In this document: piece after piece, positions 1 to 18,644 of the stretch | How the letters are laid out: each line of letters begins with the position of its first letter | How positions within the stretch are numbered: position 1 is the first letter of the stretch | Source: an uncultured Bdellovibrionales bacterium | Lineage (GTDB): Bacteria; Bdellovibrionota; Bdellovibrionia; Bdellovibrionales; JAMPXM01 | Reading direction: 5' to 3' | Assembly: GCA_964405465.1 (NCBI GenBank) | Contig: CAYONZ010000011.1 | Coordinates: 57,800 to 76,443 of the forward strand | DNA length: 18,644 nucleotides | Program-made: the position numbers and the translations under genes | The notes under the pieces: generated by a model | Database searches by the model: none | What the model was told of the DNA's origin: nothing | Seen by the model: the letters and a program-made list of their open reading frames with translations, nothing else

Positions 1-978
1 GGAAACCTCGTTCCTGGATTTTCAAATTTTTTGCAAGCACTGTCGCTCGGGTCGACCTCTTTGCCTCTCGCGATTGGACTCATTTTGATGATGTATCCTC
101 CGTTGGCAAGAGTGAAATATGAAGAGCTACCTCAGGTATTTTTGAATAAGCGGATTTTGCTTTTGTCTCTTGTGCAGAACTGGTTACTTGGACCTGTTCT
201 TATGTTTGCATTGGCTGTGATCTTTCTTCGGGATCGCCCAGAATACATGAGTGGGCTTATTTTGATAGGCTTAGCTCGATGTATAGCTATGGTGATTGTT
301 TGGAATGATTTGGCAGGTGGTAGCCGTGAGTACTGTGCCGGATTGGTGGCCATGAATTCAGTTTTTCAAATCTTGTCATTTCCATTTCTGGCATTTTTAT
401 TTTTAACTTTGATCCCGCGATGGATGGGATTACCTGGGACGAACGTGTTCATTGGTATCGGAGATGTGGCTCAGGCTGTGCTGCTCTATCTTGGTCTTCC
501 GTTCGGCGCTGGATATTTCACGAGAAGGCTTCTCATAAAAAATCGCGGACCAAAATGGTATGAAACTAAATTTCTGCCCAAAATCTCTCCATTGACTCTT
601 GTATTTTTGCTTTTCACAATTCTGGTGATGTTTTCTCTAAAAGCAAATCAGATTTTGAGTCTACCCCTTGATGTCTTCAGAATCATGATTCCACTATTGC
701 TCTACTTCTTGATCATGTTTACGCTTTCTTTTTTTATGAGTTATCGGGTAGGGGCGGGTTATCAAGAGTCGGCCACTCTCTCGTTTACAGCAGCATCAAA
801 CAATTTTGAATTAGCCATTGCGGTCGCTGTGGCGACTTTTGGAATTAATCATGGAGCCGCATTTGCGGCAGTCATCGGACCTTTGGTTGAAGTTCCGGTC
901 TTGATTGGTCTGGTGAATGCCTCGCTTTGGATTCAGAGGCGATTTTTTAACTCCTCGCAGGTGGCAGTGAATGTCTAA
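1..978 (+). CDS. acr3: ACR3-family arsenite efflux permease, 5'-partial (reading frame is open to position 1; the 'M' at 31 is a TTG)
   Basis: Polytopic membrane protein whose N-terminal stretch ('[24 protein letters not shown]', '[17 protein letters not shown]') matches the ACR3 family as I recall it (Bacillus ArsB/ACR3). Frame 1 is open from base 1, so the N-terminus lies upstream of the window. ArsC follows immediately, overlapping by 8 nt. Confidence 0.75.
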
Positions 979-1396
979 GGTCGTGAAGATTTTATTTTTA
1001 TGTGTGGCGAACTCGGCGCGAAGCCAATTGGCGGAAGGTTTGGCAAAAGAAATATTTGCCGAGATGGCGCAAATCGAAAGTGCGGGGTCGCAACCTTCGG
1101 GAAAAATTCAACCTTGGGCCATAGAGGTCTTGCGTGATCAGGGAATTGATATTTCCAAAAACTATTCAAAATCGATCGATGACCTGCCTCGCGATTTTTT
1201 AATGAGCTTGGACTATGTGATTACTCTTTGTGCCGAAGAGGTATGTCCAGTGCTCTCCTCACCCGCGAAGCGACTTCACTGGCCGATTCGCGATCCGGCC
1301 ATGGTGAATGAGTCGCAAAAAGCACAGGCTTTCACCGAAGCTCGAGACGAAATTCGCAAACGAATTGAAGATTTTCAAACGACGCTATTAAAGTAA
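971..1396 (+). CDS. arsC: Arsenate reductase, LMW-PTP / thioredoxin-coupled type
   Basis: 141 aa. The CX5R P-loop 'CVANSARS' sits at the N-terminus, and the downstream Cys pair lies in 'TLCAEEVCP', arranged like B. subtilis ArsC (Cys10/Cys82/Cys89). The gene is translationally coupled to the ACR3 gene. Confidence 0.85.
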
Positions 1397-1513
1397 GAAT
1401 GTTGAAGTCATACTTATGAGTTCGGAGTATTGAAATAAATTTGGCTACCTGGAGCTTGCTCTGTAGATTTTGAGTCAGTAGGATGACATTTACAAAATCT
1501 TTGGGAGTCATCT

Positions 1514-2380
1514 ATGAAACTGGTGTTGCTTGCTCTATTTTCCCTTCTTTTTTTTAATTCGGTGTGGGCTTTTGGGGCCAATTTTGGGTCTTCAATTGAG
1601 GTCGGTGATTCAATGAGAGCATTTGCTGAAGCGCCAAAATTTGCAGCCGTTGTTGCTGATGCTGATTCGGCAAATCCTGAAGAGGTGCCCATGGCAGAGC
1701 AAGCTTTGGACAAAGTGCCAGACAAAAACAGTTTGCAGACTAAAGATAAAAAAGTGGGTGGTACGGTCGAGGCTTTGACTGACGCACTATCTGAAACCAA
1801 AAGCCGTCGTCAGAATGCGGATTACTTTGCACTCTTAAATTATTCTCCAATTGATATGTTATTGCCAAGCAAGCTGGGTGCAAGCTTCGGATGGAATTCT
1901 GATGTCTCAAAGACCTATGAACTAGAATATCTGCACAGTGGAATTTCAGCCTCTTGGCTTTTAGCTGATTTTGGCAGTATGTCGGACGATCGCATTTCGA
2001 TCATGGCAAGATCCTATGCCTCACGAAATAGTTTTCAATTCAGTTACGGTCTAACTTACTTTGATTTCTCTTTGCATGTCGGGGATCAACTTTTGAGCCG
2101 CCTGACATCTGCAACCTATCCATCAATTGATTTGGTACAAATTCAATCACTGGGTTTTAATCTGGGACTCGGCAATAGATGGACATTTCAACATGATATC
2201 ACCTTTGGCATCGATTGGATTTCGTGGGCCCAACCTTTGTATACGTTAAGTCGCAAGGCTGCATTTCTTGATGTGGCGACTAATTCACAAGACCGTGATC
2301 TGCTTGATCGGGCCATGAAGCTGATTTCCTATCTGCCGCGATTTTCATTTCTCAAGCTTCAACTAGGAATTCTGTTTTAG
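1514..2380 (+). CDS. Secreted protein, putative outer-membrane beta-barrel protein
   Basis: The Shine-Dalgarno sequence GGGAG lies 8 nt upstream of the start. There is a clear signal peptide 'MKLVLLALFSLLFFNSVWA'. The C-terminus 'FSFLKLQLGILF*' has alternating hydrophobic residues and a terminal Phe, the typical OMP beta-signal. No catalytic motif was recognised. Confidence 0.5.
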   Translation: MKLVLLALFSLLFFNSVWAFGANFGSSIEVGDSMRAFAEAPKFAAVVADADSANPEEVPMAEQALDKVPDKNSLQTKDKKVGGTVEALTDALSETKSRRQNADYFALLNYSPIDMLLPSKLGASFGWNSDVSKTYELEYLHSGISASWLLADFGSMSDDRISIMARSYASRNSFQFSYGLTYFDFSLHVGDQLLSRLTSATYPSIDLVQIQSLGFNLGLGNRWTFQHDITFGIDWISWAQPLYTLSRKAAFLDVATNSQDRDLLDRAMKLISYLPRFSFLKLQLGILF

Positions 2381-2478
2381 GGCAATACTGAACCGGTTAC
2401 CAGTGAAACTTCGAAACCTTCTTTGATGCCGACTAGCCCAGTTCCTGCAAAAAATAAAAAAGCGAACAAATAAATGTT

Positions 2479-2510
2479 TTTTATTTAAGTAAGAGCGAGT
2501 TTATCAACGC
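2479..2510. terminator. Hairpin with an 11-bp perfect stem (GTAAGAGCGAG-N10-CTCGCTCTTAC) in the convergent gap, flanked by A- and T-rich runs
   Basis: The inverted repeat is visible in the sequence. On the + strand it is preceded by an A-run at 2449-2462 and a T-run at 2466-2476. It lies between the stop of the 1514..2380 gene and the stop of the flotillin gene (2544). The geometry is not canonical for either strand. Confidence 0.3.
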
Positions 2511-2543
2511 TCGCTCTTACGTTCTCTCGATCAAAGTACAAAA

Positions 2544-4613
2544 TTATTTAGGAGATGGATTCATTCGGTCGCGAATCGTGTTGGCTAGAAGCACATCGAC
2601 CAATGTTCCACCACCAGTCCCAGATCCTGAGGCGACAATATCAGGCACCAACTTCACTCCAGACTTCGCGAGCGATTCCGCGACCTGAACAATCGCATAG
2701 TTGTTGGATTCCATCGAAGCAATCTTCAGCTTAATCACTGAGGCCTCAGCTTCACCAATCGCTTTGGTCTTAGCGGCTTCAGCTTCACCCACAGATCGCA
2801 AAACAGTGGCGTCAGCCTCTGCATTGATCTTTTTAGATTGAGCCTGACCTTCGGCAGATTTGACTGTCGCTTTGGCACTGAACTCAGCGATGGCGACTTG
2901 TCTTTCGGCATCCACCACTTTTGCTTGAGTTGCGGCCAGAGCTGTTGCTTGTTCCAACTCTTGTTTCACGACTTGAGCTTCTCTTTGGGTATTGTAGGTG
3001 ACCCGCTCTTGCTCGGCAATTTTGCGATCAGTTAGAGTTTTCATCAGCTCATCTGGAGGAACAATATCGCCAATCAGTGTGTCGACGGCTCCGACATTGT
3101 ACTCTTTCAATGCTGTTGAAATTGCAAGCCGAGCCTGCTCTTGCCTTTGAGACCTGTTCTTCAAGAAATCTATAATGTCTGATCCTTGAGCCGCATTTCG
3201 AAAATAGTTGCCAATGGTCGGTTCAAGAACTTGAGTGACCAAGGCCGAGAGGCCGCCGAATCTCGCGATCACTTTGGGAGCGTCATTGCGCGGAATATGA
3301 ATGATCTGCGAAACATCTAAATTAAATTTAAAACCATCGGCTGAGCGCACGGTGATGGTCGAAAGCTTTTCATCAAGTTTGTGCGCCTCTGATTTTCCAG
3401 TGGCCCAATTGAGAACCACATTGGCTGTAGGAACACAACTGACTTTGTGGGTATGCGGATTGAGTGGGTATCGACCCGGATCAAGTGGGTCTACCCAAAC
3501 ACCTTTCTCACCACGGCTGACGAGATTGCCATGGCGAAACGATTCGCCTGTGACATCTCGACCTTCTTTGCCAACGAATGCGATGACCACACCGACATTT
3601 GCAATTGGAACTTCCGTCATTTCAACAATTTCAATTGTTGCAAATCGGGGGTTGATAAAATATCGACCAGACAAAAGAACTTGCTCTTGCAATCCCTTGT
3701 AGCCTCCACCATCACAAAATTCCTGAGGATTTTGAAACATATTGTGACCCTGCACGAGTGGACCTGCAATTTCGCCAGCAGGAAGTGCGGCACCTTCTCT
3801 GGTGGTTACAATACCGACCTTGTTGTCGGGAATATCGACTACTTCAGAAGTTTGAACTTCAAAAAGAAGCGGATTGATTCGGTAGGTACCCGGAGCAATG
3901 ATCGACATCTGTGGTCCACGTTCTCCACCGTTGTTAAAGAATGCACTTGCATCTTGAAAAGAGTTGCAGTTGACTTGCCTAGCAATGATTCGACCATTGG
4001 TGATAGGTTGGCCGTCGCGCGCCTCCACAACACCAATTTTACCTTGGGGAATCGACACCACACTGGCCAATTCCACTGTAAACAAAAGAGGATTAATTCG
4101 GTAAGTTCCGGGAGCAATCACATTCATTTGTGGTCCGCGCTCTCCACCGTTTTGCAAGAAGGCACGTGCATCTTGAAAGTTATCGCATTCGACGTGACGA
4201 GCGATAATTCGCCCACTCGCAAGCGACTGTCCATCACAAGCTTCAACAATTCCCACTTGATCGGGAGGAACAACAAAAAATTTCACCTTTTCGACCGTGT
4301 ACTGCCATGGCCAAAGTGCAAAATGAATTCCAGGAGGAAGTGTGTCGGCTTGGTAACCAGCCTCACCGTTGAGGGCGATGATACGGCCATCCGGAAGAGT
4401 CTTTTGCGAGCCAAAGAGGACGAATTTTTTCGTGACAATACCGAGGCTATCATCAGGGATAATGATGACGCCAAAGAGCCAGAGTAGCCAGCGAAACCCA
4501 CTCGCCAAGAGTACAACCACAAGCAATATTCCCGCGATCCAGAGCAAATAACCGTTTTCCATTTTTTCCTTTCTTGAAAAAATATATTTTGTTTGGAGAG
4601 ATCCTAGTTTCAT
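2544..4613 (-). CDS. SPFH/band-7 flotillin-family membrane protein (YqiK-like)
   Basis: 689 aa. It has an N-terminal transmembrane segment 'LLWIAGILLVVVLLASGF' and an SPFH-like central region. The C-terminus is a long Ala/Glu/Gln-rich coiled-coil ('EAQVVKQELEQATALAATQAKVVDAERQVAIAEF...') typical of flotillins. Three tandem repeats of about 72 aa precede the SPFH part. Confidence 0.7.
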   Translation of the reverse strand: MKLGSLQTKYIFSRKEKMENGYLLWIAGILLVVVLLASGFRWLLWLFGVIIIPDDSLGIVTKKFVLFGSQKTLPDGRIIALNGEAGYQADTLPPGIHFALWPWQYTVEKVKFFVVPPDQVGIVEACDGQSLASGRIIARHVECDNFQDARAFLQNGGERGPQMNVIAPGTYRINPLLFTVELASVVSIPQGKIGVVEARDGQPITNGRIIARQVNCNSFQDASAFFNNGGERGPQMSIIAPGTYRINPLLFEVQTSEVVDIPDNKVGIVTTREGAALPAGEIAGPLVQGHNMFQNPQEFCDGGGYKGLQEQVLLSGRYFINPRFATIEIVEMTEVPIANVGVVIAFVGKEGRDVTGESFRHGNLVSRGEKGVWVDPLDPGRYPLNPHTHKVSCVPTANVVLNWATGKSEAHKLDEKLSTITVRSADGFKFNLDVSQIIHIPRNDAPKVIARFGGLSALVTQVLEPTIGNYFRNAAQGSDIIDFLKNRSQRQEQARLAISTALKEYNVGAVDTLIGDIVPPDELMKTLTDRKIAEQERVTYNTQREAQVVKQELEQATALAATQAKVVDAERQVAIAEFSAKATVKSAEGQAQSKKINAEADATVLRSVGEAEAAKTKAIGEAEASVIKLKIASMESNNYAIVQVAESLAKSGVKLVPDIVASGSGTGGGTLVDVLLANTIRDRMNPSPK
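3840..4270 (-). repeat. Intragenic tandem repeat with a period of about 216 bp, encoding the repeated 'GRIIARxVxCxxFQDAxAFxxNGGERGPQMxxIAPGTYRINPLLF' module of the flotillin
   Basis: DNA-level similarity between 3871-3935 and 4088-4152 (ggattGattcggtaGgtAcccggagcaatgAtcgacatCtgtggtcc versus ggattAattcggtaAgtTccgggagcaatcAcattcatTtgtggtcc). Protein-level repeats are about 80% identical, and a third degenerate copy follows. Confidence 0.7.
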
Positions 4614-4807
4614 ACAACTGCTTCAGGAGTTGAAGCGAAATCGGATGCTGCAATGTGAGCGTGCTGTGCGCAAGTCGTGCCTAAGATCAATGGGATTCAG
4701 TGTCGAACACTCATTCGAGTTCTACGAGTTTTAAGAGAGATGAGTGAACATAAGATCATTAAAAATGACACGTCTCGCATCTTGCCGCGCACAGTGTTGA
4801 CATCTTC

Positions 4808-4996
4808 ATGGGTCATTGCACTGGGGGAAAAATCATAAGCTTTGATGAGAAGAGCGTTCATTTGCGCTCAGGAAAAGGTGTCTACAACTTTCAAAAGTCT
4901 GATTTGAACTTTCCATCCTATCAAGTGGGCAATGAAATTCAATTGCCTATGACGAGACTCCAGCTCAACGAACTCAAATCGATTCAAGCAAAATAG
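4808..4996 (+). CDS. Small hypothetical ORF (62 aa); doubtful
   Basis: The ORF has no SD sequence and begins only 6 nt after a TTGACA hexamer. Its 3' end coincides with a ~43-bp element that is repeated at 8710-8752. It may be a gene remnant rather than a live gene. Confidence 0.15.
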   Translation: MGHCTGGKIISFDEKSVHLRSGKGVYNFQKSDLNFPSYQVGNEIQLPMTRLQLNELKSIQAK

Positions 4997-5028
4997 CGGG
5001 CCTACCTGGCTGGGTTGGTAAGTCGAAG

Positions 5029-5331
5029 TTAAAGCTCGATCCGATCTTTGATAATTCCATCTCGATAAGACGAGGCAATTTGATCTTCATGAACTAAGTC
5101 TACCTTGTAAGGTAACCGTGATTCCTCGATGTCTTCTGCGATTTTCGAAAGATATCCGGAAGGGAAGGGAGTGTTGGGGCTTGAATAGAGAAGATCAACA
5201 TCAGAAAATTTCTGCTGGGTTCCTCTTGCGCGAGATCCAAAAATCCAAACGCGACAGCCCCAGGATTTTAAAGGTTCGATTACATTTTGAGACAAAATAG
5301 AATATTCCTCGGAAGTCATACCTGAGATCAT
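5029..5331 (-). CDS. Minimal nucleotidyltransferase (MNT, pol-beta fold), MntA-like antitoxin partner of the HEPN protein
   Basis: 100 aa. The GS-x10-DxD motif appears as 'GSRARGTQQKFSDVDL'. The start overlaps the stop of the upstream HEPN gene by 4 nt (ATGA). A paralog lies at 7833..8138. Confidence 0.8.
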   Translation of the reverse strand: MISGMTSEEYSILSQNVIEPLKSWGCRVWIFGSRARGTQQKFSDVDLLYSSPNTPFPSGYLSKIAEDIEESRLPYKVDLVHEDQIASSYRDGIIKDRIEL

Positions 5332-5717
5332 TTGTTTTTGAGGTTGGCTAAAAGTTGTTGTGCTTCTGGAAAAAATGCGGTCGCTATTTTTATGACTTCA
5401 ACAGCAATGTCTTCGTCATAGGCGTGAGAGGTCTTATTTCTTCCCTCAATAAAATCAAACCATAAATTTGGATCGGAAATCAATTGATTCTGTGCCATCT
5501 CACGAACGACAGGTTTTGCGGCGGTTGATTTTGATCCAAGAACTTTGGCTGAGACTTTCCATGCGATTTCAATCGAGTACTCAAAACGTTGAATTGCAGC
5601 ATCTCGAACGAACTTGTAAAAAGCCGAACTTTGAGAGTGTTGTTCCCTATTTAACTCATTCAGTGCCTCCTGAAGAGACAGCAAAGCTTTTTCAAACTCA
5701 ACAATACTAACACTCAT
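5328..5717 (-). CDS. HEPN-domain protein (nucleotidyltransferase substrate-binding / HepT-like putative RNase toxin)
   Basis: 129 aa, helical. The C-terminal 'RNKTSHAYDED' fits the HEPN Rx4HxY motif. It is immediately upstream of the MNT gene and translationally coupled to it. Confidence 0.75.
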   Translation of the reverse strand: MSVSIVEFEKALLSLQEALNELNREQHSQSSAFYKFVRDAAIQRFEYSIEIAWKVSAKVLGSKSTAAKPVVREMAQNQLISDPNLWFDFIEGRNKTSHAYDEDIAVEVIKIATAFFPEAQQLLANLKNK

Positions 5718-5875
5718 TGATCACCTTCTTTGATACGAAGAACTTTTCGACAGGGGCCTCTCTATTCGCAAGATTACTGATGAAACTGTTCAAGCCGCAA
5801 TAATTCACGGTAAACAGCAAACGCGATTTTGTCAAAGGCCATGACAGGCTAGCGGCAGCGACAGGCGCTCACAAA

Positions 5876-6451
5876 TTATTTTTCGTGATGGGTTCCAACA
5901 CGCAAAACCATTTGAATATCTGCAATCGATTGGCCGTTGATTCGAAACAGATCTTCGGTCGTACCGATTTGTTTGAACCCCAGAGATTCATAGAGAGACA
6001 CGGCGGGTGTATTGTGAGCGAAGACATAGAGTTCGATCCAATCAATGCCGGCTTGGGCCCTCGCCCAAGTGATGGCCGTGTCGGCTAACTTTCTGCCCCA
6101 GCCTTGACCGCGTGCCTCACGCTCAAGGCCCATTCCAAAAACAGCGCGATGGAGTGAAGCCTTAAGGCTACCAGATTTTAGGTCTGCGTGGCCCACAATG
6201 CGATCCTCTTTTTCAACGATCCAAACGGCTTCCCACCCAACTTGATCAAGTGGCTTCGACCACTTGACTTTGAGTTTTTCAACGAACTCGTTTTTGTTCC
6301 ACTCCGCGTGATCGCTTGTTGGGTGAAAGATAATATCGCCATTGCCAGACTCACCAAAGTGTCTTTGCAGGTGTTCAAAAAACCGAGCTTCATCTCCCGG
6401 CTGTGTACGTCGAAGTTTCATTCTCGTCTCACTTCTGTTGTTATCGATCAA
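5876..6451 (-). CDS. GNAT-family N-acetyltransferase
   Basis: The acetyl-CoA-binding motif 'QGWGRKLADTAI' (Q/R-x-x-G-x-G/A) and the C-terminal 'YESLGFKQ' are typical of GNAT enzymes. The more likely start is the second Met (MKLRRTQPGDE) at 6421. It is on the same strand as the HEPN/MNT pair 1, 158 bp upstream of it. Confidence 0.7.
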   Translation of the reverse strand: MIDNNRSETRMKLRRTQPGDEARFFEHLQRHFGESGNGDIIFHPTSDHAEWNKNEFVEKLKVKWSKPLDQVGWEAVWIVEKEDRIVGHADLKSGSLKASLHRAVFGMGLEREARGQGWGRKLADTAITWARAQAGIDWIELYVFAHNTPAVSLYESLGFKQIGTTEDLFRINGQSIADIQMVLRVGTHHEK

Positions 6452-6647
6452 TTTAACAACAAGTCTGTCATCGGATCAACCTTAAGCTTCCGCCGAAAGA
6501 CTCTAGGCCGTCCTCCACAAATCACTTTACGAAGCGTCATTGTAATCCTCGTTCAATAAACAATATTTGATTATTGAAATAGAAAAAGATCTAAGATCTT
6601 GACCTTCAAACTTCACGCTATACTCTATTAACTCAGTGGAGGTGTGA

Positions 6648-7829
6648 ATGAAATTTTTGATACTTGTTCTTTCGACATTGTGCCTGCCAATGAGTGCGCT
6701 TTCTCAAGTCAATCCCGCGGCGGAGGCCAGCAATCAGTTCGCCTTTGACATGTACAAGGTGAACGCAAAGAACTCAGACAACTTATTTTTCTCTCCACTG
6801 AGTCTTGAAGCGGCGCTGGCGATGACAGCGGCCGGTGCACAAAACGAAACTTTAAATCAAATGACCAAGACCTTGCATTTGCCTCCGAATTACCACCCAG
6901 AGTTTCGAACTTTGCTCGGGCAATTGAAGGGCGGTAGACACTTTCAATTGTTCATTGCCAATCGAATCTGGGGAAGTCTTGGGACTGAATACTATCCCTC
7001 ATTTCTTAATTTACTTCAGGAAAATTACGGTGCCGGCTTATCGGGGCTTGATTTCAAAACGCAACCTGAACCGTCTCGTTTAAAAATCAATGAGTGGGTT
7101 CAGCAGCAAACGAAAGATAAGATCAAAGACCTCTTGCCCCAAAAATCTATCACCGCGGAAACGGATCTTGTTTTGACCAATGCAATCTATTTTAAGGGCA
7201 AATGGGCAGAGCCGTTCAAAAAAGATCTCACGAAAGAAGACAGTTTTTTCGTAGCAGCAACACAAAGAAAGTCGATTCCGTTTATGCATCTCACCTCGCA
7301 TTTTCGCTATGCTGAAAATGCCGACATGCAATTTCTTGAAATGAATTACCTGGGGAATGAACTCGCGATGGACATTCTGCTTCCCAAAGATGGTGTCGAG
7401 TTGTCTTCGATTGAGAAAAAAATAAGTACTTCAGTCCTCGAAGAACTGATTGGCAAAAGTTCATTTGAAGAGGTTCAAGTGTCGATACCGAAATTTAAAA
7501 CTGAATCATCAATGAGTTTGAAAGAGACTTTAACGGCAATGGGCATGCCTTTGGCTTTTGACGAGGAAAAAGCTAACTTTCATGGAATGCGAAAAATTCT
7601 TCCAGGTAAAAATCTCTATATTTCTAAAGTCATGCACAAGGCCTTTGTTGATGTTGATGAAGAGGGAACTGAGGCGGCTGCCGCAACAGCGGTTGTGATG
7701 GGGATTGGGACTGGTCGGCCGTCACGACTTCAGCCAAAAATCTTTAAAGCAAATCGACCTTTTATATTTTTAATTCGCCACTTGAGCTCTGGAGCCATTC
7801 TTTTTATGGGCCGCTATACCCAGCCTTAA
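6648..7829 (+). CDS. Secreted serpin (serine protease inhibitor family)
   Basis: Strong SD GGAGGTG. Signal peptide 'MKFLILVLSTLCLPMSALSQ'. The serpin hinge 'EEGTEAAAATAVVMG' and the C-terminal signature 'FKANRPFIFLIRH' are both present. At 393 aa the length is typical of serpins. Confidence 0.85.
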   Translation: MKFLILVLSTLCLPMSALSQVNPAAEASNQFAFDMYKVNAKNSDNLFFSPLSLEAALAMTAAGAQNETLNQMTKTLHLPPNYHPEFRTLLGQLKGGRHFQLFIANRIWGSLGTEYYPSFLNLLQENYGAGLSGLDFKTQPEPSRLKINEWVQQQTKDKIKDLLPQKSITAETDLVLTNAIYFKGKWAEPFKKDLTKEDSFFVAATQRKSIPFMHLTSHFRYAENADMQFLEMNYLGNELAMDILLPKDGVELSSIEKKISTSVLEELIGKSSFEEVQVSIPKFKTESSMSLKETLTAMGMPLAFDEEKANFHGMRKILPGKNLYISKVMHKAFVDVDEEGTEAAAATAVVMGIGTGRPSRLQPKIFKANRPFIFLIRHLSSGAILFMGRYTQP

Positions 7830-7832
7830 ACT

Positions 7833-8138
7833 CTAGATCTCTACCATTGAGGCTTCGACGTTTTGGCGATAGCTCTTCGCTAGGTTTTTGTTGTTTACGA
7901 GATCGATTTTGTATGGAAACTGAGACTCTTCGAAAAAAATGAGAAGACTCGAGATAAACGTGGAGTCGATCGGGTGGTGTTCATTTTCAATAATCAACAA
8001 ATCAATATCAGAAAATCTGTGGTGCTTGGTGTGGACTCTCGAACCAAAAACAAAAATCTTCGCCTTCCGTGCTTTCAAAGGTTGTATAAGGTGTTGGTCC
8101 AAAAAAGAATATTCTGAATCGGTTAAGCCAAATTTCAC
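7833..8138 (-). CDS. Minimal nucleotidyltransferase (MNT), paralog 2
   Basis: 101 aa with the motif 'GSRVHTKHHRFSDIDL'. It is about 45% identical to the MNT at 5029..5331 over its full length. It overlaps the upstream HEPN gene by 4 nt. Confidence 0.8.
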   Translation of the reverse strand: MKFGLTDSEYSFLDQHLIQPLKARKAKIFVFGSRVHTKHHRFSDIDLLIIENEHHPIDSTFISSLLIFFEESQFPYKIDLVNNKNLAKSYRQNVEASMVEI

Positions 8139-8587
8139 GTCAAGATATCCTCAATTTTTTGACAAAGATCCTCGAAGTAGGGGATTGATTTTTGTGTGAT
8201 AGCGTAGACCTCTTTGGCAACGTCTTCGTCATAAGTGTGAGAAGTTTTATTTCTAGCGGTGAGCAGCTCAAACCAAGTGTCAGTCTCATCGATGAGATTG
8301 TTTCTAGCCATGTCCCGGATTGCCGTGTTCGGAGATTTGAGTTCAAGACCGAGAGCTTTAACTGCAGTTTTCCACGAGAGTTCCACGCAAAACTCGAACC
8401 TTTGAATGCATGAGTCTCGCAGAGCTTTTTGCAGCTCGACTGCTTGTGGTTGACCATTCCGAGCTTCGTCTAAAAGCCTTGAGGATGTCTTTAAAGACGC
8501 AATTACATTTTTTAACTCTTGGGTGGATAGAGAGGTTGATTTCAACTGAAGGCTCCCGGAGAAAAATTGGATCAGGTTCTGGACCAT
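8135..8587 (-). CDS. HEPN-domain protein, paralog 2 (HepT-like)
   Basis: 150 aa with 'RNKTSHTYDED' (Rx4HxY). It is collinear with HEPN1 ('CIQRFEFCVELSWKTAVKALG' versus 'AIQRFEYSIEIAWKVSAKVLG') and carries an N-terminal extension of about 20 aa. Confidence 0.75.
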   Translation of the reverse strand: MVQNLIQFFSGSLQLKSTSLSTQELKNVIASLKTSSRLLDEARNGQPQAVELQKALRDSCIQRFEFCVELSWKTAVKALGLELKSPNTAIRDMARNNLIDETDTWFELLTARNKTSHTYDEDVAKEVYAITQKSIPYFEDLCQKIEDILT

Positions 8588-8782
8588 CCGTGATCTGATT
8601 GAATTTCATTCCCAGAACCGATAACCACATCCTATGGCAAATGCCCCGACTTAGACAACTTTTACCGTGATTCTAGTTTTAATTCTGCTTAATGGCTCCA
8701 AATGGCGACGACAAGACTTTTGCTCAACTAATTCAAATCGACTCAAGAAAATCATGCGCAGATCCTTGACCTAGATTACCTC

Positions 8783-9823
8783 TTAGGGGGCCTGATATTT
8801 TCGGCCCTTTTTTTCGCCGCTCATTTTTAATTTTTTTTCCTTCACTAGATTTTCGATGTCCCGTTCTAAAGTTCGACGAGGGGTCTCTGGTAAAAGTGCG
8901 ACAATGTTTTTCATTTGAAAACCAGATTGGCTCTCGGCAAACTTCATAATTTTTTTTGCGCGAGTCTCGGGGCTAAGTTTTTTTGGTTTCTCAAAAAGCT
9001 GATGCGCCTCTTGAACCACCTCTTTGGTCGCTGTTGCAAAACACTCGATCATAAATTCCAGCATCGGTTGGGTACTCTGAAGGGCTTTGCATTGTTTGAT
9101 AGCAGCATAGTAACGCCCACGATTTCTCATTACGATCGCTTCAATAGGAATGTAACGAGCGATGTTTTCACCGCCCAGCAAGAGCAAGATCTGCTGAAAA
9201 AGTCTGACGGTTCGTCCATTCCCCTCGGCGAAAGGCTGGATGGCGACAGCCAAATAGTGAAATGCAAAGGCTTTGGCAAACGGATTGGACTCTTCGTTGT
9301 CTTTAAGCCATGCCCATAGATCTTCCATTAAAAATGGAACTTGTTTCGGATCGGGACACACTTCGACCTCGGAGGCAGTGGCTTGGTCAACAATTGAAGC
9401 TGGAATCGTACGAAAGCGACCATGCTGGTTTTTTTGAACCAATTCGTCAGTAACCAATTTTTGTAAATCACAAAAGTCGCGAATGCTGGGCATTTTTTTT
9501 TCCGCAGCCAACTTTTCTGCAAAATTGAGTGCATTTTGATAATTTAAAATTTCTTTGGCCGCTCGGTTTTTCGGCTTCATCTGAGACGTTTCCAATAATG
9601 TCGCGACTGTCTCTTCGTCGAGTTTATTTCCCTCGATTTGATTCGAATAAGTGATGGCTTTGATTTGTGCTTGTTGCTGAAGTTGAGATTCGAGAGGAGT
9701 TGCTAGCATTTCATCCAGCAAAGGTTTGCTCTCGGCAATTTGCATGAGGCTTTGTACAAAGCCATCAGTGAGTTTTATTTTAAACGGAATTTTACATTGT
9801 TTTAAATAGGAATAACGACTCAT
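8783..9823 (-). CDS. Fic/Doc-family protein, class II (N-terminal inhibitory helix) with a C-terminal winged-helix-like domain. The catalytic His of the Fic motif is replaced by Gln. The start is reassigned to Met24 of the 369-aa ORF
   Basis: The motif region 'FHYLAVAIQPFAEGNGRTVR' reads against the HPFx[DE]GNGRxxR consensus, with Q at the His position. The inhibitory [ST]xxxE[GN] motif 'SNQIEG' lies upstream. The first 23 codons of the annotated ORF (9824-9892) translate a cluster of CCGCCA/TGGCGG palindromes and are probably not coding. Met18 (9841) remains an alternative start. Confidence 0.7.
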   Translation of the reverse strand: MSRYSYLKQCKIPFKIKLTDGFVQSLMQIAESKPLLDEMLATPLESQLQQQAQIKAITYSNQIEGNKLDEETVATLLETSQMKPKNRAAKEILNYQNALNFAEKLAAEKKMPSIRDFCDLQKLVTDELVQKNQHGRFRTIPASIVDQATASEVEVCPDPKQVPFLMEDLWAWLKDNEESNPFAKAFAFHYLAVAIQPFAEGNGRTVRLFQQILLLLGGENIARYIPIEAIVMRNRGRYYAAIKQCKALQSTQPMLEFMIECFATATKEVVQEAHQLFEKPKKLSPETRAKKIMKFAESQSGFQMKNIVALLPETPRRTLERDIENLVKEKKLKMSGEKKGRKYQAP

Positions 9824-9829
9824 TCGCCC

Positions 9830-9912
9830 ATTATCCGCCATATTTCCGCCACAGGCAAGATGGCGGAAATATAACCGCCAAATATCCGCCATTGATGATG
9901 TGGCGGATATTT
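9830..9912. promoter_or_regulatory. Operator-like array of two perfect 12-N9-12 inverted repeats, ATATTTCCGCCA-N9-TGGCGGAAATAT (9840-9872) and AAATATCCGCCA-N9-TGGCGGATATTT (9880-9912), plus two extra half-sites (9830-9840 and 9869-9880)
   Basis: Read directly from the sequence. There are six copies of the CCGCCA/TGGCGG core with AT-rich flanks within 83 bp. The array lies immediately upstream of, and overlapping, the likely Fic start, and downstream of the XRE-HTH gene. Confidence 0.7.
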
Positions 9913-10021
9913 TAAATTTATAAGTAAAACCAGCATGTTATGTGTGTTTAAAGGATATTTTAGTCTATCAGCCAGAGATTAGAGAGCACCGATAACGGTG
10001 GCCTACGACAAATGAACTGCT

Positions 10022-10375
10022 TTAGGCAACTTTGAACTTCAAATTTGGTTTAATGATGTGCAAAAGCTTAAGCAGTTTATCAATAGTGAAGCGACCGTGG
10101 TGGTAATGCACAATTTCGCTGACCCTTGACTCGCTGACCCCAAGAATTTCTGCCAACTCCCGCTGAGTCACATTCTTTTCTTGGCAATAGCGAATAAAAT
10201 GGGCGCACAACTCATGCTTGGCTCGATCCACAGGACTTGCGTCGCGGGGTAAAATCTTGGTTGGCTTAGATTTACCCAGCTTCTTCTCGATCTCAACCCA
10301 TTCGCTTTCTGTGGGCCATCCTGGAGGTGGAGTTTTGCTGACTCTGATAAGCGTTGATTTTTTTGCTTTCTTCAT
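10022..10375 (-). CDS. XRE-family HTH protein, putative antitoxin (HigA-like position) with a basic N-terminal extension
   Basis: A perfect SD AGGAGGT lies 5 nt upstream. The HTH is 'TQRELAEILGVSESRVSEI'. The start overlaps the stop of the upstream RelE/ParE-like gene (ATGA). The N-terminus is Lys-rich ('MKKAKKSTLIRVSK'). Confidence 0.65.
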   Translation of the reverse strand: MKKAKKSTLIRVSKTPPPGWPTESEWVEIEKKLGKSKPTKILPRDASPVDRAKHELCAHFIRYCQEKNVTQRELAEILGVSESRVSEIVHYHHGRFTIDKLLKLLHIIKPNLKFKVA

Positions 10376-10665
10376 TTCGACCTCCTGTAAGCATTTCTCA
10401 CGCCAATATAACTTTCATCGGGCGGTATCACCCAAATCAGACGATAGGGCTTGCCGCTCCAAACTAGGTCTGTTTCGTAAAACTGATAACCGTCCTCACG
10501 AATCATTTGGGGGAGATAATTTTCATAGTTCAATACACCCAACAGCTCCAAAATCAGTTTGTCGTTGATTGATCGGCTATGTTTTTCTTCATAGTGCGTA
10601 TCAATCCAGACCTCGCTGAACCATGTATCATTGATGAAAAGACTCGCTTCAACGATACGGTACAT
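10372..10665 (-). CDS. RelE/ParE-superfamily toxin-like protein (HigB-like gene order: toxin first, HTH second)
   Basis: The C-terminal 'YRLIWVIPPDESYIGVRNAYRR' resembles the RelE/ParE 'RIIYRVDDE..VYILRIGHRKDVY' signature. About 97 aa from the ATG at 10665; the ORF track's earlier start at 10683 is a TTG. It is coupled to the HTH gene. Confidence 0.55.
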   Translation of the reverse strand: MYRIVEASLFINDTWFSEVWIDTHYEEKHSRSINDKLILELLGVLNYENYLPQMIREDGYQFYETDLVWSGKPYRLIWVIPPDESYIGVRNAYRRSK

Positions 10666-10954
10666 CAGATACCACCCTACCAAAACTTCCCAAATTTGGC
10701 AAGCTATTTGTTCCTATCATAAACCGTCCTTTGAAACAAAATGATGATCTTGGACTCTGTGGTGTTGGGATCATGTAGATCCAGGCCGGCATCCCTTAGA
10801 TTGAAAATCTAGTTTTCCCTATGTAAATCTGCCCGGTCTTTAGATCGCTCCAGTCGCCCATGATTATGAATCGGGCAGGTTCAATACACATGCCGAGCCT
10901 AGCTGTGACATTGCAAAGGTGGCCGTCCAAAACCCATCAGAAATGTCCGCAACA

Positions 10955-11015
10955 CTTCCGCTTGTCGTTTTAATCAATGTGAATATCTTGTGGAGCTGGT
11001 ACTTGGGCTGACTCT
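10955..11015 (+). repeat. 61-bp direct repeat, copy 1 (60/61 identical to 13685..13745). It contains a sigma70-like TTGTCG-N16-TATCTT (10962-10989) facing the 11058 gene
   Basis: Exact comparison in the sequence: cttccgcttgtcgttttaatcaatgtgaatatcttgtggAgctggtacttgggctgactct versus the same with G at 13724. Confidence 0.85.
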
Positions 11016-11057
11016 GTGTGTATCGAATAGCATTCGTTATCTTGCTAGCATTTTAGA

Positions 11058-12128
11058 ATGCGAAATCTAATTCTAGCTTCTGTTTTATTTTTTTTCCCAA
11101 CCCTTGGGATGGGCAGGGATCTCCCTGCGAAAGACTTCTATCGGCTGGAGGAGTGTCGTCGAGTGATTGACCTAGTTGGAGAGAAATATTGGCCGGGTGT
11201 TGTAGGGTTTCAAGGTCCTTGGGTTTATCCTGTTGAAGGCGGACAGTTTGTTTTTAATTATTCTAAAGACCTTTCGGGCTATGAAACTGTTCGTAATGAT
11301 CAGTACAAATCAGAGAAATTAAAATTAAACCGGGTTCAGTGGCTTTCGAAATCACAATTGACATTGGATGGAGTTGATCAGAGTTCGGAACCTGTTTTCG
11401 TATTCAATTCTGTTTCGACAGACCCAAAAGCCATCGATTATAAAAATCCAATTTTGTACGCGTCTTCTTTCGAGGTCGTTGGAAAAACAATACCTTTTAC
11501 TGACACGGAAGATTGGATGTCTTTGATTTTGCACGAAGCTTTTCATCAATTTCAATTTTCAAATTCTCAAGTGTTCGAACAATACAAAAAGTTGAAAGAT
11601 GATGGTGTATATTTAGATAGTTCTCAGCTAGCTCTGATTTACGAAAAGCAAAGTTGGTTCAGGCAGATGCTTTTAGATGAGAACGTGATCCTGCTTAAGG
11701 CTCGAGCTGAAGCTAAGCTCTTGAACAAAAGAAAGATTCTCTCAGAATTTTTTAAGATGAGAGAAATGCGTCGAGAGCGTTACAAAAAAGAAACAGGGAA
11801 GAGTCTGGCGCAAGCAGAGGCTATGTGGGAGATGCTCGAAGGTGGCGCTCGATATTTTGAATACGGAACTTTTCGCATATTGCAGACAGCATCCATCAAT
11901 CAAAAATTGGCCGAGGTTGATTCGAACTATGGTTCAAATAAGAGATATCGTAAAACATTTTCGACAGAAATGATGGAAGATCTAGGAAAAGACAAGAAGC
12001 GGACAAGGTATTTTTATACGACAGGATTCAACCTATATATGCTCCTAGAGCAAGCGGATCCGCAGTTCTCAAAATCACTATTCGACAAAGCTCCGTATTA
12101 CGCAGAATCAATATTGAAAGCTCTGTAA
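11058..12128 (+). CDS. Secreted HExxH-motif protein, putative zinc metallopeptidase
   Basis: Signal peptide 'MRNLILASVLFFFPTLGMG'. The motif 'LILHEAFHQFQF' (HEAFH at 11532-11546) is present, with Glu residues 11-15 aa downstream. There is no other recognisable domain and no obvious SD. Confidence 0.45.
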   Translation: MRNLILASVLFFFPTLGMGRDLPAKDFYRLEECRRVIDLVGEKYWPGVVGFQGPWVYPVEGGQFVFNYSKDLSGYETVRNDQYKSEKLKLNRVQWLSKSQLTLDGVDQSSEPVFVFNSVSTDPKAIDYKNPILYASSFEVVGKTIPFTDTEDWMSLILHEAFHQFQFSNSQVFEQYKKLKDDGVYLDSSQLALIYEKQSWFRQMLLDENVILLKARAEAKLLNKRKILSEFFKMREMRRERYKKETGKSLAQAEAMWEMLEGGARYFEYGTFRILQTASINQKLAEVDSNYGSNKRYRKTFSTEMMEDLGKDKKRTRYFYTTGFNLYMLLEQADPQFSKSLFDKAPYYAESILKAL

Positions 12129-12327
12129 GCTCTCCAGCAGCTAATATCGAAAACGACAAAGATTTGTAAGTTCGATTGTGAAATTTAAAGAATCATAAAA
12201 ATAAAAAAAAGCGCATGTGAAGCGGCTTGATCAACTAGCAACTGACATAGCAGCCGGAGACCACGAAATGGTGGCTCTAATCTTGCTTTGAATTACGGCT
12301 GAGATTCTAGATGGAAACTAAAGGATT

Positions 12328-12840
12328 TTGAGGAAGCAAAAAATGGCTCAGGGTCATGTATCAGGAACAATTATGGGCTTATTTTTGATGGCAATCCTCT
12401 CGCCAGCAAAGCAACAAGGCGCTCGTGTGGTGTACCTGGGATTCGGAGCGCTTCACGCTCATGGAGTTATTGAGCAGCTCCGCCAGTATTCAGTGAGCTA
12501 TATTGTTTTTTCCCCGAATTTCTAAATACTAAACAAATTTAATTTGACCGTAGATCCCAATCCATCCACACAGATAGGCAACAGATAAGCAATGGAAGTA
12601 CGTCGCCTTTTTCCAACCATCCCTTACAACGGAAATTCGCGTAGTGATGAATCCTCTCGAGTAAAAAAATGCACTACTGATTATTGAGCATTCAAAAATG
12701 GGAAGGCGGCCGCACTAGATTGCGAAATATCTCAACGAGCAAGAAATCAAACCGAGGCGAGGCAAGAAGTGGTTCGCACCAACCGTGACTGACATTATTC
12801 ATCGTCAACGACAAGAAGGCTGTCGTTAGATCGCGAGAGC
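12328..12840 (+). pseudogene. Decayed serine recombinase (large serine recombinase / resolvase-recombinase domain) remnant spread over at least two frames with internal stops
   Basis: The frame-2 segment 'IAKYLNEQEIKPRRGKKWFAPTVTDIIHRQRQEG' matches the recombinase-domain consensus (..IAkyLNe.GIptprGkkWs.stV..ILrN..Y.G). It is preceded by an in-frame TAG. Upstream, 'TIPYNGNSR' resembles '(A)PYGYKR'. The 65-aa ORF 12328..12525 ('GHVSGTIMGLFLMAILSPAKQQGARVVYL...IEQLRQYSVSYIVFS') resembles the degraded C-terminal part of the catalytic domain (DDG.SGt.mdRPaL..LL....G..dvvLV...eeL...GV.fvSL). The catalytic Ser region is missing. Confidence 0.45.
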
Positions 12841-12933
12841 AAGTGCGACATATGCTCTCTTGTTGACCAAACATGATCGTCATCTTACTTTGATTTCAAC
12901 TTGCCTCCAGCGGTAGCTAATAAACCGCTCTTA

Positions 12934-13680
12934 ATGCAAACAAATACAATTGAAACGAAGATGCTCGACTTGCAGGTCGTGCAGACGGTTTTGGATTTCT
13001 GGGATCCTTATAGTGCTTCGATTTACAGAGCATCTACTTTGAATCAGATCGACGAGTACGACAGTTACTCCTTTCCCATTTTAGATTTGCTTAGAACTGG
13101 ATCTTCTCATGCCGATCTCTTTCGATTTCTAAATCAAACGCAGCTCACGCGTGGCGCTTTGAGTGCCGACGAAAATGAATCAATAAATAGATTTTTCGCC
13201 TGGGCCTTTCTGCAAACTTGGCAAAGAAATCAATCTAGAGAAACGAATATTCGCCGGCTTCACATTGACTCTGTTCAATTGCCTGAAGGGGAATATCGAT
13301 TTATGCCACGCCTCGAGCTTATCCAGCAGTACCTTCAGCAATGGGACCCGCTCGAAGCTTCAAAGCATTGGTTATATGGCGCGGATACTTTGCATCGTTA
13401 TGATCAACCGAGCATTGTACTTGATGAAGCCGTTCAGCGTGGAAATCTTGAAGAAGTATGTCTTGCTCTAGAGGTTGCCTGTTTGGCGGAAGGTGATGGA
13501 GTTGCCTTTGCGCTTGAAAACTATTCGTTAGAGAAAAGAACGTTACAAGAGCATTATCATTCGCATTTAGTTGAAAGATCCAAACGGCATCAAGATCGCG
13601 CGGAATTTTTAATTAAGCTCTTGGGCGATCCGAATCGAGTTGTTCGACGCAGGACTCAGTCGCGGAAAAGAGAGGGATGA
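12934..13680 (+). CDS. Hypothetical protein with two internally similar ~100-aa halves (W-D-P motif in each); function unknown
   Basis: The ATG at 12934 (MQTNTIETK) is preferred over the TTG at 12901. Half 1 contains 'LDFWDPYSASIY...SFPILDLL' and half 2 contains 'QQWDPLEASKHW...PSIVLDEAV'. The gene ends 4 nt before copy 2 of the 61-bp repeat. Confidence 0.4.
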   Translation: MQTNTIETKMLDLQVVQTVLDFWDPYSASIYRASTLNQIDEYDSYSFPILDLLRTGSSHADLFRFLNQTQLTRGALSADENESINRFFAWAFLQTWQRNQSRETNIRRLHIDSVQLPEGEYRFMPRLELIQQYLQQWDPLEASKHWLYGADTLHRYDQPSIVLDEAVQRGNLEEVCLALEVACLAEGDGVAFALENYSLEKRTLQEHYHSHLVERSKRHQDRAEFLIKLLGDPNRVVRRRTQSRKREG

Positions 13681-13684
13681 GGAT

Positions 13685-13745
13685 CTTCCGCTTGTCGTTT
13701 TAATCAATGTGAATATCTTGTGGGGCTGGTACTTGGGCTGACTCT
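13685..13745 (+). repeat. 61-bp direct repeat, copy 2
   Basis: See copy 1. It lies in the convergent gap between 12934..13680 (+) and 13835..14899 (-). Confidence 0.85.
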
Positions 13746-13834
13746 CAACTGGCGAGGGCCTTGTAGAGCCAAATGACCGTAGGAATCAAGTGATTTTAAA
13801 GCGCTTTTAAGAGAATATTTCGTTTGCAGGTTCA

Positions 13835-14899
13835 CTATTTGAAAGTCTGATTTAAGATGAATGGAACATCTTCGCTTTCGAAAGACCTATAGTATTGAAC
13901 TTTTCCACTGCCTTTTGAGAGTTTGTTTAAATTCGCAATCACTCCCTGGGAATGAGCGTCTCCAACGATTACATTGAGCGATTTGCTCGAATCAGCGTTT
14001 GAACACAACCAGGCAGCAATCGTTTTTGCGAAATCTTCGTTTCTCCAGTCAATCATGATCTTATGAAATTCCGATTCTGTAAAATTTTGTTTTGTAAAGT
14101 CGTGTTCAGGCAAATGATTTTTTATTTCTGGCGTAACAATCTTGATTATTTCTTGATATAAATCCCGCACAAAGCTGAAGTATTGTTGAAGTGGAGCTTT
14201 CCGTATGGCTTGTCCTAACTCTTCCATCCACTCCATTGTATATCGAGTTTTGCCGTTAAATTTTTGATTCTCAGAAACTTTTTTATAGGCGTCTATGCAT
14301 AGCTGGCAAGATACGATTGCATTTCTGCTCACTCTATTGAGGGCAGCCTTGAACACTGGATTACTCGAAATATTCACTCCGATCGCAACACTAGTTGATG
14401 AAGACATTTTACCGTCTTTAATTTCATCTTTTAAGTTGTTGAACATAGTATTTGCCGCCATGATAGCTTTAGGAATAAAGGAATCGATCCCATCTATATT
14501 TGGCGAAATATACCGAGTGGCCAAATATTCCGAATTCTTTGCTGTCCAGGGAAAGGTTGCAGTGGAGCCTCCCGCAGTTCCGGTATCTGGAATGACCTCA
14601 ATCAAAAGATGAATTTTACCAGCGACAGCCCTATCGATCATCAGCTTTTTAACTCTCTCGCTGTCATCGGAGGACCAATGACGCTCACCAATCAGCATAA
14701 CTTTTGGATACTGTTTCAAATTCGAGAGATCACATGAAAGTTCAGGTGGTGAATAAATTTTGGCTTCGATGGCACACACCAACGACTGATAGTTTTTCAG
14801 ATCAATTGGCTTTGGAGATTTGTCGTCACAGTTGGAACTCGCGTTCACTAAGCAAGAGGAAAGCAGAATGATTAAGAAAGAAATTTCCCAAACAGGCAT
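13835..14899 (-). CDS. Secreted protein or lipoprotein, possibly TIKI/TraB/ChaN (GxxH) superfamily
   Basis: From Met14 of the ORF onward there is a signal peptide with a possible lipobox, 'MPVWEISFLIILLSSC'. 'VMLIGERHWSSDD' resembles the N-terminal GE-x-H motif of ChaN/erythromycin-esterase/Tiki proteins, and 'VIVGDAHSQGV' sits near the C-terminus. This is a weak call. Confidence 0.35.
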   Translation of the reverse strand: MPVWEISFLIILLSSCLVNASSNCDDKSPKPIDLKNYQSLVCAIEAKIYSPPELSCDLSNLKQYPKVMLIGERHWSSDDSERVKKLMIDRAVAGKIHLLIEVIPDTGTAGGSTATFPWTAKNSEYLATRYISPNIDGIDSFIPKAIMAANTMFNNLKDEIKDGKMSSSTSVAIGVNISSNPVFKAALNRVSRNAIVSCQLCIDAYKKVSENQKFNGKTRYTMEWMEELGQAIRKAPLQQYFSFVRDLYQEIIKIVTPEIKNHLPEHDFTKQNFTESEFHKIMIDWRNEDFAKTIAAWLCSNADSSKSLNVIVGDAHSQGVIANLNKLSKGSGKVQYYRSFESEDVPFILNQTFK

Positions 14900-15121
14900 T
14901 ACTTGATTGTAGGTCTTTACTTTTTTTATGTGAATCAAAACTTCGTCTTCTAGATAAACTCAAAACTGGTTCGAGAGAAGACGCCTGGATATCTTGTAAG
15001 TTATTGATTTTATTTAATAAAAATTGGATGGGTTGACGCCCCATGCGCAACCCATCGAAATGATTCGGATCTTCATTTCTGCAGTTACCAAAAGTTACCA
15101 TCAATTTTCTTCAGGTCAAGA

Positions 15122-16209
15122 TTATCGTTTGAGCTGATACACGTTCCCTTCGGCTTTTTGGTCTTCGGGGACAGTGACACCGAGATCCTCAGTCGCTCCC
15201 TCAATATCCTTCCCACAGAGCCTTAAATAGCCTTGTGTGGTCTTAAGGGACGAGTGACCAACGATAGCCATAACCTTTGAAAGAGCGACCCCATTATTTA
15301 GCATCTGCGTAATAAATGTGGCCCTTAGATCATGAAACTTGATGGAACTGATGCCGATTCCCTTACAGAAGTCTCTTGTTATTTGACCGAGGTGTCCTTG
15401 GTCCCATTCCCATAAGCGGGGTAGTACAAATTCGGCTCCTCCGGCCTTTAGCTTGAGTTCCTGTAAGAACTTTCGACATTCCTTAGAGATGGGATAAACA
15501 CGGTTTTTGGCGGTCTTTGTTGGACCCTCGCCGTTGTACCGAGTCCATGCTTTTGAGATATTGATGAATCCCGTTACAAAATCCACATCTATCCAGCGTA
15601 GGGCATGAAGTTCGCCCGAACGCATCCCCGTTAGCAGTGCAAGTGTCCAATGGGGATAAAACTTGTGGTTGATAGATTTGGCTTCACGAAGAAAAATCTC
15701 AATCTCATTTTTGTTAAGCACAGACTGGTTGGCATCCGCGATTTTAACTTTGATACCGACGGCAGGATTTCTGGTTAGAATTCCTTCTTCGATAGCGAGA
15801 TTAAAAATGCGTTTGATGATTTTAATTATTCCCTTGCGAGTCTGGCTAGAAACGCCAGAGACGTGTTCAAAAATTAAATTATGAACTTCACCAGGGGTAA
15901 TCTCATCAATGAAGCGGTCTTTCCAAACTGGCGTTACCCACTTCTCAATATTGAACTTGTAGTTCATATAAGTCGAATTGCGGTATTCGTTCTTATACCT
16001 CTTGAGAAAATGTTCGACCCAGTTGGCCCAAGGCACTTTGTCCTTGTGACCTTCGAGTGAGGTTTTTAGTTCAAACTCCACTCTTTTGGCTTCGCGTTCG
16101 GACGCAATTCCCATCCGTCTTAAGCCAACCTGTTTGCCAGAACTATCTCTAACTTTTACGAATACTTCATACGATAGTTTGCCATCCTTTACCTTTTTTG
16201 AAATTGCCA
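15122..16209 (-). CDS. int: Tyrosine recombinase / phage-type integrase
   Basis: The C-terminal catalytic region 'HDLRATFITQMLNNGVALSKVMAIVGHSSLKTTQGYLRL' carries the R..HxxR..Y signature. The N-terminus 'AISKKVKDGKLSYEVFVKV' looks like an arm-binding domain. The likely start is GTG at 16209, with SD AAAGGAA, immediately after the xis stop. The longer ORF to 16303 would overlap xis by 90 nt. Confidence 0.85.
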
Positions 16210-16212
16210 CAG

Positions 16213-16428
16213 CTATTCCTTTCTGTGGAACAGCATGGAAATTTCGGAAATTCGGAATCTGAGACTTCGGCCAAAGCGATAACAAGGAATGAGTCCTCTG
16301 CACACTTTGATCCGCAACGCATTTTCCGAGATCCCCAAAAATTGGGCGGCAACTCTCGTAGATACATACTCACGCACTATTTTGTTTTCAAAGAACTTCG
16401 AGCTTTCATCCAGCTCGTTAACTTTCAT
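16213..16428 (-). CDS. xis: Excisionase/AlpA-like small DNA-binding protein
   Basis: 71 aa. 'VSTRVAAQFLGISENALRIKVCRGLIPCYRFGRSLRFRISEI' is typical of the excisionase/HTH_17 family. It lies directly upstream of int on the same strand. Confidence 0.7.
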   Translation of the reverse strand: MKVNELDESSKFFENKIVREYVSTRVAAQFLGISENALRIKVCRGLIPCYRFGRSLRFRISEISMLFHRKE

Positions 16429-16453
16429 TTTATAGGATAACTCCCTTGGTTAT

Positions 16454-16489
16454 TCAAGAATAATTAGGTTGAAGGCTAATTATTCTTGA
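16454..16489. promoter_or_regulatory. Perfect 14-bp inverted repeat TCAAGAATAATTAG-N8-CTAATTATTCTTGA in the divergent xis / arsR-family promoter region
   Basis: Read directly from the sequence. It sits 20 bp upstream of the ArsR-family ATG (16509) and 26 bp upstream of the xis start on the other strand. Confidence 0.6.
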
Positions 16490-16508
16490 TGTTATTGTTT
16501 TGTTCGTA

Positions 16509-16817
16509 ATGAAGAAAATAGCGGCATCTAAAAAGGAACTTGATGAATATGAGATAGTCTTTCGTGCTTTGGCCCATGTCTCACGGCGGCATATTATCGT
16601 ATGCCTAAGCCAAAAGGACGGTCCTATGCTTGGAGGCGAAATCGCTGACCAACTTTCCTGTTCCTGGCCGACAACAACAGGGCATTTGCAAACATTGGAA
16701 AAAGCCGGGCTTGTTACTGTCAAAAAGCAGGGCCGTGAACAACTCTACAACTTAAATTTTGATCGTCTGAATGTACTTCAGAATTGGATCAATTTTTTAA
16801 ATAAAGGACCCAAATGA
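16509..16817 (+). CDS. ArsR/SmtB-family HTH transcriptional regulator (no CVC metal site)
   Basis: 'FRALAHVSRRHIIVCLSQKDGPMLGGEIADQLSCSWPTTTGHLQTLEKAGLVTVKKQGREQLYNL' matches the ArsR-family wHTH pattern. The ATG at 16509 is preferred over the TTG at 16500. Its stop overlaps the next gene's start (ATGA). Confidence 0.7.
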   Translation: MKKIAASKKELDEYEIVFRALAHVSRRHIIVCLSQKDGPMLGGEIADQLSCSWPTTTGHLQTLEKAGLVTVKKQGREQLYNLNFDRLNVLQNWINFLNKGPK

Positions 16818-17833
16818 TAACAAATGAAGATCTTAAAAAAGTTGAAGGATTAATTGAAGACTTCAAACCAAAAATTTCTTTTTTCGAAAGAGAAATTTTA
16901 ATCCCTGCTGTAAATGGCAGATTGGAATATTTGGTATCTATTTTCGTTGAGTTCCAAAAAATTTGTAAAGAAAAAGATGTCGCCACTCATATTGATGCTG
17001 CCCTTCGGACAATCGTAAATCCGAATAAATTGGATGTTAAGTTGCCAGAACCCAAGGTCGGCGAACAGTATCTTTCGATCATTCACAAAATGCTTCAGGA
17101 TGAGTATATCGACCCAATCGGTAAACTTATGACGAAGTATCCCATCCGGGACATTGCAAAAGATATTGAGTCGCTTACAAATTATTTGAATGACGTTAGC
17201 AACGTACTTATCTCCATTCCGGCGACCAAAGATAAACTGTTTCAATATTCTCTTAGGTCTTTTCCGAATATTAAGGAGATTAAGTCGGGAAAAGTTGTAT
17301 TAGGACCGCCAAGCGAAATCTCGTTGGTTCTGATGCCTTTTCAAACTCGCCTTGAGGAGCTGGTGAATGTTGCACAAACAACCATCGACTCAATCAGGGG
17401 TTGGGCCGAGCAAATGCGGGATCAAAAGAAAAAACACGTTGAGGCTATAATAAATCTTTGCCAAGTAAAAGCTGCGGAAGAACAAGCAAATGCCTCAAAA
17501 GAAGATTTGCTTTCCGCCCAGGAGCAAACAAAGGCCGCGAAAGAAAGTGTAGAGGCAGCAAAGCAGTCTGTTATTGTCGCTAAAAAGAATCTTTGGATTC
17601 AGGTTGCTGTGATTGTTTTCACCGTTGGAACAGTAATCGTTAGTCAGAGGGTCAATTTATTGCTCGAACGAATTGAACTTGAGAAGGCACTGAATGAAAA
17701 GTCATCAAGCCTTGCTGCTTCCTCAGAAAAAATAGACGAGGGTCTCAAAAGAGAATCTTTATGCGACGAAAAAGTTTTGGCGATACAGTCTTCTTTGAAA
17801 CAATGTGAGAGAGAAAAAAGTCAGAAGAAATAG
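16814..17833 (+). CDS. Hypothetical protein with an N-terminal ~250-aa domain, coiled-coil segments and one transmembrane helix ('IQVAVIVFTVGTVIVSQ')
   Basis: It is translationally coupled to the ArsR-family gene. No motif was recognised. The tail is a Lys/Glu/Ala-rich coiled-coil. Confidence 0.5.
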   Translation: MITNEDLKKVEGLIEDFKPKISFFEREILIPAVNGRLEYLVSIFVEFQKICKEKDVATHIDAALRTIVNPNKLDVKLPEPKVGEQYLSIIHKMLQDEYIDPIGKLMTKYPIRDIAKDIESLTNYLNDVSNVLISIPATKDKLFQYSLRSFPNIKEIKSGKVVLGPPSEISLVLMPFQTRLEELVNVAQTTIDSIRGWAEQMRDQKKKHVEAIINLCQVKAAEEQANASKEDLLSAQEQTKAAKESVEAAKQSVIVAKKNLWIQVAVIVFTVGTVIVSQRVNLLLERIELEKALNEKSSSLAASSEKIDEGLKRESLCDEKVLAIQSSLKQCEREKSQKK

Positions 17834-17925
17834 AGCCACTAATGTAAATTGCGAGCGTAGTGAACGGGATAGGGTTCAGATAAGGTGATATGTGACAAGC
17901 CACTTCGCGCCAGATAAAGTTCCTC

Positions 17926-18300
17926 TCAATTAAAATATTGGCCACCTAATAGCCGCACGGCCAAATAGTACAGGCCAACGGCAATTGTTCCAATGAACTG
18001 CGCAGGACCTGAACTCAGCTTTCGAGTCATAAGCTTGTGCATATTCGCCAGAAATAAGTCGTCGGCGTCCTTACGATCCCGAACCGTATTTGGTTTGGCG
18101 TAGGTATAGTCGTGAATGTCACAGGCAGGCTTAAGATCAACGCTGAGAATTGAGTTTGGAACCAACCCTGTGGCCCTCGTGGGGCCACAGCCATTGGTAA
18201 CTTCATATTTTTCGCCATCGCTTAGGTTCCAATAACTTTCAGGAGCCAGTAGGCCCCGAATCTCCGTCAGCTTTTCGCTCAGGACTTCCTTTCGTATTTT
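17926..18300 (-). CDS. Prokaryotic phospholipase A2-like domain (PF09056-like). It has no ATG; the frame is open upstream to a TAA at 18301-18303
   Basis: 'CDIHDYTYAKPN' matches the 'CARHDFGYRNY' His-Asp region of Streptomyces PLA2. The C-terminal 'GLYYLAVRLLGG' matches 'TYYQAVKIFG', and there is an upstream 'NGCGPT' Cys. The ORF track's 'M' at 18165 is a TTG. The frame stays open for 45 more codons upstream, overlapping the 3' end of the next ORF. Confidence 0.5.
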   Translation of the reverse strand, partial: KIRKEVLSEKLTEIRGLLAPESYWNLSDGEKYEVTNGCGPTRATGLVPNSILSVDLKPACDIHDYTYAKPNTVRDRKDADDLFLANMHKLMTRKLSSGPAQFIGTIAVGLYYLAVRLLGGQYFN

Positions 18301-18574
18301 TTATTTTGGTTCGTATTTCTAAAAGGGCGGCTTCAACCTTTTCCACCGAGTCGAGATCCTTCAGTTGCATACGAATGTAGGCTTTGGGGTTGAAGTGACT
18401 GTCAGCAAGTTTTGATTTCGTCTGGCTGAAACTTTTTTTGAAAAAATAAATGAGCGCCCATCCGGCCAAACTCGAAGGCGTCACAGATGCCTCGGGATTT
18501 TCTTGTTTCACCTGGGCCAGCATTTCGGTAACGGCGTCTTTGGCTTCACCCTCCAAGGTAAGTCTCAAAGACAT
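18239..18574 (-). CDS. Hypothetical 111-aa protein; possibly the N-terminal part of a frameshifted fusion with the PLA2-like domain
   Basis: It has an ATG start with a weak SD and no signal peptide. It ends 'KIKNTKGSPERKADGDSGPTGS*', low-complexity sequence right after an A-rich tract (AAAATAAAAAAT, - strand), where the +1 frame continues into the PLA2 domain. Confidence 0.4.
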   Translation of the reverse strand: MSLRLTLEGEAKDAVTEMLAQVKQENPEASVTPSSLAGWALIYFFKKSFSQTKSKLADSHFNPKAYIRMQLKDLDSVEKVEAALLEIRTKIKNTKGSPERKADGDSGPTGS

Positions 18575-18644
18575 TATTTTTTCTGATCCTTGGCGGTTAT
18601 CCCAAGATTCTGTGAGTCAGAGAATTTGAGTCAGGTGGCGTTAG

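What the first reader, a model, noticed from the sequence alone, without database searches (positions are those of the whole stretch)
5029..8587. Two paralogous HEPN-then-MNT (HepT/MntA-like) modules bracket a GNAT acetyltransferase and a secreted serpin
Seen in sequence: two gene pairs, 5328..5717 with 5029..5331 and 8135..8587 with 7833..8138. Each pair is a HEPN protein with an Rx4HxY motif (RNKTSHAYD / RNKTSHTYD) followed by a minimal nucleotidyltransferase with GS-x10-DxD, and each pair is joined by an ATGA overlap. The two MNTs are about 45% identical end to end, and the two HEPNs are collinear, so this is an ancient duplication rather than a recent copy. Established knowledge: HEPN/MNT pairs are type-VII toxin-antitoxin systems in which the HEPN RNase is the toxin and is neutralised by MNT-mediated nucleotidylylation, and they are common in defence islands. 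The order here (HEPN first, MNT second) is the reverse of the HI0073/HI0074 arrangement. Inference: a GNAT, a fold also used by tRNA-acetylating toxins, sits 158 bp upstream of pair 1 on the same strand. A signal-peptide serpin lies divergently between the pairs. I do not know this four-component arrangement as a described system, and it may act as one unit.
Basis: partly seen in the sequence, partly recalled or inferred. Interest (0 to 1): 0.7.

Follow-up and report, generated by a model that had tools for sequence, protein, structure and literature searches.

The report
Two ordinary HEPN/MNT toxin-antitoxin pairs
The region holds two separate, standard two-gene HEPN/MNT toxin-antitoxin modules of the well-known HI0073/HI0074 type, and the acetyltransferase and secreted serpin between them are unrelated neighbours, not parts of a new four-gene system.

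Summary
The genes are real and correctly identified. HEPN1 (5328-5717) and HEPN2 (8135-8587) are HI0074-family HEPN proteins (PF08780, TIGR01987) with RNKTSHxY. MNT1 (5029-5331) and MNT2 (7833-8138) are minimal nucleotidyltransferases with GSx10DxD. A GNAT and a full-length serpin lie between the pairs.

Small corrections:
- Pair 2 overlaps by GTGA, not ATGA.
- The MNTs are 39% identical, not about 45%. The HEPNs are 36% identical.
- HEPN2 probably starts at TTG 8545.

The pairs meet the published definition of Class I type VII HepT/MntA modules. The HEPN1 model best matches the Legionella HEPN toxin and HI0074.

The four-component idea fails its own refutation test:
- In 80 genomes with related pairs (1.17 Mb), no locus has a relative of this GNAT or of the serpin.
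- The closest relatives of pair 1, pair 2, the GNAT and the serpin all sit in unrelated contexts.
- Among 107 nearest-neighbour ORFs, no Pfam family recurs more than three times.

HEPN-then-MNT is the normal order in this clade (73 of 80 loci). The two pairs belong to different subclades, so they are not a local duplication.

Verdict: ordinary mobile TA modules in a TA-rich, integrase-associated accessory region, probably of a Bdellovibrionota genome. Low interest.

The parts
5328..5717 (-). HEPN1: 129-aa HI0074-family HEPN protein, the predicted RNase toxin of module 1
   Evidence: PF08780 E=1.3e-28. TIGR01987 67.9 bits against a cutoff of 55.8. AlphaFold model pLDDT 95.6. Best structural matches are the L. 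pneumophila HEPN toxin 8XEH/8YUF (TM up to 0.83) and HI0074 1JOG (TM 0.85).
5418..5441 (-). HEPN1 RX4HXY motif (RNKTSHAY, residues 93-100). Y100 is the predicted AMP acceptor.
   Evidence: S97, H98 and Y100 are invariant, and R93 and N94 nearly invariant, in 24 homologues. The motif aligns to R98/H103/Y105 of the Legionella HEPN.
5029..5331 (-). MNT1: 100-aa minimal nucleotidyltransferase, the predicted adenylyltransferase antitoxin of module 1. Its start overlaps the HEPN1 stop (ATGA).
   Evidence: PF01909 E=2.7e-10. Best PDB match is HI0073. The family profile hits HI0073 at 3e-21, MNT_Lpg at 1e-7 and MntA 5YEP at 5e-6. The overlap is shown.
5194..5238 (-). MNT1 GSX10DXD motif (residues 32-46)
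   Evidence: G32, S33, D44 and D46 are invariant in 26 homologues.
8135..8587 (-). HEPN2: HI0074-family HEPN protein, the predicted toxin of module 2. The longest ORF is 150 aa from ATG 8587; the likely true start is TTG 8545 (136 aa).
   Evidence: PF08780 E=8.4e-25. TIGR01987 67.4 bits. The orthologue alignment bears on the start codon. The closest relatives, at about 60% identity, are L008, L012 and L021.
8231..8254 (-). HEPN2 RX4HXY motif (RNKTSHTY, residues 112-119 of the 150-aa ORF)
   Evidence: One search gives the residue positions. The coordinates are derived from them.
7833..8138 (-). MNT2: 101-aa minimal nucleotidyltransferase, the predicted antitoxin of module 2. It has a GTG start that overlaps the HEPN2 stop (GTGA).
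   Evidence: PF01909 E=2e-11. GSX10DXD lies at 8001-8045. It clusters with the MNTs of L008, L010, L012, L013 and L021, as HEPN2 does with their HEPNs.
5876..6421 (-). GNAT N-acetyltransferase (181 aa from the ATG; the longest ORF reaches 6451). A neighbour, not part of the modules.
   Evidence: PF00583 E=1e-15. PDB relatives are generic small-molecule N-acetyltransferases, with no tRNA-acetylating toxin among them. There is no antitoxin-sized ORF upstream. Its homologues lie in housekeeping contexts.
6648..7829 (+). Serpin, 393 aa, with an N-terminal signal-like sequence and an inhibitory-type hinge (EEGTEAAAATA). A neighbour on the opposite strand, not part of the modules.
   Evidence: PF00079 E=3e-112 over the full length. 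PDB hits to serpins reach E=4e-72. The hinge is at residue 340. Relatives' loci lack HEPN and MNT.

Best explanation
The region carries two independent, autonomous two-gene toxin-antitoxin modules. They are Class I HEPN/MNT (type VII, HepT/MntA-like) modules of the HI0073/HI0074 subfamily.

**Gene organisation (shown).** In each module the upstream gene encodes a small all-helical HEPN protein. The downstream gene overlaps it by 4 nt, which suggests translational coupling. It encodes a short (about 100 aa) minimal nucleotidyltransferase.

**Mechanism (inferred from characterised relatives).**
- The HEPN dimer is an RNase that arrests growth.
- The cognate MNT uses ATP and its GSX10DXD site to attach one or more AMP groups to the tyrosine of RX4HXY. 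That tyrosine is Y100 in HEPN1 and Y119 in the 150-aa HEPN2 ORF. The modification blocks the RNase.
- Loss of MNT activity, or removal of the AMP, releases the toxin.

**Active-site residues.** The Gln/Glu pair that forms the Mg2+-dependent active site of the Legionella homologue (Q44/E47) is conserved here as Q43/E46 of HEPN1.

**Relationship between the pairs.** The two modules are diverged members of different subclades. Each probably arrived separately. They are probably insulated from each other.

**Setting.** They sit in an accessory, TA-rich stretch that also holds a Fic protein, an XRE-type pair and an integrase. The host is probably a Bdellovibrionota genome.

**Neighbours.** The GNAT, a generic small-molecule-type N-acetyltransferase, and the secreted inhibitory serpin are incidental neighbours with their own functions.

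**Open question.** Whether the biological role is island stabilisation or abortive-infection defence is not resolved.
For: **Family placement.**
- PF08780, PF01909 and TIGR01987 scores are above their cutoffs.
- The HEPN profile hits TTHA0048 at 3.5e-28, HI0074 at 2e-26 and the Legionella HEPN toxin at 1.7e-21.
- The MNT profile hits HI0073 at 3e-21, MNT_Lpg at 1e-7 and MntA at 5e-6.
- The HEPN1 model (pLDDT 95.6) matches 8XEH, 8YUF, 1JOG and 1WTY first, then the HepT toxins 6M6U and 7AE6.

**Motifs.** RX4HXY and GSX10DXD are present in both pairs and invariant or nearly so across homologues. Q43/E46 align to Q44/E47 of the Legionella HEPN (PMC11586414).

**Autonomy and mobility.**
- MNT lies immediately downstream of HEPN in 73 of 80 related loci, mostly with 4- or 8-nt overlaps.
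- Flanking genes are hypervariable: 132 Pfam families among 107 neighbours, none seen more than 3 times.
- The family occurs on 61 plasmids. One example is flanked by IS elements.
- The family is large: 2145 representatives of 50%-identity clusters at E<=1e-3.

**Separate lineages.** NJ trees of HEPN and of MNT agree in placing pair 2 with L008, L010, L012, L013 and L021, and pair 1 elsewhere.

**Neighbours are not conserved.**
Against: - No experiment supports this. Toxicity, AMPylation and RNA targets are inferred from relatives that are only 25-30% identical.
- Both proteins score below the NCBIfam cutoffs for the S. oneidensis-type HepT and MntA equivalogs. Mechanistic details may therefore differ, as they already do in Legionella. 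There the RX4H residues were dispensable for RNase activity and the MNT lacks helix alpha-4.
- Promoter and terminator scans were uninformative. Read-through from the GNAT into pair 1 is therefore not excluded.
- The same GNAT-HEPN1-MNT1 order recurs in a second, nearly identical metagenome strain (L002). That is too close a relative to count as independent conservation.
- Island boundaries could not be defined: there is no tRNA and no att-like repeat at the integrase end.
Confidence: 0.85

Rival explanations
1. One reading: the two HEPN/MNT pairs, the GNAT and the serpin form one four-component system, for example a composite defence or toxin system.
For: - All four components lie within 3.6 kb.
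- The GNAT is on the same strand, 158 bp upstream of pair 1.
- The arrangement recurs in two metagenome samples.
- The MNTs hit the PADLOC candidate family PDC-S09.
Against: - 0 of 80 related HEPN loci have a relative of this GNAT or serpin within 10 kb.
- The closest relatives of every one of the four components sit in unrelated contexts.
- GNAT frequency among neighbours is 2 of 107 ORFs, which is about background.
- The serpin is on the opposite strand, is predicted to be exported, and converges on MNT2.
- The GNAT has no toxin-type relatives and no antitoxin partner.
- The two metagenome contigs are 98-100% identical strains, not independent observations.
- Makarova et al. 2009 already cite a HEPN-MNT pair inserted into a GNAT cluster as an example of module mobility.
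Confidence: 0.03
2. The pairs are not toxin-antitoxin modules. They are a two-subunit nucleotidyltransferase (catalytic MNT plus a HEPN 'substrate-binding subunit') that modifies a small molecule or antibiotic, as in the original HI0073/HI0074 annotation.
For: - The NCBIfam and Pfam names still read 'nucleotidyltransferase substrate-binding'.
- Makarova et al. 2009 left this option open.
Against: - Three characterised systems show HEPN toxicity and MNT-mediated AMPylation of the motif tyrosine. These include the Legionella pair, which belongs to this same subfamily by sequence and fold.
- The acceptor tyrosine and the GSX10DXD motif are invariant here.
Confidence: 0.05
3. The two modules are functionally coupled. 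Either MNT1 and MNT2 cross-neutralise the non-cognate HEPN, or one pair is decaying and depends on the other, so the tandem presence is selected.
For: - Both pairs are intact, with all motifs.
- Two HI0074-type pairs within a few kb also occur in L057 and L071.
Against: - The pairs share only 36-39% identity.
- HEPN and MNT trees are concordant, which suggests pairwise co-evolution.
- Most related genomes carry a pair alone in the 20 kb sampled.
- Makarova et al. report that HEPN-MNT occurs strictly as unique pairs.
Confidence: 0.07

Closest known systems
Legionella pneumophila HEPN-MNT (lpg2920/lpg2921; PDB 8XEM, 8XDJ, 8XEH, 8XEO), a type VII TA
   Same: - It belongs to the same PF08780/HI0074-type HEPN subfamily by sequence (profile E=1.7e-21) and by fold (top Foldseek hits).
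- It has the RX4HXY motif with the acceptor Tyr.
- The Q/E Mg2+ site is conserved (Q44/E47 = Q43/E46).
[quoted passage not shown]
- Its genes overlap.
   Different: - HEPN identity is only about 26%.
- MNT similarity is detectable only with a profile (1e-7).
- The tetramer-forming loop and residue Q64 were not examined here.
- The gene order in Legionella was not verified. In one uncultured Legionella locus (L055) the MNT lies upstream.
Haemophilus influenzae HI0073/HI0074 (PDB 1NO5/1JOG) and Thermus TTHA0048 (1WTY)
   Same: - These are the founding members of the family.
- They give the best sequence matches: HI0073 at 3e-21, HI0074 at 2e-26 and TTHA0048 at 3.5e-28.
- HI0074 matches the HEPN1 model at TM 0.85.
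   Different: - These are structural-genomics proteins with no toxicity data.
- By gene numbering the H. influenzae MNT comes first. Here, and in 73 of 80 relatives, the HEPN comes first. The H. influenzae strand was not checked with these tools.
Shewanella oneidensis HepT/MntA (SO_3166/SO_3165) and Aphanizomenon flos-aquae HEPN/MNT
   Same: - Same Class I definition: RX4HXY plus GSX10DXD in neighbouring genes.
- Same predicted neutralisation by oligo-AMPylation of the motif tyrosine.
   Different: - A different HEPN Pfam family (PF01934).
- NCBIfam equivalog scores are far below their cutoffs: 22-35 bits against 60.
- MntA is 139 aa, with an alpha-4 helix that the 100-aa MNTs here lack.
- Fold match is weaker (TM about 0.65, 15% identity).
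GNAT toxin / RHH antitoxin modules (TacT/AtaT type)
   Same: Only the GNAT fold.
   Different: - There is no adjacent antitoxin ORF.
- No TacT or AtaT structure appears among PDB hits at E<=1e-3. The nearest hits are generic, spermidine or phosphinothricin acetyltransferases.
- Its homologues lie next to prfC or recA.

Membership tests
Class I HEPN/MNT (HepT/MntA-like) type VII toxin-antitoxin pair, as defined by Yao et al. 2020 (PMC7641770) | HEPN-clan protein carrying the RX4HXY motif | tested here: met
   RNKTSHAY in HEPN1 and RNKTSHTY in HEPN2. The motif is invariant or nearly invariant in 24 homologues.
Class I HEPN/MNT (HepT/MntA-like) type VII toxin-antitoxin pair, as defined by Yao et al. 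2020 (PMC7641770) | Neighbouring MNT (PF01909) carrying GSX10DXD | tested here: met
   Both MNTs carry the motif at residues 32-46. PF01909 scores are above the cutoff. G, S, D and D are invariant in 26 homologues.
Class I HEPN/MNT (HepT/MntA-like) type VII toxin-antitoxin pair, as defined by Yao et al. 2020 (PMC7641770) | Two adjacent co-directional genes forming a conserved mobile pair | tested here: met
   4-nt overlaps are present here. MNT is adjacent to HEPN in 77 of 80 related loci. Flanking genes are variable. The pair is present on plasmids.
Class I HEPN/MNT (HepT/MntA-like) type VII toxin-antitoxin pair, as defined by Yao et al. 2020 (PMC7641770) | HEPN is a growth-arresting RNase, and MNT neutralises it by AMPylating the motif tyrosine | not testable with these tools
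   This needs expression, rescue and mass-spectrometry experiments.
HI0073/HI0074 subfamily (TIGR01987 / PF08780 with a short MNT) | HEPN scores above the curated cutoffs of TIGR01987 and PF08780 | tested here: met
   TIGR01987: 67.9 and 67.4 bits against a cutoff of 55.8. PF08780: 99.9 and 87.6 bits against a cutoff of 31.8.
HI0073/HI0074 subfamily (TIGR01987 / PF08780 with a short MNT) | Fold of HI0074 / Legionella HEPN toxin | tested here: met
   The HEPN1 model has pLDDT 95.6. TM is 0.85 to 1JOG and 0.83 to 8YUF. HEPN2 was not modelled.
HI0073/HI0074 subfamily (TIGR01987 / PF08780 with a short MNT) | Gln/Glu metal site shown to be catalytic in the Legionella homologue (Q44/E47) | tested here: met
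   Q43 and E46 of HEPN1 align to Q44 and E47 and are invariant in 24 homologues. HEPN2 has the same IQRFE.
HI0073/HI0074 subfamily (TIGR01987 / PF08780 with a short MNT) | [quoted passage not shown] | tested here: met
   The MNTs are 100 and 101 aa. The profile aligns to residues 9-86 of the 139-aa MntA, and to HI0073 and MNT_Lpg nearly end to end.
NCBIfam equivalogs HepT_toxin (NF047751) and MntA_antitoxin (NF047752), S. oneidensis type | Score at or above the equivalog cutoff (60 bits) | tested here: not met
   MNT1 scores 34.8 bits and MNT2 23.2 bits. HEPN2 scores 22 bits. HEPN1 is not listed. They are a sister subfamily, not equivalogs.
GNAT-toxin TA module (TacT/AtaT type) | Adjacent small RHH/DUF1778-type antitoxin gene, and sequence relation to tRNA-acetylating toxins | tested here: not met
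   Only 29-30-aa ORFs lie upstream of the GNAT. No toxin-type GNAT appears among 24 PDB hits. Homologues lie in housekeeping contexts.
Multi-gene system 'HEPN/MNT x2 + GNAT + serpin' | Conserved co-occurrence of the components across genomes | tested here: not met
   There are no GNAT or serpin hits in 80 HEPN loci. None of the 14 serpin loci and none of the 3 GNAT loci has HEPN or MNT. The neighbour census shows no recurrent family.
Inhibitory serpin | Full-length serpin domain with an inhibitory-type hinge | tested here: met
   PF00079 covers positions 2-370 of 370. The hinge EEGTEAAAATA lies at residues 338-348 (by inspection). The signal peptide was judged by eye only.

The most novel reading that the evidence does not exclude
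In this lineage the GNAT is co-transcribed with HEPN1-MNT1 and modulates the module, for example by acetylating the toxin, the antitoxin or the same RNA pool. Alternatively, the two diverged pairs form a cross-regulating double module. Either would be a lineage-specific elaboration of a type VII TA that cannot be seen from conservation, because it exists only here.
Probability: 0.04. Interest if true: 0.45.

Novelty: new member of a known kind. Interest (0 to 1): 0.12.

Why it matters
It matters little beyond annotation. The result places two uncharacterised Bdellovibrionota-type gene pairs in the HI0073/HI0074 branch of type VII toxin-antitoxin systems. That branch has a single biochemically characterised member, from Legionella.

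It also shows that HEPN-first order and 4- or 8-nt overlaps are the rule in this branch. And it removes a tempting but unsupported 'four-component system' from the candidate list.

The two diverged pairs side by side could serve as a convenient natural test of cognate specificity between short MNTs and their HEPN partners.

Tried and rejected
- **Conserved GNAT or serpin association.** Tested from all four components and rejected.
- **GNAT as a TacT/AtaT-type toxin.** Rejected.
- **Operon structure from promoter and terminator scans.** Uninformative: 4 promoter-like sites against 9.6 expected, and 8 terminator-like sites against 7.0 expected.
- **Island boundaries.** No tRNA. No att-like repeat shared between the integrase end and the rest of the window. 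No composition shift. Boundaries are undefined.
- **Rfam scan of the window.** No RNA family found.
- **PADLOC and PHROGs on the remaining ORFs.** Nothing beyond the MNT and Fic hits.
- **Exact look-up of MNT2 on other contigs.** Not on record.
- **The 38-nt DNA repeat between the two HEPN genes** (5404-5441 and 8217-8254, 87% identical). This is just the conserved motif-coding stretch, not a sign of recent conversion.
- **Gene order in L. pneumophila and H. influenzae.** Could not be verified with the available collections.

Full report
**1. Observation**

The ORF map shows, on the minus strand:
- MNT1, 5029-5331
- HEPN1, 5328-5717
- a GNAT, 5876-6451 (or 5876-6421 from the ATG)
- MNT2, 7833-8138
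- HEPN2, 8135-8587

A 393-aa ORF lies on the plus strand at 6648-7829.

Pfam places the two larger small proteins in PF08780 (NTase_sub_bind, the HI0074-type HEPN) at E=1.3e-28 and 8.4e-25. It places the two 100-aa proteins in PF01909 and the middle genes in GNAT families. The plus-strand ORF is a full-length serpin at E=3e-112. NCBIfam puts both HEPNs above the TIGR01987 cutoff (67.9 and 67.4 bits against 55.8).

- RNKTSHAY and RNKTSHTY in the HEPNs
- GS-x10-DxD in both MNTs

The GNAT stop is 158 bp from the HEPN1 start. The serpin is divergent from the GNAT and convergent with MNT2.

Corrections:
- The pair 2 overlap is GTGA, not ATGA.
- The MNTs are 39% identical and the HEPNs 36%.
- Orthologue alignment suggests HEPN2 starts at TTG 8545.

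**2. What the pairs are**

Sequence evidence:
- Single-sequence searches of solved structures hit TTHA0048, the Legionella pneumophila HEPN toxin (8XDJ, 8YUF) and HI0074 for HEPN1. They hit HI0073 for MNT1.
- A profile from 24 HEPN homologues (A1) scores 3.5e-28 on TTHA0048, 2e-26 on HI0074 and 1.7e-21 on the Legionella HEPN. It scores only 5e-3 on S. oneidensis HepT.
- A profile from 26 MNT homologues (A3) scores 3e-21 on HI0073, 1e-7 on the Legionella MNT and 5e-6 on MntA.

Structural evidence:
- An AlphaFold model of HEPN1 (pLDDT 95.6, five helices) best matches the Legionella HEPN toxin, TTHA0048 and HI0074, with TM up to 0.85.

Conserved residues:
- In A1, R38, Q43, R44, E46, E50, K54, R72, W86, S97, H98 and Y100 are invariant.
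- In A3, G32, S33, R34, S43, D44 and D46 are invariant.
- By the alignment, Q43/E46 correspond to Q44/E47 of the Legionella protein. R93/H98/Y100 correspond to its R98/H103/Y105.

What the literature says:
- Jin et al. 2024 (PMC11586414) showed that the Legionella protein is a Mg2+-dependent RNase using Q44/E47.
- They showed that its short MNT, which lacks helix alpha-4, poly-AMPylates it.
- Yao et al. [quoted passage not shown] Both pairs here meet that definition.
- They do not reach the NCBIfam equivalog cutoffs for the S. oneidensis-type HepT and MntA. They therefore belong to the sister HI0073/HI0074 branch.

**3. Is the four-gene arrangement a unit?**

I tested conservation starting from each component.

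*(a) From the HEPN genes.*
- A scan of one genome per species returned 565 confirmed relatives. The best 80 loci were kept with up to 10 kb of flank on each side, 1.17 Mb in all.
- tblastn with all window proteins found HEPN in 80 of 80 and an adjacent MNT in most. It found no hit to the GNAT or the serpin in any locus.

*(b) From the closest pair-1 relatives in metagenomes (61-65% identity).*
- One lies after SpoVG.
- The other lies near a 152-aa GNAT on the opposite strand, with an intervening gene. That GNAT shares only a 16-residue match with the GNAT here.

*(c) From the GNAT.* Its few homologues (47-52% identity) lie next to prfC, or to recA and GFA. No HEPN or MNT is nearby.

*(d) From the serpin.* Fourteen metagenome loci with serpin relatives (up to 46% identity) contain no HEPN, MNT or GNAT relative.

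*(e) Neighbour census.*
- I scanned the two nearest ORFs on each side of the pair in 32 loci, 107 ORFs in all, against Pfam.
- This gave 132 families, none present more than three times. GNAT appeared twice and serpin never.
- At about 2% GNAT per neighbouring gene, finding one GNAT among the roughly six genes that flank two pairs has a chance of roughly one in ten. This figure is my estimate.

Other points:
- The serpin is on the opposite strand and looks exported.
- The GNAT resembles generic small-molecule acetyltransferases and has no antitoxin partner.
- Makarova et al. 2009 (PMC2701414) describe a HEPN-MNT pair inserted in a Deinococcus GNAT cluster as evidence of module mobility. They also note that HEPN-MNT occurs strictly as a unique pair.

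**4. Gene order and duplication**

Gene order:
- In the 80 loci the MNT lies immediately downstream of the HEPN in 67 by tblastn. Six more are found by motif search.
- The MNT lies upstream in four loci, and three are unresolved.
- The commonest junctions are 4- and 8-nt overlaps.
- A RefSeq-annotated Piscirickettsia plasmid shows the same order with an 8-nt overlap, between IS elements.

HEPN-first is thus normal for this branch.

Duplication:
- Neighbour-joining trees of HEPNs and of MNTs agree. Pair 2 clusters with L008, L010, L012, L013 and L021 (57-60% HEPN identity), while pair 1 lies elsewhere.
- Each pair is much closer to pairs in other genomes than to its neighbour. This argues for separate lineages, and probably separate acquisitions, not a local duplication.
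- Two pairs within a few kb also occur in L057 and L071.

**5. Setting**

- The closest relatives are nearly all Bdellovibrionota MAGs: Pseudobdellovibrionaceae, Bacteriovorax and Bdellovibrio sp. HCB-110.
- Identical contigs exist only in two metagenome runs.
- Downstream of pair 2 lie a Fic protein with a strong PADLOC SoFic hit, an XRE-type gene overlapping an unannotated 103-aa gene, three ORFs without family, and a tyrosine integrase with an HTH_17 excisionase-like gene.
- A 66%-identical integrase in another Bdellovibrionales MAG (L061) sits directly beside a degraded HEPN/MNT.
- The family occurs on 61 plasmids and in 2145 50%-identity clusters.

These data together fit mobile, autonomous modules accumulating in an accessory region. 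I could not define the boundaries of that region.

**6. Mechanism**

Shown here:
- family membership
- motifs
- gene overlap
- conserved pairing
- variable context

Inferred from characterised relatives:
- The HEPN dimer cleaves RNA.
- The MNT AMPylates Y100 (HEPN1) or Y119 (HEPN2) using ATP.
- The modified toxin is inactive.
- Loss of modification releases it.

Which catalytic residues are used is open, because the Legionella study and the Shewanella/Aphanizomenon studies differ. The choice is between Q/E-Mg2+ and R...H. The biological role, stabilisation or abortive infection, is also open.

**7. Verdict**

The proposed higher-order system is not supported. These are new, uncharacterised members of a known and very common kind. 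Interest is low.

Noticed in passing
window 10955-11015 and 13685-13745: A sharply bounded 61-nt direct repeat, 60 of 61 bases identical, with unrelated flanks. It brackets a 2.7-kb segment that holds two ORFs with no family hits (11058-12128 and 12901-13680). It has no predicted structure (z = -0.13), no Rfam hit, and is absent from the 106 fetched loci. It may be att-like or a duplicated regulatory element.
   Followed up: partly
window 10022-10375(-) and 10372-10683(-): An XRE/HTH_37 protein (HigA-like) is preceded by a 103-aa ORF that overlaps it by 4 nt. The 103-aa ORF has no Pfam, NCBIfam, PADLOC, PHROG or PDB hit. The same pair recurs 1.1 kb downstream of a HEPN/MNT pair in L013 (63% and 51% identity) and, more weakly, near one in L028. 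It is a candidate toxin-antitoxin pair with an undescribed toxin family.
   Followed up: partly
window 8783-9892(-): A Fic-domain protein (PF02661) with a strong hit to the PADLOC SoFic defence model (E=8e-39). It scores far below the NCBIfam SoFic equivalog cutoff (46.6 bits against 550). It lies 195 bp upstream of HEPN2 on the same strand.
   Followed up: no
window 15122-16428(-); L061 8557-10329: A tyrosine integrase with an overlapping HTH_17 excisionase-like gene. A Bdellovibrionales MAG (L061) has the same xis-int pair (48% and 66% identity) directly next to a degraded HEPN/MNT remnant. No tRNA or att repeat was found in either.
   Followed up: partly
window 2544-4613(-): A 689-aa SPFH/Band 7 protein. 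Its N-terminal half contains two near-identical ~60-residue repeats (…GRIIARHVECDNFQDARAFLQNGGERGPQMNVIAPGTYRINPLLF… and …GRIIARQVNCNSFQDASAFFNNGGERGPQMSIIAPGTYRINPLLF…), which Pfam does not cover.
   Followed up: no
window 31-1396(+) and 16500-16817(+): An ACR3-type arsenite carrier (matched as PF01758) and an LMW-phosphatase-type ArsC lie at the left end. An ArsR/MarR-like HTH gene lies 15 kb away, beside the integrase. The GNAT's best NCBIfam hit is the arsinothricin-resistance ArsN1 model, but far below its cutoff (44 bits against 170).
   Followed up: no
L057 9914-10592 and 15875-16532; L071 4603-6372; L084 10825-11585: Other genomes also carry two HI0074-type pairs close together, in a Flavobacteriales MAG and in Motiliproteus. 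In L084 the pair is followed by an ArsR(HTH_20)-AHSA1 pair, another TA-like module listed by Makarova et al. 2009.
   Followed up: no

Follow-up and report, generated by a model that had tools for sequence, protein, structure and literature searches.

The window analysed here, a stretch of 18,644 nt, carries on its minus strand a gene for a Fic protein that ends in a winged helix (wHTH). The sequence-only reading had listed it as an ORF of 369 aa at 8783..9892 (-), and both the frame and its Fic domain were borne out (Pfam PF02661, 59.5 bits, E-value = 6e-16, against a cut-off of 24). The start at 9892 has to be replaced. Relatives L004 and L005 carry in-frame stops within the 9892-9823 stretch, and in family members with only 46–49% identity the gene begins 7–9 nt after the last box of an operator described below. 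From these sequence comparisons the true start is most likely the ATG at 9823-9821, which gives a coding sequence at 8783..9823 (-) of 346 aa plus the stop codon and leaves the first 23 codons (69 nt) of the longer frame as conserved non-coding operator. The frame is uninterrupted and colinear with those of its relatives, with no stop and no frameshift. Concerning the surroundings, the window also contains two MNT-HEPN pairs, a GNAT gene, a serpin gene, an XRE-HTH gene with a small overlapping ORF ahead of it and an integrase at 15122-16303. An island full of toxin modules, as it had been described, is on the whole an apt picture in view of the MNT-HEPN pairs, the XRE-HTH pair, the GNAT and the integrase. 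Among GTDB representatives, Bdellovibrionales relatives of the gene were found at 70–77% identity. In relatives the Fic gene adjoins tRNA-Gln or a tRNA 3' remnant as well as integrase or recombinase genes, and its neighbours vary between loci, so that promoter, operator and gene together form a self-contained module located at integration hot spots. Such a module fits a SoFic-like single-gene system.

Read on the gene strand, the Fic signature is FHYLAVAI-Q-PFAEGNGRTVR, and its loop, QPFAEGNGRTVR, lies at 9203..9238 (-) (residues 196–207 of the 346-aa protein). The window protein lacks the canonical signature HPFx[D/E]GNGRxxR, whose first residue is the catalytic His. Direct reading and HMMER alignment both confirmed that the catalytic position is occupied by Gln196 (Gln219 in the 369-aa numbering), encoded by CAG at 9236..9238 (-). 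In HMMER alignments to known structures this Gln faces the catalytic His of PDB 4rgl (IHPFADGNGR) and of FICD (IHPFIDGNGR), from which we conclude that the motif has been read correctly; the same alignments rule out a motif His placed elsewhere. An alignment with homologs had been suggested as a check, and it returned His, never Gln, in 119/119 listed homologs (45–80% identity), all of which also have Asp at the acidic position of the motif. The Gln codon is indeed a single third-position change away from His, as six relatives available at the DNA level use CAT or CAC there; at the Asp they have GAT. The remainder of the motif had been described as intact, which is true with respect to the generic consensus but not with respect to the family, since the acidic residue here is Glu200 (GAG, 9224..9226 (-)) and the 119 listed relatives have Asp.

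The other landmarks of the protein are in place. The inhibitory-helix motif SNQIEG (Ser60-Gly65, 9629..9646 (-)) was correctly recognized; it is intact, aligns by HMMER with the inhibitory TVAIEG of human FICD, and its Glu64 is the inhibitory glutamate. It follows the class II pattern [S/T]xxxE[G/N] upstream of the Fic core (S60-N-Q-I-E64-G65) and is invariant in the 73 aligned family members. An AlphaFold2 model built from these 73 members (pLDDT 90.3, pTM 0.80) shows a helix-helix-helix-strand-strand topology over the last 62 residues (helices 285–298, 304–310 and 316–328, strands 333–335 and 342–344). Foldseek gave a probability of 1.00 to 4rgl, SoFic and FICD, which places the model in the Fic fold, and the full-length matches are all Fic proteins with a winged helix, namely 4rgl, SoFic (3eqx, 3zcn, 3zec), 7cb8, 7xux and Coxiella CbFic2 (8cil). 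The proposed C-terminal winged helix (8786..8974 (-)) is supported by this topology together with the matches to 4rgl, SoFic, 7xux and CbFic2, and it retains the family invariants R288, R317, T318, R321, G336 and Y343.

Judged from these features, the gene is of the SoFic/CccR type, a type that couples a class II Fic AMP-transferase to a winged helix and has its own promoter and operator. The PADLOC SoFic model matched with an E-value of 7.9e-39, residues 45-344 of the protein aligning with positions 49-350 of the 361 in the model, while the NCBIfam SoFic equivalog scored 46.6 bits where 550 are required; being so far under that cut-off, the protein is a distant SoFic-like class II Fic-wHTH and not a SoFic ortholog. 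SoFic and EcSofic (S. oneidensis SO_4266 and E. coli H397), a single-gene anti-phage system, are likewise Fic proteins of class II, in which the inhibitory helix lies at the N-terminus and a wHTH at the C-terminus. Like them, the window gene matches the PADLOC model over nearly its full length, and it sits in an integrase-bearing island with toxin-antitoxin-like modules. Identity to SoFic in the structural alignments is only 16–17%. Gln here takes the place of the catalytic His, on which the activity of SoFic and the toxicity of EcSofic depend. EcSofic is also accompanied by the small antitoxin ORF AS1, whereas the window gene has no conserved downstream equivalent; a 34-aa ORF at 8651-8755 (-) has no counterpart in the relatives. 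The best sequence match was Dde_2494 of Desulfovibrio G20 (PDB 4rgl, E-value = 7e-20), which is also the best structural match (TM 0.65–0.69 over 346 columns). It shares the two-domain layout and the inhibitory helix, but has the canonical IHPFADGNGR and is functionally uncharacterised. CccR of Yersinia pseudotuberculosis, a Fic toxin and transcription factor, also combines a class II Fic domain with a C-terminal HTH; it is an active FtsZ AMPylase secreted by the T6SS, whereas no sign of secretion was seen in the window.

The operator (9831..9910) consists of six TGGCGGAWAT boxes arranged as two units of reverse box, 9 nt, forward box and forward box, 40 nt apart. Only 2.5 matches are expected across the entire window, and the six are clustered and contain two perfect inverted repeats of 12 nt. 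In six Bdellovibrionales relatives all boxes are unchanged despite saturated synonymous sites, and boxes also stand ahead of family Fic genes with as little as 46% identity. A promoter-like TTGCCT-17 nt-GATAAT (9830..9858 (-)) lies within boxes 4–6, with its -10 inside box 6, and its CTTG and GATAAT are conserved. The ATG lies only 6 nt past the -10, and we therefore infer a leaderless transcript. With the boxes occupied, the predicted promoter would be occluded. CccR binds palindromes at its own -35/-10 as a dimer and represses its own promoter (PMC9755527), and SoFic binds the 100 bp that precede its start codon (bioRxiv 10.64898/2026.07.09.737422). The window operator resembles that of CccR in placing inverted repeats over the gene's own -35/-10; its six inverted and direct boxes around and over the promoter-like site differ from the CccR operator in sequence and layout.

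A metagenome scan for the box pair led to 76 loci. In 11 of them a family Fic gene, with His and Asp in every case, lies immediately downstream of the boxes. In at least 24 others the boxes abut the stop codon of a protein of ~440–500 aa with the Pfam domains SLFN_AlbA_2 and HATPase_c_4, whose C-terminal wHTH is 33–55% identical to that of the window protein (SDRTALRDLExL...GEKKGTxYKL, compared with PRRTLERDIENL...GEKKGRKY). This co-occurrence independently supports the pairing of the boxes with this type of wHTH, the binding itself being predicted.

The Gln codon had been considered a possible single-base sequencing error, and a fault of sequencing or assembly at this codon would indeed need only one third-position change between CAG and CAC or CAT, in a source that is probably a metagenome-assembled genome. 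We found, however, that a separately built Logan contig from run SRR12487046 is 100% identical to window positions 7970-10296 (2327 bp) and encodes exactly the same protein. Moreover, the Gln is one of many departures from the family. A leave-one-out analysis, run on 117 full-length members, put the window protein off the consensus at 11 of the 93 columns that are at least 95% conserved (median 1 and maximum 5 in the other 116 sequences) and at 5 of 48 invariant columns, where relatives are off at one at most. The changes are R50Q, T74A, Y101F, V142A, H196Q, D200E, V225I, S227I, T229A, R243K and A259I (346-aa numbering), each a separate nucleotide event and in differing directions. With the ten further conserved-site changes, the identical assembly and the significant acceleration along the whole branch reported below, an artefact is very improbable, and a single-base error can in practice be dismissed.

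The catalytic knock-out is genuine and specific to one lineage. A search of 5.8 billion clusters found no other sequence sharing this Gln, which makes the variant a singleton. In the wider family, ~130 of the 150 listed 50%-cluster representatives cover the motif, and His is present in 127 of these. P0137, a tandem double Fic with Leu, P0229, with Gln in a motif that is otherwise degenerate, and P0263, which is degenerate as well, clearly depart from it. On these sequences, loss of the catalytic His appears to be rare but recurrent.

The proposal of a catalytically dead Fic is supported by what is known of the nearest characterised proteins, in which replacement of the general-base His abolishes activity. 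SoFic H198A neither AMPylates nor deAMPylates EF-Tu (bioRxiv 10.64898/2026.07.09.737422), EcSofic is toxic as wild type and non-toxic as H194A (PMC12249575), and the corresponding His-to-Ala form of CccR is inactive too (PMC9755527). It is doubtful that Gln confers residual or altered chemistry and that the protein is still an enzyme. The rest of the nucleotide-binding loop (PF.EGNGR..R), Tyr238/239 and the inhibitory Glu are present, and IbpA is reported to keep trace activity as a His-to-Ala mutant (PMC4454073). A similar chemistry has been proposed for a Doc clade of 45 sequences whose motif opens with Gln instead of His (PMC4454073). That clade, D2 (Qx[F/Y]x[D/E][G/V]NKR), is a member of the Fido superfamily in which the catalytic residue is likewise Gln instead of His; it is, however, a maintained group of single-domain proteins with a kinase-type NKR, whereas the window protein is one sequence in an otherwise His-bearing Fic-wHTH family and its closest characterised counterparts are inactive without the His. 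Further Fic-domain residues that are invariant or near-invariant in the family have also changed, among them V142A beside the predicted beta-hairpin, S227I, T229A and R243K.

Concerning the evolution of the lineage, neighbour-joining placed the window protein as sister to a five-member clade, on a terminal branch about three times longer than theirs. Synonymous sites are saturated against all relatives at hand (dS of 1.4 or undefined, with dN 0.15 and dS 1.4 for win-L002), and amino-acid relative-rate and site-class tests therefore stand in for a branch dN/dS. The window branch carries 3–7 times more replacements than the sister branches. In Tajima relative-rate tests, 43–58 unique replacements fell to the window protein and 6–20 to the sisters (p from 1e-3 to 8e-9), while controls of sister against sister gave p of 0.04–1, with 1/8 below 0.05. 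Drift in amino-acid composition driven by G+C content was rejected as a source of the acceleration, as all copies have a G+C of 0.41–0.44.

Parsimony assigned 56 replacements to the window branch. The share of replaced positions was 18% in columns less than 50% conserved, 19% at 50–80%, 14% at 80–95% and 12% at 95% or more, a spread indistinguishable from flat (chi-square p 0.56), whereas the sisters avoid conserved columns (p 2e-5). In columns of at least 95% conservation the counts were 11/56 for the window branch and 1/69 for the sisters (Fisher p 0.001). Such replacements, flat over the conservation classes, indicate that site-specific constraint on the protein is largely gone, and a simple mixture describes them as ~40 "site-blind" and ~16 ordinary replacements. 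Constraint has not wholly vanished, as the conservative replacements, the open frame, the kept motifs and the operator testify. The inhibitory helix, the P-F-x-x-G-N-G-R-x-x-R residues, Tyr238/239 and all invariant winged-helix residues are retained. Changes in conserved columns number ~0/15 in the wHTH and 11/78 in the Fic domain, raw counts that, taken as they stand, do not set the wHTH statistically apart from the Fic domain.

This pattern is what a young pseudogene might also produce, functionless since the knock-out, with an open frame and an intact operator that reflect nothing more than the recency of the loss. We regard that explanation as possible, though less probable than a retained protein. 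It would account for substitutions spread flat over conserved and variable columns, for a branch accelerated 3–7 times and for a lineage that is a singleton. Toxin and defence genes are frequently lost, and wild-type EcSofic, as mentioned, is toxic (PMC12249575). Some 40 neutral missense changes would be expected to come with ~2.6 nonsense changes; none was observed, and the chance of escaping them is about 0.08, indels not counted in, which is not very unlikely. On the other hand, ~40 excess replacements accumulated without a stop or an indel, and the six boxes, the -35/-10 and the wHTH invariants are all untouched. In chemical terms the replacements also match those of functional relatives (mean BLOSUM62 of +0.59, with 0.07–0.93 in the relatives) and are much milder than random missense changes (-0.28 +/- 0.21, P<1e-4). 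A retained pseudoenzyme or regulator is slightly favoured over early pseudogenization.

Our main reading is that a self-contained gene of the SoFic/CccR type has suffered a genuine, lineage-specific knock-out and now serves as a DNA-binding autoregulator, possibly headed to gene loss, to which we assign a probability of about 0.55. The general-base His has given way to Gln, the metal-binding Asp to Glu, and nine further near-invariant residues of the Fic domain have changed. By analogy with the His mutants above, AMPylation and deAMPylation of a target would no longer be possible and the toxin or defence arm would be lost; this loss of catalysis may have been selected, the enzyme being costly. 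The apparently dead catalytic site, as read from the sequence, argues against phage protection by the window protein. The protein would still fold, dimerise and bind the TGGCGGAWAT boxes through its winged helix, a capacity that we propose by analogy with CccR, SoFic and EcSofic. Self-repression, as in CccR and SoFic, would then act on the leaderless transcript, and the only role left to the protein would be that of a DNA-binding autoregulator, possibly en route to gene loss. CccR exerts its toxic and its regulatory activity independently of each other, and the dead H192A still alters gene expression (PMC9755527); regulation independent of catalysis is thus a feature of that protein. The suggestion that the window protein has been repurposed for binding or regulation is plausible in view of the intact frame, the wHTH invariants, the operator and the conservative replacements, but the site-blind pattern fits early decay equally. 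That pattern, also expected of early neutral decay, counts against the autoregulator, as does the singleton status of the Gln variant among 5.8 billion clusters.

A further reading, which we consider unlikely, is that selection keeps the dead Fic for a non-enzymatic purpose, either as a repressor at TGGCGGAWAT or as a neutraliser that acts in trans on a catalytically active paralog or on a Fic toxin entering from outside. In the latter case the invariant inhibitory helix or the dimer interface could silence another Fic, as in C. fetus, where Fic1, a class II protein carrying an inhibitory helix, neutralises Fic2 in trans and the motif of Fic2 is degenerate (PMC5651007). BepC is another non-canonical Fic protein used for binding; it binds GEF-H1 and no enzymatic activity was detected (PMC8401265); it keeps the His that is Gln in the window protein. 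The degenerate motifs or non-catalytic roles of BepC and of C. fetus Fic1/Fic2 are clade-conserved and experimentally supported, in contrast to the singleton described here, and no partner Fic was seen within the window. Were selection to be keeping the dead Fic, it would be a natural conversion of a toxin to an antitoxin or to a regulator within the SoFic defence family.

Degenerate Fic motifs are already well known, and the present case is a singleton knock-out in an otherwise strictly His-bearing family. The dead enzyme probably survives only in the role of a DNA-binding self-regulator, a fairly ordinary fate for a toxin or defence gene. Apart from the gene itself, a reusable by-product of this work is the TGGCGGAWAT array, tied to one wHTH type across two unrelated defence-associated architectures; array and wHTH type together form a candidate protein-DNA recognition code that is directly testable. 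As for the Fic family, the window gene offers a natural counterpart of the laboratory His-to-Ala mutants of SoFic/CccR-type enzymes, and shows the consequences of lost catalysis: site-specific constraint loosens in the Fic domain, but fold, inhibitory helix, winged helix and operator are all preserved. Should the protein be expressed and bind DNA, this would support the view that Fic-wHTH proteins can go on as regulators after their enzymatic role has ended.

The Fic gene, in which the catalytic His is replaced by Gln, had been drawn by the sequence-only reading as an ORF running on through the operator (9824-9892), and gene callers and several database homologs (365-373 aa) extend it likewise, because an ATG lies within the boxes (ATGGCGGATA). 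This longer ORF is not borne out, the conserved Fic start being the ATG at 9823. A GATAAT -10 element lies just 6 nt upstream of this ATG, which implies that the Fic mRNA would be leaderless. Just 3' of the Fic stop codon, a 34-aa ORF was found at 8651-8755 (minus strand); it was rejected as a counterpart of AS1, the small antitoxin of the E. coli H397 SoFic-type protein EcSofic, since it is not conserved in the relatives. Loss of the catalytic His was also observed in two cluster representatives of the wider Fic family. P0137 (718 aa) carries two Fic domains in tandem, with Arg at the His position of the first (STRPFDGGN) and Leu at that of the second (ILPFNDGNGR), while P0229 (365 aa) has Gln in place of His and the rest of its motif is degenerate (IQPFLSSSGKT).

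Two separate pairs, each of a nucleotidyltransferase (MNT) and a HEPN protein (NTase_sub_bind/HepT-like), are located on the minus strand of the window, at 5029-5717 and 7833-8587. In the latter, GSx10DxD of the MNT (7833-8138) and RNKTSH (Rx4H) of the HEPN (8135-8587) were read straight off the translation. Each pair appears intact, so the Fic knock-out does not belong to an island-wide decay. A full-length serpin is encoded at 6648-7829 on the plus strand (Pfam E-value = 3e-112), with a GNAT acetyltransferase on one side and an MNT-HEPN pair on the other, and is an unusual passenger in a bacterial toxin-antitoxin/defence island. Directly upstream of the Fic operator, at 10022-10683 on the minus strand, a 103-aa ORF precedes and by 4 nt overlaps the gene of an XRE/HTH_37 protein (117 aa) with weak similarity to the HigA and Y4mF antitoxins. 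A family match was searched for the 103-aa ORF and none was found; the two genes are possibly a toxin-antitoxin pair with a novel toxin.

In the relatives, the Fic module lies directly 3' of tRNA-Gln(ttg), or of a residual 3' end of that tRNA, and is adjoined by a tyrosine integrase (tRNA, remnant and integrase context at L006 3397-3472, L002 6-81 and L005 6760-7863, all Bdellovibrionales loci), a setting which marks an island integration hot spot. No tRNA was found within the window.

The TGGCGGAWAT array (9831-9910) is conserved at the DNA level 5' of Fic-wHTH genes whose protein identity is as low as 46%. Among the loci of a metagenome scan for box pairs (L009-L084), at least 24 SLFN_AlbA_2 + HATPase_c_4 proteins have the array right at their stop codon, and they share with Fic-wHTH a C-terminal winged helix of the same type. 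These data suggest that a single putative wHTH-DNA recognition pair is reused by two defence-associated architectures.

What the first reader, a model, noticed from the sequence alone, without database searches (positions are those of the whole stretch)
17926..18574. Prokaryotic PLA2-like gene apparently split by a +1 frameshift inside an A-run
Seen in sequence: the - strand frame ending at 17926 encodes 'NGCGPT...CDIHDYTYAKPN...GLYYLAVRLLGG', which parallels the Cys/His-Asp/Tyr-Tyr landmarks of Streptomyces secreted PLA2 (CARHDFGYRNY ... TYYQAVKIFG). That frame has no ATG. It stays open upstream to a TAA at 18301-18303 that lies inside the tract AAAATAAAAAAT. The 111-aa ORF 18239..18574, which has an ATG and a weak SD, runs through the same tract in the -1 frame and terminates 20 codons later in low-complexity sequence. 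Losing one A from the A6 run would fuse the two into a ~215-aa protein with an N-terminal domain and a C-terminal PLA2 domain. Possibilities are a sequencing indel in a homopolymer, a phase-variable or slippage-dependent toxin-like gene, or a recent pseudogene. A phospholipase effector next to an integrase-bounded island is a plausible toxin cargo.
Basis: partly seen in the sequence, partly recalled or inferred. Interest (0 to 1): 0.65.

Follow-up and report, generated by a model that had tools for sequence, protein, structure and literature searches.

The report
Overlapping gene pair, not a frameshift
The apparent "broken" phospholipase gene is really two separate overlapping genes conserved in a mobile element of Bdellovibrio-like bacteria, and the only oddity is that this copy of the small phospholipase A2-like gene has no normal start codon.

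Summary
The sequence facts are right. The split-gene reading is not.

**Not a split gene.** About ten independent related lineages carry the same two ORFs: A (105-118 aa) and B (about 105-123 aa). B lies in the +1 frame and overlaps A's 3' end. No relative has an indel at the A-run, and no A-B fusion protein was found.

**B is PLA2-like.**
- It belongs to a large family of stand-alone small proteins: 2056 clusters, median length about 129 aa.
- A family profile hits only microbial secreted PLA2 structures (1faz, E = 7e-5).
- The C-x-x-H-D-x-x-Y motif and the downstream Asp are kept.
- The closest characterised relative is TtaP, a DUF1353-class PLA2.

**Setting.** In relatives the pair sits in an integrative conjugative element. 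Distant B homologs sit beside phage endolysins.

**Residual anomaly.** Relatives have ATG or TTG at codons -8/-7 before APESYW. This window has CTG ACG. Two other lineages share this state, and in one of them B is also cut by an IS.

B is intact and shows purifying selection. Either it is weakly translated from a near-cognate start coupled to A, or it is newly silenced. Overall this is a new member of a known kind, of modest interest.

The parts
18239..18574 (-). Gene A. 111 aa with an ATG start. A small helical protein of unknown function with a disordered C-terminal tail, found only in this family of Bdellovibrionales mobile elements.
   Evidence: ORF. There are 31 homologs, all at least 57% identical. 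dN/dS is 0-0.03 against relatives. The AF2 model has pLDDT 69, with helices at 9-25, 33-47, 49-56, 63-71 and 77-94, and residues 96-111 below pLDDT 50. There are no significant Pfam, NCBIfam, PDB or fold hits.
17926..18300 (-). Open frame of gene B, the small PLA2-like protein of the TtaP/DUF1353-like class, including its stop at 17928-17926. The conserved protein starts at APESYW (18246).
   Evidence: define the family. Searches give the PDB PLA2 hits. One search gives the model (pLDDT 87.6). Searches show the PLA2 fold on top. One search shows 26 of 27 conserved family positions retained.
18265..18270 (-). Codons -8 and -7 of B, reading CTG ACG. In relatives these are the usual start positions: ATG ATG, TTG ATG, CTG ATG or TTG ACG. 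They are the most likely near-cognate initiation site in this copy.
   Evidence: Codon tables. In 76 of 118 family members, 5-9 residues precede the AP(E)xYW motif. The T/C difference at -7 is synonymous in frame A (GAT/GAC, sequence).
18295..18297 (-). ATA codon (-17 of B). The relatives L001 and L006 have ATG here, and a gene caller starts B there (P0001, MRKEVL...).
   Evidence: The outgroups L004 and L009 also have ATA, so the ATG is derived.
18297..18303 (-).
   Evidence: Alignments A1 and A4 show no indel here in any relative, and the run itself is not conserved.
18239..18270 (-). A/B overlap: 32 nt counted from the family-typical B start, or 62 nt counted from the first open B-frame codon (18300). 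It encodes A's disordered tail in one frame and B's N-terminus in the other, up to the first two and a half codons of APESYW.
   Evidence: Searches show overlaps of 11-59 nt in relatives, always with B in the +1 frame. One search shows the tail is disordered.
18181..18195 (-). NGCGP motif (N35-P39). It corresponds to the putative Ca2+-loop region. C37 and C59 are the family's two conserved Cys.
   Evidence: Conserved in at least 96% of the family for N, G, C and G. The role is inferred from PLA2 knowledge.
18100..18123 (-). C59-D-I-H62-D63-Y-T-Y66, the active-site motif C-x-x-H-D-x-x-Y.
   Evidence: H and D are invariant. They align to the His64-Asp65 motif (CARHD) of Streptomyces PLA2 1faz.
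18061..18063 (-). D79, the predicted partner of the His/Asp catalytic dyad.
   Evidence: 97% conserved. It aligns with the Asp of 'RIDSAF' in 1faz. The equivalent residue D85 is essential in TtaP (PMC11525133).
15122..16428 (-). Tyrosine integrase (15122-16303) and an excisionase-like ORF (16213-16428). These form the recombination end of the same element.
   Evidence: Pfam Phage_integrase at 9e-23. TIGR01764 excisionase at E = 5e-4, below its cut-off. Relatives L032 and L041 show the same order: A, B, cargo, MarR-HTH, HTH_17, Int.
16500..17833 (+). A MarR/ArsR-type HTH regulator (16500-16817) and a 339-aa ORF of unknown function (16814-17833). They lie between B and Xis/Int.
   Evidence: An equivalent MarR-type gene is in L004, L032 and L041.
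18598..18644 (-). Sequence upstream of A that does not match the lipoprotein gene found at this position in relatives. It has stops in all three frames.

Best explanation
Positions 17926-18574 hold two separate, translationally overlapping genes of an ICE-like mobile element of Bdellovibrionales. It is not one frameshifted gene.

**Gene A** (111 aa) is a small helical protein specific to this element family. Its disordered C-terminal tail is encoded in the overlap.

**Gene B** is a stand-alone phospholipase A2-like protein of about 113 aa.
- It belongs to the TtaP/DUF1353-like class and has the group XIII/XIV PLA2 fold.
- Its predicted catalytic residues are H62, D63 and D79.
- It has no signal peptide.

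**Inferred role.** B most likely hydrolyses envelope phospholipids as an accessory to machinery that crosses the cell envelope. In this element that machinery would be the transfer genes plus a Gly-zipper lipoprotein. In distant relatives it is the phage endolysin cassette.

**What is special about this copy.** The usual start codons of B (ATG or TTG at codons -8/-7) read CTG ACG. I judge that B is still made at a low level. Initiation would occur at a near-cognate codon, CTG at 18270-18268 or ACG at 18267-18265. Ribosomes translating or terminating A would help, because A's stop lies 24-29 nt downstream.

**Shown versus inferred.** Shown: the two-gene architecture, the PLA2 fold and motifs, the absence of a canonical start, and purifying selection on B. 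Inferred: enzymatic activity, the envelope role and near-cognate initiation.
For: **Two genes, not one**
- A search with the conceptual fusion returned only A-like proteins (118 aa) or B-like proteins (119-153 aa).
- About ten independent lineages show A and B adjacent, with B in the +1 frame, overlapping by 11-59 nt, and no indel relative to the window. These are L001/6, L002/3, L004/5/8, L009, L007, L031, L032-34, L035/36, L041-43, L044-46 and L047.
- None of 300 collected homologs matches both A and B.
- The B family has 2056 clusters, and nearly all are proteins of 110-190 aa.

**PLA2 assignment**
- Profiles of 9 and of 75 sequences have four significant PDB matches, and all four are microbial PLA2s: 1faz at 7e-5, 8k1w, 7ygk and 4aup.
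- Pfam hits DUF1353 in 63 of 75 members and PF09056 in 31 of 75.
- The AF2 model has pLDDT 87.6 and pTM 0.83.
- The top five Foldseek hits are all PLA2s with probability 0.98-1.0.
- TtaP, a DUF1353 protein of 125 aa without a signal peptide, has measured PLA2 activity (PMC11525133).

**Context**
- In L002, L032, L041 and L044 the order is TrbI, FtsK_SpoIIIE, a protein of about 275 aa, a Gly-zipper lipoprotein, A, B, regulators, Xis, Int.
- In L004 the protein of about 275 aa has a faint Replic_Relax hit.

**B is still selected**
- dN/dS is 0.07-0.13 against relatives.
- On the window's own branch there are 10 synonymous and 10 nonsynonymous changes. pN/pS is 0.31, with P = 0.0099 against neutrality.
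- 26 of 27 conserved family positions are retained.

**The startless state persists**
- CTG ACG is shared by the window, L007, L041-43 and L001/6. These differ by about 11-19% in B nucleotides.
- Two nested lineages carry new ATGs at different positions: L031 at -7 and L001/6 at -17.
Against: - No canonical start exists, and CTG and ACG are very poor initiators in model bacteria (general knowledge). Nothing here measures translation.
- I found no convincing Shine-Dalgarno sequence at a suitable distance. AAGGAAG lies 14 nt upstream of the CTG.
- One startless lineage (L041-43) also has an IS3 insertion that removes B's C-terminal helix. B can therefore be lost.
- The window's pN/pS (0.31) and L007's (0.42) are somewhat higher than those of start-bearing relatives (0.16-0.20), on small counts.
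- Homology to relatives breaks about 25 nt upstream of A in the window. This copy of the element may be rearranged and the operon may lack its normal upstream context.
- The tree nodes that would make CTG ACG ancestral have only 30-82% bootstrap support.
- PLA2 activity and any role in transfer or lysis are untested. The ttaP deletion in Salmonella showed no envelope phenotype (PMC11525133).
Confidence: 0.5

Rival explanations
1. The architecture is the same two-gene pair, but in this copy B is a young pseudogene. Loss of the start codon (TTG/ATG to CTG/ACG) has silenced it in an element that is decaying. The intact ORF reflects only how recent the loss is.
For: - There is no ATG, GTG or TTG before the conserved domain.
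- The startless sister lineage L041-43 has B truncated by an IS3 insertion.
- Homology to relatives breaks just upstream of A in the window.
- pN/pS on the startless branches (0.31 and 0.42) is higher than on start-bearing ones (0.16-0.20).
- The T-to-C change at -7 is synonymous for gene A, so it costs A nothing.
Against: - There is no frameshift, stop or loss of any catalytic or conserved residue.
- The window branch still departs from neutrality (P = 0.0099).
- The same CTG ACG state occurs in at least three lineages separated by substantial synonymous divergence, with B intact in the window and L007.
- ATG was regained twice at different sites, which suggests selection for expression.
Confidence: 0.35
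2. One reading: one PLA2 gene of about 215 aa, interrupted by a +1 indel in the A6 run. The indel would be either a sequencing error or a real recent mutation.
For: Removing one A gives a continuous 215-aa frame (sequence). Homopolymers are error-prone.
Against: - All relatives have the same length through this tract and the same two ORFs.
- No fused homolog exists among 300 collected sequences or in the hit lists.
- The B family is made of stand-alone proteins of about 129 aa that start 5-9 residues before APESYW.
- A's frame continues past the A-run with conserved residues (KNTKG..ERK), which a reading-frame error would not give.
Confidence: 0.03
3. Programmed +1 ribosomal frameshifting or transcriptional slippage makes an A-B fusion protein. 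Under this view the missing start codon does not matter.
For: - B is always in the +1 frame and always overlaps A.
- The window and L007 lack a start codon.
- tRNA-Lys could re-pair on AAA-AAA at 18301-18298 (sequence).
Against: - Most orthologs have their own ATG or TTG, and gene callers predict stand-alone B proteins.
- The A-run is not conserved. It is A4 in L002 and A5 in L007, L004 and L009.
- A's stop context (TCC TGA or ACC TGA) is not a known +1 shift site.
- Thousands of family members stand alone in other contexts, including phages.
Confidence: 0.04
4. B is a secreted toxin or effector carried as cargo by the island, for example a predation or anti-host phospholipase. Under this view it is not part of the element's own machinery.
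For: - It is PLA2-like.
- Bdellovibrio-like organisms attack prey envelopes (general knowledge).
- TtaP lies in a toxin islet (PMC11525133).
Against: - B has no signal peptide (sequence).
- It has a fixed position immediately after the lipoprotein gene and gene A, and overlaps A. This holds in about nine lineages where upstream sequence is available, and also in serine-recombinase elements.
- By contrast, the genes between B and the MarR-type regulator vary: 339 aa here, 144 aa in L032, 251 aa in L041.
- TtaP itself was not secreted (PMC11525133).
Confidence: 0.08

Closest known systems
TtaP (typhoid toxin-associated phospholipase, S. Typhi), the DUF1353 / PF07087 class of small PLA2s (Gartly et al., J Biol Chem 2024, PMC11525133)
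   Same: - Size is about 110-140 aa, and the protein stands alone with no signal peptide.
- It is a distant homolog of group XIII/XIV PLA2s, with the same HHpred/PDB partners (1LWB/1FAZ and 4AUP).
- It has an H-D motif plus a downstream Asp.
- It is linked to phage-derived envelope-crossing genes. TtaP lies in the typhoid-toxin islet that also encodes the muramidase TtsA, and its relatives are prophage DUF1353 proteins. Here, distant homologs sit next to endolysins.
- 63 of 75 family members give DUF1353 hits.
   Different: - The window protein scores below the Pfam DUF1353 cut-off (17.4 against 22.5 bits), so it belongs to a divergent branch.
- It carries its own conserved N-terminal APESYW..NGCGP motif and two conserved Cys.
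- It sits in an ICE-like element, overlapping a partner gene A, and not in a toxin islet.
- I could not compare it directly with the TtaP sequence, which was not available in the tools.
Group XIII/XIV secreted microbial PLA2s (Streptomyces violaceoruber 1FAZ/1LWB, Tuber borchii TbSP1 4AUP; Pfam PF09056)
   Same: - Active-site C-x-x-H-D-x-x-Y, the dyad Asp, and a C-terminal YY-AV--FG helix, all aligned by HMMER.
   Different: - Sequence identity is only about 20-23%.
- There is no secretion signal or propeptide.
- Only one potential disulfide, against two in the secreted enzymes.
- PF09056 score is 13.3 bits against a cut-off of 29.4.
Out-of-frame overlapping, translationally coupled gene pairs in bacterial and phage operons
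   Same: - The downstream gene starts inside the 3' end of the upstream gene, in another frame.
- The position of the overlap is conserved.
- The upstream protein's overlapped part is a disordered tail under low constraint.
   Different: - The overlap (32-59 nt in most lineages) is longer than the usual 1-4 nt.
- The start codon turns over between lineages among ATG, TTG and none, at positions -17, -8, -7 and -1.
- Coupling itself is inferred, not shown.
Programmed +1 frameshift genes (prfB type)
   Same: Two ORFs with the second in the +1 frame, overlapping.
   Different: - There is no conserved slippery codon, stop context or upstream SD-like stimulator.
- Orthologs have independent starts.
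- No fusion product is predicted anywhere.

Membership tests
PLA2 superfamily, microbial group XIII/XIV-like fold | Helical PLA2 core fold | tested here: met
   [not shown]
PLA2 superfamily, microbial group XIII/XIV-like fold | Catalytic His with adjacent Asp (H-D), plus a downstream Asp as dyad partner | tested here: met
   H62 and D63 are invariant and D79 is 97% conserved in 75 family members, and all three are present in the window. They align to the His64-Asp65 motif and the dyad Asp of 1faz.
PLA2 superfamily, microbial group XIII/XIV-like fold | Significant profile-level sequence similarity to solved PLA2s | tested here: met
   The 75-sequence profile gives 1faz at 7.3e-5, 8k1w at 1.6e-4, 7ygk at 3.4e-4 and 4aup at 5.5e-4. 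The next PDB hit is unrelated, at E = 0.025.
PLA2 superfamily, microbial group XIII/XIV-like fold | sn-2 phospholipase activity | not testable with these tools
   This needs an enzyme assay. The precedent is TtaP, shown with an EnzChek assay and a D85A mutant (PMC11525133).
Pfam PF09056 (prokaryotic secreted PLA2, group XIV) | Score above the Pfam gathering threshold | tested here: not met
   13.3 bits against a cut-off of 29.4, E = 0.13. 31 of 75 relatives reach E <= 0.01, with a best of 1.1e-4. I do not file it as a PF09056 member.
Pfam PF09056 (prokaryotic secreted PLA2, group XIV) | N-terminal secretion signal or propeptide, and two disulfides | tested here: not met
   Relatives start 5-9 residues before the conserved APESYW motif, with no hydrophobic leader. 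Only two Cys are conserved, C37 and C59.
DUF1353 / TtaP-like small PLA2s (PF07087) | Score above the Pfam gathering threshold | tested here: not met
   17.4 bits against a cut-off of 22.5, E = 0.003. 63 of 75 relatives hit at E <= 0.01, and one close family member (P0041) carries a precomputed PF07087 assignment. I treat the window protein as a divergent branch related to this family, not as a strict Pfam member.
DUF1353 / TtaP-like small PLA2s (PF07087) | Stand-alone protein of about 110-140 aa, no signal peptide, phage or mobile-element context | tested here: met
   Median family length is 129 aa. Phage lysis-cassette contexts are L037, L038, L039, L018 and L023.
Frameshift-split or programmed-frameshift gene | Orthologs encode one continuous ORF, or a conserved slippery site sits at the frame junction | tested here: not met
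   There are no fused orthologs. Spacing is identical in all relatives and the A-run is not conserved.
Integrative conjugative element | Integrase and excisionase together with conjugative transfer genes | tested here: inconclusive
   The window holds Int and an Xis-like ORF that scores below its cut-off. The transfer genes (TrbI, FtsK_SpoIIIE and a Replic_Relax-like gene) are seen only in relatives. The window ends 70 nt upstream of A, and homology breaks there.

The most novel reading that the evidence does not exclude
A-B, together with the upstream Gly-zipper lipoprotein, is an unrecognised envelope-breaching module shared by Bdellovibrionota conjugative or integrative elements. It would be evolutionarily tied to a PLA2 component of phage lysis cassettes, a phospholipase partner to endolysins. 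In this module B is translated through coupling to A. That coupling makes a canonical start codon dispensable, which would explain the repeated loss and gain of ATG/TTG and the persistence of startless but intact copies such as this one.
Probability: 0.2. Interest if true: 0.55.

Novelty: new member of a known kind. Interest (0 to 1): 0.3.

Why it matters
For annotation, this locus should be recorded as two genes, and B should not be 'repaired' into a fusion. Gene callers miss B in the startless copies. They missed it even in L044 and L047, which have a TTG start.

The result extends the recently defined TtaP/DUF1353 class of small PLA2s to a large, mostly unannotated family of about 2000 clusters. 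It also gives that family two recurrent genomic settings:
- next to phage endolysins;
- inside the transfer region of Bdellovibrionales mobile elements.

These settings suggest a testable role in crossing or remodelling the cell envelope. TtaP's own function is still unknown.

The start-codon turnover is a small natural experiment on how far an overlapped, presumably coupled gene can do without AUG, GUG or UUG.

Tried and rejected
- **Single-sequence family scans.** Pfam, PHROGs and NCBIfam scans of A, B and the fusion gave only sub-threshold hits. The PHROG label 'tail assembly chaperone' (phrog_1158, E = 6.5e-4) is probably a mislabel by position. I did not adopt it.
- **Gene A function.**
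  - The PDB profile search gave nothing below E = 0.08.
  - Foldseek on a mediocre model gave only noise, with histone-like helices at probability below 0.2.
  - The N-terminal strand-helix-helix topology made me think of a ribbon-helix-helix DNA binder, but nothing supports that, so I leave A as unknown.
- **Frameshift signals.** I looked for a conserved +1 slippery or stop context in the overlap and found none.
- **Shine-Dalgarno.** I looked for one in front of the -8/-7 codons. There is only AAGGAAG, 14-18 nt upstream, which also encodes A's conserved K-G. That is not convincing.
- **Promoter and terminator scan of 17600-18644.** Counts were at chance level.
- **tRNA scan for an att site.** None was found in the window.
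- **The non-homologous 47 nt upstream of A.** I tried to identify it as an IS end and found no match in the window or in the 47 fetched loci.
- **afdb50 fold search.** This would have tested TtaP similarity directly, but the library was unavailable.
- **Metagenome scan with the single protein.** It found only one extra locus.
- **Literature search for PLA2 in phage lysis cassettes.** Nothing specific turned up.
Full report
**1. The observation**

On the - strand, ORF A runs 18574..18239. It has an ATG start and encodes 111 aa.

A second frame, B, is open from just after the TAA at 18303-18301 to the stop at 17928-17926. It encodes KIRKEVLSEKLTEIRGLLAPESYW...NGCGP...CDIHDYTY...YYLAVRLLGGQYFN.

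B is the +1 frame of A. The TAA lies in AAAATAAAAAAT, with an A6 run at 18302-18297.

B has no ATG, GTG or TTG before the conserved part. The first canonical start is the TTG at 18165, which would remove NGCGP. Removing one A gives a 215-aa fusion.

**2. Is it one split gene? No.**

I searched the 215-aa conceptual fusion against 5.8 billion proteins. It found only two kinds of protein:
- A-like proteins of 118 aa;
- B-like proteins of 119-153 aa.

I then fetched the DNA of related loci. These were L001-L009, L031-L036 and L041-L047.

In every lineage A and B are adjacent, B is in the +1 frame, and the two overlap by 11-59 nt. Alignment across the junction shows no indel relative to the window.

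The A-run is not conserved. It is A6 in L001/L006, A5 in L004, L009 and L007, and A4 in L002.

A's frame continues beyond the run with conserved residues (K-N-T-K-G..E-R-K).

Among 300 collected homologs, 31 match A, 269 match B and none matches both.

**3. What B is**

*Family size.* A profile of nine B sequences found 2056 clusters at E <= 1e-3 among 1.84 billion representatives. Of these, 830 are at E <= 1e-10. Nearly all are stand-alone proteins of 110-190 aa, and the median among those I hold is 129 aa.

*Sequence evidence.* Against PDB sequences, the significant hits of the 9-sequence and 75-sequence profiles are four microbial secreted PLA2s:
- 1faz, from Streptomyces, at E = 7.3e-5;
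- 8k1w;
- 7ygk;
- 4aup, from Tuber.

The alignments pair C-D-I-H-D-Y with C-A-R-H-D-F. They also pair the downstream Asp, and Y-Y-x-A-V-x-x-F-G with Y-Y-Q-A-V-K-I-F-G.

Scanned one by one, 63 of 75 members hit DUF1353 and 31 of 75 hit PF09056 at E <= 0.01. The window protein alone is below both Pfam cut-offs.

*Structure evidence.* The AlphaFold model has pLDDT 87.6 and pTM 0.83.
- Foldseek against PDB puts five PLA2 chains on top with probability 0.98-1.0, then nothing.

*Conserved residues.* The window protein keeps 26 of the 27 positions that are at least 85% conserved in the family. These include N35-G-C-G38, C59, H62, D63, Y66, D79, N85, Y110 and V114.

*Closest characterised relative.* This is TtaP of S. 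Typhi.
- It is a 125-aa DUF1353 protein with no signal peptide.
- It was shown experimentally to be a PLA2.
- It was described as a new class distantly related to group XIV enzymes, with catalytic residues H70, D71 and D85 (PMC11525133).

A Vibrio phage homolog is already annotated 'phospholipase A2 domain protein'.

**4. What A is**

A's family is small: 31 proteins, all at least 57% identical.

It is extremely constrained. There are no amino-acid changes in the first 88 codons between the window and L001, at dS = 0.47.

It has no family, PDB or fold match.

The model is helical, with a disordered tail at residues 96-111. That tail is exactly the part that overlaps B. This explains how two frames can coexist there.

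**5. Context**

*In close relatives.* The order is four ORFs without Pfam hits, TrbI, FtsK/SpoIIIE, a protein of about 275 aa (with a faint Replic_Relax hit in L004), a Gly-zipper lipoprotein, A, B, variable ORFs, a MarR-type HTH, an HTH_17/Xis-like gene, and a tyrosine integrase. That is a compact integrative conjugative or mobilisable element of Bdellovibrionales. MAG titles name Bdellovibrio and Pseudobdellovibrionaceae.

*In the window.* The same right-hand end is present: B, a 339-aa ORF, MarR-HTH, an Xis-like ORF and Int.

*In more distant elements.* Bdellovibrionia elements that use a large serine recombinase (L014, L017, L021) have the same trio:
- a Gly-zipper lipoprotein;
- a 115-120-aa ORF collinear with A (hhalign E = 4e-4, weak);
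- an overlapping B.

*In phages.* B homologs at 35-40% identity lie in phages or prophages, one or two genes from an endolysin.

| Locus | Adjacent endolysin-type domain |
|---|---|
| L037 | GH108 |
| L038 | Amidase_2 |
| L039 | PG_binding_1 |
| L018 | Amidase_2 |
| L023 | GH108 |

*My inference.* This class of PLA2 is an accessory of machines that cross the envelope. That is inference only. TtaP's own function is still unknown.

**6. The residual anomaly: no start codon**

In 76 of 118 family members, 5-9 residues precede AP(E)xYW. The normal start is therefore at codon -8 or -7.

The table shows the B-frame codons in each locus.

| Locus | Codons -8 / -7 | Other |
|---|---|---|
| L004, L009 | ATG ATG | |
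| L035 | TTG ATG | |
| L002, L031 | CTG ATG | |
| L044-46, L047 | TTG ACG | |
| L032 | TTG CAG | TTG also at -1 |
| L001, L006 | CTG ACG | new ATG at -17, where the window and outgroups have ATA |
| window, L007, L041-43 | CTG ACG | no canonical start |

The T/C difference at -7 is synonymous in frame A (GAT/GAC). Only B constrains it.

*Phylogeny.* A neighbour-joining tree of A plus B groups the window, L047, L041, L031, L007 and L001/6. L031 is nested inside the group. Internal bootstrap values are 30-82%.

The simplest history has a startless CTG ACG ancestor, followed by:
- two independent rescues, in L031 at -7 and in L001/6 at -17;
- one IS3 disruption of B's 3' end, in L041-43;
- two intact startless survivors, the window and L007.

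*Selection.*
- Pairwise dN/dS of B between the window and these relatives is 0.07-0.13, at dS of 0.9-1.3.
- On the window's own branch I count 10 synonymous and 10 nonsynonymous unique changes. That gives pN/pS of 0.31 and a binomial P of 0.0099 against neutrality.
- Start-bearing relatives give 0.16-0.20, and L007 gives 0.42. All of these rest on small numbers.

*Conclusion on expression.* B has been under purifying selection for most of the window's branch. A very recent silencing cannot be excluded.

I favour weak initiation at CTG or ACG, assisted by ribosomes translating or terminating on A (0.5). The alternative is a young pseudogene (0.35).

Frameshift-based readings get a few percent. 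No slippery site is conserved, and orthologs have their own starts.

**7. Caveats**

- Homology with relatives breaks about 25 nt upstream of A's ATG. Positions 18598-18644 match nothing I hold and have stops in all frames, whereas relatives have the lipoprotein gene ending in TAATG. This copy may be rearranged. Only 47 nt are visible before the window ends.
- I could not inspect reads.
- I could not align B to TtaP directly, because afdb50 was unavailable.
- I could not measure translation or enzyme activity.

**8. Verdict**

The PLA2 assignment is supported. The split-gene interpretation is refuted.

The locus is a new, divergent member of the known TtaP/DUF1353-like PLA2 class. It sits in a conserved overlapping pair within a Bdellovibrionales mobile element.

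There is one modestly interesting twist: start-codon loss and turnover in an otherwise conserved gene. Interest is 0.3.

Noticed in passing
window 18598-18644 (- strand, upstream of gene A): Homology to all close relatives stops about 25 nt upstream of A's ATG. Relatives have the 3' end of a Gly-zipper lipoprotein gene there, ending in TAATG. The window has unrelated sequence with stops in all three frames. This may be an insertion or a rearrangement of the element.
   Followed up: partly
L041:6329-7872, L042, L043: Three samples carry a gene A that is 95% identical to the window's. In them B is startless (CTG ACG), and its 3' end is replaced by an IS3-family insertion (HTH_Tnp_1 + rve), which removes the last helix.
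   Followed up: partly
L037:6717-8408, L038:8001-9332, L039:7042-8426, L018:9142-10336, L023:8916-10333: Distant B homologs (35-40% identity) in phages or prophages lie within one or two genes of an endolysin (GH108+PG_binding_3, Amidase_2 or PG_binding_1). This suggests a PLA2 component of lysis cassettes.
   Followed up: partly
L014:9019-10321, L017:735-1389, L021:9143-10327: Bdellovibrionia elements with a large serine recombinase carry the same trio: a Gly-zipper lipoprotein, an A-like ORF of 115-120 aa (hhalign E = 4e-4 to the A family), and an overlapping B. The module is therefore older than the tyrosine-integrase element.
   Followed up: partly
window 18239-18574 versus 17926-18238: Gene A is much more conserved at synonymous sites than gene B between the same genomes: dS of about 0.4-0.5 against 0.9-1.3, and nucleotide identity of 93% against 81%. 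This could be recombination or mosaicism at the A/B junction, or an extra constraint on A's mRNA.
   Followed up: no
L044:3318-3952, L047:628-1004: The public gene calls omit B in loci where it is intact and has a TTG start at -8. The family is therefore under-annotated in this clade.
   Followed up: partly
window 5029-5717 and 7833-8587 (- strand): Two separate nucleotidyltransferase plus NTase-substrate-binding/HepT-like pairs (MNT/HepT-type toxin-antitoxin modules) flank a GNAT acetyltransferase gene (5876-6451) and a full-length bacterial serpin gene (6648-7829, Pfam Serpin E = 3e-112).
   Followed up: no
window 8783-10683 (- strand): A Fic/DOC-domain protein (369 aa) lies near an HTH protein (117 aa) and a 103-aa ORF. 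This may be another toxin-antitoxin-like or regulatory module, outside the integrase end of the element.
   Followed up: no
window 31-1396 (+ strand): An SBF-family transporter (sodium/bile acid symporter family, 315 aa) is followed, with overlap, by a low-molecular-weight phosphatase-family protein (141 aa). The arrangement resembles an arsenic-resistance pair. That resemblance is from my own recall and was not tested.
   Followed up: no
window 16454-16817: An 89-aa ORF on the - strand (16454-16723) almost fully overlaps the MarR/ArsR-type HTH gene on the + strand (16500-16817). Only the latter has family support and a counterpart in relatives, so the - strand ORF is probably spurious.
   Followed up: partly
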